Below, in pieces: positions 1 through 64,000 of a stretch of 64,000 nt of DNA. Made by a program: the position numbers and the translations under genes. Source of the DNA: a virus. Its lineage: Duplodnaviria > Caudoviricetes. Numbering within the stretch: the stretch's first letter is position 1; every line of letters starts with the position of its first letter. The stretch is from positions 96,001 through 160,000 of the IMG/VR virus record IMGVR_UViG_3300048854_000081; one strand, given 5' to 3'. The notes beneath the pieces are model-generated. The model had not been told where the DNA came from, made no database searches, and saw only the letters and a program-made list of their open reading frames with translations.

Positions 1-889
1 CGGAAAGAATCTTCTCATTCAAACCAAGCATCGAACCTTCGCTGAAGAGATACTTACACCATTCTTTCTCTTGAGAAATGATAGATTCATAGATACCGCG
101 AATTTCTTCTAAGGAATCCTGATAAATCTCCACCATTTCCGGATCATCATCACCACTAGCCCATTTCTTCAAGATATTCTGAGTAATGGCAAGGTGTAGC
201 GATTCATCACGAGCAATAGTAGCAATCTGCTTAGCATTACCTTCCATCAAACCCTGTTCAGCGAATGCGAACGAGCAAGCAAAGGATGCATAGAAGCTCA
301 AGCCTTCAAGGGCATTGATCGAAGCCACGCAGAGCACTAGCTTCTTCTTCAACTGCGTTAGGGTCAGTTTCGATACACCAGCACGCCATAAGTTCGATTC
401 ATTGATAAAATCATCGTAATACTTGACTGTATTGGCTGCACGTTCCTTAATTGACTCATCAAGGATGATGCCGTTTAGCAGATCACCAGCAACAGCGTAC
501 ACATTCTTAAGAATGTAGTTGTACGATCTATTGTGTAGACCTTCGAAGGCTGTCCACCACGTAATACACGTTTCCAATTCTGGAATGGTTACGAATGGAA
601 GTAGAGCCAACGATGGACTACGGCCCTGAATACTATCTAAAACAATCTGATAGCTTAGAGTTTTGACCCAAATATGCTTTTGTGTATCACTAAGCATCTT
701 GAAGTCATTCTTATCCTTTGAAATATCGAATTCTTCTGGTCGCCAGAAGAATCCAATTTGCTTGTCAATTAGCTTATCAAAGATAGGATGAGTTGGTTCA
801 TCGTAACGAGCGATGTTAGGTTGTTCACCAAAGAACATATACTGTTCTTTGGTGACGTTAGGTTGCGTGTTAAATACGGTTTCTTTCAT
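1..889 (-). CDS. nrdB: Ribonucleotide reductase class Ia beta subunit (3' end runs off the window)
   Basis: Manual translation from ATG at 889 gives MKETVFNTQ...FFWRPEEFDISKD...LDSIQGRSP...FEGLHNRSY...LEGLSFYASF...IARDESLH, the di-iron ligands of NrdB. Lies directly downstream of nrdA. Not in the ORF track because it is truncated. Confidence 0.95.
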   Translation of the reverse strand, partial: MKETVFNTQPNVTKEQYMFFGEQPNIARYDEPTHPIFDKLIDKQIGFFWRPEEFDISKDKNDFKMLSDTQKHIWVKTLSYQIVLDSIQGRSPSLALLPFVTIPELETCITWWTAFEGLHNRSYNYILKNVYAVAGDLLNGIILDESIKERAANTVKYYDDFINESNLWRAGVSKLTLTQLKKKLVLCVASINALEGLSFYASFACSFAFAEQGLMEGNAKQIATIARDESLHLAITQNILKKWASGDDDPEMVEIYQDSLEEIRGIYESIISQEKEWCKYLFSEGSMLGLNEKILS

Positions 890-905
890 TTTTATCCTAA
901 ATTAT

Positions 906-3221
906 TCAAATTGAGCAAGATTCACATTCAGAAGATTCGACTTCGAAAGCAGGTTCGGGTGCTATTTCAACCTTATCTACCTTCTTGTCATCTACCACAA
1001 CCTCATCTTCGCGACCATCACGGGTATTATGATAATAGAGAGTCTTAAGTCCGTACATATTTGCCTTAAGAATGTCACCCATCAATACCGACATAGGAAT
1101 CTCGGCACCTTCGAAGTGCTCCGGATTGTATGATAGGTTGGTCGAGATAGACTGGCATGTGAACTTCTGAATAACGGCCATCATCTTAATGATACCGTCC
1201 ATGTCTCGCATATCCCAAAGCATATCATACTTGTTCTTTAAACGCATGTATTCAGGAACAACCTGCTTCGAAACGTTATGCTTGTTAGGCTTAACTGTGA
1301 TCAAGCTTCTAACCGGCTCAACACCGTTGGTGCTGTTCATGATCTTGGAGCTAGATTCAGCAGGCATCATGGCAGTTAGGGTTGCATTGCGGATACCATG
1401 CTTAGCCAACTCTTCACGAAGCCACTTCCAATCAAGGTTCAATACGTTAGGAACGATCTTATCGACATTCTTATTGTAATGATCGATTGGCATGATGCCC
1501 TGTGACCACTTGGTTTCATCAAAACCTAAACAAGGACCGCGTTCCTTAGCCAATTCAATAGATGCCTTGATGCAGTAGAACTCAATGGCTTCCATCGTAT
1601 CGTGCATGAGCTTGTAGCCATCATCAGACGAATAGGAGACACCATTCTTAGCCAAATAGTAGGCTAGGTTGGTGATACCAATACCCAATGGACGATACTT
1701 CATGGTCGAAGTCTTAGCAGCCGGAACCATGTAATCCTGATAATCAAGAAGATTGTCAAGCATTCTTACAGCATTGCGGCAAGTTACTTCTAGATCATCC
1801 AATGACTTAACGTTACCAAGATTGATAGCAGCAAGCGTACATAGAGCGATTTCGCCTTCAGGATCATCCAAACTCTTCAATGGCTTGGTTGGGAGAGTGA
1901 TTTCCTGACACAAGTTGCTGGTAGTGATTGGAACATTGAAGTTCGAATGGGAGTTTACGTTATCGACGTTGAACACGTAGATACGACCAGTTTCCTTTCT
2001 CTCTGTAGTTAAAGTAGTGAAGAGTTCAATCGCTGGGATCGACTTCTTTCTAATCTTTGGATCATTCTCATACTTTTCGTAAAGTTCAATAAACTTTGCC
2101 TTATCCGAGAACATGGCATCGTATAGACCCGGAACATCAGATGGCGAGAACAATGTGATGTTCTGCTTCTTGATGAAGCGATTATATAAGTAATTGTTTA
2201 TCTGGATTGAGTAATCGAGCTTGCGTACGCGAGTGTCCGGAGTACCCTTGTTATTCTTAAGAACAAGAATATCGAGGATTTCACTGTGCCATAGCGAAGC
2301 TGTCAATGTTGCAGAAGCACCACGAACACCACCTTGTGAACATGACTTCAGAGCGCTCTCAAACATTCTGTAGAACGGTACGACACCAGTATGCTTAACA
2401 GCCTTTTCCTTACCCACCGGAGCGCCTTCAGCGCGGATACGGGAGGCATCAATACCAATACCAGCCTTCTTGCTAGCATACTTAACAATGGAGCCAGCAG
2501 CAGCAATGATCGAATCCAGATTGTCATCGGATGAGATAAGTGTGCAGCTTGAGAACTGTTTTGTTGGGCTACGCAAACCAGCCATGATTGGAGTTGGAAG
2601 ACTCAAATCCCATGACGAAAAGGTATTGTACTGTGACTTGATGTCCTTGACGCTCTTGGTGTCGAGGGCAGAAATGGCAGCAGCGAGAATGTAAGTAATC
2701 TGTGGAGTCTCTAGTGGAGTAACTTCCTTAAGAGAACGATCACGCATAGCATACTTGGTCATGTATTCGGTAATACCGATGTATGACATGTGGAAATCGC
2801 GATCATGATCGACGATGGTTTCAATACGATCCCAATCGCTTTCACTATAGTCTTCTAACAGATGTGCATGGTAATAATTACCTTCGACCATCTTCTTAAC
2901 ATGGTCATATAGACGTGGAGGATTCATACCACCCCAAGCCTGTTTACGTATTTCATAATTCATCAAATTACCAGCAACGTACTGATAATTAACAGAAGTT
3001 TCAGAGATTAGATCAGCAGCCGACTTGATAAGTGCTGCATGGATATCCTTAGATGAGATTCCATCATAGACAGATAAATGAGCTTTCATAGCAATATCCG
3101 AGACGGATACGCCAGTGATACCTTCGCACGCTTTTTCTAGGATATTATGTATCTTATCGAGGTTTAACTGTTCTTTCTCTCCGTTTCTTTTTAAAACAAA
3201 AATCTTACTTTCATCTACCAT
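906..3221 (-). CDS. nrdA: Ribonucleotide reductase class Ia alpha subunit with N-terminal ATP cone
   Basis: VLKRNG ATP cone, FSSC, SNLCQEI, ALCTLAAI, LYY and C-terminal CESC redox pair. Confidence 0.97.
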   Translation of the reverse strand: MVDESKIFVLKRNGEKEQLNLDKIHNILEKACEGITGVSVSDIAMKAHLSVYDGISSKDIHAALIKSAADLISETSVNYQYVAGNLMNYEIRKQAWGGMNPPRLYDHVKKMVEGNYYHAHLLEDYSESDWDRIETIVDHDRDFHMSYIGITEYMTKYAMRDRSLKEVTPLETPQITYILAAAISALDTKSVKDIKSQYNTFSSWDLSLPTPIMAGLRSPTKQFSSCTLISSDDNLDSIIAAAGSIVKYASKKAGIGIDASRIRAEGAPVGKEKAVKHTGVVPFYRMFESALKSCSQGGVRGASATLTASLWHSEILDILVLKNNKGTPDTRVRKLDYSIQINNYLYNRFIKKQNITLFSPSDVPGLYDAMFSDKAKFIELYEKYENDPKIRKKSIPAIELFTTLTTERKETGRIYVFNVDNVNSHSNFNVPITTSNLCQEITLPTKPLKSLDDPEGEIALCTLAAINLGNVKSLDDLEVTCRNAVRMLDNLLDYQDYMVPAAKTSTMKYRPLGIGITNLAYYLAKNGVSYSSDDGYKLMHDTMEAIEFYCIKASIELAKERGPCLGFDETKWSQGIMPIDHYNKNVDKIVPNVLNLDWKWLREELAKHGIRNATLTAMMPAESSSKIMNSTNGVEPVRSLITVKPNKHNVSKQVVPEYMRLKNKYDMLWDMRDMDGIIKMMAVIQKFTCQSISTNLSYNPEHFEGAEIPMSVLMGDILKANMYGLKTLYYHNTRDGREDEVVVDDKKVDKVEIAPEPAFEVESSECESCSI

Positions 3222-3308
3222 TTCTTGTCCTTAGTATTCTCGTCTTGCAGTGGTTTAATATTTAGACTACCACTTTTTCTTATCTTATTTCGTTGAAGAA
3301 TCATCACC

Positions 3309-3839
3309 TTATATTAGGTTAAGAAATTCTTCGTATTCTTCTATCAATGAGTAGCGAATTGCATAGTAATATGGGATGTCATACACGATGACTTCGGTCT
3401 TCGAACTCAGTCCATTTTCCAAATCACTAAACGAATACTGATGCTTCAAGACCTCTTGAAAAGTCTTGATTCCATTCTCTCCATAGTTTTCTATGAGAGT
3501 AGACAGGGTTGTCTTGTATGTTTCGGTTGTGTTTGCCACATTCTGAGCATACAGATACTTGTAGCCATTTATCGGAAAGATAAAGAATGGCTCAAAGTCG
3601 GCTGTCTTGCTTGGCTGGAATGCCTCAACGCTATGAGCAAAAATTGATCTTTGCATAAGGTCGGTGTGGCTTTTGAAGGTGTCATTGAAGGCTTCAATGA
3701 TTTCGTTCTTTAGATTTTTCTTCTTTCTGACCTTTACCTTTCGAAACCCATCTTGATTGGTAGGTAAATTCTTTAGTAGAGGATACCCTCTTGATTCTGT
3801 TAAGAATTGAGAGCATTCATTTTGTATGGTTAATAACAT
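3309..3839 (-). CDS. Hypothetical phage protein
   Basis: 176-aa ORF filling the gap between nrdA and the glycan locus; no recognised motif. Confidence 0.7.
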   Translation of the reverse strand: MLLTIQNECSQFLTESRGYPLLKNLPTNQDGFRKVKVRKKKNLKNEIIEAFNDTFKSHTDLMQRSIFAHSVEAFQPSKTADFEPFFIFPINGYKYLYAQNVANTTETYKTTLSTLIENYGENGIKTFQEVLKHQYSFSDLENGLSSKTEVIVYDIPYYYAIRYSLIEEYEEFLNLI

Positions 3840-3861
3840 TTTAAGGCTCGTTGGGAAGTTC

Positions 3862-3867
3862 TAAATA
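3862..3867 (+). promoter_or_regulatory. Late promoter motif TAAATA heading glycan locus 1
   Basis: Same motif recurs shortly upstream of about 20 genes; resembles the T4 gp55 TATAAATA consensus. Confidence 0.6.
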
Positions 3868-3893
3868 GATGTTGTCAAATGGATATTTAGAAG

Positions 3894-4541
3894 ATGAATG
3901 GTAGCAAAATGCGTCCTAAATTGCAATGCCTTTACGATAAGGTTGCAGGCCGCGATGTCTTTGTCATAGGTGGTGGACCTAGCTTCAAGGATATCGACAA
4001 GCGAGTTCTTGATGGTAAGATTATTTTCTGTCTTAACACAGCATATCGTGAATTTCCTAATGCTACCGCCCTATATTGGTGCGACGAAAGCTGGATAGGA
4101 AATCATTACGATGCTGTCATGGACCACCCATGTCAATTACGTTTCACTGCTCGCCATACTGCCGATGGTTACATTAAGAAAGACCTGTTGGCTACTGGGA
4201 ATGCTACCGTTATGAAACGTACCGGAGATTACGGAATAGATACTGACTTCAATCATGTTCGTGGCAACAATAGCGGGGCTCACGCCCTAAATCTTCTTGG
4301 TAACATGCGAGCCAAACGTATTATACTATTAGGATACGATATGTCTCTTTCCGGTTCAGCTTCACATTGGCACGAAGGCCATGGTCTACCTATGGGAAAT
4401 TATGTTTACAATGACCTATTTATTCCATCGATCACCAGCATGGCTAATCCCCTAAAGAATCTAAAGGTGGAAGTGGTGAATTGTTCACCAACCTCTCGTC
4501 TAGACTGCTTCAAGAAAGATAAGCTTGAGAACTACCTATGA
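3894..4541 (+). CDS. DUF115/Maf (MptE-like) fold putative glycosyltransferase
   Basis: VFVIGGGPS...IFCLN...NSG...A...IILLGYDM...H...EVVNCS pattern typical of the Maf/DUF115/sialyltransferase-like fold. Confidence 0.7.
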   Translation: MNGSKMRPKLQCLYDKVAGRDVFVIGGGPSFKDIDKRVLDGKIIFCLNTAYREFPNATALYWCDESWIGNHYDAVMDHPCQLRFTARHTADGYIKKDLLATGNATVMKRTGDYGIDTDFNHVRGNNSGAHALNLLGNMRAKRIILLGYDMSLSGSASHWHEGHGLPMGNYVYNDLFIPSITSMANPLKNLKVEVVNCSPTSRLDCFKKDKLENYL

Positions 4542-5266
4542 TATCCTGCCTAATTGTTAATTTCAATTGTCTGTTCCACACCAAAAACCTTATCAAAGAC
4601 GTAGAGGCTCAAGACCTCCAAGATTTTGAGTTGATCATCATGGACCAGAATTCACACGAGGAAGGTACAAAGGAATTCTTGGAATCTATCAAAAATAAGT
4701 ACACTGTTATTCAAAATGGGTATAATAAACCATTGAATACCATCTGGAATGACTTTGTAACCATGTCTAAGTATGATTACTGTGCATTTCTTAACAATGA
4801 CATCCGTATTCCAACTAATTTCTTATCTAATACTGTGGAAATCTTCAATCTAGAGCCATCAGTGTCCTGCGTCATTCATCCAACCAATCACAAGGATTGG
4901 AGCATAGCCAAAAAGAAGCTGTCTTATGAAATTTTGTCAGATAGAACTCGACAGGGTTGGGATCACAGCTTTAGGAAGTCAGACTGGGTTACTATCCCAT
5001 CCATCCTAGACTTTTATTGTGGTGATGACTTTATCTTTGAAAATGTATATCTAAGAAATAAACACGTGGCTATGGCCTTAAGTTCACCAATTATCCATTT
5101 ATTAAGTCAAACTCGCAAGAGTCCACTTAATAAGGTCATTCCTAATAGAAATCCTATCAAGGATGTGGAGAGCTATAAGAAGTTAGGGTTCCGACACTAC
5201 CTTAATATACTGGATAAATATTCGAAAATTGAACCAGAAATAGCCCACATAAGGCAGGAATCATAA
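4538..5266 (+). CDS. GT2-family (GT-A) glycosyltransferase
   Basis: ISCLIVNFN, ELIIMDQNS, FLNNDI (DxD-like), YCGDD. Confidence 0.8.
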   Translation: MISCLIVNFNCLFHTKNLIKDVEAQDLQDFELIIMDQNSHEEGTKEFLESIKNKYTVIQNGYNKPLNTIWNDFVTMSKYDYCAFLNNDIRIPTNFLSNTVEIFNLEPSVSCVIHPTNHKDWSIAKKKLSYEILSDRTRQGWDHSFRKSDWVTIPSILDFYCGDDFIFENVYLRNKHVAMALSSPIIHLLSQTRKSPLNKVIPNRNPIKDVESYKKLGFRHYLNILDKYSKIEPEIAHIRQES

Positions 5267-5739
5267 TGGCATATACAAATGTAGAGATTGTAAGAGGATT
5301 AAACGTAAGAATTGACGAAACCGTAAAAATTATCGGTAGTGGTAAGATAATTCTAGGTGATAATGTTCAAATTCGTGCTTATTCTATTATAGAAATCGAC
5401 GGTACCTTGGAAATTGGTGCTAGAAGTGTAATTGGATATCATAATTTTATACAATGTTCCGGAATATGCAAAATTGGTGTCGGCTCTTTGATCGGTCCTA
5501 ATACTGTAATGTTGGCTTCCAGTCACCAAATTACTGACGTTCCTTTGGTCGATGAGAAAATGTTGCGCAGTTTTCTAACAATTAAAGATAATGTGTGGGT
5601 AGGTGCCAATTGCACCATCAACCATGGGATTACTTTAGATGATAATTGTATTATTGGTGCAAATAGTTTTGTGAAGGCTAATGTAGGAAAGAATGAGATT
5701 GTAGGTGGCGTTCCAGCCAAGTTAATTAGAACTCGCTAA
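5266..5739 (+). CDS. Hexapeptide-repeat (left-handed beta-helix) sugar O/N-acyltransferase
   Basis: IxIGxxxxIG repeats, IKDNVWVGAN, GANSFV, VGGVPAKLI. Confidence 0.9.
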   Translation: MAYTNVEIVRGLNVRIDETVKIIGSGKIILGDNVQIRAYSIIEIDGTLEIGARSVIGYHNFIQCSGICKIGVGSLIGPNTVMLASSHQITDVPLVDEKMLRSFLTIKDNVWVGANCTINHGITLDDNCIIGANSFVKANVGKNEIVGGVPAKLIRTR

Positions 5740-6689
5740 TGAACTTCATCTTTGTCGTAGCCCTTAATAATGCAACCAATGCATATCAATATAAAACCAT
5801 CACTGGTCTATTTCGCACTTTAGCAATAACATTAGAAGAATTGGGTCACCAAACACATATTGTCTGTCATCCTGATTCGATCTTACATGCTCAAGATTAT
5901 ACCAAGACATATCTAACTGAATTCCTAAACGGCAATAATTACCAAACTCTAATTGAAGAAATTGGATTTACCCCCGATTACGCTTTTATTTGGAACGGTA
6001 ATCCGCCTTATGATGAAGTTACTATTAAATTATTGCAAGACAATAAAATAAAGATAGTATATGGGGAACTTGGTTTCTTCAAACACTTCAATAAAACCTG
6101 CTATTTCGATCTTAGTGGTGTCAATTGTAAGATTAGAGATATTATCGATCCGTTAAATGAACCTATTACCGAAGATGATCTTCAATTGGTTGAATTACTT
6201 AAGGAAGATAATATCCAACCTCGTTTAATAGAAGAACCTTATATTTTTATCCCATTACAAATTGAAACTGACACACAAATCGTAAAATATTCCCCTTTTA
6301 AGACAATGGATAAGTTTCTAACTCATGTAGCAGAAATCTTTAATGGAGATAATCGAAAGATTGTTTTCAAACAACATCCACTTAAATCTTCACCGATCAG
6401 TTCCTATGATAAATTCGTAGAGGTGACTGAAGATGTTCACCATTATATTCCCTATGCTGATCTTGTTGTCGGCATAAATTCTACTGTTCTGATGGAATCA
6501 TTGATCTATCATAATAGAATTATTAGCTTTGGTGCAAGTATTGCCTCTAGACAGTTGTCCGAAGAGCAAAGAATCAAATTGTTAGCCAAGCTTCAAAGGA
6601 AACAGGTCAATTGGGAAGACCTAAAAGACAAGGATAAGGTAGAGAATTCAAGATTCTACCAAGAAATATTAGAGGATTATAGTAAATGA
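5739..6689 (+). CDS. KpsS/KpsC-like capsule biosynthesis glycosyltransferase
   Basis: FIWNG, ELGFF, FIPLQIETDTQI, FKQHP and INSTVLMESL motifs of the Capsule_synth (beta-Kdo transferase) family. Confidence 0.75.
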   Translation: MNFIFVVALNNATNAYQYKTITGLFRTLAITLEELGHQTHIVCHPDSILHAQDYTKTYLTEFLNGNNYQTLIEEIGFTPDYAFIWNGNPPYDEVTIKLLQDNKIKIVYGELGFFKHFNKTCYFDLSGVNCKIRDIIDPLNEPITEDDLQLVELLKEDNIQPRLIEEPYIFIPLQIETDTQIVKYSPFKTMDKFLTHVAEIFNGDNRKIVFKQHPLKSSPISSYDKFVEVTEDVHHYIPYADLVVGINSTVLMESLIYHNRIISFGASIASRQLSEEQRIKLLAKLQRKQVNWEDLKDKDKVENSRFYQEILEDYSK

Positions 6690-7381
6690 ATGGTATTAAA
6701 TGGTCTAAAGTAGATACGAGTAAGAAAGTTGATACTGTAATCATTGTATGTACTGGTCCAAGTTTGAAGAATTTCAACTTTGAATCATTACGCGACAAGG
6801 GCTATATCATTGCAGTGAACGATGCCGGTAAGTACGTTCCGTTCGCAGATGCATGGTTTACGCTCGATCCATGGGGTTGTGGTATAGGTGGTAAGCAATA
6901 TCCGGAAAATTTCCGTGGTGATTTATTTGCTGCTGTACCTGAAGACTATGGTACGACGTATGCCCGAAGCCTTGATCATAAGATTCAGGCAAACCCTAAG
7001 ATTAACTTCCTACATCGAATCCCATTCCATTCTGTTTCGCAGTCAGATATCAAAACTTACGATTATCTGACATGGGGATTTAACGATGATCGTGGAAGTA
7101 TCCACACAGGTAATTCCGGCTTTGGTGCTATGAATATGGCTTACCATATGAGACCAAAACGCATTGTTTTATTAGGATTAGATGCTAGCAGTGGTTATTT
7201 CTTTAATGAAAATAAGCCAACTCGCACTCTTAACCATCTACCATTAATCTTTAGATCAACATTACCACAACTAAAAGAAGCTAACATTGAGGTTCTAAAT
7301 GGAAGTCAGTTATCCAAAATCGATTGCTTCCCTAGATATGCCCTTAATGTTATAACCAAAAGACTTGAGACGCCAGCATGA
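6686..7381 (+). CDS. Second DUF115/Maf-like putative glycosyltransferase (paralog of 3894..4541)
   Basis: IIVCTGPSL...IAVN...GNSGFGAMNMAYHM...RIVLLGLD...IEVLNGS. Confidence 0.7.
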   Translation: MNGIKWSKVDTSKKVDTVIIVCTGPSLKNFNFESLRDKGYIIAVNDAGKYVPFADAWFTLDPWGCGIGGKQYPENFRGDLFAAVPEDYGTTYARSLDHKIQANPKINFLHRIPFHSVSQSDIKTYDYLTWGFNDDRGSIHTGNSGFGAMNMAYHMRPKRIVLLGLDASSGYFFNENKPTRTLNHLPLIFRSTLPQLKEANIEVLNGSQLSKIDCFPRYALNVITKRLETPA

Positions 7382-8655
7382 TACAAAATAAATTAAAATT
7401 ACACCTTGAAGACTCTTTAAAGCTTGACGGATCAGTTATCGACTTCCGTGTTTATGATGCACAAAACTTCTCTCTTATTCTAAACACCTTAAAAGGAAGT
7501 GACAAGCATTGCTATGGCGTCGATACATTCAAAGGTTTGGGTGATCCTACACAGGAAGATAGTCGCGATCCTGACACATACAGAGTTAAGAAAGGTGCAT
7601 TTTTAATTAATAGAAGTCTCACCAAACTTAATATTCGTTCTGATAATGAAAACTACTCATTAACTGAGACGGATAACTATAATGATTTAGAGTGGGTTAT
7701 TCCAGAACTAGAGAAATTCTGCTTCGCTTTAGTCGATTTGAAACAATTTGCCTCTACCAAGAAAGTTTTAGAATACCTTTGGACACGAATGACCTATGGT
7801 GGAACTATTTTCGTAGCCAATTATCACGAATCGTCAAATCATTCTGAACACATTGCAATCAAAGCATTTGTCGAGGCACATGATGAAGAAGTCAACGTTT
7901 CCAGACAAATGATGGTCAATGGTGTACATGAGAAGTTTATTGCCATTAAATGCTTGCGTGATGCGGTGAAGCCAGCCAATTGGAGAAGCTACACCAAATC
8001 CCAAAAAGTAACCATAGCAATGGTTCTTAAGACTGGCGGCGAAGTTTACAATTACAAATACGTCAATGCTCTTGCAAAATCAATCAAAGAAAACGTTACA
8101 GTTCCTCATGAAGTTGTAGTACTTACCGATAATCCGAAGGGATTCACTTGGGATGTTGATAGAGTTATTCCATTAGCTAATAACTACCCTACATGGTGGA
8201 GTAAGATAGAATTGTTCAAGCCGTACCAGTTCGATGGTCCTGTGTTCTATTTTGATTTGGATACCGCCATTATTGGTAACATTGACGATATCGTATCGTA
8301 TGATGGTGATTTTGCTGGGTTGAGAGATTTCTATGGTCTGCATTCCCTTGGAAGTGGTCTTATGGGATGGAATCCTAAGCATACAGATAAAATTTATCTC
8401 GATTTTGCACCACGATACAGCACCATCATAACCAATTATAAGGAAGGTGATCAGAAGTGGATCGATGAGAATAAGCCCTCAGTCGAGTATCTTCAGGACA
8501 TCTATCCTAATCAAATCGTATCTTTCAAGAGACATTGCTTGGATAAGCATGGTCAGATCGTTATTCCAGAGAAAGCTAAGATCATTTGCTTCCATGGTAA
8601 CCCGCGACCACATTCGATTACCCACCCTGTTATATCAAAATATTGGAATTCTTAA
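7378..8655 (+). CDS. Fusion of a TylF/MycF-like O-methyltransferase domain (degenerate) and a GT8-like glycosyltransferase
   Basis: N-terminal YGVDTFKGL...LEYLWTRMTYGGTIFV; C-terminal WWSKIELF, YFDLD, GDQ, IICFHGNPRP. Confidence 0.7.
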   Translation: MIQNKLKLHLEDSLKLDGSVIDFRVYDAQNFSLILNTLKGSDKHCYGVDTFKGLGDPTQEDSRDPDTYRVKKGAFLINRSLTKLNIRSDNENYSLTETDNYNDLEWVIPELEKFCFALVDLKQFASTKKVLEYLWTRMTYGGTIFVANYHESSNHSEHIAIKAFVEAHDEEVNVSRQMMVNGVHEKFIAIKCLRDAVKPANWRSYTKSQKVTIAMVLKTGGEVYNYKYVNALAKSIKENVTVPHEVVVLTDNPKGFTWDVDRVIPLANNYPTWWSKIELFKPYQFDGPVFYFDLDTAIIGNIDDIVSYDGDFAGLRDFYGLHSLGSGLMGWNPKHTDKIYLDFAPRYSTIITNYKEGDQKWIDENKPSVEYLQDIYPNQIVSFKRHCLDKHGQIVIPEKAKIICFHGNPRPHSITHPVISKYWNS

Positions 8656-8694
8656 TATCCATAAATACACAGATAGTATTTGACCGGAAACCGA

Positions 8695-10527
8695 ATGGCG
8701 ACAATAACATATAAGTGCAATGTCTGCGAAAGAAACATTGATCTACTTGAGAACAAGCAAGGTCTGACCACATTTTCTAAATGTGTGATTACGTATGGCT
8801 GCAAAGGTAAGTTATTAAAAACTAAGAGAAATCCTGACAATATCCGAGAATCATTCCCGGTAGAAGTGCCGGGGCTGGAAGATTACAGTCAACGTCGAGT
8901 TCTATTCGATTACACTCAGACTCTTCCAAGTTCGGTGTGGGTTATCTCGCATGATCTTAACACATCACCTACGGTTTCAGTTTATATCCTGAATACTACG
9001 ACAAAAAAATATGATGAGCTTGATCAGAATCAGTACAAGATTACGATTCTTGGTACAAATCGCTTAAAGCTTACCTTTAAGAATTCATACGTCGGCAGAG
9101 CCCAGTTAGTTTCAAGAAACTCGATAAAGTCGGTTCCTACCAGTGTTACTCCGGTTCTTGCTCCATTCCAAGTTACCAGTACTGGCTATTTCGTATTCGC
9201 TGTACCAAAATATCTAACGAAGTTTGAATACCCGCCTTCGATTCTTCCTACTCCACAACTTCCATACGATCTTAATGCACTTCCAATCAGAATTGAAGTC
9301 AGCATTAAGAAGCCTAACGAGGAAGAAGAAATATGTACAGAAATCTTCTCTAGTTCACTTTCCAATACTCCGTGGACTGGTTGGAATGAGGTTCTTGTTC
9401 GAAAGAGAAGAAACTATTACCTATTCAGCAAGAGCATTCTAGCTTTTAGAACCTTTGGTGGTGACACTCTTAAATTCAGTGACATTCCAGATGGAACACA
9501 GCTTAAAATCACACGTATCGACTATGGTACTGGTGTACTTCAGCCTATTCCACCGGAAGGTTTGTACATTCTATTGGCCGGTACTCCATTTACCACCAAT
9601 GATAAAATTAAGGATAAGGTCGTTGACGTAGCCAATATGGTTGACAACGATATCGATTATTTTTCTTATACTACATCAGATTTCTTTGTTGACCAATCTA
9701 ATGTCGAAAAAACCTATCCAGAACTATTGCAGGTCAAGGCGGTTAACTTCATTCCACCTACACCAAGCCCTACACCTACAATTTCTCCTACAATTTCACA
9801 AACTCCGTCAGTTTCCTTGACTAAATCGGTTATTGTCAGTGCAACACCACAGGCGTCTCCACAGCCTTCGTCCAGCATTCCGGCAACTCCAACACCAACA
9901 GCTTCGGTAACGAAGTCAGCTACACCTACACCAACGGTTACTCCAACTCCTACTCCGGGTTCGTTCAACCAACCATTCGACTTTGCTCTAGTTCGTTACA
10001 CATGGAATGCAGGCGATGGTACCGACCTAGATACCAGAACCGCCATTATCGTTCCACCACGCAATATTGACGTGGGTTGGAGTCGTGCAGATGTTGATGG
10101 AACCTACCTTAACTGGGGTGGTGATAATACCTCACCTAACGGTCCAGAAGCCGTACTAATCGATTTCAATTCGTTGTCTACTGACTATCCAGATATTGAT
10201 GATTTTTCTATTAGATTAAGATTGAACTGGTATAGCACGCGTTTGGATGGTAATGTGGGTATACAATTCCAAAGCTATTTGGGTGGTACCATGCAACATA
10301 GTGGTACCGACTTTGTTAACGTTGGTGGACAATTAGTTAATGATGCAACAGTTTACGTAAACTGTGTAAGTAACAGTGCTGGTAACGTAGATGGTTCGGA
10401 TATTGGTACGTTGAATTATGATAGCGGTACAAAGACGGCTAGCTTCATTCCGTTAGTTCCGGCTGTAACGCCTACTCAAACTCCACAACCTTCGCCAACT
10501 CCAACGGCAACACCATCAAGCACTTAA
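8695..10527 (+). CDS. Virion structural protein with an N-terminal Cys4 zinc-ribbon-like motif, Thr/Pro-rich linker and C-terminal beta domain
   Basis: ATG at 8695 downstream of TAAATA (8662); CxxC...C...C; TPSPTPT tracts. Confidence 0.65.
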   Translation: MATITYKCNVCERNIDLLENKQGLTTFSKCVITYGCKGKLLKTKRNPDNIRESFPVEVPGLEDYSQRRVLFDYTQTLPSSVWVISHDLNTSPTVSVYILNTTTKKYDELDQNQYKITILGTNRLKLTFKNSYVGRAQLVSRNSIKSVPTSVTPVLAPFQVTSTGYFVFAVPKYLTKFEYPPSILPTPQLPYDLNALPIRIEVSIKKPNEEEEICTEIFSSSLSNTPWTGWNEVLVRKRRNYYLFSKSILAFRTFGGDTLKFSDIPDGTQLKITRIDYGTGVLQPIPPEGLYILLAGTPFTTNDKIKDKVVDVANMVDNDIDYFSYTTSDFFVDQSNVEKTYPELLQVKAVNFIPPTPSPTPTISPTISQTPSVSLTKSVIVSATPQASPQPSSSIPATPTPTASVTKSATPTPTVTPTPTPGSFNQPFDFALVRYTWNAGDGTDLDTRTAIIVPPRNIDVGWSRADVDGTYLNWGGDNTSPNGPEAVLIDFNSLSTDYPDIDDFSIRLRLNWYSTRLDGNVGIQFQSYLGGTMQHSGTDFVNVGGQLVNDATVYVNCVSNSAGNVDGSDIGTLNYDSGTKTASFIPLVPAVTPTQTPQPSPTPTATPSST

Positions 10528-10543
10528 TCATCCGAAATAGTAA

Positions 10544-10549
10544 TAAATA
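10544..10549 (+). promoter_or_regulatory. Late promoter motif TAAATA
   Basis: ATAAATA in a short intergenic gap before a structural gene. Confidence 0.7.
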
Positions 10550-10571
10550 GGTTAGACTATTTTGGATTAGC

Positions 10572-13500
10572 ATGAAGATTAATTTTAGACAAGGAATCAT
10601 TGGGTGTCAAAGACTCCCAAAATTCATCAAGGTAACTTCACCAACGACTGCATCTTTTGATGCTTCGGTATTACCTACTGTTCTAAATTTTGCTGATGGT
10701 GCATCCAATTACCTTTATTATCTAAAAACCTCGATTGAACCTGCATGGATTTTTCCTGCGGGAGTAGAGTGCTGGTTATATTGGGATATTAGTACCGAAG
10801 ATAGCTCGTTTTCTTTTGGATACACTCCATTCAATCCATTCGCGACGACCGCACCAACCAACCCCCAAATTAATCAGATGTACTTTGATCTTACCGATTT
10901 CAAGTACAAGGCTTGGACAGGTCAATATTGGAGAAACGTTATCCGTGTCATCGCGGGTTCTGTGGATGCACAAGGAAAGGCTGTTCTTCAATCCACCGGC
11001 AGTCAGATCAATTGGCAGATATCTTGTATTACAAATGAAATTGTACTGGATGAAACTGCACGTCCTATTAAGAAATACAATGATGCTGGCTTTGAATTTT
11101 ATAACAAAGATACCATCAAGACTTTCAAGAAAGAATCGAATGATACTTTTACTTATTCCCGTTTAGTAAATGCTCATGGTGAGGCTGAAACGCCTATTTT
11201 GAAGCACTATTGTGTTACTTGGAAGAATTTTAACACATTAGAACCTGCTGATCCACAAATGTTAACACAACCCGCTTTCGCTCTTGCTGAGCGTGAAGTT
11301 GGTACAGGTGAGCTTACAAGCTTGTATTTCGATGGTTTTGTCACCAATAGAACCGATTGGAATTGGACTTATACAGAACATACACCATTGTATGTTGGTA
11401 GTCATGGTCAACTAACAGTAGATTTTGATCCAGTTTTCTCTTTCCAAACAGTTGGTTACATTGTTTCACAGAACACCATTTATGTGAATTTTTCTGAACA
11501 ATATGTCAGTCAAAATCACCCAACACTAACACCATCACCAACCACGTCTCCTACACCAACTGTTACACCTTCAGTTACGGTTTCCATGAGTGTGTCTCCG
11601 GAAGCTACCGCAACCCCTACACCAACAGTTACATCCAGTGCTACACCAAGTGTAACGGTTACTCCAACATTAACGGCTACGCCTTCTCATACATTAACAC
11701 CATCGGTTACTGTAACGAGAAGTTTGACCTTAACTCCAACACCTACCAATACTCAGACTGGTTCACCGTTTGTTACACATACTGCGACGCCTTCTGTATC
11801 GCAAACTGCGTCTCTAACTTCGACACCTACACCAACCGTCTCTCAGACCGCCTCTCCGTCCATTACACACTCTCCGACGCCAACTGTGTCCGAGACTGCA
11901 TCTTTGACCATGACGCCTTCTGTGACGCCTACAAGAAGTCTTACAGTAACCCCAAGTCATACGATATCGCCAAGCGTTTCGTTTACTCATACAGCAACGG
12001 CTACCCCAGCGGCGACACATACGGTAACTCCAACAGTCACACCTACTGTGACTCGCTCCATTTCCATCACACCATCGGTAACTCCAACACATTCGTTGAC
12101 ACCATCGGTCACGGGTACTCCGGGTGCTACCTTGACTCCATCGGTTACTATTTCGATATCCGTGTCGCAAACGTTGTCACCAACAGTCACACCAACCTTG
12201 ACAGCTACCCCTTCGATAACAGCTTCACCATCGGAGACTCCACAAGCTACCTTAACAAATACACCGACTGCAACTGTCACTCAGACAGTTACACCAACCT
12301 TGACACCTACCGTAACTCCAACCATTTCCATTACACCATCAGTAACAGCTAGCCAAAGCGTAAGTTTAACAGCTTCGTTGACTCCTACGGTAACATCTTC
12401 AGTTACACCAACGGTGACACCAACTATTTCACTAACAGGTGAAGTTACACCTACGCCTACGAGTTCAATCAGCCCAAGTCCAACCTTAACTCCAACAAAT
12501 ACCGCAACGGTCAGCGTTTCGTCGTCGCTAACTCCTACACCAACAGTAACGGCTTCACAAACCATTACAGTATCTACAAGTGCCACACCGGGTGCTACTG
12601 CTACGCCAACAGCTACGGTTACACCAACGATTTCTGTAACACCATCTGTTACGGGAAGTTTGACCTTGACCCCAACATCGACTGTTACGCCTTCAGTAAC
12701 CCAGTCAATATCTGTATCTCTAACACCATCCCCAACCGGAACTCCGGCTGTAACGGTATCTGTATCAGGAACACCGCCTGTTACACCAACCGCTACGGCT
12801 ACCATAACTCCAACGAATACAGTTACCCCTTCGGTGACAGGTTCGCTTACATTTACTCCAACTGCGACTGCATTACCAACAGTCACACCAACAATTTCTA
12901 CAACTCCATCCGTGACAGCGACCCCACCTGTAACTCAGTCGCTATCCGTGACACCAAATCCTACTGGAACTCCACCAGTAACTCCAACAAGCACACTTAC
13001 ATTAACTCCGACTCAGACTGCCTCGGTGACGTTAACGGCACAACCTACGGTCACACCTACACTTTCACTAACACCATCCCCATCGTTGACGGCATCGTTG
13101 ACCTTAACTCCTACACCAACATCGGAAGTAACTGTAACTCCAACTCTGACCGTAACTCCTTCCGTAACACAGTCAATTTCTGTGAGCTTGACTGCGACAA
13201 TTACTCCAACGATTTCTTCGACACCTCCGGTAACGCAGACAATTTCGACTACCCCATCACCTACCCCAACGATAACTGGTTCGATTACTCCATCGGTAAG
13301 CATTTCGCCATCTGGAACAATTACACCTACCCCAACACCATCGCAAACTCCAACAAACCAAGATTTGTTAGTAATGGCACATAACAATACTCCACGCGTT
13401 GCGGTGTATGGTCAAAATGGTTCCACATTCACCCCAATTACTCAAAGCTTAGGTATTACGACGGGTGATGGTCGTGCAATTGCAATGAGTCCTGATTCTG

Positions 13501-14342
13501 GTTATATGGCTTTTGGTAAAACAGACAGTAATGCTCCATTCCTATATGTGTTTGCTCGTAGTGGTAACTCATTCGTGAGCACTGGGGTAAGCATTTCTGC
13601 CCAGCCTGCTGGTGTGGTTCAGGGCTTGGATTTCAGTCCAGATGGAACACTACTGGCTGTTGCACATGGTGTTTCACCATTCGTAACGGTTTACACTAAA
13701 AGTGGTGGTACGTTTACAAAATTGACTGGTAACTTTGACGTTTTACCAACTAATACTGGTAACCGCGTTAAGTTCTCGCCTGACGGAAATTTCTTGCTTG
13801 TAAGTACCAACGTCACTGGTGTGTTGTTATACCAGAGAAGCGGTAATAACTTTACCAAGGTTACTGCTGCGGCATTACCTACGAATACAACATATAGTAT
13901 GACCTTCACTCCTGATAGTGCTTACTTGGCGATTGCCAGTGCCCAGTCTCCATTCTTGTTTGTGTACCAGTTTAATTCTGGTGCCCCAGTTAAGGTAGCT
14001 GATTCGGCCAATATCCCAACAGCAGCTTGCTATACCATTAACTTTAATCATACAGGAACGATGCTATCCGTAGGTACTCTATCGGCATCACCATTCCTAT
14101 ACACGTACTCATTCTCGGCTGGCGCATTAACTAAGCTACCTGATCCAGATGTATTGCCAGCAGGCAATGTCACAGGTATCACATACACTACAGCGAATGA
14201 TTATCTGTGTGTAGGTGCGGGCACGACACCGTTTATCTACATATATTCGATTAGTGGAACAACATTCACTAAGGTAGCTGATCCAACTACTCTACCGGGT
14301 GGACCAGCATTTGACATTTCCTCCGTAAGAATTCAAGGGTGA
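10572..14342 (+). CDS. Virion fibre/appendage protein: conserved N-terminal domain, about 600-aa mucin-like stalk, C-terminal beta-propeller
   Basis: Long T/S/P tract, then FSPDGxxLAV repeats; late promoter at 10544. Confidence 0.75.
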   Translation: MKINFRQGIIGCQRLPKFIKVTSPTTASFDASVLPTVLNFADGASNYLYYLKTSIEPAWIFPAGVECWLYWDISTEDSSFSFGYTPFNPFATTAPTNPQINQMYFDLTDFKYKAWTGQYWRNVIRVIAGSVDAQGKAVLQSTGSQINWQISCITNEIVLDETARPIKKYNDAGFEFYNKDTIKTFKKESNDTFTYSRLVNAHGEAETPILKHYCVTWKNFNTLEPADPQMLTQPAFALAEREVGTGELTSLYFDGFVTNRTDWNWTYTEHTPLYVGSHGQLTVDFDPVFSFQTVGYIVSQNTIYVNFSEQYVSQNHPTLTPSPTTSPTPTVTPSVTVSMSVSPEATATPTPTVTSSATPSVTVTPTLTATPSHTLTPSVTVTRSLTLTPTPTNTQTGSPFVTHTATPSVSQTASLTSTPTPTVSQTASPSITHSPTPTVSETASLTMTPSVTPTRSLTVTPSHTISPSVSFTHTATATPAATHTVTPTVTPTVTRSISITPSVTPTHSLTPSVTGTPGATLTPSVTISISVSQTLSPTVTPTLTATPSITASPSETPQATLTNTPTATVTQTVTPTLTPTVTPTISITPSVTASQSVSLTASLTPTVTSSVTPTVTPTISLTGEVTPTPTSSISPSPTLTPTNTATVSVSSSLTPTPTVTASQTITVSTSATPGATATPTATVTPTISVTPSVTGSLTLTPTSTVTPSVTQSISVSLTPSPTGTPAVTVSVSGTPPVTPTATATITPTNTVTPSVTGSLTFTPTATALPTVTPTISTTPSVTATPPVTQSLSVTPNPTGTPPVTPTSTLTLTPTQTASVTLTAQPTVTPTLSLTPSPSLTASLTLTPTPTSEVTVTPTLTVTPSVTQSISVSLTATITPTISSTPPVTQTISTTPSPTPTITGSITPSVSISPSGTITPTPTPSQTPTNQDLLVMAHNNTPRVAVYGQNGSTFTPITQSLGITTGDGRAIAMSPDSGYMAFGKTDSNAPFLYVFARSGNSFVSTGVSISAQPAGVVQGLDFSPDGTLLAVAHGVSPFVTVYTKSGGTFTKLTGNFDVLPTNTGNRVKFSPDGNFLLVSTNVTGVLLYQRSGNNFTKVTAAALPTNTTYSMTFTPDSAYLAIASAQSPFLFVYQFNSGAPVKVADSANIPTAACYTINFNHTGTMLSVGTLSASPFLYTYSFSAGALTKLPDPDVLPAGNVTGITYTTANDYLCVGAGTTPFIYIYSISGTTFTKVADPTTLPGGPAFDISSVRIQG
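11521..13357 (+). repeat. Mucin-like (T/S)-X coding repeat tract
   Basis: Degenerate ACN-CCN-TCN-GTN repeats encoding TPSVTPT...; boundaries approximate. Confidence 0.9.
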
Positions 14343-14378
14343 AATAAATAGTACAATGAATTCTAAGGTAAATTTTAC

Positions 14379-15167
14379 ATGAAGTATTATGGTGACATAG
14401 AACTGATGGGTAGTACCATCCTAAATGCCCTGATTGAAAATCTTGGCAGTGATCCCGTTTTTACCGTTGAAGAGTCCGGTCGTATTTACTTTAACACTAC
14501 GTCTGATACATTAAGATTGAATAATGGCACCACTTATGTGGATGCCTCGCTGCCAGCAACTTTTAGTAATCTTATCGATAGCTTGGGCGCAGTCTGGATC
14601 AATACTGATCTAACCTTCAATCCATCGGCTTTCAATCAGTTAATCAATGTTGGTAGCTTAACAGCTAACGATTCTCTATTCACCGTCTTACAGCAGCTAG
14701 ATAGTGCCATTAAAGATTCAAATATCGGTATTCTTGATTTAAGCGACGTTGCGGTTACAACAAACTTAGAACAAGGTGACATTCTTTTCTATAACGGAAC
14801 GAATTTTACCTTTGCGGATATCGACTCACTAGTCCAGAATTACGCGCACCTATCCTTGAGTAACTTAACTGACGTTACTCTAGGTGATGTGGGAAGTGGT
14901 GATTTCTTAGTATATGACAGCGTAACTTCAAAGTTTGTCGCTGCAAACCCTATTCAGCCGTACGAAGACTTGCAGGTATCGACGAATCATACCATCTTAC
15001 ATACGTTGGGTGTCAAATATTGTAATGTAACGGTTATCAACCGTTCGACTGATACAATTATCACTGACGCGATTGTATCATTCTTAGATATTAACCAGAT
15101 ACAAATCACACTGAACACACCAGCCCCAGTGCTTGTTATTGTAACCGGTTCACCTAATCTATCTTAA
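14379..15167 (+). CDS. Virion structural/tail-fibre-like protein
   Basis: GRIYFNTTSDTLRL motif and two LxDLxDV...GDxLxYxxxxxF repeats common in fibres; TAAATA at 14345. Confidence 0.65.
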   Translation: MKYYGDIELMGSTILNALIENLGSDPVFTVEESGRIYFNTTSDTLRLNNGTTYVDASLPATFSNLIDSLGAVWINTDLTFNPSAFNQLINVGSLTANDSLFTVLQQLDSAIKDSNIGILDLSDVAVTTNLEQGDILFYNGTNFTFADIDSLVQNYAHLSLSNLTDVTLGDVGSGDFLVYDSVTSKFVAANPIQPYEDLQVSTNHTILHTLGVKYCNVTVINRSTDTIITDAIVSFLDINQIQITLNTPAPVLVIVTGSPNLS

Positions 15168-15397
15168 TAAACTCTAAGTATAACTCCATTGTCACATTCA
15201 ATGGAGTAAATATTTCCAGTTACATTGACTTTGATTTGCTTCAGAGTACTGGCAGGAGCACAAAGCGGCTCATACTTTTTAATAGTCTCCATTTTAACTG
15301 GATACTTGATCGTAATACCCAACAGTATGCCGAGAAGAATCCCAACGAATAAGGCTACGGCTTTTTGTTCTAAATGGCTTGGCATGATAGTGGTCAA
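15164..15397 (-). CDS. Small membrane-anchored hypothetical protein
   Basis: N-terminal hydrophobic helix (AVALFVGILLGILLGITI); two Cys. Confidence 0.5.
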   Translation of the reverse strand: MTTIMPSHLEQKAVALFVGILLGILLGITIKYPVKMETIKKYEPLCAPASTLKQIKVNVTGNIYSIECDNGVILRVY

Positions 15398-15503
15398 TTA
15401 TTATACAATTATTTATCTTACATGTGGTCAGAACACCATTGTACCATAAATATTGTTTTATACCCAGCAGCAATAAATATTCGAAAAGAATGCGAACCCT
15501 GTA

Positions 15504-18500
15504 ATGATCTTTAATGAAGGCGATCTAATTTATTATTTGGACCCAGCCTCAGGCAAAGTTGCCTATGGTGTGTGTCAAGAAGTTATTCAAAATGGTAGTG
15601 ATACTACCTATGCCCTTCTACTTACCAATGGTTCTGTGTACTATCTTGATTCTGAGGATGCTTATCCCTCGGGTCTCATGTTGGCTACACCAACTCCAAC
15701 GGCTTCATTATCGCCAACTCCAACGTTAACGGGAACCCCACAGGCGACGTTAACACCGACAATGACGGTTTCGCCTTCAAATCCAGCTTATCCAAACATT
15801 TTTGATGAAGCTGATGCCGCAGCATGGACATCACCAGACGGTACCGTTACTACGGATGGGACAGGACTTATATTCCATAGTGAAAATACAGACCCGTTAC
15901 ATACTCTAACATTTACACGTTCATTCACAGTAGTTCCAAATAAGACTTTCAAATTCTCGTTCGATTACGAACAGGGAACTATTCGTTACGCAAAAATCAA
16001 GCTTCAGGCTAACGAAGGCATGATGTTCGCCATGGCGCGAGCAGAAATCAATAAAGGTAATGAATTAGTTTATGGTCTATTCGGAGACAGTGGTCGCTTT
16101 GAAGCTGACCTATTCGTTCCGACCGCAACTACCGTTACAATGACCATTTCGTTCTACGGTGACTCAAATTTTAACAATTCGCCTATCGAACGCTTCAATT
16201 ACAGATTAGAACGAACCATTTTCCAGCAGAAGTACCAGCCAATCTTGGTGACGCCTTCTGCTTCATTACAAGCGACATCAACTCCTACACCAACACCTTC
16301 GATCACTCCTACCAAAACGCCAGTGCATATTCCTCTTTCTGGTTATGCACGCATGGTTATTTCCGATAGTCCTCTAATTTATTACAAATTCGACGAACAA
16401 TCAGGCAACGCGGTAATAGATTACAGCGGCAATAACATTAACGGTACCTATCATAACGTAGTAACTGGTGAGCCGTCCATTGTGGATGGTCTTGGTTTCT
16501 CGGCTGGATTTGGTCAGAATGCACAGCCATCTTATGTGGTAGCCAACAATGACAACCGTTATAAGAATATCTTAACTGATTTCTCTATCGAATTGTCGAT
16601 AAACAGCCAGCCACAGCCTCACAATGGTACCTTGGTATTGTTACCAACTACCGGAACTGATTCTACATTTAAATTATCTGTAGAATCCAACAAATTGATA
16701 TTCCGTTTGACTACGTTGAATGGAACCTTCGTTCTTGATCCAAATCTTCTTGTTAATGATAACGTCAATCGTCTTATCACCATTACCCGTCAGGGCTCAG
16801 TCCTTCGCGTGTATGTTGCTGGCGTGCAGGTTGGAAGCATTGCTGTAACAGGCGATAACGTTTCTAGCCGTAACTTCTTGTATGTTGGCGGTCTGGTTAA
16901 TGATGCTACCTACAATTATACTGGCATTATTGACGATTTCAGCTTCTATCGCTATGCATTAACAGACTTCCAGATTCAGAACCATTATGTGGTGTGGGGC
17001 AATTCTGGTGGTTCAGCTTTAACGCCGACACCTACACCATCCACGACACCATCTACTGATGCTTACAAATCATTGATCATAAGCGGCTTACCAGTTGCTT
17101 ACTATCGTTTAGATGAGCCTACTGGTACCTACGTTTATGATGCCATCGGCAATAAACATGATGGTATAAGCAATGGACTTCTTGATCTTCAGCAGCCAAG
17201 TTTGATAAGAAATTATTCAGACAAGGCTACTGGTAACTTCCAAAGTGGTCTAGTATCGGTAAGTAAGAATTCTAATGATCTATCCTTTGCTGGTAGTGAC
17301 TTTACCTTTGAATTTTATCTAAATGTAAGCTCGACTCAGATTGATACCTCTCCTACTGTTTTCGGTAAGATTGTCGATGCCAATTCGCTTGCATATAACT
17401 ATTCGTTTAAGATTGATGCTTCTGGACACGGTGTGTTCAGTGTGTTCATGAATGGTCAGCCAACGTCTGTCACCACTCCTACTCCAATCAATGATGATAC
17501 AACACGTACCTTCCACATCATTAGAAGCGGAAGAACCTTAAGTCTATTGATTGATACTATAACAGAATCTACCGCTCAGTTGGGTGGTAATGGTATTCTG
17601 GACACAACTAGTAACGATATGGAAATGTTCTCATCGTCTTATGTGGATAATTGTCGCTTTATCGGTGTTCTTGATGAATTTGCTATCTATAATTATGCAT
17701 TGAGTCAGGCTGTAGTTAATCAGCATGCTAATACTGCTACGGTTGTCACCCCAACACCAACGCCAACACATTCGTTGACACCATCACGTACACCTACTGT
17801 AACCAGAACTCCGACGATTTCTGTTACACCAACGATTTCTGTAACGATCAGTATTACCCCAACACACTCGGTAACGCCATCTGTTACACCAACGATATCC
17901 ATTACACCATCTATTACACCAACAATATCGATCACACCATCGGTAACTCCAACACATTCGTTGACACCATCGATTACACCAACGATTACGCAGACCCGCA
18001 CAGTTACACCAACCGTAACGGCTTCGATTACCGTATCAAAATCGATACCTGCTACGCCAACTGTAACTCCAACACACTCGTTGACACCATCGATAACTGC
18101 AACCCCATCGATCACAGCATCGGTGTCACCAACTATTTCCATTACACCCTCGATTACAAAGAGTATTTCGATTACACCAACCATATCGATTACTCCATCA
18201 GTTACGATTACTTCGACTCATACCCCAACACCAACACGTACAATCACGCCTACTCATACAGCAACACCTACTGTAACCAAGACAGTAACGCCTACGCCTT
18301 CGATTACTCCAACGATTTCCGTGACGGTAACCCGCATCTACGATCCGAATGCACAGGCTATCTTGAATTCCATGCACAACTGGTGGGATTTCAATGAGTC
18401 CTCGGCTCAGAACAAGGTTGACTCTAAGGATGGCGTAATCCTAGTTCCATTCGATACCGGTACAAGTATTGGTATCGTGGGTAATGCCGTCTCATTCAAT

Positions 18501-20189
18501 CCAATAACGAATCCTTCAGCACGTTTAGAGAGCACCATTTCCGAAAACGTCTTGAACTATGGTAATTCCGACTTTACCGTTGGTGCGTTCATTAAGATCA
18601 ATTACGCACTTTCTGCTCAGTTGTCTTACGATAAGATGAGCATTATGTCTCGTTGGGGTGACAATACCCGTCAGTTCCAGCTAGGTTATGATCGTTCTGT
18701 GGACAAGGTGTTCCTCTCTATTTCTGATAACGGTGCTGATACATCCACGGTATATTCCACTAATACTGTAGGTGGTTCAACTGGTTGGCTATCTGTAGTC
18801 GGTTCCTATGATTCACAGGGTCACGTACTTCGTGTTGCCTTGAATGGTGTTGCTCCGAACAGCATTTCCTATCCGTTGGATTACTATGGTGTAACTCAGT
18901 CGTACATGATCGGTAACGATGCAAACTTCTCTAGCGGATTTGCTGGTTCAATTGACTCAGCCTTCGTTTGCGCCAGCGTACTAAGTACGGCACAGATAGC
19001 TTGGTACTACAACAATGGTGCTGGTACAGACTATAACCGCGTTCTAGCTAATGCTTACCTTGTAGATAAGGGTGAAATTGCCCAGTATTATGATGGTAGC
19101 TCTCTAGCAGCCTTCACCAATAATGGTGGTATTGTAGATAATACTCTAGGTAATCCACAGCCAGCCTTCACGTTTGGTAGCTCGGATTATGCATTCAATA
19201 GCATCCCATTGAGCAAGTTCTTCCAGAGAATTACATTTGATTTCTATCTAAATGCTAATTCTTCGTTTGATATGTTCTTTGCAACCGATGCTACTGGCTC
19301 CGGTAGCTATTTGAAGTTGACTTCGGCAACTGGCGACAATTCGGGTATTTCTTCAGGTCTTGGTTGGACAGATTACAACGATCCTTCAGCTACTTCAAGC
19401 TTTGAGGCTCTAACTACCAATGTTTGGCATAACGCCGAAGTTCGCTTCGATTATCTTGATAATGACACTTACGTTAGCATCTATGTGGATGGTAATTGTA
19501 AGGTTTATTACTACTTGATTCCGGATTCGAACAAGTTCTTTGGTATGAACGGTGACCTATCGGCTTCTACGGTAACAGTGGACAATCTAAAAATTTACAC
19601 GGAAGTAACTGCACCGGCCATTACACCTACACCAACACCATCGGCTACGGTCACTCCTACGGTAACGTTGACTCCATCGGTTACGAAGACAATTACTGTC
19701 ACTCCATCGATCACTCCAACATTCACACCGACCATTACACCAACATTGACGGCAACCGTATCCGGTACTCCGGCAGCATCCGTAACTCCAACGGCTTCGG
19801 TAACTGCATCGATTACACCTACACCATCTGTAACCAAGTCTCCACTTCCATCACCTACACCATCCGTAACCGCATCTATCACTCCTACGCCAACAGTGAC
19901 AGCGACAGTATCAACTAGCTTGACTCCATCTGTAACTGCCTCGATATCGGTAAGCTTGACACCATCGGTGACCAGAACACCTCCGGTTACACCAACAATG
20001 ACTTCAACTGTCACACCTACACCAACCCTAACACCAACGCCTACACCAACAATTTCTATCACACCATCTTCAACACCGGGTAGCGTCCCATTACAAATTG
20101 AATCATTGAATAAGATGGTTATTATACAGAATCAAATCCCAGCACAGATTGATTCTCTACAGAAATTGATTTTGATTAAGAAACCTTAA
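15504..20189 (+). CDS. Multi-LamG (concanavalin A-like) virion protein with mucin-like linkers
   Basis: Repeated YYKFDE/YYRLDE/WWDFNE ... GxIDDF/GVLDEF/GSIDS LamG modules separated by T/P tracts. Confidence 0.8.
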   Translation: MIFNEGDLIYYLDPASGKVAYGVCQEVIQNGSDTTYALLLTNGSVYYLDSEDAYPSGLMLATPTPTASLSPTPTLTGTPQATLTPTMTVSPSNPAYPNIFDEADAAAWTSPDGTVTTDGTGLIFHSENTDPLHTLTFTRSFTVVPNKTFKFSFDYEQGTIRYAKIKLQANEGMMFAMARAEINKGNELVYGLFGDSGRFEADLFVPTATTVTMTISFYGDSNFNNSPIERFNYRLERTIFQQKYQPILVTPSASLQATSTPTPTPSITPTKTPVHIPLSGYARMVISDSPLIYYKFDEQSGNAVIDYSGNNINGTYHNVVTGEPSIVDGLGFSAGFGQNAQPSYVVANNDNRYKNILTDFSIELSINSQPQPHNGTLVLLPTTGTDSTFKLSVESNKLIFRLTTLNGTFVLDPNLLVNDNVNRLITITRQGSVLRVYVAGVQVGSIAVTGDNVSSRNFLYVGGLVNDATYNYTGIIDDFSFYRYALTDFQIQNHYVVWGNSGGSALTPTPTPSTTPSTDAYKSLIISGLPVAYYRLDEPTGTYVYDAIGNKHDGISNGLLDLQQPSLIRNYSDKATGNFQSGLVSVSKNSNDLSFAGSDFTFEFYLNVSSTQIDTSPTVFGKIVDANSLAYNYSFKIDASGHGVFSVFMNGQPTSVTTPTPINDDTTRTFHIIRSGRTLSLLIDTITESTAQLGGNGILDTTSNDMEMFSSSYVDNCRFIGVLDEFAIYNYALSQAVVNQHANTATVVTPTPTPTHSLTPSRTPTVTRTPTISVTPTISVTISITPTHSVTPSVTPTISITPSITPTISITPSVTPTHSLTPSITPTITQTRTVTPTVTASITVSKSIPATPTVTPTHSLTPSITATPSITASVSPTISITPSITKSISITPTISITPSVTITSTHTPTPTRTITPTHTATPTVTKTVTPTPSITPTISVTVTRIYDPNAQAILNSMHNWWDFNESSAQNKVDSKDGVILVPFDTGTSIGIVGNAVSFNPITNPSARLESTISENVLNYGNSDFTVGAFIKINYALSAQLSYDKMSIMSRWGDNTRQFQLGYDRSVDKVFLSISDNGADTSTVYSTNTVGGSTGWLSVVGSYDSQGHVLRVALNGVAPNSISYPLDYYGVTQSYMIGNDANFSSGFAGSIDSAFVCASVLSTAQIAWYYNNGAGTDYNRVLANAYLVDKGEIAQYYDGSSLAAFTNNGGIVDNTLGNPQPAFTFGSSDYAFNSIPLSKFFQRITFDFYLNANSSFDMFFATDATGSGSYLKLTSATGDNSGISSGLGWTDYNDPSATSSFEALTTNVWHNAEVRFDYLDNDTYVSIYVDGNCKVYYYLIPDSNKFFGMNGDLSASTVTVDNLKIYTEVTAPAITPTPTPSATVTPTVTLTPSVTKTITVTPSITPTFTPTITPTLTATVSGTPAASVTPTASVTASITPTPSVTKSPLPSPTPSVTASITPTPTVTATVSTSLTPSVTASISVSLTPSVTRTPPVTPTMTSTVTPTPTLTPTPTPTISITPSSTPGSVPLQIESLNKMVIIQNQIPAQIDSLQKLILIKKP
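17744..18331 (+). repeat. Mucin-like (T/S)-X coding repeat tract
   Basis: [10 protein letters not shown]-type repeats; boundaries approximate. Confidence 0.9.
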
Positions 20190-20217
20190 TAGATAAATAG
20201 GACATACGGATTTAACA

Positions 20218-23200
20218 ATGGCAATTATAACCTTCGACAACTTTAAATTTGACAATACCGCTGCGGCGATACCTGCAACAAATTGGGGTGTTTTCACTAG
20301 TGCTGGCTCTACTTTTGCCAATGCATTTACAAAAAATGGCTATTCATCTAGTGGTTTAGATTTATCTATCACCACGACTGGTGCCGTGGCTCACGGTTCA
20401 TCATATGTAGCAAAATCGAATATAACTCAAAATAATACAAATATTATTACACCAGCGGCAAATTTTAGTGGCCCTCGTCTAGCATTAGGATTTAGTGTTT
20501 CTAAATATCCTCAGAGTGGTTCAATGACCATTGAACCACAATTGACTTCGGATATGACACCATACATTGGTACGAACTCGACTGCCGTTTACAACGGCGA
20601 TGGTTCGCATATGATTGTCAGTAGATATAATAGCGCCACCTCACAGGGAATCGTAGAACTTTGGGTAAGAAATACTGGTGGGAGCAATGCATATACATTT
20701 ATCACACAACTTCTCATTCTACCCAATGCCACAGGATTTTCAACAATAAGATTTTCTCAGGATGGTTTATATTGGGCTATCGCATATAGCGTAACTGGTG
20801 GTTCATCGTTGTTCATCTTTAAAAGATCAGGACCAACTACAAATGCATATAACCAAGTTTTCACCTCAACTGGATTATCCGGTTCTGCAACTTCATTGGC
20901 TTGGAATAGCGGTGGAAGTGTTATCGTGGGTACTGGTCTCAGCCCATTCGTTTATTTTTTCTTTAAAAACAGTTCAAGTGATGCATGGACTAAAACCCCA
21001 AATCCCAGCACATTACCTGCAACTACAGTTAACGCCGTCACTGGCGGAACTGATAGTATTGTTGGTGTAATATGTTCTGCTGGATCATTTGTGTATCTCT
21101 ACAGTATTGGTAGTACATCTGCACCATCATTCATAGGGTCCACCTTTACTGGACTTAGTAACCCTATCGGTTTTGACATGAATAACTCTCTTGTTACTGT
21201 TATCGGGACTAATACAGCACCATTCATAAAAATATATACGAATACTGCTGGTGCAACTTTGTCTTTCCCCGATACCCTTGTGAGACAGCCTACGACTATT
21301 AAATTTAATCCCGAAGGTACTATGTTTACCATTGCATATAATACCGATGGTTTCGCTCCGGCTACTTATAAATTGTCTGGTAATCCCCTATCTGTGGTTA
21401 ATGTTGGAACAACACCATTACCATCAGTAGGAACTAAAGACATCGTTTTTAGTGCAGATAATAACTATACCGCACTATCTGTATCCACAGCCAGTGCATC
21501 TACACAAGGATTCTACACTTTTGATAATCAAGTAAACGTTATTGCTACTATATCACCGGGTATGGTCGAAGGAAGCACATCTTCAGATAATTATGGTTAT
21601 TCTGGTGGTACTTCGCGTTTTTCAATTACCGTACAAGATGAATTTCTAGGTCTTAGATATTATTCCGCTAATACTGGTGGCGTGTATCCTGTTGGTAGAG
21701 CAATTTCTTCAAGAGCAGTAGGATTTGTTGACAATAATTTTACTAATGCATATATCGAATGGTACTTGAATAACAGTAACACTTCTACACTAACAACTAC
21801 CTCTGCATTATATCTAAATGGTACGCCCGTTACAGTTCAGGTTGCGCTTACCGGAACTACCTCTATGTTACCAGCGACCGATTTCTCTTCATTTTTTAGT
21901 GGAAATGTGTCCGTTTCATTTAAACGAGATATTAACGTATCATCTGCCACTACCTTAAATTGTGTTGTTAGTGATTTCTATATGCTGGACGCCTCTGGTC
22001 CAATAAATACTGCGCCATTAGGTGTGTGCTCTGTGGTACAAGAACCACTTCTCTCAGATAAATCTAAGCAGTGGACCTCTACTGGTCCTAATAGTTATAG
22101 TGTACTTTCTAATAATCCACCTGATCCATCTGCATACGTGTCTTCTAACACAATTGGAGCTACGGATATCATCAATTTAGATAATACATTTAATACAAAT
22201 GCGTATGCATCTAAGATAAGCATAAAAGCAAAGGTGACTTCCCCAACTTCGTCAACTGGGTTGACTTTGGTTGATGGTGATAATTTAAACGTGTTAAATA
22301 CCCGATTGACTCCGGCGTTTAAAGAATACAATTATACGAGTGAACTCCATTCAACTTATGTTGCGGCAGCTACTACCACTATTGGCGGACAGATTGTCAT
22401 CCTTAAATTGGCACCAAAATCTGCAACACCAACTCAATTACCAGTGATAGGATTGTCTTCAACTGGAACTGGAAATGCTACTGCTATGGTGGCTGATGGT
22501 TCAGTCGCAGCTTTAGGTTTAGTCAATACCGCAGCACCTTATGTTCAAATTTTTAATAGAAAAAACGATGTTTATACTGCTACATCACAGACATTTCCTG
22601 ACATAACAACTGCCGTTGCTTTGCTTGAATATTCGTATGATGGTAAATATCTTGCAATTCGTCAAGGTACTCCTAACTCAACGGTAACTATATACTCTGT
22701 GGTAGGGGATGTTTATACTAAAATTACAGATTTATCTACAACTGCTGCCATTACAGCTATTAAATTCTCAAAGGGCGGAAAATATCTATTCGTGGGGACC
22801 AATACAGGTTCAACAGCAAATAAAATATATTCTATTAATTCCTCAACCAATACATTTACTCCATTAACCTCACCTGTAACAGCATCTATTTCTTGTATGG
22901 ACACTGTTATAGATTTAACCCAAACAGTTGAATATGTTTTGTTTGGTCTTAATACCTCTCCATGGCTAGCTATGTATAAAATAAATAATAATGATACCTT
23001 TACAGCAGCTACAGTAACTACACAGTCGTTGATTACCCAAAATCCAACTTCAGTGGCATTTTCTACCATGTTGACACCAACATCGAATGCAAATATATCT
23101 ATTATACAAAACTCTACAACAAACACCGGATTAGCAACGGCATATGTAACCGCAACAAATACGCTTGCATCTGCGACCAGTGCAGGCCAAGCAGCGTCCA

Positions 23201-23427
23201 CTACTGCAAAGCTTTACAAATCTGTGTCTAAAAATGCCTTTGCTATTCTTGCTCCAACCAGTGGTGGTGCTCTTACATATACATACGTTGGCAGTTTACC
23301 ACTTAATTCAGGTATTCCAGTAGTCGCAGGACCATTTTTTACATTATCCACATTAGTCAATACTTCTATATCTATGGCTGAGTTGGTTGAAAACTACAAC
23401 ACTATCGGCTATACCTATACCCTATAA
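20218..23427 (+). CDS. Tail fibre/receptor-binding protein with beta-propeller repeats
   Basis: FSQDG, FNPEG, YSYDGKYL and FSKGGKYL blades; Ser/Thr/Asn-rich; late promoter at 20194. Confidence 0.65.
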   Translation: MAIITFDNFKFDNTAAAIPATNWGVFTSAGSTFANAFTKNGYSSSGLDLSITTTGAVAHGSSYVAKSNITQNNTNIITPAANFSGPRLALGFSVSKYPQSGSMTIEPQLTSDMTPYIGTNSTAVYNGDGSHMIVSRYNSATSQGIVELWVRNTGGSNAYTFITQLLILPNATGFSTIRFSQDGLYWAIAYSVTGGSSLFIFKRSGPTTNAYNQVFTSTGLSGSATSLAWNSGGSVIVGTGLSPFVYFFFKNSSSDAWTKTPNPSTLPATTVNAVTGGTDSIVGVICSAGSFVYLYSIGSTSAPSFIGSTFTGLSNPIGFDMNNSLVTVIGTNTAPFIKIYTNTAGATLSFPDTLVRQPTTIKFNPEGTMFTIAYNTDGFAPATYKLSGNPLSVVNVGTTPLPSVGTKDIVFSADNNYTALSVSTASASTQGFYTFDNQVNVIATISPGMVEGSTSSDNYGYSGGTSRFSITVQDEFLGLRYYSANTGGVYPVGRAISSRAVGFVDNNFTNAYIEWYLNNSNTSTLTTTSALYLNGTPVTVQVALTGTTSMLPATDFSSFFSGNVSVSFKRDINVSSATTLNCVVSDFYMLDASGPINTAPLGVCSVVQEPLLSDKSKQWTSTGPNSYSVLSNNPPDPSAYVSSNTIGATDIINLDNTFNTNAYASKISIKAKVTSPTSSTGLTLVDGDNLNVLNTRLTPAFKEYNYTSELHSTYVAAATTTIGGQIVILKLAPKSATPTQLPVIGLSSTGTGNATAMVADGSVAALGLVNTAAPYVQIFNRKNDVYTATSQTFPDITTAVALLEYSYDGKYLAIRQGTPNSTVTIYSVVGDVYTKITDLSTTAAITAIKFSKGGKYLFVGTNTGSTANKIYSINSSTNTFTPLTSPVTASISCMDTVIDLTQTVEYVLFGLNTSPWLAMYKINNNDTFTAATVTTQSLITQNPTSVAFSTMLTPTSNANISIIQNSTTNTGLATAYVTATNTLASATSAGQAASTTAKLYKSVSKNAFAILAPTSGGALTYTYVGSLPLNSGIPVVAGPFFTLSTLVNTSISMAELVENYNTIGYTYTL

Positions 23428-23436
23428 GGAAATATT

Positions 23437-24309
23437 ATGAAATACGCTTACAGAAAGGTTTACACGGTTGATAATGGATATAATACTCTATTACCTACCA
23501 CTGGTGATTCACCAACATATGATCCCAATGCTCATTATGATTGGTATTCTGATGTCCATGGTCCATTGGGATTTGCCTTAATTACTCTCAATGGGTATGC
23601 TGGATTAGCAGACGGTGATACCTATATCGTGGTTTCTTATGATGACGCTGATGTCACCCTAGATGACTATGATCCATCTGTTATACATGTCTCAAAGTAC
23701 ACAGTAGTGTATTCATGCGTGACGCCAGATGACACGTTTAAAAGTTATTTTGATTTTACACAGTTGACTTCTCTTGGCGCATTTATGTGGGGATATTACA
23801 TTCAAAATTATGATGACGTAATTGATTATGTAACAAATCAACAGGACATGTCTAATTGGGTAACGTCTGTTAGATCAACCGATGCGGCTCGTTTTAAGCC
23901 ATTGATTGTAGATCAGGATTGGATTTATTATTGGGCAACACAGTTGGATGATATTTCATTTTTACCATTGTTGACTAATCAAGAGTATATTTTCAGCTAT
24001 TCACAAATTTTCCCTGATAGAAAAGATATGATCAAAGATATGTTGACCGATCCTTATTGGATTGGATTATTTAATCAAATATTCCCTGATGATCCTATCA
24101 TTACTGCAACGCCTACTCCAACACCAACTTTTACACCTGAAGCAAGCGGTTTACAGACTCCTACACCAACACCTTCACCAGAAGTAGAGCCAACGCCTGA
24201 ACCTTCAGTTGACGTTACACCAACTCCATCGTCATCCGAAGTAGAACCTGAACTTTCAGTGACACCTACACCATCCGTAACAGCAACACCTTCTTCAACA
24301 GAAGGTTAA
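23437..24309 (+). CDS. Hypothetical protein with C-terminal Thr/Pro/Glu tail (possible fibre-associated protein)
   Basis: Follows the fibre gene with an AAGGA RBS; ends in TPTPTPTF...EPTPEPSV. Confidence 0.55.
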   Translation: MKYAYRKVYTVDNGYNTLLPTTGDSPTYDPNAHYDWYSDVHGPLGFALITLNGYAGLADGDTYIVVSYDDADVTLDDYDPSVIHVSKYTVVYSCVTPDDTFKSYFDFTQLTSLGAFMWGYYIQNYDDVIDYVTNQQDMSNWVTSVRSTDAARFKPLIVDQDWIYYWATQLDDISFLPLLTNQEYIFSYSQIFPDRKDMIKDMLTDPYWIGLFNQIFPDDPIITATPTPTPTFTPEASGLQTPTPTPSPEVEPTPEPSVDVTPTPSSSEVEPELSVTPTPSVTATPSSTEG

Positions 24310-24312
24310 AAG

Positions 24313-24339
24313 AAAAGGGAGCCGGAAGGCTCCCTTTTT
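24313..24339. terminator. Bidirectional intrinsic terminator
   Basis: AAAAGGGAGCC-GGAA-GGCTCCCTTTTT between convergent genes. Confidence 0.85.
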
Positions 24340-25271
24340 CATACTGCCATTTTTGGCTTATTCTTAAAATCCGGATGTGCTTCGTATTCAGTAGTAAAGA
24401 TAAAATCCTCATACTCTAAATTGAATAGATCATCAAGTGTCTTGATATCTTTTACAATCTCTAGCTTTGGCAGTTCATACGGTTCACGTAATACTTGATC
24501 TGATGCCATTTCGATTTGATTATCATAAATGTGGACATCGTTACCAAAATAAGCCAGATGACCCGATTCCAGACCAAGATATTTGGCAAAAGCCATGTTA
24601 AGCAATGCATAGCCCATAAAATTGAATGGTCCGCCATAGAGCCAATCATGTGAACGCATCACAAAAGATGAGTTGAGCTTGCCATCAAGAATCTGATATT
24701 GATTGTACAAATGGCATGGTGGGAGAGCCATTTCATGTAGCTGTTGAGGGTTCCATCCCGAAATGATATGGCGACGACCATTTGGGTCTTTCTTCATACC
24801 TTCAAGAATGGCGATTACCTGATCTACACCGCTATCATCATTCTTACGAAAATTCTTATTTCTTGGATCATTAGGATTCATCTTACCCGGATCAAAATAA
24901 GGCATATCATAATCACCACCAAAATTACGCCACTGGAAACCGTAACCTTTACCCATGTGACCTTCAGGAAGATATGTCAGTCCGCGATTATCAAGAAATT
25001 CTCTGGTGGTATTACCCTTCCAAATATTGATCTTCTTGGCTTCCAGCTTCTTCGTATCAGTTTCACCACGTAGCATCCACCACGTTTCCTCAAATGCGAT
25101 ACGGAAGGATGTCTTACGCGTTGTAGTGATCGGGAAGCCGTCAGCTAGATCGATGTCTATCATGGCTCCCCAAATGGCTCTAGAGCCTACTCCGGTACGG
25201 TCTGGACGATCTACACCTGTCTCTAAGATACGCTTCATCGTATCCAAATATTGTCTATCAAAACTATTCAT
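24339..25271 (-). CDS. thyA: Thymidylate synthase
   Basis: DRTGVG, YGFQWR, MALPPCH, RSHD...PFN, DVHIY. Confidence 0.96.
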   Translation of the reverse strand: MNSFDRQYLDTMKRILETGVDRPDRTGVGSRAIWGAMIDIDLADGFPITTTRKTSFRIAFEETWWMLRGETDTKKLEAKKINIWKGNTTREFLDNRGLTYLPEGHMGKGYGFQWRNFGGDYDMPYFDPGKMNPNDPRNKNFRKNDDSGVDQVIAILEGMKKDPNGRRHIISGWNPQQLHEMALPPCHLYNQYQILDGKLNSSFVMRSHDWLYGGPFNFMGYALLNMAFAKYLGLESGHLAYFGNDVHIYDNQIEMASDQVLREPYELPKLEIVKDIKTLDDLFNLEYEDFIFTTEYEAHPDFKNKPKMAV

Positions 25272-25499
25272 TCATTTTTTCTCATATTTTTTCTTAATAA
25301 AGGAATCTACTTTTTCGTAACCCCTTTCTTCGGACTCTAGTGAGAATCCTCTATATTCAACCTCAGCAGGATAGACTTCGTTAATAGTACCATCACTATT
25401 TTGTGAGATTACTATTGCGACACCAAACGTATGCAATATACGGTTTATCCACCACAATAACCCACTATCCTGTAACTCTTTCCACGTCATCTTTTTCAT
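25272..25499 (-). CDS. Hypothetical phage protein
   Basis: 75-aa ORF abutting thyA; SGLLWWINRILHTFG. Confidence 0.65.
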   Translation of the reverse strand: MKKMTWKELQDSGLLWWINRILHTFGVAIVISQNSDGTINEVYPAEVEYRGFSLESEERGYEKVDSFIKKKYEKK

Positions 25500-25702
25500 A
25501 ATATCACTATATCTTTTACGTCTTTCAAATAATCAGTATCTCTAAATAGTTCCCCTTTTGAACAGGAACAATATGCTAAGAGACGATATTTGTCATGCCA
25601 TGCACACGACATATCAATAACCCCATTGTCTCCACAAGTCTCACATGCTACAGGAAGATCATAATGAGTATCTAATAGGTGGTCCCATCTATTGTTAGGC
25701 AT
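25496..25702 (-). CDS. Small Cys-rich hypothetical protein
   Basis: CxxC...CxC; overlaps both neighbours at its start and stop codons. Confidence 0.55.
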   Translation of the reverse strand: MPNNRWDHLLDTHYDLPVACETCGDNGVIDMSCAWHDKYRLLAYCSCSKGELFRDTDYLKDVKDIVIL

Positions 25703-26034
25703 TAGTCAAACACCGCGTCCCAACAACCACCTTTATAGAATGGATCATCTTCAGTAATGTTGATTACAGGAAATAGATCAATTAGTCGCTGCCTCAATGG
25801 TCCACACTTGATGTCCGATGGCATATAGCCTGTAACATCAGCATGATCGACATAATGATTTACATCACATTCCGAATAGGTTTCTTCGCCGATTTCATAC
25901 GGACTATCAAACTCATCCGTTGATTCAATCAATGCTGCAATGGCATCCCTATGTTCTTTCGACATAGGGATGTAAAAGTTCCACGTTTCACCTTCGTAAT
26001 CATTATGCTCAACAAACATATAATAGTTGGTCAT
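25702..26034 (-). CDS. Hypothetical acidic phage protein
   Basis: 110-aa ORF translationally coupled to its neighbours. Confidence 0.6.
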   Translation of the reverse strand: MTNYYMFVEHNDYEGETWNFYIPMSKEHRDAIAALIESTDEFDSPYEIGEETYSECDVNHYVDHADVTGYMPSDIKCGPLRQRLIDLFPVINITEDDPFYKGGCWDAVFD

Positions 26035-27254
26035 GGTCTATCCTTAAAGGTTAACTTGCTTATGACATATCTTTTCGTACTGAAAGTATACAACACTTCG
26101 TAGAGTTGCCCATCAAAGTCATGTAGAGATTGTGAAATCCCGGCACTCATGGAGTGTGTGTCATACAATCTACTATCTTCGCTTAGTTTATCAAGCATTA
26201 TAGCTTCATCTTCCAAGGATAATCTGTCATAGGAAAATGAATACAAAATAGTATTATAAACTAACCCAAGAACGTTTTGACCCTCGGCTTCAATGGTTTC
26301 ATCCATAAAATCATTCCAATCTCTTTCCATACTTTCAGGAGTTGAATTGAAGGAATATGTTCTTATGATATAGGACTTAAGTCCGGCCATAAACTGACCT
26401 AGCTTCTTGCCATGTAGGCCGGTTGCATTGGCAACAATATCACCATTGTAATACTTCTTAAATTCAAGACTCTTCTCAAATTCCTTAGTAGCACTGGCAA
26501 CTTCAGCATCGAACTCCGGTCCAAAGAATTCGATAGCACGCTGATAATGAGCATCCCGCTCTTCGACAGTTAACTTAGGTCTATCTTCCAAGCCCTTTTC
26601 CTGAATGTAAGCAATCATCTTCTGATACATCTTGCGCTTGGAATTGCGAACACGGTCATTGTGTGACTGATCTTCCAGCGTAAAGTAAGCAGGATTGAAT
26701 AGTGGACTGCCGGCTGCATAAGCAAAGATTTCATCTTCGGTCTCAAATCCTTCCAGCCACGATTCATAGTCATAGCCAAGGAATTCTAAGATTTTCTTAG
26801 TGTCTCTAGATATGATGATGGATTTCTTGAAGTGATCACCCAAACGAAGCTCATAGACAAGACCATCATGACCATATTTCAGGTTGATGGAACGAGCCGT
26901 ACGACCGATGAAGTTACCAAGGTCATTCCAGCAAAAATAGCTCCATGCTGGTAGGAAATCGTCACTACTCATCGAGATAAAGTCTACCTGTACTCCTTTG
27001 AATTCAAAGGAGAAGAACATGTTGTTGTGATAGACAGTCTTAGGATTTATACGTTCCATGACTAAGGCTGGCACATCAATACCAGCGTTTTCCACCACGA
27101 TATCGATATCACCGAAGTCTTTCTTTTGATAAAAAGCTCGGACAGCCTTCATCTTTAGCTGAGGGAATAGACCCTGAAGCTCTTCGCACAGTTCAAAATA
27201 CTCGGATCGAGGAATTCTGCGTGCGTCTTTAATTGCGTTGCCGCCCATATCCAT
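26031..27254 (-). CDS. Pol-beta superfamily nucleotidyltransferase
   Basis: KDFGDIDIVV (GDxD) and VQVDFI catalytic motifs; GDIV...GLHGKKLGQF resembles CCA-enzyme tails. Confidence 0.7.
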   Translation of the reverse strand: MDMGGNAIKDARRIPRSEYFELCEELQGLFPQLKMKAVRAFYQKKDFGDIDIVVENAGIDVPALVMERINPKTVYHNNMFFSFEFKGVQVDFISMSSDDFLPAWSYFCWNDLGNFIGRTARSINLKYGHDGLVYELRLGDHFKKSIIISRDTKKILEFLGYDYESWLEGFETEDEIFAYAAGSPLFNPAYFTLEDQSHNDRVRNSKRKMYQKMIAYIQEKGLEDRPKLTVEERDAHYQRAIEFFGPEFDAEVASATKEFEKSLEFKKYYNGDIVANATGLHGKKLGQFMAGLKSYIIRTYSFNSTPESMERDWNDFMDETIEAEGQNVLGLVYNTILYSFSYDRLSLEDEAIMLDKLSEDSRLYDTHSMSAGISQSLHDFDGQLYEVLYTFSTKRYVISKLTFKDRP

Positions 27255-27332
27255 GTTCCTTTTCAGTAGATAAGTAAAAACTCATTTGCTTTGATGCAGA
27301 TAAATACAGATTATATTGGAGTTCTTACCCAC

Positions 27333-28532
27333 ATGTCAAATGATTCAGTAAATGTCAGCATCCTAGGTCACGTACACGCCATTGAGCGCATCGCTGGCCG
27401 TCCTGACAAAGTTATGTTAGACAAATACAATGCCATCCATCCACAGAATATGGCACGCGTGATCGCACGCGCACTTGCTCATGAACCAAACTCGTCTATC
27501 TGGCGTCTAGCCCTAGGTAACGGTGGTACCACTTGGGCTTCCGATGGTTCTGTTATTTTTAAAACTCCAAACGATGGTAGTGATGGTAGTGGCTGGGAAT
27601 CCCGTCTCTACAACGAAACATACTCTGAAATCGTAGATGACACTAGTGCCCTTGTCGGTACTGATCCGGGTTCCGCTGACGCTAATAACGTCCGTCCGGG
27701 TGGTGGTGCTGATCCTTCTGACGATCCAGCCCCCGACAGTACAGTTTCACAGGAAGTTGGTACAAAATCCAATGTCGTTATTACCATGTATCTTAACGAA
27801 AATGAACCTACTGGTGAACTTCCAAACATGACCGATCCATCCCAAGGAACGGCAGACTTATTTTTTGACTTCAATGAACTTGGCTTATATTCCTCTGGTA
27901 AGCAAGCTCGTGACTCTTCCGGCTACAGTTCGGTCAATGTAGGCAACAAGACCTCTGCGGACGTCTCTACGCTAGCCCAAAGCACATCCTACAACGTGTC
28001 TATGATTGTTAATGGAACCGTCTACACGGCTGTCCTACGCACTCCTACATCGGGTACTGGCACGGGCGGATCAATCACTTACGGTGACATCTGTGAAGGT
28101 ATCAACGGTGGTTCATGGATTATCAGCGGCGATCCAATCAATAACTTTATCTATGTTTACATCACCGACGATTCCAATGGTGATTATCCTTCTATCCTAG
28201 GTAAGCAGTCTTATGGTTATTTGAACTTCGAAAGCAAGGTTGCCGGTTCTCTCTCGACAGTCAGCCTATCATGTACCTCAGGTTCGGTTAACGATTTCTT
28301 CAATAACTTGGTCTCTGGTATCTGTGGTAACGTCAACTATGTCGTCGTTCCGGGTCAGGCGGCTGGTGTGGCTAACGACTCCGTTAATCCGGGTAATGAG
28401 CGTGAAAGACTATTGACTCACCTGATCTTCTCTCCATTGAGAAAGACCAAGGGGAGTCAGATTATCATCACGTATACTCTGACAGTCTCGGTAAATCCGA
28501 CCACGACATCTATCGTCAACGAACTAGCCTAA
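27333..28532 (+). CDS. Virion structural (baseplate/tail) protein
   Basis: TAAATA at 27301 and GGAG RBS before ATG 27333; NAIHPQNM...ALGNGGT...FNELGLY...LTHLIF pattern of baseplate/fibre-attachment proteins. Confidence 0.6.
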   Translation: MSNDSVNVSILGHVHAIERIAGRPDKVMLDKYNAIHPQNMARVIARALAHEPNSSIWRLALGNGGTTWASDGSVIFKTPNDGSDGSGWESRLYNETYSEIVDDTSALVGTDPGSADANNVRPGGGADPSDDPAPDSTVSQEVGTKSNVVITMYLNENEPTGELPNMTDPSQGTADLFFDFNELGLYSSGKQARDSSGYSSVNVGNKTSADVSTLAQSTSYNVSMIVNGTVYTAVLRTPTSGTGTGGSITYGDICEGINGGSWIISGDPINNFIYVYITDDSNGDYPSILGKQSYGYLNFESKVAGSLSTVSLSCTSGSVNDFFNNLVSGICGNVNYVVVPGQAAGVANDSVNPGNERERLLTHLIFSPLRKTKGSQIIITYTLTVSVNPTTTSIVNELA

Positions 28533-28534
28533 GA

Positions 28535-28560
28535 AAAAGCCCACCTTATAGGTGGGCTTT
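28535..28560. terminator. Intrinsic terminator between convergent genes
   Basis: AAAAAGCCCACC-TTATA-GGTGGGCTTT. Confidence 0.7.
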
Positions 28561-29133
28561 CAACTTCTGGACGATGGCTCTAATTCTGTCCATACCGCCT
28601 TCATTCCAATGCTCACAAGCAGCATCGAGCATGTCGAACCGCTCCTTCCACATGGAAGGACGTTGCCAGTCAGGCGTGTGAACGATATAGCCTAGATTAT
28701 GTAAGAGAATAGAGCGAATTTCATCAACCGTGACGTTCTTTCCTTCCATGGTCTCGGCAAGGATATTCTCCAAGGCAACAATCTTGAATTCATCCATAAG
28801 ATGATCCATATTCTTAAACAGGGTCTTACCATCAGGTAAAACCTCTACCTGCGTCCAGTCTCGTCCAAAATCGTTTAACTTCAGACAATCCATATTGTCT
28901 TGGCTCGTGTAAAGGAGCATATGGCTCGTATCATGTAAAAACATTCTACGTAGCCATCTTGTCGTGTTGAATCGCTTAATGTCATACCATGTCTTGTGGT
29001 TGATGAGGGTTACCTCATTATTTTCAACACTATATGCATGGACAGGACGGTAGCGTAGCCATTTATATGTGACTGGGAGTCCTGCCAGAACTGTCCCGTC
29101 ATAAATTGAATTTTTAACGTGTACGGTTTTCAT
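28546..29133 (-). CDS. Hypothetical protein (probably early)
   Basis: ATG at 29133 preceded by GGGAG; has its own sigma70-like promoter. Confidence 0.65.
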   Translation of the reverse strand: MKTVHVKNSIYDGTVLAGLPVTYKWLRYRPVHAYSVENNEVTLINHKTWYDIKRFNTTRWLRRMFLHDTSHMLLYTSQDNMDCLKLNDFGRDWTQVEVLPDGKTLFKNMDHLMDEFKIVALENILAETMEGKNVTVDEIRSILLHNLGYIVHTPDWQRPSMWKERFDMLDAACEHWNEGGMDRIRAIVQKLKAHL

Positions 29134-29134
29134 G

Positions 29135-29178
29135 TGAACTCCCACAATATAGGTTTTGGAGTATATTGTGGGAGTTCA
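29135..29178. repeat. Perfect 17-bp inverted repeat with 10-nt loop
   Basis: TGAACTCCCACAATATA (29135-29151) / TATATTGTGGGAGTTCA (29162-29178). Confidence 0.95.
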
Positions 29179-29189
29179 ATCCATGTCAA
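29160..29189 (-). promoter_or_regulatory. Sigma70-type promoter TTGACA-N18-TATACT
   Basis: -35 TTGACA at 29189-29184 and -10 TATACT at 29165-29160 on the minus strand. Confidence 0.7.
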
Positions 29190-29193
29190 ACTT

Positions 29194-29586
29194 TTAAACG
29201 GTTAGCTCTTTGAATGCTTCGAAGGTGAATCCTTCACCAAACGGAGCCAGTAATGGCTTAATAAATTTCTCCATGTCACTCTCAGATGAGCGATGACGTA
29301 AGAAGTTGATACGCTGGCGAACGTCTACAAGAGCACCTTCAGAGAAGATGACACTAGGGTCACGCTTGCGGATTAAGGCGTAGACGTAGTGATGGATGGC
29401 CTTGAGGTCAGACTCCCAGCGATAGCCACTGACTTGCTTGGCCTTCTCACCACCCCAAATCCATTCGTTAAAGTGCGTATCGACCTTGTACTTCTTGTGA
29501 CGGCCATCTGCGATAAACTTCTTCCACGATGCGCGGATAGCAAGGAACTGTTCTTTGGTAAAAATTGAGGTTTCGTTAGTATTCAT
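29194..29586 (-). CDS. Hypothetical protein downstream of the HD-Pth2 gene
   Basis: AAGGA RBS; HHYVYALIRKR motif. Confidence 0.7.
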   Translation of the reverse strand: MNTNETSIFTKEQFLAIRASWKKFIADGRHKKYKVDTHFNEWIWGGEKAKQVSGYRWESDLKAIHHYVYALIRKRDPSVIFSEGALVDVRQRINFLRHRSSESDMEKFIKPLLAPFGEGFTFEAFKELTV

Positions 29587-29598
29587 GGTTTATTTTCC

Positions 29599-30465
29599 TT
29601 ATTTGAGTAGTTGAAATCTTGAAAACGCTTTACGATCTTTGCCGATAAGTGGACGGGAGGCCAGTGCGGTCGCCTGATTACCAATATCGGGTTCCTTAAA
29701 AATAGTGTAATCGATGCCCTGCGCCGCGAGTTCGTCAGCACACTTCATCAACTTTGCTTCACTCTTGATGGAGCAGAGGATCACCGAAGGGTGTTCATCA
29801 CCATCTTTAAGAAATTTTCTCCCCGACTCGATGGCAGCATGAGACGCCTGCACGGCCTGTTGGGCGGGGCTGAGGTCATTGCGCACGAGGACATACATGT
29901 AAGCATGATCGAAGAGCTTCTTACAGATTTGCTTGCCAAGCTTTTCAAGCTTCTTAAACTTGATCTTGAAGCTGTCAGACTCGATACCACCAAACATATT
30001 GGCGTTCGAATGCAACTCTGCGAGAGCCGTGATCATGAGGGTGCAGAGGTCTTTTGTGGAAAGATTCTGTGACAGGATGTCGTCCGCCTTCAGGGTATGG
30101 AAATCCATATCATGTTCGATCAAAGTCGAAATGACTGGGCGATTCGGGAAGAGAGTATCCCAAATTTCCTTAGACTGATTAGCGTGATCGGGGAAATGCT
30201 GCTTACCATCTGCGTCAACAGTGCGACAAAACGGCTTACCGATGTCGTGCCAGATGTTGTAATGCCTGATGGTCTTATAATCGTGAAGGTTACCAAGAAT
30301 CTGATCTTGATAGTCAGTAAACCATTGCGGTAAACGGAAGCCTTCTGTATCGCCAGAGATAAGGCGACGGGTATAACTCCAAACACTCAAACCATGCTGA
30401 ATAATGCTCTGGTTCTTGGCCTGCTTGGTGGCCTTCATGCTGTTAATGGTCTATGCAAGGTTCAT
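29599..30465 (-). CDS. HD-domain phosphohydrolase fused to a Pth2-like peptidyl-tRNA hydrolase; start at 30465 with an in-frame TAG at codon 5, or at 30438
   Basis: QHG...WHDIGKP...FPDHA...HDMDFH HD domain; YVLVRNDLSPAQQAVQASHA...FKEPDIGNQATALA Pth2-like domain. Confidence 0.75.
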
Positions 30466-30525
30466 TGTCGTATTTCCTTTGTTGGGTTGTGACCGGAACA
30501 TTCCGGATCGAGGTCTAATATACAG

Positions 30526-30531
30526 TATTTA
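30526..30531 (-). promoter_or_regulatory. Late promoter motif TAAATA upstream of the HD-Pth2 module
   Basis: CTAAATA about 60 nt upstream of ATG 30465, with an intervening CCGGAA/TTCCGG hairpin. Confidence 0.5.
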
Positions 30532-30537
30532 GATGAA

Positions 30538-31380
30538 TCAAAACTGAATAGAATTTGTTATCCAGTTCTTCACCGCTTCTGGTGAGCAAGAATTCATGAA
30601 CTTAGTTTTACAGTTATTCGATATAAAGTCAAGATAGGCTTTATCATCCTTGTATCGCTCAATCAGGTCGATGACATCGCTGAAGTCACCCTTACATTCA
30701 ATGTAATCGATATTTGCTTCAAACTGGTGGCCGAACGGCAGCAATGTCGATATGTAAGGAGTGATGACCGGAATACCTAGGGCAAACGATTGAAGGTGCG
30801 TTCTGTCTAAGATGTCATTGGTCGCACCCGGCACAACCACGTTCATACGGCAGGTATTCATGGAAGACAGGTATTCACTCTGCTCTACCATGGTGAAATC
30901 TACTGGAACGCCACTATACGCTTTTAGTTTGTCGAGAACCAGATTGCGGCGCTCAATAGCACCGCCATATATCTTACATTTATAGAAGATACTACCATGA
31001 GGATCATATGATATAGAATCTTTGAGGGTTGAATAGTCCGACCAGTTCATGAAAGACATCGGTGCAAAGGGGATACATCTAGGATCGGAGTGACCCGTCG
31101 TGTGGAATTTAAAATAAGGAATGTCTGAATCTATCAGCTTGAAGTCCAACACATTGTAATGGAAATCTGAGTAATCAAAGATGGCTTTCTTTCCATCAAT
31201 CTCGACAGCAAAATTGTTATTATGCTTGGCATCTTTGACGGTGGTATCTTCATCTACGATGGTAACGGTTCCCATGTGCTCAAGATAGTTCAAGACATGC
31301 TTATAATGTGTAATATAATAAGCTTCTTGTGAAAGATTACACAATGTCTGACAGGCTTTACCGGGAAAATTGATTATCAT
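30538..31380 (-). CDS. Putative GT-B glycosyltransferase (CgeB/exostosin-like C-terminus)
   Basis: EYLSSM...VVPG...DR..QSFALGIPVITP...DYIEC..DFSDV...ISNN. Confidence 0.6.
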   Translation of the reverse strand: MIINFPGKACQTLCNLSQEAYYITHYKHVLNYLEHMGTVTIVDEDTTVKDAKHNNNFAVEIDGKKAIFDYSDFHYNVLDFKLIDSDIPYFKFHTTGHSDPRCIPFAPMSFMNWSDYSTLKDSISYDPHGSIFYKCKIYGGAIERRNLVLDKLKAYSGVPVDFTMVEQSEYLSSMNTCRMNVVVPGATNDILDRTHLQSFALGIPVITPYISTLLPFGHQFEANIDYIECKGDFSDVIDLIERYKDDKAYLDFISNNCKTKFMNSCSPEAVKNWITNSIQF

Positions 31381-31383
31381 ACC

Positions 31384-31731
31384 TTACCACGTTTTACAGT
31401 CAATATTATCATATTCGAAGGTTTTTAGGTCATACCACAACACAAATTGTAGGTGAGTACTACCTTCCAAGGCTGACATTATCTTACCAGCAAACGAATC
31501 TAATATATTACACTTCACAGTCACAATAAACCCGTCAAAGAGCACAGTATTTAATTTAGCGTACGTTGTGTAAATTCCAGCAGACCAGTTACATAAAAAG
31601 ACAGTTTTCCGTGAGAATTTCACTCTCTCAAACATCTTTATGAATTCGAACGGTTTGTCATAACCAGAAAAATCAAAACTTAATTCTAAATTACCATTCT
31701 CAATGCGATATGTCTGTGCCGTGGGATACAT
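31384..31731 (-). CDS. Hypothetical protein
   Basis: ATG at 31731 with GGAGAGG RBS; TAAATA at 31776-31771 and a hairpin at 31747-31770 upstream. Confidence 0.55.
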   Translation of the reverse strand: MYPTAQTYRIENGNLELSFDFSGYDKPFEFIKMFERVKFSRKTVFLCNWSAGIYTTYAKLNTVLFDGFIVTVKCNILDSFAGKIMSALEGSTHLQFVLWYDLKTFEYDNIDCKTW

Positions 31732-31778
31732 GCCTCTCCAAATCAATAAGGGGTGACTTCTCACCCCTTATATTTAGC

Positions 31779-33473
31779 TCAGTTTTTGTAGTGTCTGTTT
31801 TCTCTTCGTGTCGATCCATCGTAATGGAACTTGCGGAAATGATTGATTGGAGCGGCTAATAGGCTACCAACCTTCATCTTCTTATCAAACGTGTACTGGC
31901 AACTCAAGCTGGAAAGCGTCTGCTCATACCAATGTTCAAACTCATCGGAAAGGAACAACTGACGGTTACCTCTCTTATTGAACAAGAGCGGCCAGTTAGA
32001 ATAGTGATAGTTACCTACAGCATAGGCTAAGCCCTTGTAGGAGCCTGTGTAATCAACGCGCGTCTTCCAGCGTAACTCATCACTACCCTTATCATCAGGG
32101 AAGATTTCATCGCGTCTGTGGTGAGCTACGTTCTTGTATCCCCAGTTGAAGTGACAGTCACCAAACACTTCCGTATGCGATAAACGTAAGAAATCCAGAT
32201 CATTATCTTCAAGAATATCAATACTCTTCTGGAACAGATTTGGAATGTATCTTACAAAACCATTCTTACATGGTTGACCCTTAAGAATCTTACCAGTTGG
32301 ACTCTCACCCCAGTCAGCATCGTTCTCGCCGTCACATACCAAGAGCATATCATCTTCAAAGAAGATCATGTACTTGTGGTTACTTTTGTCAAAATGCTTT
32401 GAACAGAATACACGACCATCGTTAATGCCAAGGTTATCACCTTCATGGATGACCTCAAAGCCATATTCCTTAAACAAATCGGAATATTCCTGAGCCAAGT
32501 TAGGATCAGTGGAGTTATTGACTACATACTTCTTATTCTTTTCAAATTCTTCCGGGTAAGCTACACGGAAAGATTCTGCCCACATCTTAAACTGACGTGG
32601 TAGATTGTAAGTGATTGCATAGAAGGCTAGTGGGAATTCTGGTTCTGCTTCAATCTTGTTCTGCTGAAGGTCTTCAAAGAACTTGTAAACAAGTCCATTA
32701 CCTTCAATGTAACGAATATTGTACTTCTTAGGATCACGGTAGGTGGCTAGAGTGAATACCGATTCTTCCGTACCCATGTGACCAGCGTTCAATGTATCAT
32801 TTAGAAGGTGGTAATACTGATCATTGAACGAATTGATCGCATCCTTGTTACCACCGAACACTCCACCACGACAAACGTACTTGGTGTCGGTACCAGCATA
32901 TGAATTCATGGCTGATTTAGTGAAACCGTGGACTTCTACCTGACCATCATAAGGGAAAGCAAGGAACATCATCTTGTTTAGATGAGGAATGATTTGCTTT
33001 TCAAGTGCTGGGGTAAAGTACTGCTCAAGGTTTACTGTATTGGAAAGACCACCATCTACCCATAGAAAATACTTGGTATCAAAGTAATTGAATAGGGAAG
33101 CATCATTTAACATGAACTGCTTATTCATTACAAGTGGATTGTACAGTTCAAGCTTAGCTTGGGTACTATCGACTAACCAACCAGCCTGATTGTACCAGCT
33201 TGGATTAGTTCTAATTGATTGAATCTTTTCATTGAATGGAAAAGCTCTAAGATCGTCCAATGTCTTTAGGATGACGCGAGTATTTTCGCGACCTCTGATT
33301 TCCCAAACCACACTTTCGTATTGTGGTTCGATGTAGACCACCATAGGAAAGTCTAGTCTAAGCATTCTCTTGAAGCACTCTAGGTAATGATCGAAAGAGC
33401 GCTTCATACCGCCTTCCATTTCACCACGGCCTAGGTTAAACAATCCCGTTACTAAGGTTAAATTTCTTGTCAT
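31779..33473 (-). CDS. HtrL/YibB-like domain fused to a GT-A glycosyltransferase domain
   Basis: TLVTGLFNLGR...RSFDHYL...NYFDTKYFLWVDGG...GGVFGG...GTEE (HtrL-like); C-terminal NLGINDGR...FFEDD. Confidence 0.7.
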   Translation of the reverse strand: MTRNLTLVTGLFNLGRGEMEGGMKRSFDHYLECFKRMLRLDFPMVVYIEPQYESVVWEIRGRENTRVILKTLDDLRAFPFNEKIQSIRTNPSWYNQAGWLVDSTQAKLELYNPLVMNKQFMLNDASLFNYFDTKYFLWVDGGLSNTVNLEQYFTPALEKQIIPHLNKMMFLAFPYDGQVEVHGFTKSAMNSYAGTDTKYVCRGGVFGGNKDAINSFNDQYYHLLNDTLNAGHMGTEESVFTLATYRDPKKYNIRYIEGNGLVYKFFEDLQQNKIEAEPEFPLAFYAITYNLPRQFKMWAESFRVAYPEEFEKNKKYVVNNSTDPNLAQEYSDLFKEYGFEVIHEGDNLGINDGRVFCSKHFDKSNHKYMIFFEDDMLLVCDGENDADWGESPTGKILKGQPCKNGFVRYIPNLFQKSIDILEDNDLDFLRLSHTEVFGDCHFNWGYKNVAHHRRDEIFPDDKGSDELRWKTRVDYTGSYKGLAYAVGNYHYSNWPLLFNKRGNRQLFLSDEFEHWYEQTLSSLSCQYTFDKKMKVGSLLAAPINHFRKFHYDGSTRRENRHYKN

Positions 33474-33484
33474 CGTAAAATCCG

Positions 33485-34216
33485 TTAAATTATATTTGTT
33501 GATATTAGTTTGCCACCATGCAATGTTCTAAAGTTATCAGCAAATGGTGTTCTATTATTTACATTAATTATATTGATGTTGCTTTTTTGTATGGCTACTG
33601 CTAATTCAAATGCTTCAATAAAAGGATCGATGTCATTTTCAATAGCATAATCCGATATTGCCTTCCATTCTCTTAAAAAGTGATTGGTTATTTTACCGCG
33701 TGTTAAAACCATAATGGTCTCAACTGCTAGCCTAGCTTCGATAGTTGTGAAATCAATATCATGAGCTTTGGCTTTATCTGGAATGAAACGAGCTAGGCTT
33801 GTATTTTCGCAGACCTTTTCTCTGAAACGACACATTAATGTGTCATCGTGTCCATGAATGAATCGGGATATTCCTTTATCCCAACCAAATACGAATGTAT
33901 CTGCATCAATATAAATTAATGATTCACCAACCACCTGTGACGCCATATACATAGCAATAGATTTTAAATGATAATTAAACTTACCTTCAATGGTTGGTTT
34001 AAATAATTCATACTTATTGATATCTATAATCTTAAGTCTGCTACCAAAATAGTAGACATGCGGATCACAAATAGCTGGTTTGTCTGTAACTATATAAATG
34101 TCTGACGACGTGAACTTCATAACGCTCTGGACAAGCGTCAGACATTTATCGATGTACTCTTCACCTATTGCTAAGGTTACGAATACGATTTTTCTATCGA
34201 CATCATAACCACTCAC
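33485..34216 (-). CDS. GT-A glycosyltransferase (GT6/GT8-like)
   Basis: FVTLAIGEEY...IVTD...LIYIDADT (DxD). Confidence 0.65.
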   Translation of the reverse strand: MSGYDVDRKIVFVTLAIGEEYIDKCLTLVQSVMKFTSSDIYIVTDKPAICDPHVYYFGSRLKIIDINKYELFKPTIEGKFNYHLKSIAMYMASQVVGESLIYIDADTFVFGWDKGISRFIHGHDDTLMCRFREKVCENTSLARFIPDKAKAHDIDFTTIEARLAVETIMVLTRGKITNHFLREWKAISDYAIENDIDPFIEAFELAVAIQKSNINIINVNNRTPFADNFRTLHGGKLISTNII

Positions 34217-35067
34217 AACAATCCTTCAAAAAATGCGCTGAATGACTTCATGGACGGCTCATAACATGCCCAATCTTCGTGATACCATGTATCAAAATCG
34301 AAAATGTTAAACAATTCAGGATACTGCTGGTAGATTAAGGTAAGAATCATTTCTTCTTGGAGAAGCGTGTTGTTCTCTAGAACATGATTGATGATTTCTT
34401 CCGAAGCCTCAAACATCTTAGAAATTTGTTCATTCGTACCACCGAACAGACCAGCAACCACACTACCCGGTAGGCGAGTGTCATTCATGTACAATTCGGG
34501 ATAATTATGCTGTCTATTGTTACAATAGAAGGTAAACAATCCAGTTTCGGTCAATTCGTTTAGCTTCTGAATAAGCTTACCATTGAAAGCTAAGATATTC
34601 TGAAACGATTTCTCGTAACCTTTGTCTTCCGGCATGAACGGATTGAACTTACTTGGGATGATGCCACCATGAGAAAGGCCCGCATCAATCCAGAATACCT
34701 TATCATTAACATTGGCATCAGATTCGGTCTTCAACCATTCCAGCTTCAACCACATGATTTCCACACAACGGTGTTCCCATACGTTATCATTAGCGTATAG
34801 TTCCTTGTTGATCTGTTTGATTTCATGGATTTTCTTATGATGCTTCATGGTTGGAAGCTCATAAATCTTCAAGGTCACATTCGTGATGGTATTCTGGTCA
34901 AGATATGTTTCAATCTCTTTCTTATCACGGGCAGATGTATAGCATAGAATAGGTGCGCCAAGATTTGCTAGGCATTTGAGAGAATAGAGATAGTGTCTAT
35001 CTCTATTCAATCTACCACCAAAATCTGTACCATGTAATTGATTATAAATTGCAGTTACAAATTTCAT
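34213..35067 (-). CDS. HtrL/YibB-like protein
   Basis: FVTAIY...K..W...FWIDAGL...AGLFGG...QEE.IL; ATG at 35067 abuts the upstream stop. Confidence 0.65.
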   Translation of the reverse strand: MKFVTAIYNQLHGTDFGGRLNRDRHYLYSLKCLANLGAPILCYTSARDKKEIETYLDQNTITNVTLKIYELPTMKHHKKIHEIKQINKELYANDNVWEHRCVEIMWLKLEWLKTESDANVNDKVFWIDAGLSHGGIIPSKFNPFMPEDKGYEKSFQNILAFNGKLIQKLNELTETGLFTFYCNNRQHNYPELYMNDTRLPGSVVAGLFGGTNEQISKMFEASEEIINHVLENNTLLQEEMILTLIYQQYPELFNIFDFDTWYHEDWACYEPSMKSFSAFFEGLL

Positions 35068-35068
35068 C

Positions 35069-37399
35069 TTAGGCATCCAACATCTTGTATCTGCTGCTGT
35101 TCTCAATCGATGAAATCAATAGATAATCATGATCCTTACCAATCTTTCCGGTATCCATGTACCACAATAGGATGCCTTCGTAATTGTTAGAGAACCATTC
35201 TAGGTTTTCTAGGTTACCACAGAAGAGTGCAGCCGTTGGGTAATGATTGATTTCAGCCTTGAAACGATCCTTGACGTAAGCCGCATCGAATATGCTTTCA
35301 ATATTCTTCTTAGAAGAAATGATGACATGCTCATCAGTCTTAGCGAACTGAGACAGAAGATCGACATCACGAGAGATATTGTAGGCATATTCACGTTCCT
35401 GTAACTCATCCAAGTTAACAAATAGGTGATATTTGCTGTTGTAAACATTGGCGTGAATCACTTCCTTACACCACAATAGCTTGATGTACTTAGCAAATTC
35501 AACCGTAGAATGCGTATGGAAGGTGAAACGTGCCGTTAGGCGAGAATCATAATAATGCTGTCTTGGTGTAATTGGGAAATACTTCAACGAGTCACTAGTT
35601 GGTAGAACAGCAGAGTATTTTTCCAAATTATACTGAGGAATCATAACAACAAGATTTCTACCATCACGGATCAAACCCTGAATCTTAGAAATATCACCAT
35701 CGATATCAGACTGATTATCCTTAAATGACAATACGTAGATCGATGTATCGTCAGATAGGGCAACCTTTTCCTGCTCTTCCTTCTGCTTTGTAAACTTATT
35801 GTTCGAAGCCTTGGAGATAATCTTACCTTCAAAGTAGACAGCATCAAGTTCGGTGTCTCTTAGAATCTTGAATGCATCTGAAAGACGGGTAAGAATAGGC
35901 TTACCGTCAACGTTAAACGACGTATTCAATAGAACACCATGACCGGTCAACTTCTCAGTCTCACCGATTAGATCATAAATTAACTGATTCTGGCTACGGG
36001 TAATGGTCTGTAGACGTGCAGTATTGTCTTCATGAGTAATAGCAGGAATCTTATCACGCCATTCTTCACGAACATTAGCCACGAACACCATGTGGCGGGA
36101 TTCAACGCCTTCATCGAATTCAAAATACTTAGGACAGTCTTCAAGACGAACCATAGGCGCGAATGGACGATACCACTCTCTATGCTTAACCTTATTGTTA
36201 AGAACATCCTTCATATCACCGACCGGGTTACAGATAATACTTCTGTTACCCAATGCACGGGAACCATGCTCAGAATTACCCTGAATCATACCGACAATGT
36301 TACCATCGGCGATAAATCGAGCCAAATCTTCTAACTGAACGTTTTCGTGAACAACTAGATCGTATTCCTGTACGTATGTACCGAATTGATTCTTATCTAG
36401 GATAGGAGCACCAGAATAGGTCAAATCAACCTGATTATCTGGCTTCAAATACCACATAAGACCACCGGAAGCAATACCACAGTCATTTACGTTAGGTGGA
36501 ACGAAAACCTTGTTATTTCTAAGCTTTAGAAGCTTGGAGTTCAACAATACGTTAAGCGCACAACCACCGGCCATTGAGACTGGCATATCTGGATACTTGT
36601 CTAGATATTTCTGTGCATACTTAAAGAACTGGTTTTCAAATGACTTCTGTGAAGTTGCTGCAATGTCCCAAGCAAGCTGACCTTCATAACGACTGGTTTC
36701 GAAGTTGAAATCATCACAACCAATACCCTTAAACAAAGCTGTTAGGGCATCATAGCGAGCTTCAGCACCACCAATGTAAGAATTACCAATGTAATTGAAC
36801 TTGGAATAGAATTCATCAAAATGAGGAACCCATTCGTCGCGAACAGTGCCGTATGAGCATAGACCCATGATTTTACCAGCATACACTAGATTACCAATAC
36901 TCAAAGCTTCCTTCTTGATATCCTTGATATAATCACAGATGATCATGTATGGGAAACCTAAGTCTTGGTTAAACTTATCGACTAGAGTAATACCAGTCTG
37001 TCTATTTGCTAGATACACATTGAAATAGCCACCATCGCCGCCACCATCAAAGGTGAAAACGAGAGATTCTTTATATGGGGACTGATAGAATGCGGTTGCT
37101 GCATGAGCGGTATGATGATCATAACCTAGAGCTTCCTTAGTATGGAATTTAGGCTTGATATTTTGTACGTAATCGGTTAGATATACGTCAACATCACTCC
37201 TGTCCGTGGTGGACAGGAGGTAGTCTGTAATTTCATCAAAGACAATCTGAGGATGCTTGCACGGCATGTAGGTGGTCAGACCTATGTTCTTAGAATTCAA
37301 CCACCTTTCGACTTCAATTACCCTATATTCACCCTTGTAATACATTGCTATTGCAGCATTGTGCGATCCATATGCCGATAGGATTAATTTGTCTTTCAT
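35069..37399 (-). CDS. NodU/CmcH/TobZ-family O-carbamoyltransferase with a C-terminal HtrL-like extension
   Basis: HNAA, EVER, HHTAHA, DGGGD, GKIMGL, GGCALN, NDCG, GSRALGNRSI, REWYRPFAP, NTSFN; about 240 extra C-terminal aa. Confidence 0.9.
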   Translation of the reverse strand: MKDKLILSAYGSHNAAIAMYYKGEYRVIEVERWLNSKNIGLTTYMPCKHPQIVFDEITDYLLSTTDRSDVDVYLTDYVQNIKPKFHTKEALGYDHHTAHAATAFYQSPYKESLVFTFDGGGDGGYFNVYLANRQTGITLVDKFNQDLGFPYMIICDYIKDIKKEALSIGNLVYAGKIMGLCSYGTVRDEWVPHFDEFYSKFNYIGNSYIGGAEARYDALTALFKGIGCDDFNFETSRYEGQLAWDIAATSQKSFENQFFKYAQKYLDKYPDMPVSMAGGCALNVLLNSKLLKLRNNKVFVPPNVNDCGIASGGLMWYLKPDNQVDLTYSGAPILDKNQFGTYVQEYDLVVHENVQLEDLARFIADGNIVGMIQGNSEHGSRALGNRSIICNPVGDMKDVLNNKVKHREWYRPFAPMVRLEDCPKYFEFDEGVESRHMVFVANVREEWRDKIPAITHEDNTARLQTITRSQNQLIYDLIGETEKLTGHGVLLNTSFNVDGKPILTRLSDAFKILRDTELDAVYFEGKIISKASNNKFTKQKEEQEKVALSDDTSIYVLSFKDNQSDIDGDISKIQGLIRDGRNLVVMIPQYNLEKYSAVLPTSDSLKYFPITPRQHYYDSRLTARFTFHTHSTVEFAKYIKLLWCKEVIHANVYNSKYHLFVNLDELQEREYAYNISRDVDLLSQFAKTDEHVIISSKKNIESIFDAAYVKDRFKAEINHYPTAALFCGNLENLEWFSNNYEGILLWYMDTGKIGKDHDYLLISSIENSSRYKMLDA

Positions 37400-37424
37400 G
37401 TTTTCTCTTTATTATTTGCTAGTC

Positions 37425-37430
37425 TATTTA
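37425..37430 (-). promoter_or_regulatory. Late promoter motif TAAATA heading the carbamoyltransferase/HtrL operon
   Basis: ATAAATA about 25 nt before ATG 37399. Confidence 0.65.
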
Positions 37431-37436
37431 TTAAAA

Positions 37437-38849
37437 TCAACTGTCTGCTAGACGGTCGATTCTAACCAACCAATCGTTCGAAGTGGTGTGCGGCCAAATC
37501 GTATAGGTCTTAGCGATGCGTGATGGATCACACATAAAGATGAAGCGATAGTCAACCCAATCACCCTTTAGATAAGCGGCAATTTCGTTAGCATCAAGGT
37601 CTTTTCTGAAGATTTCTTCGCCGTTCTCATCATGCGTACCAACGTACCAGAAATCGAAGTCAGTACCCGGATAAGTCTCTTCAACCTTAGTTTCAGGATT
37701 GACCCACTTAACGTCGTTCTTGTGAATGCATACGCGGATGTCATTCGAACGAGCAATGGTGGACTTCCATTCTTCTTCAGAATCGAAGGTCTGATATTCT
37801 AGGGTTGGTTCAACACGATCAAGAACCTTCTGCTGAACGCCACGGTACTTGAAGCTCATACCGGCATATTCTTCAAACTGCTTGACAGTACGGACAGTAC
37901 CGAAACCATACTTACCAAAATCGATCTGAGACTGGTCTTCACCGTCCATGCCGAATAGGATACGATTTCTCTTATGGCACTTGACGTTCTTTTCCCACCA
38001 ATCTTCAGTAATCTTACCCTTCTGCTTCTGCTGGGTGGTGTGGTCATCCCAAACCTTGACGCGACCCTTACGAGTATATTCGTGCCAAGCAACAGTTTTA
38101 TGTGGGTGATACAGATCGTAGCCGTGGGTGAAGGCACGAACACCGATAGAGATTTCTTCACCATGGAAGAAATATTCTGGATCATGCTGTACTTCTTCGG
38201 CAAAAGAGCCGTCAGCGAATGCAAAGTGAGCACTGTAGAAGCGCGAGAGCATTGGCTTGGTACGTTCCTTGTAATCATCAATCGTGGAAGGGCGGAAGAA
38301 CACTGCGCCTTCTGGAATGAAGCGATCAAAGTCCATTTTCCATGGTTCCTGAACACGACCGGCTGGATCGTTTTCTGGATCAAAAGAAGATATGTAAGCC
38401 GTCAATAGAGGCTTCGGACTTACATCCCTTACAGATTCTAACATTTCGATTAGTACCGTATCCCACCCCGGTATAAATCTATGATGCGAATCGAGTTGTA
38501 GGGTATATTTTTCCTTACCATAATGCTGCTGAATCTTGTTACGTGCCCAGCAAGCACCATGTGTCTTCAAATAATGAAGATCGATGAGTTCTACGGTTGC
38601 TCCATTCAACGTTAGCGTGTGGACAGTATCGCCCAACTTTTCGCCAGTAGAAACTACATCAAAAGACTTGTCGAGGAAATCCTCAACGGTTTCGTCTGCG
38701 GCATGCTGCCAACAGATAGTTACTCTTAGTAACTCTGGATGTTCTGCGTGTTCAATCATGTCAACTAGGGTTGGGATTAGTTGATGATCACGATAGCTCG
38801 CAATCTGTACGAATATCGTATTCTTGCTTTTGGTCTTAGTCTTAGCCAT
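37437..38849 (-). CDS. GT60-like polypeptide N-acetylhexosaminyltransferase (Gnt1/Skp1-GlcNAc-transferase-like)
   Basis: IFVQIASYRD, GACWAR, YTLQLDSHHRF..GWD..LI.M, FFHGEE...R.FTHGYDLYHP, YG.G..R. Confidence 0.8.
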   Translation of the reverse strand: MAKTKTKSKNTIFVQIASYRDHQLIPTLVDMIEHAEHPELLRVTICWQHAADETVEDFLDKSFDVVSTGEKLGDTVHTLTLNGATVELIDLHYLKTHGACWARNKIQQHYGKEKYTLQLDSHHRFIPGWDTVLIEMLESVRDVSPKPLLTAYISSFDPENDPAGRVQEPWKMDFDRFIPEGAVFFRPSTIDDYKERTKPMLSRFYSAHFAFADGSFAEEVQHDPEYFFHGEEISIGVRAFTHGYDLYHPHKTVAWHEYTRKGRVKVWDDHTTQQKQKGKITEDWWEKNVKCHKRNRILFGMDGEDQSQIDFGKYGFGTVRTVKQFEEYAGMSFKYRGVQQKVLDRVEPTLEYQTFDSEEEWKSTIARSNDIRVCIHKNDVKWVNPETKVEETYPGTDFDFWYVGTHDENGEEIFRKDLDANEIAAYLKGDWVDYRFIFMCDPSRIAKTYTIWPHTTSNDWLVRIDRLADS

Positions 38850-38880
38850 TTTAATCCTCTATCTTAAATGGTATTTCATA

Positions 38881-38914
38881 AAAGTGAATGTCGGGTGGGA
38901 TTCCCGACATTCAC
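38881..38914 (-). terminator. Intrinsic terminator/hairpin
   Basis: GTGAATGTCGGG-N7-CCCGACATTCAC followed by TTTT on the minus strand. Confidence 0.65.
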
Positions 38915-38941
38915 AGTTTGCGTTCTATTTAGGGCTGAAAA

Positions 38942-39382
38942 TTAACCCTTGTTTGCCTTAGGTGGGCGACCAGCCTTACGTGGAGCCTGAGCAGATTCGA
39001 CGACTGGTGCGTCAAACTGGGTCTGCGGGGCTTGTGGGTTAAGACGTGGAGCCTGAATAGCACCAGCGCGATGTAGGCTTGGTGCCATGATTTCGCCAGA
39101 GCGAGTTCTAACCTTAACAAACTGGTGGAAGTACTCTAGAGCGTTTACGCCGTTGGCGAGGGTCACCTGTGAGAATAAGTCCCAAGCTTCGTAACGAGCG
39201 GCATCACGCTTGGAAAGAATCTTCGCAGCGCGGTTACGGTCGATATCGTCAAGGTAATCAGTACGGATGAAATATACGTCACCGTTTTGCTTGTTGTGAC
39301 GCATAACGATGACTTCATAGGCGACGCCATTATTGAATAGGTCGATGGTAGAAACGTGTGGTAGCATAATGACTATCTCCAT
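38942..39382 (-). CDS. Hypothetical late protein with a basic GRPPK tail
   Basis: TAAATA at 39407-39402; coherent 146-aa ORF. Confidence 0.7.
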   Translation of the reverse strand: MEIVIMLPHVSTIDLFNNGVAYEVIVMRHNKQNGDVYFIRTDYLDDIDRNRAAKILSKRDAARYEAWDLFSQVTLANGVNALEYFHQFVKVRTRSGEIMAPSLHRAGAIQAPRLNPQAPQTQFDAPVVESAQAPRKAGRPPKANKG

Positions 39383-39432
39383 AAAATATTTTAGTCAAAA
39401 TTATTTATGGGTCAAAAAAATGTGTGTCGCGC

Positions 39433-40326
39433 TCAGAGTTCGACTTGATCCATGAATGTGTCGAAGTAGAAATACACTTCATTAATATTAGGAATCAAAT
39501 AGACACCATCGTAATATTTCTTGTACATCATGGAAACGTAGCCACCCCAATCGAAGCGCTCTTCCAACAGATAGACTTTATGTACTTCCATTTCCAACCC
39601 GACCAACTGAATCTTGATATCAGATTCAAATCCCTGTAAGACTGAGAATGCGTAAGCATTTCTTGGAAAGGAAGAAGAGGTCGCGATGACCAAAACGGAT
39701 ACACGCTTCTTAAGAGAAATCATCTGGTCAGCTAGGGATGCTCCTAGCCAGTCTCGCCAACCTATCCAATGCCCACCACGCTTTGGTTTAGCTGTTCTAA
39801 TACTTCTACCGTAAGATATGTTAGGCCACATAGGGATGTCCTTGGGTATCTTTCCGGCACGATAGGCTTCTAACCATTCATCCTTAGTCTTTAAACGTAA
39901 GGAACGGGCATAGTCGCGAGCTTCATGATAGTCGCGGTAAACAGGACGTAATTCAGGGAATACGTTATAGGAATTGAGGAAATCACCCCAACCCTGCCAT
40001 TCACGCTGGTAACTGCGTTGCGGGTTCTTGGGTATACGCGCGGGGACATTTGCATTCCACCAGCGGTGATAATCACTAAGCGAACTTAAACCTTCGGCAC
40101 GAATGATGTCTCTAGCATCTGCAAAGGGCATACAAAACGCTGGACGGCCGGGTTTACCGGGTATTTTATCCACTTTTTTCTTAGGTGGTCTTCCGGGTTT
40201 ACCTTTTGTTTTCGTCTTACTTTTACGAGCTTTATTGGTCGTAACGACCTTTCTGCCAGTACCATAAACATTCTTAAGACGTTTAACCTTTTTAACAGGC
40301 TTTGGTTCGTTAATTTCTTCGGTCAT
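39433..40326 (-). CDS. Putative DNA-binding protein with AT-hook-like motifs and two 'integrase repeat'-like units
   Basis: GRPPKK and PGRP; two units of the type FxxAR...GL.S...W...IP..P...Y...W.GW.D(F/W)L. Confidence 0.6.
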   Translation of the reverse strand: MTEEINEPKPVKKVKRLKNVYGTGRKVVTTNKARKSKTKTKGKPGRPPKKKVDKIPGKPGRPAFCMPFADARDIIRAEGLSSLSDYHRWWNANVPARIPKNPQRSYQREWQGWGDFLNSYNVFPELRPVYRDYHEARDYARSLRLKTKDEWLEAYRAGKIPKDIPMWPNISYGRSIRTAKPKRGGHWIGWRDWLGASLADQMISLKKRVSVLVIATSSSFPRNAYAFSVLQGFESDIKIQLVGLEMEVHKVYLLEERFDWGGYVSMMYKKYYDGVYLIPNINEVYFYFDTFMDQVEL

Positions 40327-40367
40327 TTGTGTATAAAAAATAAATACTCGTATAATATTATAAGAAC

Positions 40368-40751
40368 ATGAGCAGCCCATCAAAATTCCAACAATGGTCT
40401 AATGCCATCGCAGAAAGTGTTGATACGTGGAGAATCATACCCCGTATGATGCTTTTGGCTTACGGTGCATTGGTTATTAACCTGTACACATGGTACAAGT
40501 CAATTCCTACATTTATGCAGCAAAAATGTGATGCTGCCGTTCTTAAAATATTTATGGACGGTGGCCTTGGCGTGCAACAGGCTAAAGCTCTCGCTTGTAC
40601 CGTAGTTGACGTGGTAGGTGGTCCAACATCCAATCAATCCCTTTTCGTGACAACCATCATCGGTCTTTCGACCGGTATCTTTGGTTTATATACGGCCACG
40701 GGAAAGAAGTGGGATAATATTATCCCACCTCCGTCAAATCCTCAAACCTAA
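40368..40751 (+). CDS. Two-TM membrane protein (holin-like candidate)
   Basis: WRIIPR followed by two hydrophobic segments; TAAATA at 40341. Confidence 0.5.
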   Translation: MSSPSKFQQWSNAIAESVDTWRIIPRMMLLAYGALVINLYTWYKSIPTFMQQKCDAAVLKIFMDGGLGVQQAKALACTVVDVVGGPTSNQSLFVTTIIGLSTGIFGLYTATGKKWDNIIPPPSNPQT

Positions 40752-41685
40752 AAGAATTAGTGTTGAGCATTTTAGCGTAACGCTTGGATTCATCAATGAT
40801 TCGATCAAGGTCATGATGCCTACAGAACTTCATAAACTTGATTACGTTAAATTTACCACGATTGTTCATGGCTTTAACGATAGTTTTTTCCATTCTTGCA
40901 CGAATTTCCACCGGCTGCTGGCGCAAATCCATCAGTAACTCATTTTCCTCAAACAATTCCTTGGTTTTATAAGAATGCTTACGAAGATTGCCATCCGCAT
41001 CAAATTCCTCTACCTCAAATTCATGTTCCATGAGGTTAGTTTTAAGGTATTCGTCTTTATAAGCCGCGTCAATCTTTGTCTTTCTTAATTTTGGATAACT
41101 GGATATTACGTTATCGCTTGTATCCCCTCGGATGCACTTCTCAAACATAAAGTGCTTGTGATCGAAATCCCACTCTAGAAGAGTTCTCTTCTTTTCCTTA
41201 TCTGGTTCGATAAGAGTAACGTTTGGATTGTCCAACAACTGCATGAAGTCTTTGTCGGTACTGATGATAATATGCTTATCATCAGGGTACTTATCCACGA
41301 AACCAGCGATCAAATCGTCACATTCCAGCAGATTACCTTTCAATACTATCAAAGTAGTATTTTCTTTTAGGAATTCATGGAAATCCTGAATATGAGCATC
41401 GAACACTTTCAGTTGGTCGATTTCCTTTTGAGAAAGATTCTGTCTACGCTTACCTTTGTATGGCTTATGGGTGATACCTGCATACTTGACGTATTCCTTT
41501 CTCCACGAATGAGAGTCGAATGACGCCACAATCTCATCAGGCTTGTACTTATTGTTTAGATACTGCATAGACACCAAAGCAGAATGATGACACATACTCA
41601 TTAATATGTCCTCATTATGCTTAACGTTCGCATAGAATGCCCGATATAACATGTTAGACATGTCTATGTGCATGTATGTTCTCAT
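40720..41685 (-). CDS. rnh: T4-type RNase H / 5'-3' flap exonuclease
   Basis: IDMSN, SWRK, YKGKR, ECDDLI, STDKDFMQL, GDTSDNV. Confidence 0.9.
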   Translation of the reverse strand: MRTYMHIDMSNMLYRAFYANVKHNEDILMSMCHHSALVSMQYLNNKYKPDEIVASFDSHSWRKEYVKYAGITHKPYKGKRRQNLSQKEIDQLKVFDAHIQDFHEFLKENTTLIVLKGNLLECDDLIAGFVDKYPDDKHIIISTDKDFMQLLDNPNVTLIEPDKEKKRTLLEWDFDHKHFMFEKCIRGDTSDNVISSYPKLRKTKIDAAYKDEYLKTNLMEHEFEVEEFDADGNLRKHSYKTKELFEENELLMDLRQQPVEIRARMEKTIVKAMNNRGKFNVIKFMKFCRHHDLDRIIDESKRYAKMLNTNSFRFEDLTEVG

Positions 41686-41966
41686 TCGTCGTCGCTCTGC
41701 ATCAATTTGTCATCAAGGACATTCTTCATGTGGGCACGTTCAAATACCTTATAAAGGTAGGCTTCAATAACCTGCTCATCATTAATACCCGGATAACCCT
41801 TGGAGCGAAGTTCCTTGATGAAGGATTTGTTCCAATCCATTTCAACTTTGACGCCTGTATCAGCAGCCTCGATCAGTTCCAGATTGAAGAATGGTTCTTC
41901 TGAATTCTGAATCTTCTCGCGCTTTCTATAATTGAAAAAATCTCTAATTGTTTTAATCATTTGCAT
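41682..41966 (-). CDS. Hypothetical protein in the replication cluster
   Basis: EMDWNKSFIKEL...GY.G; sits between the clamp and RNase H genes. Confidence 0.7.
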   Translation of the reverse strand: MQMIKTIRDFFNYRKREKIQNSEEPFFNLELIEAADTGVKVEMDWNKSFIKELRSKGYPGINDEQVIEAYLYKVFERAHMKNVLDDKLMQSDDE

Positions 41967-41969
41967 TCC

Positions 41970-42707
41970 TTATGCTTCTGGTAGCACGTAGATGTGGAAG
42001 CCGTTTACATTGACCTTCATTACACCGCGCTTAGATATATTTACATTCAATTCTCCGTTCTCGTCCATGGCAGCGCGGAACAAAGGAAGGACGTACTTAA
42101 TTTCATACTCGTGGAAGAAGTTAGTCTTGTCAGCTTCATCATCAGTTTCGAACGTTTCTGAAATCAAATGGTCGAACATATCGCCATTTACGTCAGAGGT
42201 TCTAAACTTAACCGAACCATCCTTTTCCGAAGAGAAGGAAATCTTGGTGGTATCAATCGCGGTGGCAGCTTTTGCCATGATCTTCAAGGTATCCTCAGCA
42301 ACGGAGAATCCGTAAAAGAATGGGTCAGTGAATCGACGTGGAGCCTTGATCTTCATCACATCTTGGCATGAAAAGTCCACCTTGGTTCTCTTAGAGGACA
42401 ATACAAGCTTTCTGACGAAGATATCGCCGTTATCACGTTCCTTACCTTCATAACCAATCTCTAAAGCATCCTGATCCAGAATAGCGATACGGTTACCCAA
42501 TACCTTAATTCTAGGAATACCAATGGTGCTAAACCCGAAATTGGTAGGGATATTCTCAGTTTCTAACATGAAAATACCCTTGGAGTTATCCGTGGATTGA
42601 CCACGGATAACTTCTGGTTCAATAGCGACATCTTCAATGCCACAAATACTACAAGTCTTGATTAGCTTCTGAATGAACTTCAGGCTATCTTTGGATAATT
42701 TTTCCAT
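41970..42707 (-). CDS. gp45: Sliding clamp (gp45-like)
   Basis: 245 aa, MEKLSKDSL start, position directly after the polymerase, clamp-like beta/alpha pattern. Confidence 0.65.
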   Translation of the reverse strand: MEKLSKDSLKFIQKLIKTCSICGIEDVAIEPEVIRGQSTDNSKGIFMLETENIPTNFGFSTIGIPRIKVLGNRIAILDQDALEIGYEGKERDNGDIFVRKLVLSSKRTKVDFSCQDVMKIKAPRRFTDPFFYGFSVAEDTLKIMAKAATAIDTTKISFSSEKDGSVKFRTSDVNGDMFDHLISETFETDDEADKTNFFHEYEIKYVLPLFRAAMDENGELNVNISKRGVMKVNVNGFHIYVLPEA

Positions 42708-42741
42708 TCAACAAATCTCTTTCTAATAGTCTATCATTTAC

Positions 42742-45342
42742 TCAATATTCAAACAAGTCATCTACCATGACTGTTTTCTTCGTTGGAGCATATTCACCGA
42801 TGGCGGTTAGGATTGACTGAAGTGGATTATCTACCAATCGTGTCAACTGTGCCTTACGATCAATCAATGGTGCAAAATGTTCCATAAACCATGGCGGTGG
42901 TGCCTTCATGTCGGTTGGAATAGCAATACTCTTAAACTTATCGAACTTCTTAGTTAGATAATACTTCTTGATCTTCATTCCTGACACGATTTTTGGTGAC
43001 TCCTTGTCTCCGTACACTTCCAGACACTTATTGTAGAATATCGCTGCCATAACGTGACCCGGTACACGTAGACCCGGTTCATTGCGGTTGTAACGATGAG
43101 TGTAATCCTCTACACCCTTAATACCACCCGGCAGACCGATATTGACCAGTTGTTCATTGATAAGGAAATCCTTATACGTCACAACCTTCTTCGCAATCGT
43201 CCTCCACTGTTCACCCTTCAAGAAAGATTCAAGATAGTCAGTCAATGTCTTACTAATTGCCTTCGGAATCGTGGTTTTCTTAATCTGAAGACCCATCACC
43301 TTCATCTTTTCCGATGGTGAACCATCAGCATACAGAAGATGCATGATGTAGAACTTCTTCTTTACGAAAATACTGCGATCCGCAATGGTATCCAATTCCG
43401 CCTTGATAAGGTCAGTGAATTCACCAATACAAAAGAATTTCTCTTTCGTGAAAATTTCGAATGAATTGTTTACCTTTTTCTCGATCAGCTTAGCCACTCT
43501 CACCGCATCTTCCAAATTATCCACAGGTGCTATTGCATAGCACGAGTCAGTATCCGAATAGATACATGATGGGGATGGGTACGTGTACTCACCGTCCAAA
43601 TGTAAGGCAACTGTCTTGACCATGTGCATCAGCGCTTCACGTCCGCTTCGGGTAGTCGATTCTGCCATTCTGATATCATAGAACTTGAAGAATTTATTAC
43701 CTAGGCAACCGTAAGTCGAGTTAAGCAGAAGCTTCATGATGAACTGCTTTCTGTTATAGAAGGCAGCTTCTTGATCATACTTCAGATATTCATCCGAACC
43801 CTTAGGATACTTTTTCATATTATCCTTGGCTTCTTTCATTTTGGCTTTGAATATCTTACGGCCTCTGTACCACTCTTCAAGGATCGACGGGATGAACCCC
43901 TTCATATCCTGTCGGAATACAGTTCCGTAGCCACTGACGCACATCTGGCGCGCTCTGAGCACATCAGGCCATTGATTGGCAGGATGCGTTTCACTGTCGC
44001 CATTATCCAGCAATAATGTAATGTTTTTGCTACTTCTATCGGTAATCTCTTCGAATGCTATAAAATCACTATGGAACTGACCGATGATCATTTCCGGACT
44101 GATATTTAACGTTCTGATTGCCGAAGGATATAGCGAGTTAACGTCAACCGAGAACACCCAATCATGCATACCGACGATTGGATCAAGAACCAAGGCACCC
44201 GCGAACTTATCGTTACTCATCGAGTAATCAGGGTCTTTGGAGTCTGGAACCTTGAAGTTTAATTCGTGGTGACATTTGTTAATGATTGCTGATTCTACAA
44301 TCTTTACTGTACCTAACACGTCGTTCATCAATGCTGTCGATGAATGATAGTTAAGAATAGCAATTTCCATGTAGCCTAGCTTTTCTTCGAAGCCCTTCAG
44401 AACTTCCGTATCTCTAACGTTGTATCGACAGAAGTGTGGGAAGTTATCGTAATACAAGCTGTACAAGCTACCATCATACTCTAACTTGGATAGTTCAGGC
44501 ATGATTTCCTCAGAAATTGCCTCCAAGCTGAACGATGGTCGAGTCGTTGTTTCGAACTTTCTAAAGATTTCCAGATAGTCGATATGAACACGACCGAAGA
44601 TGTCAACGTGTAACTGCTTCGAACCTACGAATACTTCAACTTCCTTAGTCTTCGGCTTTGGTGCGTTATGGAACGATAGACGGTTAGCCATGGCTTCACC
44701 GTAACGATCCAACATTCTCATGTAAAGATATGGTACGTCGAAGCCCGCACTGTTCCAACCGCTTATGATGTCGGAGTTTTCTATTTCATCTAGGAAACGG
44801 AGTAATAACTCCTTTTCTGTCTTACATACCGTAATATCTGACATGTCATGTAGGTCAGCCGGAATATCCTTGGCAGTCCACTTACCATTATCAGGTAGAA
44901 CTACTAGGAGCACCATTCTATCGGTATGATGATGGTAGATCGATATTGCGCTTACGGCTGCATACGGGTTTTCTGGTGAACTGAAACCACGTTTTGGATC
45001 ATAGTCTACTTCGATGTCGAATAGGCTAAAGTTTAGTCGGCCTACATCCTTACCATAGTAGTTTTCGGAAAGAACCTTGTAGATCGGGTTAATGTCCGAT
45101 TCGTAAAGTTTGATTCCTCGTTCTTTGTAATCTTTCTTGGTGTTGAAGAATTCGAATGCATTATTAAACTGAACTTTACTCAGCTTTTCACCGTGAATAT
45201 CTTGGTATTCACCTTTCTTATTTTTAATGTAGAACTCATAAGGTGCATCGTACCTTTTGGTCACTACTTTATTCTTATCACGTTCCCAAACATTTACATG
45301 CTTGCGATCCTCGGATAAGGCCGCTGAAATGTAAGTCATCAA
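42742..45342 (-). CDS. gp43: Family B DNA polymerase (gp43-like)
   Basis: Exonuclease motifs DIE, GWNSAGFD, YNVRD; polymerase motifs DVNSLYPS, KLLLNSTYG, YSDTDS, KKKFY. Confidence 0.96.
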   Translation of the reverse strand: MMTYISAALSEDRKHVNVWERDKNKVVTKRYDAPYEFYIKNKKGEYQDIHGEKLSKVQFNNAFEFFNTKKDYKERGIKLYESDINPIYKVLSENYYGKDVGRLNFSLFDIEVDYDPKRGFSSPENPYAAVSAISIYHHHTDRMVLLVVLPDNGKWTAKDIPADLHDMSDITVCKTEKELLLRFLDEIENSDIISGWNSAGFDVPYLYMRMLDRYGEAMANRLSFHNAPKPKTKEVEVFVGSKQLHVDIFGRVHIDYLEIFRKFETTTRPSFSLEAISEEIMPELSKLEYDGSLYSLYYDNFPHFCRYNVRDTEVLKGFEEKLGYMEIAILNYHSSTALMNDVLGTVKIVESAIINKCHHELNFKVPDSKDPDYSMSNDKFAGALVLDPIVGMHDWVFSVDVNSLYPSAIRTLNISPEMIIGQFHSDFIAFEEITDRSSKNITLLLDNGDSETHPANQWPDVLRARQMCVSGYGTVFRQDMKGFIPSILEEWYRGRKIFKAKMKEAKDNMKKYPKGSDEYLKYDQEAAFYNRKQFIMKLLLNSTYGCLGNKFFKFYDIRMAESTTRSGREALMHMVKTVALHLDGEYTYPSPSCIYSDTDSCYAIAPVDNLEDAVRVAKLIEKKVNNSFEIFTKEKFFCIGEFTDLIKAELDTIADRSIFVKKKFYIMHLLYADGSPSEKMKVMGLQIKKTTIPKAISKTLTDYLESFLKGEQWRTIAKKVVTYKDFLINEQLVNIGLPGGIKGVEDYTHRYNRNEPGLRVPGHVMAAIFYNKCLEVYGDKESPKIVSGMKIKKYYLTKKFDKFKSIAIPTDMKAPPPWFMEHFAPLIDRKAQLTRLVDNPLQSILTAIGEYAPTKKTVMVDDLFEY

Positions 45343-45352
45343 TTACCTCAAT

Positions 45353-45378
45353 AAAAAAGCGAGGGTTTCCCCTCGCTT
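45353..45378 (-). terminator. Intrinsic terminator-like hairpin upstream of the DNA polymerase gene
   Basis: AAGCGAGGG-GAAA-CCCTCGCTTTTTT on the minus strand. Confidence 0.7.
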
Positions 45379-45406
45379 AGTATGCTACCATTTAACCCTG
45401 ATTCAG

Positions 45407-45724
45407 TCAATCTTCTTCGGATTCATCATCTGAGTCAGTTGCACCAGCACCCATGATACCTTCGTAAATCAATTCGATGGCAGAATGCTCTTCGCTAATG
45501 TCGTCGAAGTTATGTTCGAAAACGATCTTAGCAATCTTAGGAATTAGCTTCTTAGGCATCTGATAGTCGTTACTTAGAACTTCTACATAGCTCTTAAGGT
45601 CTTCACGGCGATCCTTGATCGTTTGCGTGATGCCAGCCATTTCATAAAAAATGTCTCTGATCTTCTTACGATCAGCAGGGTTGGAAGGAAGGGTAAAACT
45701 TGAAGCGTCTGTATCTTTTGCCAT
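45407..45724 (-). CDS. T4 DsbA-like double-stranded DNA-binding protein
   Basis: DRKKIRD..EM....IKD.RE...I.KIAK...NF...E..YE pattern; AGGA RBS before ATG 45724. Confidence 0.6.
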   Translation of the reverse strand: MAKDTDASSFTLPSNPADRKKIRDIFYEMAGITQTIKDRREDLKSYVEVLSNDYQMPKKLIPKIAKIVFEHNFDDISEEHSAIELIYEGIMGAGATDSDDESEED

Positions 45725-45749
45725 TTGTATTATGTCCTGAATTATTAAA

Positions 45750-46370
45750 TTAAAACCATGTTCTGTAATCACCGGGATATTGATTTTTATCATATACAAA
45801 TGGTGTCTGTGCAGTGATATGAATGCGAATTACATTCATATTACCCATAGCGACATCCGTGTATGTATTGATAAAGTAATCATTCGATGGGAACATCAAC
45901 ATTGTTCCAGCTTTAGGTATTATTGTCAACTGATGATTAAGAAATTCGACCTTACCACCAAACGATTCCATAAGAGTATCACGAATGGAACTATTCTTAG
46001 AAGAACCCAAGAAGATGAGTACCGTGAAATCAAAATCCTTGGATTTCACCCACTTGCCATCAAAGTAGGAGGCGTTGTCTGGACGCGGCGGCTCAGACTT
46101 ATAGCCTTCGGCAAGCCATTCAAACTTGAAAGGTGAAATGTTTAGAGTGGAGAAGCCGTAGTACTGTTCTGCAACATCTAGTAAAGCATCAAGCTTTTCC
46201 GTCAGACGAATCTCGGCGAGTTGGTTGGTTTTGATTGTTCGAATGGGAGTATTCTTCATATCTCTATTTGGGAGAGTATGCTTCAGACTAAGTACGATAT
46301 CCTCGCACTGTTCGAACGGAATGAAATCTTCCTGAAGAATAAAGGGAGATTTAGACGGTCTTTGATTCAT
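45750..46370 (-). CDS. 2OG-Fe(II) oxygenase (prolyl-hydroxylase-like) fold protein, apparently lacking iron ligands
   Basis: DFIP..QC, DFTVLIFL, FGGKVEF, I.PKAGTMLMFPS; HxD appears as RPD. Confidence 0.65.
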   Translation of the reverse strand: MNQRPSKSPFILQEDFIPFEQCEDIVLSLKHTLPNRDMKNTPIRTIKTNQLAEIRLTEKLDALLDVAEQYYGFSTLNISPFKFEWLAEGYKSEPPRPDNASYFDGKWVKSKDFDFTVLIFLGSSKNSSIRDTLMESFGGKVEFLNHQLTIIPKAGTMLMFPSNDYFINTYTDVAMGNMNVIRIHITAQTPFVYDKNQYPGDYRTWF

Positions 46371-46818
46371 TTATTAATGTTTCCTTCAATTGTATCGATG
46401 GCTTACCTTCCTGCTTTTCAGAAAGTAATTTCAATACGAAGTTAACATTATAGGCAGCTTTCTCTAAAATGTCAATGTTTAACGTAACGTGTGCTTCGTT
46501 ATCCATTTCACATAGGTTAGACATGATAGTTCTACCAAATAGGGTGATCTTACCCGAACCGCATAGGTTTCTCATAGCTTCATAGGATTCAACATATAAA
46601 ATGTTTTCATCACCAAGCGATGCTTCTAGTATAGGAGCATCGCTAAAGTCGAGAACCTTAACCTTAAGGTTCTCTTCTACTGTATCTCCCATAGGCTCAG
46701 TCGATTTGATTTCAGGTTGATCCAATGGAATTTTCTTAAAATCAATATCGTATTGCTCGATAATCATTTTGTTATCGAGCACATATCTAAGCATATCTTC
46801 GAAGCTAGGAAATACCAT
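46351..46818 (-). CDS. Hypothetical protein
   Basis: 155-aa ORF coupled to the upstream gene. Confidence 0.6.
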   Translation of the reverse strand: MVFPSFEDMLRYVLDNKMIIEQYDIDFKKIPLDQPEIKSTEPMGDTVEENLKVKVLDFSDAPILEASLGDENILYVESYEAMRNLCGSGKITLFGRTIMSNLCEMDNEAHVTLNIDILEKAAYNVNFVLKLLSEKQEGKPSIQLKETLINESKTV

Positions 46819-48371
46819 TACTGGTTACCACCCGGAACTTGTGGTGTGGTGTTCTGTGGTGTTGCAGGCTGGTTACCATTTTGTGGTACCTGCTGTTGCT
46901 GGGTCTGTTGTGCTTGCTGCGGATTAGCCTTCTGAGCATTAGCTTCATCTTGAGTGTACTGGCTATCTAGCTGTACAGACTTGATTCTAGCATTCAGTTC
47001 ATCCATTTCATAACGAAGCTTCTGCTTCTTATAGTTCTGAGTGATCTGGTCGTCAGTAGGAAGAATCTTATACTTATCCTGCAACTGAAGCTTTTCCTTC
47101 TGTAACTGCTGGACATTATCAAACTGATCTTCCTTAAGGATATTGATCGCATCCATTAAAAAGCTCTTCGATTCATTCTGAGAACCACGAGATTGCTGGA
47201 CATTGTATCTTGCGATATCAGCGTACTTCTTAGCATCCTTTTCCTTCTTTTTCTGTGCCGAAACCTGCGCTTCCACGCGGGCTAGCTCTTCCTGACGACG
47301 AACTTCCTTATCGGCAGCAATGGCAGACCATTCAGCCTGCTTAGCACGCGATTCTTCAGCGGCAGCATCAGCCTTAGCTTCTTCAGCATTAGCCTGAGCC
47401 TTAAGCATAGAAACGATTTGGTTAAGAATTGAAGTCTCATCTTGTGGAGCTTCTTCATCACCAAAATCTTCAACATTACCGTCTTCAGTGGATTCATCAG
47501 GTGGAAGACCATCTGTACCCATACCACCGGTACCATCATCCGCACCAATGTCACCAGCATTCATATCCTGACCGGTACCATCATCAGCACCAGCACCTAA
47601 CTGGTCATCTGCGGTACCCTGCGGCTGTGCTTGGTTGGTTGGACCACCTAGGGAAGCATCGCCACCTAGACTTGGGTCACCACCCATACCATCGTCCATT
47701 CCACCACCATCCATAGCACCGAAATCATCTGGTGTACTACCCATGGTGGATTGGTCACCTGTAAATTCTTCAGGAGACTTGGATGCCATATCAGCATTAT
47801 ACACAACATCGGTAGGAATAATAGGGAAGTCAACAGTAACGATTTCAAACTTATCTCTTAGATTGAAAAGAATTTCAGCTAGAGAGTTGCCTTTGATTTC
47901 AATACCGGAACTTTTGTTAGACTTAGCATCAGCCAATTGGCGAGCTAGGGTTTCTTCAAATTCTTTAGCCTGATCACCACGAACGGTGATACGCATTACG
48001 TTACCCTTGTCATCTTCGACGCCGTAGGATACTACACCAACATCGTCGGCAGCAGTCTCAACTTCGGAACCCTTTAGACGGGAAACGATATCGTTCATAT
48101 CAAAATCTTCATTCACCTTACGGCGAAGAACGAAATCCTTAAATGATCTTTTCTTGGTCTGCTTCTTCTTAGCTTCCTTAGCCTTAGCAATCTGCTCGCG
48201 CATCTTGGCATACTTTTCATTATCGGAAACTTCTTTCTTACGAGTATCTTTCCAGTCATTTTCGGAACGACGGTGTTCGCTTCTGGAATCACCAGAAGGG
48301 TTGGCTGCAATGGAACCTGCGCCAGTCGAACCACCAGCAGCGGTTTCTTGTAAAAATGTCTTAAAACTCAT
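46818..48371 (-). CDS. Acidic low-complexity/coiled-coil protein, probable internal head or scaffold protein
   Basis: MSFKTFLQE N-terminus, G/D-rich disordered centre, A/E/K coiled coil, Q-rich tail; TAAATA at 48402-48397. Confidence 0.55.
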   Translation of the reverse strand: MSFKTFLQETAAGGSTGAGSIAANPSGDSRSEHRRSENDWKDTRKKEVSDNEKYAKMREQIAKAKEAKKKQTKKRSFKDFVLRRKVNEDFDMNDIVSRLKGSEVETAADDVGVVSYGVEDDKGNVMRITVRGDQAKEFEETLARQLADAKSNKSSGIEIKGNSLAEILFNLRDKFEIVTVDFPIIPTDVVYNADMASKSPEEFTGDQSTMGSTPDDFGAMDGGGMDDGMGGDPSLGGDASLGGPTNQAQPQGTADDQLGAGADDGTGQDMNAGDIGADDGTGGMGTDGLPPDESTEDGNVEDFGDEEAPQDETSILNQIVSMLKAQANAEEAKADAAAEESRAKQAEWSAIAADKEVRRQEELARVEAQVSAQKKKEKDAKKYADIARYNVQQSRGSQNESKSFLMDAINILKEDQFDNVQQLQKEKLQLQDKYKILPTDDQITQNYKKQKLRYEMDELNARIKSVQLDSQYTQDEANAQKANPQQAQQTQQQQVPQNGNQPATPQNTTPQVPGGNQ

Positions 48372-48410
48372 TACGTTATTCCATATTAGTTCATTATATT
48401 TATTGACAAA

Positions 48411-48923
48411 TTACTTAAAGAGCGTTTTTTCAGTAGCTATTCTAAAGGTAACACCATTTTTCTTGCACCATGCTTCGGCAGCTTGCCACTTCGCCATGTT
48501 GACTGTGTATACGTAATTTTCTTGTATCTTCGTCGTAGCTTTGCGCGCTTTAGATGGTCTGGTCTGCTTATCTGGTTTGATTTCAATCAATTCTTTACGT
48601 TCGTTACCATTTTTGTCAATATATTCAACGTACAAGTCAGGGAAGTATTTTGCTCGTTTAACAGTAGCCTTACCTTTTATAATGGTAGGCTTCATGTAAT
48701 CAATACCAAATGGTTCAGAAGCCCACCCTATAATGTAAGGATTGGTGTCTAGAAACTTGAATGCTCTCTGCTCCCATGATGATCTAAAGATAATGTTAGT
48801 AGCATCACCCAAATAGCGGTGAGGATCAGTAGGGGTAAACATACCCTGACGATAGTTACCTGCTGTTTTTCTAGGCTTTTTAACCTTTGCAAATTTTCTA
48901 GGAGCTTTATCAGAAGTTTCCAA
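48411..48923 (-). CDS. gp4: Head completion protein (T4 gp4-like, TnsA-type nuclease fold)
   Basis: YRQGMF.P....Y.GD...I.FRSSWE...WASE...YFPD...IEIKP..QT...N.AKW.AA...F.I.TE. Confidence 0.9.
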   Translation of the reverse strand: METSDKAPRKFAKVKKPRKTAGNYRQGMFTPTDPHRYLGDATNIIFRSSWEQRAFKFLDTNPYIIGWASEPFGIDYMKPTIIKGKATVKRAKYFPDLYVEYIDKNGNERKELIEIKPDKQTRPSKARKATTKIQENYVYTVNMAKWQAAEAWCKKNGVTFRIATEKTLFK

Positions 48924-49878
48924 AATTATTACCTACGTTTAGACCACCAATACCACCGTTCAACCCGTTACCCACAAAATTACTGTTATCATCAAATGAA
49001 TTTACAATACCCTTGACGATAGGCACGCTACCCGTACCATTAGAACTTTCGGTACTGGTGTTAGGATTTGGGGATGATTCATCACTATAGGAAATGTTTA
49101 CGCTGTCATAGACGAAAACAATTTCTACATTAGTAGTATCAGATTGAGTCATATCCAATTCATCCAAGTTAACGTTGATGATCTTAGGATTTAGATATTC
49201 GTAATACACCTGTTTAGGAGTGGTTACGTCAGATAATGAGTTATCCAGCATGTGATGTGTGACTTTCATGGATTGGAATGGACCCATCTTATGTGCTAAA
49301 GCACCAATCGTCTTATTGTTAGCAGAGAACACATCAAGGTTGTCTGCATTAAGAGCGGTCTGTGTTGAGATTGGGCTGATTGAATTAATGTATCTTGAAA
49401 CTAAACTATGAGCATTATTGACCACATCATCATAAAAAGTTAAGGTAACCGTACCATAGTCCATTTTTATAGCGACCTTGGTTCGCATACCATAGAAATT
49501 CATATCCTGATAAACGACTGTTGGGGAAGGACGGGTTGCTCTCTTCAAAGCAAAACGTAGAGAATCCATGTCATCAGCACCCGTTTCCTTAAGATTAAGG
49601 ACAGAGGTTCGTGGGGTGAAGGATACCGTAAATAGGAATTTTAGCTTAGGTTGTTCATAGGTTGCAAATGCATCCGGAATATCCGATGATAATGCTGAGA
49701 AGTCAGAAGAGCCATCAGCCGAAGAGCTAGCCACAGAATTCTTAAGTAAACGATGGGGTACGTATTCATTAGCCGCTTCAGGCGATGAAGATGACGTATT
49801 AGCCGTAACTATGTTGGCATCTAGTGTAACTGCCTGTTGAGGGTCTAGTGAATTGGCTGGATTAAATATTTGAGGCAT
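48910..49878 (-). CDS. Baseplate tail-tube initiator/cap-like protein (gp54/gp19-related)
   Basis: PKLKFLFTVSF...RP...N.Y...K...YGTVTLTFYDD...NPKI....DELD...VFVYD. Confidence 0.65.
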   Translation of the reverse strand: MPQIFNPANSLDPQQAVTLDANIVTANTSSSSPEAANEYVPHRLLKNSVASSSADGSSDFSALSSDIPDAFATYEQPKLKFLFTVSFTPRTSVLNLKETGADDMDSLRFALKRATRPSPTVVYQDMNFYGMRTKVAIKMDYGTVTLTFYDDVVNNAHSLVSRYINSISPISTQTALNADNLDVFSANNKTIGALAHKMGPFQSMKVTHHMLDNSLSDVTTPKQVYYEYLNPKIINVNLDELDMTQSDTTNVEIVFVYDSVNISYSDESSPNPNTSTESSNGTGSVPIVKGIVNSFDDNSNFVGNGLNGGIGGLNVGNNFGNF

Positions 49879-50422
49879 TTATGGTTCTCGATACCGCCTG
49901 AGCGATTTGTTTACAATTTCTAATGAGTGCTGCTGAATAGTTGGTCGAAAGATACTTACCATTCTTAAGATCGTTAACTATATTGTCTACTATGTTATAA
50001 AAGGTAGTCTGTAAGGATGATGGAGCTATGTTGATAATCTGTAACATATTAAGGTTACCAACGACTATCATTCTACCTTCAGCCAATGTAACAGTCTTAA
50101 AATTTACATCTGCACCGTATATAATGTTATTGTTAAAAATATCACCCGACAATTGAGTGCCATTAACTACATTTCTATTTATTAGGGCCAAAGAGTCCAA
50201 TCCCTTCGAAATGGTTCCATTACCATAATCAGTTAGAATACTATTGAGTAGATCGTTAGGTATCTGATTGACTAACTGTTTAGGGTTTGCCGCAGCAATA
50301 CTTCCATTGGCATTCACAAAGTTGTTGCCAATGAATTGGGAAATATTCGTTCCAGCACTTCTTTTAAAGAAATTGGTGGATATCTGCCCTAAGGAATATT
50401 TTGGAATTAGCACTGATGGCAT
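49862..50422 (-). CDS. Hypothetical (probably structural) protein
   Basis: TAAATA at 50449-50444; between the tube and tube-initiator genes. Confidence 0.55.
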   Translation of the reverse strand: MPSVLIPKYSLGQISTNFFKRSAGTNISQFIGNNFVNANGSIAAANPKQLVNQIPNDLLNSILTDYGNGTISKGLDSLALINRNVVNGTQLSGDIFNNNIIYGADVNFKTVTLAEGRMIVVGNLNMLQIINIAPSSLQTTFYNIVDNIVNDLKNGKYLSTNYSAALIRNCKQIAQAVSRTINASNI

Positions 50423-50450
50423 TGTTATAACTCTCTATTCCATTATTTAT

Positions 50451-50484
50451 AAAAAATAAAGCCGCCCTTGGGCGGCTTTATTAT
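50451..50484 (-). terminator. Intrinsic terminator after the tail tube gene
   Basis: AATAAAGCCGCCC-AA-GGGCGGCTTTATTTTTT on the minus strand. Confidence 0.8.
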
Positions 50485-50504
50485 TGATCCTAAAGAGAAG
50501 ACTC

Positions 50505-51089
50505 TTAGAATGCACCTTGACCCGGATGAGCCTTGTAGACGATGCCGGTAAGCTTCTGTCTTGCATGGTCATAGCTGACGGTTAGGTTGATCTTGATAGC
50601 TTCGGATGCTGCATAGTCAAGGTCAGTGTAGTCGATATTTTCGATCCAGCAACCTTCAATTGACCACGATTCAAAAACGGTATCCTGACCGTCTAGGATG
50701 TCGATACGTGTAGCAAACTTATACAATTCACCAGCGGCACTTGCAGGTAGCAATGCACTAGGGAACTGACCGATAATGTTCTGCTGCTTCTCAAGCTGAT
50801 TCTTAAGAGCGGCGGCAACTAGACCACCGGTATCATCTTCGAAGACCATATTCATAGGATCGAAGCTGTGCTTACCAGCGATGTAGACACGAGAGTTATA
50901 ACGGTCTAACGTAATCTTTTCAAAGTTCATCTTAGGGCGTTCTGCGGTGATAGCCTGAACGGTCAAGAAATCACCGTCCGCGCTAGAAGCACCTAAACCA
51001 ACGAAGGTCAAACGCCATCTATTCTTCAATTTAGGCTGATAGATACCAAGATTACCGGTATCATTACCCACGTCACTTAAAACTGCCAT
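50505..51089 (-). CDS. gp19: Tail tube protein (gp19-like)
   Basis: QPKLKNRWR...RP...I..YNS..Y.AGK..F...EDD...W..EGCW...Y..LDY.....I...YDHA; GGAG RBS and TAAATA upstream. Confidence 0.8.
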   Translation of the reverse strand: MAVLSDVGNDTGNLGIYQPKLKNRWRLTFVGLGASSADGDFLTVQAITAERPKMNFEKITLDRYNSRVYIAGKHSFDPMNMVFEDDTGGLVAAALKNQLEKQQNIIGQFPSALLPASAAGELYKFATRIDILDGQDTVFESWSIEGCWIENIDYTDLDYAASEAIKINLTVSYDHARQKLTGIVYKAHPGQGAF

Positions 51090-51116
51090 CAAAATTCTCC
51101 AAAAGTAATTTCATAT

Positions 51117-51191
51117 TATTTATCAATCACAGAAAAATTCCCAAGTAAAACAATAGCAATTCGGACAAATAGTAGACGGGAACGATAAATA
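51117..51191. promoter_or_regulatory. Divergent pair of TAAATA late promoters (tail tube gene and gene 51217)
   Basis: TAAATA at 51122-51117 (-) and 51186-51191 (+). Confidence 0.7.
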
Positions 51192-51216
51192 ATTGTAACT
51201 AATTTCATGGAACCAT

Positions 51217-51954
51217 ATGCGCTCGTTTAAACAATACATCTTGAATGAATACCTAAACGTAAAGCCTGTTGAAAACGAGGCAATGCTCGTTTTACAGAAA
51301 ATTATTGATATGGTAGATGACGGTCATGTTGACTATGATTCTAAGCGAATCAAGATTAACGTTGGTACCCTAATTAAGAATAAGAAGTACAAGGGTCTTA
51401 ACATTTTTATCGTTAAGGGTTCTGGTGAGCCAAAGATCGGTCGTCATCAGGATGAAGAAAGCCATGCTATCTTCCTTTATGCTGACCGCATGCCAGCCAG
51501 AGAGAAAATCGATAATTTCCTAGCTGATCAGGAAAGAAGCACTGCCTTTAAATCCTTGTTTAAGAAATTCTTCAATGATGCCGTATTCGACGGTACAGAT
51601 GAGCAAGAAGGTTCTGCTTATGAACAGGGTGCTGCTCTTAATACCAGAACCAACTTTGAAAAGTCCTACGTTGAACTAGTTAGCAAGCTTAATGACGAAT
51701 CATCCAAGTATATGGATGCCAAGAAGGAAATGGAAAATCGTATCGAACGCTCCAATGACGATCTTGGTCATGGTGAAGTTCTAAAGCTTGGCCTAACTAA
51801 GCTTAAGAAGGAAATGGTTGGTAGCAACGTAAATGAATTCAAATCCAAAGCCATTGAACTATATGGTAAGGATAAGTACAAAATGTTGAATCCAGAGTTC
51901 AAAACTAAGCTCGACTCTCGACTAGAAGATTACTTCGAACATAAGTTCAAGTAA
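51217..51954 (+). CDS. Hypothetical late protein with a capsid-targeting-like N-terminus
   Basis: MRSFKQYILNE; TAAATA at 51186. Confidence 0.6.
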   Translation: MRSFKQYILNEYLNVKPVENEAMLVLQKIIDMVDDGHVDYDSKRIKINVGTLIKNKKYKGLNIFIVKGSGEPKIGRHQDEESHAIFLYADRMPAREKIDNFLADQERSTAFKSLFKKFFNDAVFDGTDEQEGSAYEQGAALNTRTNFEKSYVELVSKLNDESSKYMDAKKEMENRIERSNDDLGHGEVLKLGLTKLKKEMVGSNVNEFKSKAIELYGKDKYKMLNPEFKTKLDSRLEDYFEHKFK

Positions 51955-51955
51955 G

Positions 51956-51982
51956 AAAAAGCCGCCAATTGGCGGCTTTTTT
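51956..51982. terminator. Bidirectional intrinsic terminator
   Basis: AAAAAGCCGCC-AATT-GGCGGCTTTTTT between convergent genes. Confidence 0.85.
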
Positions 51983-52785
51983 CATTCTACATCATCAAAT
52001 GGTATATCTTTGACCACTCCACCATCGATAACAAATGAATCCTTAGGTGGATCATTAATGTCTGCATCGATGGCATCCGAGAACGACTGATTCTGACGCA
52101 ATGTCTGAAGACGGACGTGAATCGTCTCAACGAAGTTCTTCTTGAAGTCGATAGGTGCCTGCAACCAGCCGTATGTACTGAAGATAATACTACATACGTT
52201 TAACTTTCTATCCGTACCAGATGGATAGTTCTCTTCAAATCCAATATTCTCTCTTTCCAATACCGTAATCTTTGCGCCATCAAATGGATCATCGCTGGTC
52301 TGAATCTGGATGGAAGGATTAAATAAGGTTAAAATTTGCTCTAGAATCTGGAACTTTTGCGATTCATTGGAAGTGAAGATGTTCAATTCGAATGCCAATT
52401 TATAAGGCATTGGAGTTAAACGATGGGGAACAACAATATCTTCAAGTCTTCCACCACGGGGAACAACAGCACGACGTTCTACCGTACCCAAACCCTTCTG
52501 GCGCTCAGGAGCGGGAGCCAAATCTACTAACTTAGCCGAAAACATTGGTAAACGTAATGGTTTATTAGTTGTATTTCCAGCAATCACAGCATCTACCACA
52601 CGATCTGCACCACCATATCTAATAGGAATCTGTATTAGATTAGTCTGCGAGTTGAAATCGTTCTTACCTATAGAAACATACATGTCCGAGAAGACAGCCA
52701 TGAACTGCTCGATATATGAAACTAATTGCTTATCGTACCAGTAATTTTCAAATGGTTTATCAAAATATACTTGTTCGTCACTCAT
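51982..52785 (-). CDS. gp15: Tail sheath stabiliser/terminator (gp15-like)
   Basis: YWYD.Q...YI.QF...FS...IPIRYG...LP...P.PY.L.FEL.I......QILEQIL..FNP. Confidence 0.8.
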   Translation of the reverse strand: MSDEQVYFDKPFENYWYDKQLVSYIEQFMAVFSDMYVSIGKNDFNSQTNLIQIPIRYGGADRVVDAVIAGNTTNKPLRLPMFSAKLVDLAPAPERQKGLGTVERRAVVPRGGRLEDIVVPHRLTPMPYKLAFELNIFTSNESQKFQILEQILTLFNPSIQIQTSDDPFDGAKITVLERENIGFEENYPSGTDRKLNVCSIIFSTYGWLQAPIDFKKNFVETIHVRLQTLRQNQSFSDAIDADINDPPKDSFVIDGGVVKDIPFDDVE

Positions 52786-52810
52786 ATGGTCACCTTTACC
52801 TTATTTATTA

Positions 52811-54058
52811 TCATGGAGGTGGTGCAGATGGTGATGGTGTTGGGTCAGGTGTAGGAGCAATTGTTGGTGTAGGTGTTGCCTCTGGCGTTACTGTCAAAGT
52901 CACGGACGGAGTTGGGGTTACTTCTGGTGTCACCGTCATGGTCACTGATGGTGTAGGAGTTACTGTATCACTTAACGAAATTGTTGGAGTGATAGATGGG
53001 GTAACCGTCAATGACGCAGTGATGGAAGGTGTAACAGTAATCGTAGGTGAAACGCTGATAGTCAACGAAATCGTTGGAGTTATCGACGGAGTTATACTTG
53101 GGGTAATCGTCGCGGTAACTGATGGCGTAGGAGTCAAGGACGAACCCGGAGCCGGAGTTGAGGTTGGGGTTACCGAAGGTGTTGGTGTGACTGTCGCCGT
53201 TGCCGTAGGTGTCATGGTTGTGGTTACAGCCGGAGTATTGCTGGTCGATGGTGTTACTGTCAACGTTGGAGTAACCGATGGAGTCGATGTCAATGATGGA
53301 GTCAACGAAAGTGTTGGCGTTACGGATGGTGTATCCGATATGGTTGGTGTCAATGTTGGTGTAACTGGCGGTGTTTCCGATGGAGTTACAGAAATCGTAG
53401 GCGTAATCGATGGCGTCTCCGATGGAGTTGGAGTTACCGAAGCTGTCAATGATGGCGTTACCGATATGGTAGGAGTCACAGACGCAGTTGGTGATGCTGT
53501 CTGTGTTGGTGTAATGGTTGGACTGATTGCCGGAGTCGAACTTGGAGTGATAGATACCGACATCGTGATACCCGGAGTCGAGGTCGGTGTAACCTGTGGT
53601 GTCTTCGATGGGGTCAACGATGGCGATGCTGTAGGTGTAGGTGTGGCACTCAATATGATAGTTGAGGTTGGAGTTATCGTTGGTGTAGCCGATGGTGTAG
53701 GTGTAGGCGTGGAAGAAATAGGAACTGGGGTGATTGTTTCCAATACCGTACCAAAATACAAAACTTCTACGAAACCAGTGTAAGAATTGTTACCAAAATC
53801 TACAGTGAATACGTTATCATCCACCACTAAGGTGTTTGCCTCTACTTTAGTAAAGCCTGAGGTTGCATCACCAATATAAACTCTAATGGATAGGTCGCTT
53901 GAATTAAAGTAATGATTAACCGTCCACAACGATGATGCTGTGGTTTGATTGAATTGAAAAGAATTTTGGAAATCTTCAAAATTCTTTTCCGCATTGACTA
54001 CTCTACCAGTGATTTTATCTAATAGAACCTTTTTGTAATTAGAAAATAACTTAATCAT
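52811..54058 (-). CDS. Mucin-like virion protein: small N-terminal beta module plus about 300-aa Thr/Ser/Pro tail
   Basis: ATGA overlap with the upstream gene at 54055-54058; C-terminal three quarters almost only T/S/P/V/I. Confidence 0.7.
52814..53733 (-). repeat. Mucin-like (T/S)-X coding repeat tract
   Basis: TPSVTPT-type repeats running to the C-terminus; boundaries approximate. Confidence 0.9.
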
Positions 54059-56685
54059 TGGGTTAGTTTGCCCGCCCAAGTGTCAATAACAACATCAGTA
54101 TAAGCCGATGCACTTGGTAGTAATCCAAAAACATGACCATCGTTATAAATGTCGGAGGCACCTGAATAGTTCATCGTCTGAGTAGGGATATCAAATACAT
54201 AGATACCAAATCCAAAGGTATAAATTGTGATAGTATTTGCATTACTCTTTACAGTTCTCAGTCTAGCATCGGTAGCAGTCATACCTTGGAATTGATTCTG
54301 TGGTATCTGGTTTGTCAATGTTAAGGATGTGACATCTGTAACGTTATTAGTTGAATCTAGCGATCTAACGTTTAGTACACAGAATTCTGGAACGTCAGTT
54401 GTGACATCACTGCTAGCACCAAAAGTTAAGCTTGAAGGTGGTACAACTGGATTTATTACGAACAAGTAATTATCAGTTATGCTTATATAACCATAATCAT
54501 TAGCATTATAGATTACATTTTCAAGCTGTTGGGTTGCTCTATTATAGACGGCAACATAGGATTCATTGCTATCAATTACATTCTGAGACGTTAGGAATAG
54601 GTCTTGTCTTCTGCTATTGATGTTATTTGCAACGGATATGTAATCCTTCTCACCAAAGCTCTTGGATTCATAAATTTCACCATTGGTATCTTCCAAATTA
54701 TCTAAATGATATAAAGGAATTGTATCGGAAGATTGAATTACATCGAATGTATAAGTGACATCGACAGACGAATCTTCCACATTAATATTGGTTAGTCCAA
54801 TTTTGATTAATGTAAGTTTGTTCGTTTCATCTTCAACACCTAACATAAAGGCTGTACCATCACCCAAAACGTCCATACCATGCAAACCAACACAAGTTGT
54901 TGAGTTGGAGTTGGTAAAATCGTTCAATTGATTGACAGCAAGTTGGTTACCATTGGAAAATACAACAAGAGAATCGATATTTTGGCTGGTAGAGAATCTA
55001 TATGTGCCGTATTGTAGTCCAGTTGTAATATCTACCGCGTATGCAGATATCGATATGAAGCCTTCCGAATTATTTGGGATGGTGAATACTGGATGGGTTA
55101 TAGATGGTGCGAAACTACTATCATATTCGAAATCATTATCGGCATAGATACCAGACCAATAAAGATTACCGTCATTGCGATCTGTACCGACAAAGTTAGG
55201 TGGGTTTATGGATATGAATCCACCATTATCAAATCCACGAAGTTTACGTGTAAATTTATCTCCGACATCCTCACCATCACTGGAAACGCGCCACGATACA
55301 CTAAATTGACCAATATCATTACGAGTAGCACCATCAAATGAAGATAGTGCTACTTGTGCTGTTTTATCATTAGCATTCGTTAATGGGAATGCTGATTTAT
55401 AGAATAAAGAAATAGCATCTGGCGAATTCGATATTACTGTTGGTGAAGTGGTTACCGATGGTGTAATTGTAGGCGTTGGTGATGGTGTCACTGTTGTCGA
55501 ACTAGTAACCGTTGGGGTTGGAGTTAGAGTTGCCGAAAGTGTGACTGTCGGGGTTTGTGTATGCGTTGGTGTTGGAGTAGGGGAAATACCCAACGAAGAT
55601 GTTGGTGTAGGTGTTAACGATTGTGTGGCCGTTACCGATGGAGACAACGATGTTGTTGGGGTTGGTGAGGGAGTCAAGCTAACACTACGCGATGGCGTAA
55701 TGGTTGGGGTTGGTGAAGGTGTTGGACCCGGAATTCTGTTCTCAATCCATACAATTTCTTGTAGATCGATGAATACCGTGTCAGATGAGACAATGTGTCC
55801 CACTTTCTGTAGAGAATACTGTTGTGGAACGTCAACTGTGATCTGACCAGTATCACCAACGAACAATGGTGTGTTAGGTGCTTGGGTCCAATTCCAATTG
55901 TTATAATTGGTTAGAAAACCTTTTGTAATAAACTGTTTGACTTCATTGATACCAGCCGGTTCGACTGAAATGCCCACGCATGGGCGGGTGTAGTCGATAT
56001 AGGACGCAACACCAAGTTGCTTTGGTCCTTTCCATGTCAAGCAATGATAAGCTGGAATAGGTTCAATAGCTTTACCATCCATAAGAATGGAGTCGATTTT
56101 ATAAGCATTATGAATGTCTTGCTGGGTGTGAACCGGGTCTTCGGTCGTTAGAAAATAGTATCTACCACTACGATCTACCACGCGAAGGGCAATTCCATTT
56201 ACGTCAAATAGGATATAACCAAAAGATATCTGACCATTTAGTGCAACTTGCGATCCGATTGGCTGTGGCGTGAAAATACCACCGCTACCAATCTTACCAG
56301 CAAACACGCGAAGCTTTTCGTTCCAAGCTACGCCACTCCACACTTTCATTTTCTTATCAGCATAATCAAAGAAATGCTGACCTACCGAAGGATTGGCTGG
56401 TAATGAATTACCATAGGATGGTGCGTATGGGGTGGTGCCGAAGGTTCTAAGGCCAGTGGCAAGATCGATATCCCAATAAAGATAGGTATCTATCCCGGTA
56501 GGGAATGGACCCCATGCTCCTACAACTGCTTCGGCTTCCGTAAACAAATAATCATGAGTACCGTAAGCAAATGCAATATCTAGACGTTGAACATCTACGT
56601 TAATATTAACTTTACCACCCACAAGTTGTAGGTAGTTGTTATTCACTTGCGCTGCGATTATGCCTTGGCGAAAATTTATGATCAT
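54055..56685 (-). CDS. Virion protein, paralog of 10572..14342 (shared N-terminal ~310 aa) with a shorter mucin tract and a different C-terminal domain
   Basis: [10 protein letters not shown] vs [10 protein letters not shown]; YLYWDI/WLYWDI; NWNWT...TPL(F/Y)VG..GQ; VGHIVS/VGYIVS. Confidence 0.75.
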
Positions 56686-56710
56686 AGGAATAAGGAGTCT
56701 TTAATCATAC

Positions 56711-56716
56711 TATTTA
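56711..56716 (-). promoter_or_regulatory. Late promoter motif TAAATA
   Basis: Upstream of ATG 56685; equivalent motifs at 52802 and 59585. Confidence 0.65.
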
Positions 56717-56743
56717 TTCCCATGACCAATTAAGTCATTTTAC

Positions 56744-59560
56744 TCAGGTAAATGCAGATGTTGGTGGGATGAACCCGGCTGAAGTATATGGTGAAGACAT
56801 GCGCGTTACGCGAACCTCATCAATATAGCCAACCCAAGGATAGCCAGTATTGTAATAAACACCGATATTTAATTCGGTTGAGCTTCCGAAATTATCTCCA
56901 CTATCAATCGCATTAATGACAACCGTACCATTAATAGCTAACATGATAGCCGTACCGACTCGATATGCGGCCCAATGGAACCAACCAGTAGGAATAGTTG
57001 TAGCTGCTGATGCTTCTACTGATCCATTATGATAAAGTTGCCATGTTAATCCAGCATCATCCCAGCCACAACCAAGAGAGCTTGGTGAGCTATTTAAGAA
57101 CATCTGGAAGATGCCTCTAGGGGTCGCCGTTGCGTTTGCCCAACCTTCTATACAGAAATCACCATCAAGAGTACTACCAATGTTTGTAGTTCTCACATAA
57201 CCACCATTTACGAACAACGATGAACCACCAAATTTAGACTGAGCAGTCGATATTTGGGCTGGTGCAGTGCGTGTCCATGTGGTTGTCCCATGAGAATCCG
57301 TTATCGTCGTACTACCATTTGCTCCATCAAAATGTAGTAATGGACCGGTAGAAGCTATAGGCGAGTGAGTTACAGACGGAGTAGGAGTTACCGGAGGTGT
57401 TTTTGTGACTGATGACGTGACTGTAATGGTTGGCGTGACTGTCGGGGACGTTACTAATGTCTTAGTAATTGATGGTGTTAGTGTAATTGTTGGTGTAGGC
57501 GTTGGTGTTAGTGAAAAAGCATCCAATGTGAACGTACGCTTCTCGGCTGCGCCCCAAGCAGTTTGGTTGGTAATCGTTGCTGCAACTATCCAACTACTAT
57601 TATCATCAGAATATTCTATGGTGAAGTTTTTTGGCGCAAGAGCAGACTGATCCCCACCATTATATTGACCAGTCACACCAACAGTTTTAACCAATGTTGG
57701 CGTACCAAAATCCCAACCAATATAACCAGTAGTGCTACCAGCCGTCCATTTTGTTGAAACTAATCCATCAAACGCAAATGATCCATTATTGGCGCTATTT
57801 GCTTCACTTGATTCCAAATAGTTAGACCCTGCCAAGGCAGATTTTACTAGATTCACCGATGAGGTGCTATCATTATAGAAGGCCAGTTCAGCAACACCTA
57901 CATAGTTTGAATCTCCATTATTTAAGGAAATATTCATTCTCCAATATCTATGTGCAAACGCTGCCCATCCCGATGATGGGGTTGGCGTTGGTGTGGAAGA
58001 TATAGTTGGAGTTACAGAGATTGTAGGTGTAATCGTTCTAGAGACAGTGATACTTTTAGTGACAGATGGGGTTATCGTTATTGTCTTTGTTACAGATGGG
58101 GTTACCGTTGGGGTCAAAGTCTGTGTTGGTGTTGGAGTAGGCGTAATAAAGAAATCACGCTTAATACCAAAATTACGCATATAAGAGTTTGAACCACCAT
58201 TGTGATCGCCATTAAGACCTACAAAGTTACCGAACTGCTGTAATGGAATAGATGTGGCAACTACTGCTCCATCAACCAACATTTCTAATGTAATACCTGC
58301 GTCAGCCAGAGTTTTTACTCTAATAGTTACTGACTTCCAAACACCTGTTGGTAATGCATAGAGTGTTCCACCATTACCGATGGTTGGGTCATCTGTTTGA
58401 GCCCAGCTTGTCCAAGAGAAGTTCTGTAAGAAACCACAGTATAGTGTTGGTCCACCAGAATTTCCATTATTATAGTTTCTGGAATCGAAACGAGCCATGA
58501 TACCATGACCATTCGAATCACAACCAAGTAGAACGTCAGACACAGAATCCGTGTTTACCATGTACACGTCTACTGTGATTTGAGTTGAGATATCAAATGG
58601 CTGCGAACAGTTGATGTAAGCATAAGAATCCTCAGGAACACCAATTACCTGCAAGCTTGGATTTGTTGGATCAGGTGACATCACTGCGCCAACGTTCGTC
58701 CAACCACTTAGTGATGAACCATCAAAGGTACAATCATGCTGTGTTAGTGTTACTGATGGAGTTGGAGTCAATGTTTGCGTAACCGTTGCCGAAGGCGTGA
58801 ATGTACTCGTGTTTGTTGGTGTTGGTGTTATACCCGGAGTACCTGTTAAGGTAGGAGTTGCACTATTACCGGGAGTTCCGGATGGTGTAATAGAAACTGT
58901 GGCTGTTGGAGTAGCCGTATTTGTTGGGGTAAATGTTGGGGTAATAGATGGAGTAATAGAAACGGTAGCTGTTGGTGTTACCGTCGAGTCCATACTACCA
59001 GTTACCGAAACGGATACCGTATTCGATGGAGTAATAGATGGAGTTACCGAAATTGTGTTGGTGACGGACGGCGTTACAGTATTTGTTGCTGTCGCCGTTA
59101 GGGTTGGACTGGGAGACACCGATGGAGTATGTGAAACCGATAGCGTTACCGTCTGAGTTGGTGTCAGCGTTGGTGTAGGACTTGGAGTAATGGATGGATC
59201 AGGATAATTACAATTGTCCGTTCTATCTGTTGAATCCAAAAACACTAAATTTACATAGCCTGTAACCGGCTTTGAGAAGGTAATTTCTATGGCACAACCA
59301 TCAATAATTCTGACATCTGCGGATGCAAGTTCGTTATCTAGGTAAATATTTTCAGTAAACGCTTTCGATTTGGCGTTATGATAGATCGTCCATACGTTAG
59401 ATAGATCATATTGGATATGTTGGTACCCAAATACTGCATCATATACTTCATCCTTGGCGACCAAAACACCATCACTGAATCGTCTGAATAATTGTTTAAT
59501 ATTATTTTTATCGACCGAATGAGTCAGTGATGGTGTTGGAGTTGGGGTTAAGTCCGCCAT
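56744..59560 (-). CDS. Multidomain lectin-like virion protein (ConA-like, discoidin/F5-8-like, LamG) with mucin-like linkers
   Basis: HRYWR...AFDG..STKW...APKNFTIEYSDD..W discoidin motif; LLHFDG.NGST...KFGGSSL...GYIDEVRVT LamG. Confidence 0.75.
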   Translation of the reverse strand: MADLTPTPTPSLTHSVDKNNIKQLFRRFSDGVLVAKDEVYDAVFGYQHIQYDLSNVWTIYHNAKSKAFTENIYLDNELASADVRIIDGCAIEITFSKPVTGYVNLVFLDSTDRTDNCNYPDPSITPSPTPTLTPTQTVTLSVSHTPSVSPSPTLTATATNTVTPSVTNTISVTPSITPSNTVSVSVTGSMDSTVTPTATVSITPSITPTFTPTNTATPTATVSITPSGTPGNSATPTLTGTPGITPTPTNTSTFTPSATVTQTLTPTPSVTLTQHDCTFDGSSLSGWTNVGAVMSPDPTNPSLQVIGVPEDSYAYINCSQPFDISTQITVDVYMVNTDSVSDVLLGCDSNGHGIMARFDSRNYNNGNSGGPTLYCGFLQNFSWTSWAQTDDPTIGNGGTLYALPTGVWKSVTIRVKTLADAGITLEMLVDGAVVATSIPLQQFGNFVGLNGDHNGGSNSYMRNFGIKRDFFITPTPTPTQTLTPTVTPSVTKTITITPSVTKSITVSRTITPTISVTPTISSTPTPTPSSGWAAFAHRYWRMNISLNNGDSNYVGVAELAFYNDSTSSVNLVKSALAGSNYLESSEANSANNGSFAFDGLVSTKWTAGSTTGYIGWDFGTPTLVKTVGVTGQYNGGDQSALAPKNFTIEYSDDNSSWIVAATITNQTAWGAAEKRTFTLDAFSLTPTPTPTITLTPSITKTLVTSPTVTPTITVTSSVTKTPPVTPTPSVTHSPIASTGPLLHFDGANGSTTITDSHGTTTWTRTAPAQISTAQSKFGGSSLFVNGGYVRTTNIGSTLDGDFCIEGWANATATPRGIFQMFLNSSPSSLGCGWDDAGLTWQLYHNGSVEASAATTIPTGWFHWAAYRVGTAIMLAINGTVVINAIDSGDNFGSSTELNIGVYYNTGYPWVGYIDEVRVTRMSSPYTSAGFIPPTSAFT

Positions 59561-59617
59561 GGTTCAATTAATCCGATAATCAACTATTTATTACCGGATC
59601 ATAATGTCTACAATTCC

Positions 59618-62600
59618 TCATGGACATTCACAACAGTTTGGACTTACGAAGGTACCGTCCGTACCGCCCGCACATACGCCCGCACAATCCTTTAGGTTGT
59701 GATGCAAGATGTACGAATTTTCTGTTTCACCAGCCCAAAAACACTTGTCGCCTACTGTAATGTGCTGTACTTCTTGATTACCAGCATCAGTTACAGAAAT
59801 TACTTCATCCCACATTGCTGCACCATTGATCATGGTAGCGATTTCTTCACCATAAACATCTGGTGCTAATAGGAAACCCTTATCCTTCGAAGGAATTGGA
59901 GCAGAGGTGGAACATACTAGCGAAGCACCCGACTTGGTTTCAATTCTTACACAAGGCTTAATTTCAGTCTTAGAGTAAGACACCACACCAGTACCCGGTT
60001 CAAGGGTTCTGTCATCAGCTAGAATCATAGTATCAGACACTTTAATATCACCAGCTAGTTTACCATCAGGTAGATATGAAGATACTGCTACACAACATTG
60101 ATAACCGATACTTGTACAATCTGGACATGCCGAAGCATTAGTTGGTGTAGGAGTCGGTGTTGGTTGTGGTGTATTCGATGGTGCTGGTGTGTTTGATGGT
60201 GCTGGTGTAGGAGTTACAGTCCTAGTTACCGTTGGTGTAATTGTTCTGGTAATGGTAACAGTAGGGGTAATCGTACTTGTTACCGTTGGGGTAATTGTAA
60301 GCGTTGGGGTAGTAGTCAACGTTGGTGTTGGGCTTGGTGTAGGTGTTGGTGATGGAGAAATTGGTACACCCGTGATTGCTTCGTAATGGGAGCGAATTTC
60401 ATCATCTTCCAAAGCTACGCCATACAATGAGAAGTTATCCAAACCACCGACATAGTTGTTTATGCTTGGTACGTTGTATGGAGAACCACCGATGCTTAGA
60501 CCGTAAATTTGCGAGAACAAGTTTGCACCCGAAACTGTTGTCGATGCTTCTTCCTGAGCATTGATGAAGATCGTCTGCTTATTACCCTGTCTTCTACACG
60601 TGATCATGTATGGTGTACCGTCAGCCGACACGGTTGTCTGTACTTCCGAGAATGCCTGATCGGTTGTAGCAATACGGTAAGCATACTTACCAGTATCTCT
60701 ATCAATATACAACATAAACTGTGGCTGCTGCGATCCAGCATTAAACGGAATGTAAACTAGAACTGGAATTGCAGCGTCCTGTTCCGTAACGTCAGCGTCC
60801 GAGAATATTTCAAACGTATAATCACCAGCCAAGTCTAGGAATGGACCATACTGGCCCAATACCATATTGTTCTGAGTAAAATCGTCAGATATTGTGATCG
60901 AACGTGCCGATTGCGAGAACAATCCAGCATCACCCAACGTTATGTTACCATTGAAGAAACCATCGTTACCATATAGTGAACTGTCGTGTGCAACCGTTGT
61001 GTTCAAGTCATCAAACTTGTAGTAAACAATTGGGTTACCATTTAGTACGGCAGTATCATACGCTGTAATTGGTACTGGCGAAGCTGTTGGTGTAATGGTT
61101 GGAACCGGGGTCATCGTAGGTGAGGCCGTGATGGTTGGGGTTACCGTAGGTGTACTAGTCAACGTTGGGGTAATCGTTGTGGTGCTGGTCAACGTTGGAG
61201 TCTGTGATGGTGTAGCAGTCACGCCCGGTGTGGCAGTGATTGTTGGGGTGATCGTTACCGTAGCAGTCATTGTCGGGGTAGCAGTCATCGTCGGAGTTAC
61301 CGATGGTGTCAACGATGGGCTTACCGATACAGTGATTGTTGGTGTAACTGATGGAGTTGGCGAAGGCGATGGTAGAGGTGGTAGGGTTGGAACCACAATG
61401 TTATCATCGATATCACAAGCACCACCCGGCTGAATGTTGTCAGACGTGATTGGAGCATTAACGTTGTTTACGTTAACATTCTGAGAAACGTCAAGCGCTA
61501 CCCATGAGGTCTTAAAGATATCGGAACTGTTGTACTTCAAGCTCATGGCATCATGTAGTGTAGCAAAGAAGATTGTGTTCACATTGGATGCGTCAAAGCC
61601 TTCGAAAATAGCGTACATAGCCGTTACAATATTATTCACATTGTCGAATGAGTATGTGGCTAGGAACGAGTTGATATCAATGTTAATGAAATCCTGAGAC
61701 GGATCATTCAAGATAGCCTGTATAGTCGATAGACCCAATTCTGGCGTGACGAAAATTTGCTCATCACCTAGACCATACTGAGTGTCAGTACCGTATAGGT
61801 TGTCGAATAGAATTCTGTCTAGCGAAGGAATCGTTACCGAAGTATCGATGATCTTGTCAACGACCGGATAACCGATCAATGAAGAGATTAGCTTTTCCCA
61901 CAAGTATTGATCGATCTTCTGTGTCTGCTTCTCACGGAATAGCTTCCATTCAACATGGACATTCTTAAGTGCAAGCGGTGTTCTGACAGCATTCTCAAAC
62001 GAATAATCGTAGATATCACCGTTGTATGGCATTCTGTCTCTCAACGTGAAGTCACGGATGAAGCGTAGAGCGTAACGCTCATCTTCATTAACGCCACCCT
62101 TCAATCCACGCACAACCAATTGGCTGTAACGGATTGGTAGATCGTATGGTAGAGAATCGAATACGTTACCGAAGATGACACCAAAGCCATCGTCCTGATA
62201 TCTTAGACCAGTCATAATCATGTAAGGATTTGGATTTGTAATCAAATCCTTCTGTGCCTGCAACAATGTGGACTGATAATTCGATGTGCTGGTCAATACC
62301 GTAGGCTTATTACTTACCCAAAAGTAGTAATAAGGAATTGGATCACCATTGTTTTCGTTAATCTTGTAGTTGGTCGAGTACGGTGTATCGTACTTGTAAA
62401 CAAGATTCGTCAAATCGTCCTGTGTTGGAATTGGCTTAGGAAGGATAACAGTGATGTAATCCTGAATGTTTGGCTTAACGGTTTGACCCGGTAGCATATC
62501 ACCATAAACATACTGACTGAAATCGTACTGATTTAGGTCCATGGAAAGATCGAACTTACCATTTCTGTAAACATTTACGACACCATCAAATGGGATCACC

Positions 62601-64000
62601 GTGCTATCTTGTACCAATACAGCCAAAATACTGAACTTCAGGTCATCGATCAAGTTCCAGTTAGGATTAGTGATCGAACCATTGTTAAAGTATAGGGAGG
62701 TCTTTGGAGTTCCACCATTGACATAGGTTAGCTCAAATTGTGCTGGCGGAACTGTTGATTCAGTCCACTGATATAGTGTCAACGAACCAACATCCGAAAG
62801 CTTAGCCCAGTTTGCAACACGATCATTGATCAAAGGGAATACACCATTATCGTAGTAAGGAATGTAATCGATCTTGGACATATCCATCCAAACAGTATTT
62901 TCCTTACCCTTCAACCAAATGTTATTGTAGGTATTACCGGTGTAATCCACCGAGTAAACGGCTGGATCAGCTTCGGTCTTGATATCCACTAACGAATAAG
63001 CATACTGGTTTGGCTGGTTTAGGGCTGGATTCCAGATAGCAATTTGATTTACGATAACGCCTGCCGACTTGTCCACAAAAACGGCTGGACTATGGGCATT
63101 ATAGTTATAGGTTAGGCAGCTTACCGATAGGTTAGCTAATGCTCTTGGATCGTTGGTGAACTGAAGAACACGGTTGTTAACCATCGAATAATCAGACAAA
63201 TTGATCATCTGACGCACGATACCAGCATTATCAGTGTAAGAAATCACCACACCATCGTAAGCACCATCAAGAACTAGTAGATATCTACCATTGATGACCT
63301 GCACTTGGGATGCGGCATTCGATATGATTTTTGGTACGCGAGCATTGAACAAGAACGACTTGTTTGGAGCCATCTTATCCAATACGTCAGGCTGATCCCA
63401 CCATCTGGTGTTATCGGTCAAGCTGATTGTAGTGAAGGTGTCATTCAAAGCATTTTCGTCAGGATTGACGAATTCAGCACGGAATTCAGTACCAACAGAG
63501 TCAGCACGCTTTAACTTCAATTCAATGTAGTTCTTTTCCTTAGCATCACCAAAGGTGGCGATTTTGTAAGCCCAAAACTCATCCAAATCAGCATTGTTGA
63601 ACAATGTCTGGTTGGTGTAAGCATTGATGGAAAGGTTGGTACCCTTGTTCTGGATCATACCACGCCAGAAGATGAAATCTGACTTAGCATTGATGTTCAA
63701 ATCCTGCATGTAGGACGAACGACCGGTGTAACCTAGGGAACGACGGACTTCCTGAATTAGAGGCTTGGATTCGATTACCTTATAGGTATCATATAGGAAT
63801 CTTAGATCGTTTACCGCAGATTCAAAGTTCTGCACTAGATCGTCATCAGATACGAAGAAACCACCCATGTTTGGACGTAGAGTCATGGTTTCCTGACGAT
63901 TAAATTCGACATAGAAACGCTGAGTTCTTAGACCCAAATAGGAATCGTAGATTAGGTTATCAGATACCGAATAATCACTAAAGCTAATGATATGCTCGTA
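59618..64000 (-). CDS. Giant baseplate/tail structural protein (5' end beyond the window) with LamG, mucin linkers and a C-terminal Hint domain
   Basis: Frame stays open to the window edge (YEHIISFSDYSVSDNLIYDSYLGL...); FWRGMIQNKGT..S...DEFWA.K...FG; YYKFDD LamG; C...HHN Hint. Confidence 0.75.
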   Translation of the reverse strand, partial: YEHIISFSDYSVSDNLIYDSYLGLRTQRFYVEFNRQETMTLRPNMGGFFVSDDDLVQNFESAVNDLRFLYDTYKVIESKPLIQEVRRSLGYTGRSSYMQDLNINAKSDFIFWRGMIQNKGTNLSINAYTNQTLFNNADLDEFWAYKIATFGDAKEKNYIELKLKRADSVGTEFRAEFVNPDENALNDTFTTISLTDNTRWWDQPDVLDKMAPNKSFLFNARVPKIISNAASQVQVINGRYLLVLDGAYDGVVISYTDNAGIVRQMINLSDYSMVNNRVLQFTNDPRALANLSVSCLTYNYNAHSPAVFVDKSAGVIVNQIAIWNPALNQPNQYAYSLVDIKTEADPAVYSVDYTGNTYNNIWLKGKENTVWMDMSKIDYIPYYDNGVFPLINDRVANWAKLSDVGSLTLYQWTESTVPPAQFELTYVNGGTPKTSLYFNNGSITNPNWNLIDDLKFSILAVLVQDSTVIPFDGVVNVYRNGKFDLSMDLNQYDFSQYVYGDMLPGQTVKPNIQDYITVILPKPIPTQDDLTNLVYKYDTPYSTNYKINENNGDPIPYYYFWVSNKPTVLTSTSNYQSTLLQAQKDLITNPNPYMIMTGLRYQDDGFGVIFGNVFDSLPYDLPIRYSQLVVRGLKGGVNEDERYALRFIRDFTLRDRMPYNGDIYDYSFENAVRTPLALKNVHVEWKLFREKQTQKIDQYLWEKLISSLIGYPVVDKIIDTSVTIPSLDRILFDNLYGTDTQYGLGDEQIFVTPELGLSTIQAILNDPSQDFINIDINSFLATYSFDNVNNIVTAMYAIFEGFDASNVNTIFFATLHDAMSLKYNSSDIFKTSWVALDVSQNVNVNNVNAPITSDNIQPGGACDIDDNIVVPTLPPLPSPSPTPSVTPTITVSVSPSLTPSVTPTMTATPTMTATVTITPTITATPGVTATPSQTPTLTSTTTITPTLTSTPTVTPTITASPTMTPVPTITPTASPVPITAYDTAVLNGNPIVYYKFDDLNTTVAHDSSLYGNDGFFNGNITLGDAGLFSQSARSITISDDFTQNNMVLGQYGPFLDLAGDYTFEIFSDADVTEQDAAIPVLVYIPFNAGSQQPQFMLYIDRDTGKYAYRIATTDQAFSEVQTTVSADGTPYMITCRRQGNKQTIFINAQEEASTTVSGANLFSQIYGLSIGGSPYNVPSINNYVGGLDNFSLYGVALEDDEIRSHYEAITGVPISPSPTPTPSPTPTLTTTPTLTITPTVTSTITPTVTITRTITPTVTRTVTPTPAPSNTPAPSNTPQPTPTPTPTNASACPDCTSIGYQCCVAVSSYLPDGKLAGDIKVSDTMILADDRTLEPGTGVVSYSKTEIKPCVRIETKSGASLVCSTSAPIPSKDKGFLLAPDVYGEEIATMINGAAMWDEVISVTDAGNQEVQHITVGDKCFWAGETENSYILHHNLKDCAGVCAGGTDGTFVSPNCCECP
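59696..60094 (-). other. Hint (intein-like) auto-processing domain, about 133 aa, no endonuclease
   Basis: Starts CVAVSSYL, contains CVRIETKSGASLVCS and EVQHITV, ends ILHHN. Confidence 0.75.

What the first reader, a model, noticed from the sequence alone, without database searches (positions are those of the whole stretch)
29599..30531. Amber-gated HD-hydrolase/peptidyl-tRNA hydrolase fusion: the best RBS opens onto an in-frame TAG
Seen on the minus strand: AAAGGAAATACGACA-ATG AAC CTT GCA TAG ACC ATT AAC AGC ATG AAG... The ATG at 30465 has a Shine-Dalgarno sequence and is in frame with the 279-aa ORF, but codon 5 (30453-30451) is TAG. The downstream ATG at 30438 has no recognisable SD. The product fuses a CCA-enzyme-like HD domain (HDIGKP) to a Pth2-like domain. 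Known: Pth enzymes recycle peptidyl-tRNA and N-acetylated aminoacyl-tRNA, HD domains can heal tRNA 3' ends, and minigenes promote peptidyl-tRNA drop-off. Inference: expression is conditional on amber read-through (suppressor tRNA or RF1 inhibition) or on re-initiation after the MNLA minigene. That would make a translation-state sensor controlling a tRNA-rescue enzyme, possibly countering tRNA-targeting host defences.
Basis: partly seen in the sequence, partly recalled or inferred. Interest (0 to 1): 0.82.

Follow-up and report, generated by a model that had tools for sequence, protein, structure and literature searches.

The report
Suppressor-tRNA-gated phage tRNA-end enzyme gene
A giant phage that otherwise uses the normal genetic code keeps a UAG stop as the fifth codon of a gene for a two-part tRNA-end enzyme and carries its own UAG-reading tRNAs. 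The same pairing recurs in dozens of distant phages, so the enzyme is probably made only when those tRNAs override the stop.

Summary
On the minus strand a Shine-Dalgarno AAGGA precedes ATG 30465, TAG 30453-30451 is codon 5, and it lies in frame with the 279-codon frame that starts at ATG 30438.

It is not an error or chance:
- All six close relatives keep SD-ATG-(1-4 codons)-TAG. These include the cultured phages XacN1, Xoo-sp13, RAS14 and CM1. Three of them have no ATG at the second position.
- In 80 further phage loci, 56 HD-like and 42 of 53 PTH2-like genes open the same way. None of the 42 PTH2-like genes has any other start codon.
- The window's 350-kb genome has two tandem CUA tRNAs. 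XacN1, Xoo-sp13 and RAS14 each have at least one.
- 35 of the 80 loci have a CUA tRNA within 2.5 kb.
- The five loci gated by TGA instead all carry UCA tRNAs. They sit at three separate places on the tree.

The genome is not recoded; this is the only such gene in it. The product joins a CCA-enzyme-type HD domain to a divergent Pth2-like domain.

Best reading: expression is gated by the phage's own suppressor tRNA. The purpose of the circuit is unknown. This scan found the same module earlier in other genomes, and I found no paper describing it. The XacN1 authors reported that they could not find targets for these tRNAs.

The parts
30475..30479 (-). Shine-Dalgarno AAGGA, 9 nt upstream of the first ATG
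   Evidence: An AGGA, GAGGA or AGGAG motif 7-10 nt before the first ATG is present in all six close relatives.
30454..30465 (-). Gate leader: ATG plus three sense codons (M-N-L-A)
   Evidence: Relatives have ATG plus 1-4 codons at the same place. In the survey the nearest ATG is usually 2-4 codons before the stop.
30451..30453 (-). In-frame amber codon TAG (codon 5), followed by A
   Evidence: TAG is invariant in the five-genome alignment and present in L072 and L073. Across 98 distinct gates the next base is A 72, G 19, C 7, T 0.
30439..30450 (-). Four codons (T-I-N-S) between the TAG and the second ATG; read as coding
   Evidence: The pattern [T/N]-[I/L/F]-[N/K]-x is kept across relatives with changes at codon positions 1 and 3. 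Pooled mismatches by codon position in this stretch of HD-like genes are 91:70:109, a weak coding signal.
30436..30438 (-). Second in-frame ATG without a Shine-Dalgarno sequence; a conserved Met and a possible fallback start
   Evidence: It is Met in 53 of 56 gated HD-like genes, but CTA or TTA in RAS14, CM1, L073 and L083.
29914..30438 (-). HD-superfamily domain of the CCA-adding-enzyme type (residues 1-175)
   Evidence: Model pLDDT 94. 3wfo residues 259-445 match at Z 13.9, rmsd 2.6 A, 146 aligned; other HD folds reach Z 10.4 or less. Profile E 3.6e-4. H15, H64-D65 and D110 are invariant or nearly so.
29602..29913 (-). Divergent PTH2-like domain (residues 176-279)
   Evidence: Pfam PF01981 E 2e-4, 22 bits against a cut-off of 23. 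Foldseek matches 2zv3, 3erj, 1wn2, 1xty and 1q7s. 1wn2 matches at Z 14.5. A family profile matches 2zv3 at E 1e-4, with Gln at the Pth2 GKGK lysine and Glu at the DAG aspartate.
29599..29601 (-). TAA terminator of the gene

Best explanation
The gene at 30465-29599 (minus strand) is translated from the SD-led ATG at 30465. Its fifth codon, UAG, is decoded by the phage's own amber-suppressor tRNAs. These are two tandem CUA-anticodon tRNAs about 99 kb away, at genome positions 26819-26975. The full-length product of 288 residues is therefore made only when those tRNAs are expressed, matured and charged by a host synthetase, and when they out-compete host RF1. Otherwise the ribosome releases a four-residue peptide.

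The product is a bifunctional enzyme aimed at the tRNA 3' end. It joins an HD phosphohydrolase domain of the kind attached to bacterial CCA-adding enzymes to a divergent Pth2-like domain.

What is shown:
- The anatomy of the gene start.
- Conservation of the early stop.
- The presence of cognate suppressor tRNAs.
- Co-variation of the stop codon with the tRNA anticodon.
- The lack of alternative starts in many homologues.
- The two folds.

What is inferred:
- That read-through actually happens.
- Which amino acid is inserted.
- What the circuit is for.

My preferred purpose is that the enzyme acts on the suppressor tRNA itself or on the products of suppression (aminoacyl- or peptidyl-tRNA, or damaged 3' ends). 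Its amount would then track suppressor activity, either as a feedback like prfB or as a clean-up made on demand. I hold this weakly.
For: 1. All five aligned genomes keep SD-ATG-(1-3 codons)-TAG, and the TAG is invariant. RAS14 and CM1 have CTA in place of the second ATG. L072 and L073 do the same, and L073 has TTA there.
2. Distant phages (Serratia BF, Ralstonia RsoM2USA, Acinetobacter ME3, Salmonella Arash, Tenacibaculum pT24, and huge uncultured phages) have the domains as separate genes or in the reverse order. They still open with ATG-x-TAG and have no other start before the domain.
3. In the survey of 80 IMG/VR loci, 53 HD-like genes are gated by TAG and 3 by TGA. Of 53 PTH2-like genes, 41 are gated by TAG and 1 by TGA. 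None of the 42 gated PTH2-like genes has a canonical start after the stop.
4. Suppressor tRNAs are present. This genome has two CUA tRNAs. XacN1 has two, Xoo-sp13 one and RAS14 one. ME3 has one 450 bp upstream. A CUA tRNA lies within 2.5 kb in 35 of the 80 loci.
5. The five TGA-gated contigs all carry UCA tRNAs. They lie at three separate places among TAG-gated relatives on the HD tree.
6. The genome is not recoded. TAG flanked by long frames is not enriched. There is no internal conserved TAG in 184 conserved frames. This is the only SD-ATG-early-TAG-long-frame site in each of the four genomes.
7. The base after gate stops is a purine in 91 of 98 cases and never T. T is the commonest base after ordinary TAG terminators in the four genomes.
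8. The XacN1 authors reported that they could not identify targets of its two CUA tRNAs (PMC5852040).
Against: - Nothing is experimental. Neither expression nor charging of the tRNAs, nor the protein's N-terminus, has been seen.
- In this gene an ATG lies 4 codons after the TAG, as in 53 of 56 gated HD-like genes. Termination followed by re-initiation could therefore give product without any suppressor.
- The coding signal between the TAG and that Met is weak (91:70:109).
- About 6% of this genome's long frames end in TAG, and host genes do too. A strong suppressor would have a cost.
- The PTH2-like domain has Gln at the position of the Pth2 catalytic lysine. The phage also has a separate, canonical, ungated PTH2. 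The enzyme's substrate is therefore uncertain.
Confidence: 0.78

Rival explanations
1. Leader mini-ORF with termination and re-initiation. Ribosomes start at ATG 30465, terminate at the TAG after four codons, and restart at ATG 30438, 12 nt downstream. The upstream ATG-TAG would then serve only to deliver ribosomes to a start that lacks its own Shine-Dalgarno sequence, and the suppressor tRNAs would be irrelevant.
For: ATG 30438 has no SD and lies 12 nt after the stop. A Met at this position is kept in 53 of 56 gated HD-like genes, 5-16 codons after the stop. Re-initiation over short distances is established in bacteria (my own knowledge).
Against: RAS14, CM1, L073 and L083 have Leu codons at that position. 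None of 42 gated PTH2-like genes has any canonical start after the stop. Any stop codon would serve for re-initiation, yet the stop is TAG in 94 of 98 gates. It is TGA in genomes whose suppressor is UCA. It may still add a basal level of product in this particular gene.
Confidence: 0.1
2. Read-through independent of the phage tRNAs. The UAG-A context near the start is leaky, or is read by a near-cognate host tRNA, and gives a fixed low expression level. The phage CUA tRNAs would then serve another purpose.
For: The context is strongly biased, with A after the stop in 72 of 98 gates. Stops within the first few codons are known to terminate poorly (my own knowledge).
Against: This does not explain the physical linkage of suppressor tRNAs to the module in 35 of 80 loci. 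It also does not explain the three independent TAG-to-TGA changes that match UCA tRNAs.
Confidence: 0.06
3. Sequencing or assembly error, a recent pseudogene, or a chance upstream ATG and TAG.
For: A single in-frame stop close to a start can arise by chance. About nine SD-ATG-short-stop sites occur in this genome.
Against: The stop is invariant in independently sequenced cultured phages and in metagenomic contigs at 45-86% protein identity. The reading frame downstream is intact and highly conserved in 550 homologues.
Confidence: 0.01
4. Genome-wide stop-codon reassignment (TAG read as an amino acid throughout, 'code 15'), as in Lak or crAss-like phages.
For: Suppressor tRNAs are a hallmark of such phages (bioRxiv 10.1101/2021.08.26.457843).
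Against: TAG flanked by long frames is no commoner than TAA or TGA. No internal TAG occurs in 184 conserved frames. 24 of 414 long frames end in TAG. The genome encodes no release factor and no Gln/Glu- or Lys/Asp/Asn-type aminoacyl-tRNA synthetase.
Confidence: 0.02

Closest known systems
Stop-codon-recoded phages with phage-encoded suppressor tRNAs (Lak, crAss-like and other phages; Borges et al., bioRxiv 10.1101/2021.08.26.457843)
   Same: A phage-borne suppressor tRNA allows translation of phage genes that carry in-frame stops in a standard-code host. That work proposes this as a post-transcriptional switch.
   Different: In those phages dozens to hundreds of late or lysis genes are recoded and coding density collapses under code 11. 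Here the genome is standard-code. A single gene (or gene pair) is affected, always within the first few codons, and it is always the same two tRNA-related enzyme families.
prfB (release factor 2) autoregulation through an early in-frame UGA
   Same: An early in-frame stop in a gene of the translation apparatus makes its expression depend on how that stop is decoded.
   Different: prfB escapes the stop by a +1 frameshift and senses the level of its own product. Here the frame is unchanged, a dedicated tRNA is implied, and feedback of the enzyme on that tRNA is only a hypothesis.
Archaeal/eukaryotic peptidyl-tRNA hydrolase 2 (Pth2, PF01981; PDB 1wn2, 2zv3, 3erj, 1xty, 1q7s)
   Same: The fold is the same (Z 14.5), as are the N-terminal VRxDL...Q..HA motif and the conserved Thr.
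   Different: The domain falls just below the Pfam cut-off in this protein. It has Gln for the GKGK lysine and Glu for the DAG aspartate. It is fused to an HD domain. The phage has a separate canonical PTH2 that is not gated.
HD domain of bacterial class II CCA-adding enzymes (PDB 3wfo-3wfs; E. coli Cca HD domain, with 2',3'-cyclic phosphodiesterase and phosphatase activities, from my own knowledge)
   Same: It is the best structural and profile match. The FHDIGKP motif is shared, and the H...HD...D metal ligands are conserved.
   Different: The domain stands alone, without the nucleotidyltransferase head. The phage's own CCA-adding enzyme (391 aa) shows no HD domain in Pfam.
Lambda bar minigenes and peptidyl-tRNA drop-off
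   Same: Both have a very short SD-led ORF ending in a stop, in a setting linked to peptidyl-tRNA hydrolase.
   Different: Bar minigenes are stand-alone and act by sequestering tRNA. Here the mini-ORF is in frame with, and continuous with, a conserved coding sequence, and its stop co-varies with a suppressor tRNA.

Membership tests
Pth2 (PF01981) peptidyl-tRNA hydrolase | Sequence match over Pfam's gathering score | tested here: inconclusive
   The whole protein scores 22.0 bits against a cut-off of 23. The genome-wide search gives 23.7 bits for the same stretch. Many homologues carry a precomputed PF01981 hit.
Pth2 (PF01981) peptidyl-tRNA hydrolase | Pth2 alpha/beta fold | tested here: met
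   1wn2 matches at Z 14.5, rmsd 2.2 A, 102 aligned. Foldseek gives probability 1.0 and target TM about 0.7 to 2zv3, 3erj, 1xty and 1q7s.
Pth2 (PF01981) peptidyl-tRNA hydrolase | Catalytic Lys (GKGK) and Asp (DAG) reported for archaeal Pth2 (residue roles from my own knowledge) | tested here: not met
   The profile alignment to 2zv3 puts a nearly invariant Gln at the Lys position and an invariant Glu at the Asp position. The genome's other, canonical PTH2 keeps RRGK and DSG.
Pth2 (PF01981) peptidyl-tRNA hydrolase | Hydrolysis of peptidyl-tRNA | not testable with these tools
   Needs an enzyme assay.
HD-domain metal-dependent phosphohydrolases | H...HD...D metal-binding motif | tested here: met
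   H64, D65 and D110 are invariant and H15 is nearly invariant in 29 homologues.
HD-domain metal-dependent phosphohydrolases | HD fold | tested here: met
   Fourteen chains match at Z 8 or more, nearly all of them HD domains. The best is 3wfo at Z 13.9. Pfam HD models do not match the domain.
Stop-codon-recoded (alternative-code) phages | Many genes with in-frame recoded stops; coding density rises under the alternative code | tested here: not met
   only this gene.
Suppressor-tRNA-gated HD/PTH2 module (seen earlier in this scan, not in the literature I could search) | SD-ATG, 1-8 sense codons, in-frame TAG or TGA, then the domain | tested here: met
Suppressor-tRNA-gated HD/PTH2 module (seen earlier in this scan, not in the literature I could search) | Cognate suppressor tRNA in the same genome | tested here: met
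   Two CUA tRNAs lie at genome positions 26819-26975. Here they are about 99 kb from the gene, not adjacent to it.
Suppressor-tRNA-gated HD/PTH2 module (seen earlier in this scan, not in the literature I could search) | Read-through product actually made | not testable with these tools
No proteomic data are at hand.

The most novel reading that the evidence does not exclude
The suppressor tRNA and the gated enzyme form a closed control loop on the tRNA 3' end. The HD and Pth2-like enzyme would deacylate, trim or heal the very suppressor tRNA (or tRNAs like it) whose activity permits its synthesis. The early UAG would then act as a built-in gauge of how much charged, intact phage tRNA the infected cell holds. 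This would be a tRNA-level counterpart of prfB autoregulation. It may be used to time or limit stop-codon read-through, or to report attack on tRNA ends by host defences.
Probability: 0.2. Interest if true: 0.9.

Novelty: new variant of a known kind. Interest (0 to 1): 0.78.

Why it matters
Many jumbo phages that use the standard code carry suppressor tRNAs with no known target. The XacN1 paper says so explicitly. A conserved early stop in one fixed pair of tRNA-enzyme families gives these tRNAs a natural, testable target, and it exists in phages that can be grown in the laboratory (XacN1, Xoo-sp13, RAS14, CM1, Serratia BF, Acinetobacter ME3).

It also matters for annotation. Gene callers start these genes at a later Met or break them up, so databases hold truncated or missing proteins.

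If the gate works as read here, it is a compact natural translational switch built from one tRNA and one codon. It would be of interest for phage gene timing and as a part for synthetic biology.

Tried and rejected
- Global recoding was rejected.
- A search for other gated genes in this genome and in XacN1, Xoo-sp13 and RAS14 found none beyond the rate seen for TAA and TGA controls.
- No conserved RNA structure lies around the TAG that might promote read-through. The consensus fold has only -3.7 kcal/mol and 10 weak pairs.
- The simple sigma-70 scan found no promoter directly upstream of the gene, and no terminator.
- The suppressors do not look like initiator tRNAs that would start at UAG. 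Both have G1-C72 and lack three G-C pairs next to the anticodon loop (my reading).
- The amino-acid identity of the suppressors could not be settled. The second is nearest to phage tRNA-Lys, tRNA-Met and tRNA-Phe bodies. The first has no close relative.
- The genome has no release-factor gene, no GlnRS/GluRS-type (tRNA-synt_1c) gene and no LysRS/AspRS/AsnRS-type (tRNA-synt_2) gene.
- A single-sequence search of the C-terminal domain against solved structures found nothing. Only the family profile reached Pth2.
- Literature searches found no description of the module.

Full report
**1. What is in the window**

Read on the minus strand, the region runs: AAGGA (30479-30475), 9 nt, ATG (30465), AAC CTT GCA, TAG (30453-30451), ACC ATT AAC AGC, ATG (30438), then an open frame to TAA (29601-29599). 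The listed ORF is 279 aa from ATG 30438. From ATG 30465 the frame is 288 codons with the amber at codon 5. No Shine-Dalgarno-like motif precedes ATG 30438.

**2. Where the window comes from**

The window is bases 96001-160000 of a 350,036-bp virus record estimated to be complete. The gene's nearest cultured relatives are Xanthomonas phages XacN1 and Xoo-sp13 and Stenotrophomonas phages RAS14 and CM1, at 63-69% protein identity. In those genomes the neighbouring genes include a glutamyl-tRNA amidotransferase-like gene, an NAD synthetase and a valyl-tRNA synthetase.

**3. The stop is conserved**

- An alignment of the five start regions shows an SD, an ATG, one to three codons and an invariant TAG in every genome, followed by ACC or AAC, xTT, AAx.
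- RAS14 and CM1 have CTA where the window has its second ATG. RAS14's annotators had to start the gene 18 codons further in.
- Two IMG/VR relatives repeat the pattern: M-S-F-T-stop in L072 and M-K-L-S-stop in L073. L073 again has Leu instead of the second Met.
Database proteins start at the second Met only because gene callers cannot pass the TAG.

**4. The pattern reaches far beyond this clade**

- In Serratia phage BF, Ralstonia phage RsoM2USA, Acinetobacter phage ME3 and Salmonella phage Arash the two domains are separate genes in the opposite order.
- The first gene there, the PTH2-like one, opens M-T-H-stop, M-L-stop, M-T-stop and M-L-stop respectively. It runs straight into the first strand of the domain with no canonical start.
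- Tenacibaculum phage pT24 and two huge uncultured phages do the same.
- Klebsiella phage RaK2 is an exception. It has a normal start.

**5. Survey**

A profile search of IMG/VR gave 252 relatives. The best 80 loci were analysed with domain HMMs.

- Of 80 HD-like genes, 53 open with ATG, 1-8 codons and TAG, and 3 with TGA.
- Of 53 PTH2-like genes, 41 are gated by TAG and 1 by TGA.
- Where the domains are separate genes, each usually has its own early stop.
- None of the 42 gated PTH2-like genes has ATG, GTG or TTG between the stop and the domain. 53 of the 56 HD-like genes have a Met 5-16 codons after the stop.
- In ungated HD-like genes of the BF group, the start ATG sits exactly where gated homologues have the stop. 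The gate therefore looks like a short in-frame add-on in front of the normal N-terminus.
- One contig (L084) carries an HD-PTH2 fusion with two in-frame TAGs, one at codon 3 and one at the domain junction. A CUA tRNA ends about 55 nt upstream. This looks like an intermediate between the split form and the fused form seen in this window.

**6. Suppressor tRNAs**

- ARAGORN finds 41 tRNAs in the window's genome. Two are tandem CUA-anticodon tRNAs at genome positions 26819-26892 and 26899-26975, both with encoded CCA. None lies in the window itself.
- XacN1 has two (doubled in its terminal repeats, next to a tmRNA), Xoo-sp13 one, and RAS14 one plus a UUA tRNA.
- ME3 has an annotated CTA-anticodon tRNA 450 bp upstream of the module.
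- A CUA tRNA lies within 2.5 kb of the module in 35 of the 80 loci.
- Two TGA-gated loci (L149, L152) have a UCA tRNA beside them. The contigs of the other three TGA-gated loci (L111, L122, L124) all contain UCA tRNAs, and no CUA tRNA was among those recovered.
- On a tree of the HD domains the TGA gates fall at three separate places among TAG gates. The stop and the anticodon have therefore changed together at least three times. This is the strongest evidence that the tRNA reads the gate.

**7. The genome is not recoded**

- TAG flanked by long open frames is no commoner than TAA or TGA.
- Among 184 conserved frames no alignment spans an internal TAG.
- The scan for SD-ATG-short-TAG-long-frame finds only this gene in each of the four genomes. 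The remaining hits are at the rate of the TAA and TGA controls.
- TAG ends 24 of 414 long frames here, about 6%.
- The XacN1 authors read through 18 amber terminators, found nothing and stated that they could not identify targets for the suppressors (PMC5852040). The target appears to be at the start of a gene, not at its end.

**8. Context of the gate**

- After the stop the next base is A in 72 of 98 distinct gates, G in 19, C in 7 and T in none. ATT is the commonest next codon, at 34 of 98.
- After ordinary TAG terminators in the four genomes T is the commonest base.
- A purine after UAG favours suppression in E. coli (my own knowledge).
- No conserved RNA structure surrounds the stop.
- The stretch between the stop and the Met in HD-like genes evolves fast. 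Its codon-position bias is weak but in the coding direction, at 91:70:109, against 216:130:404 in the domain.

**9. The protein**

- The AlphaFold model built from 29 homologues has mean pLDDT 94.
- Residues 176-278 have the Pth2 fold. 1wn2 matches at Z 14.5, and Foldseek matches 2zv3, 3erj, 1xty and 1q7s.
- Residues 1-177 are an HD fold. It is closest to residues 259-445 of the class II tRNA nucleotidyltransferase 3wfo (Z 13.9, rmsd 2.6 A), well above other HD domains at Z 10.4 or less.
- A family profile aligns HDIGKP to that enzyme's FHDIGKP at E 3.6e-4. The HD metal ligands H15, H64, D65 and D110 are conserved.
- In the Pth2-like half, a profile alignment to 2zv3 puts a conserved Gln at the GKGK lysine and a Glu at the DAG aspartate.
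- The genome also has a canonical PTH2 with a normal SD-ATG start. It keeps both residues and is not gated.
- The genome's 391-aa CCA-adding enzyme has no detectable HD domain.
- The gated protein is therefore a specialised paralogue, not the phage's general peptidyl-tRNA hydrolase. Both of its halves point at the tRNA 3' end.

**10. Mechanism and rivals**

The best reading is read-through of the UAG by the phage's own suppressor tRNA. The tRNA would be charged by a host synthetase, since the genome has no GlnRS/GluRS-type or LysRS-type gene, and would compete with host RF1, since it has no release-factor gene. Putting the stop within the first few codons makes failure cheap, because only a tiny peptide is released. 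It also makes the identity of the inserted residue unimportant.

Termination followed by re-initiation at ATG 30438 may add some basal product in this gene. It cannot be the general mechanism (section 5), and it does not explain why the stop type follows the tRNA. Error, pseudogene and global recoding are excluded.

The purpose remains open. The candidates are feedback on the suppressor, clean-up of the by-products of suppression, and a delay timer. None of these can be told apart by sequence. A repair enzyme that is made only when a tRNA works does not fit a simple damage sensor.

**11. Earlier work**

After reaching this reading I looked up the scan's notes. The same module had been reported from eight other genomes, with the same conclusion. 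One later check priced the bold switch reading at about 20 in 100.

What this window adds:
- The fused single-gate form.
- Suppressors placed about 99 kb from the gene.
- A direct link to the unanswered question in the XacN1 paper.
- The double-TAG intermediate (L084).
- The ungated canonical PTH2 in the same genome.
- The active-site differences.

Searches of the paper library found no description of the module. The jumbo-phage survey PMC7824862 notes PTH2 in these phages but mentions neither stops nor suppressors.

Noticed in passing
Outside the window: genome positions about 200,960-201,400 (+), locus L188: A second, canonical PTH2 gene (PF01981, 94.6 bits) with a normal SD-ATG start and no in-frame stop. 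It keeps the RRGK lysine and DSG aspartate and lies beside the tRNA-Tyr/Phe cluster.
   Followed up: partly
L084:2440-3300 (IMGVR_UViG_3300009481_000010): An HD-PTH2 fusion frame with two in-frame TAGs, at codon 3 and at the domain junction (…NDP-stop-GHTYVFV…). A CUA tRNA ends about 55 nt upstream of the ATG. One read-through would give the HD domain alone and two would give the fusion.
   Followed up: partly
XacN1 (L008 1494-3068; record 36047-37621): The two tandem CUA suppressor tRNAs of XacN1 lie about 1 kb upstream of a phage tmRNA gene (tag ANANTFDYALAA), all within the terminal repeat. This links stop-codon read-through physically to ribosome rescue.
   Followed up: no
RAS14 record 302428-302502 (minus strand): ARAGORN calls a tRNA with a UUA (ochre-reading) anticodon in addition to the CUA tRNA. 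I did not look for TAA-gated genes.
   Followed up: no
L077:1460-1500 (Klebsiella phage RaK2): The PTH2-like gene has a normal ATG start, but an in-frame H-TAG lies four codons upstream with no ATG before it. BF-type phages have M-T-H-TAG at that place. It may be a relic of a lost gate.
   Followed up: no
window 31779-33473 (-): A 564-aa ORF two genes upstream whose N-terminal 260 residues match HtrL_YibB (PF09612, E 9e-18). The 280-aa ORF directly upstream (30538-31380) and the 130-aa ORF directly downstream (29194-29586) have no Pfam match. The downstream ORF is conserved next to the gene in L073.
   Followed up: partly
L068, L071 and L003 (annotated phage records): Because of the early stop, deposited annotations break up or truncate these genes. 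Serratia BF has two small fragments, Arash has a 50-aa 'peptidyl-tRNA hydrolase', and RAS14 starts 18 codons late.
   Followed up: yes
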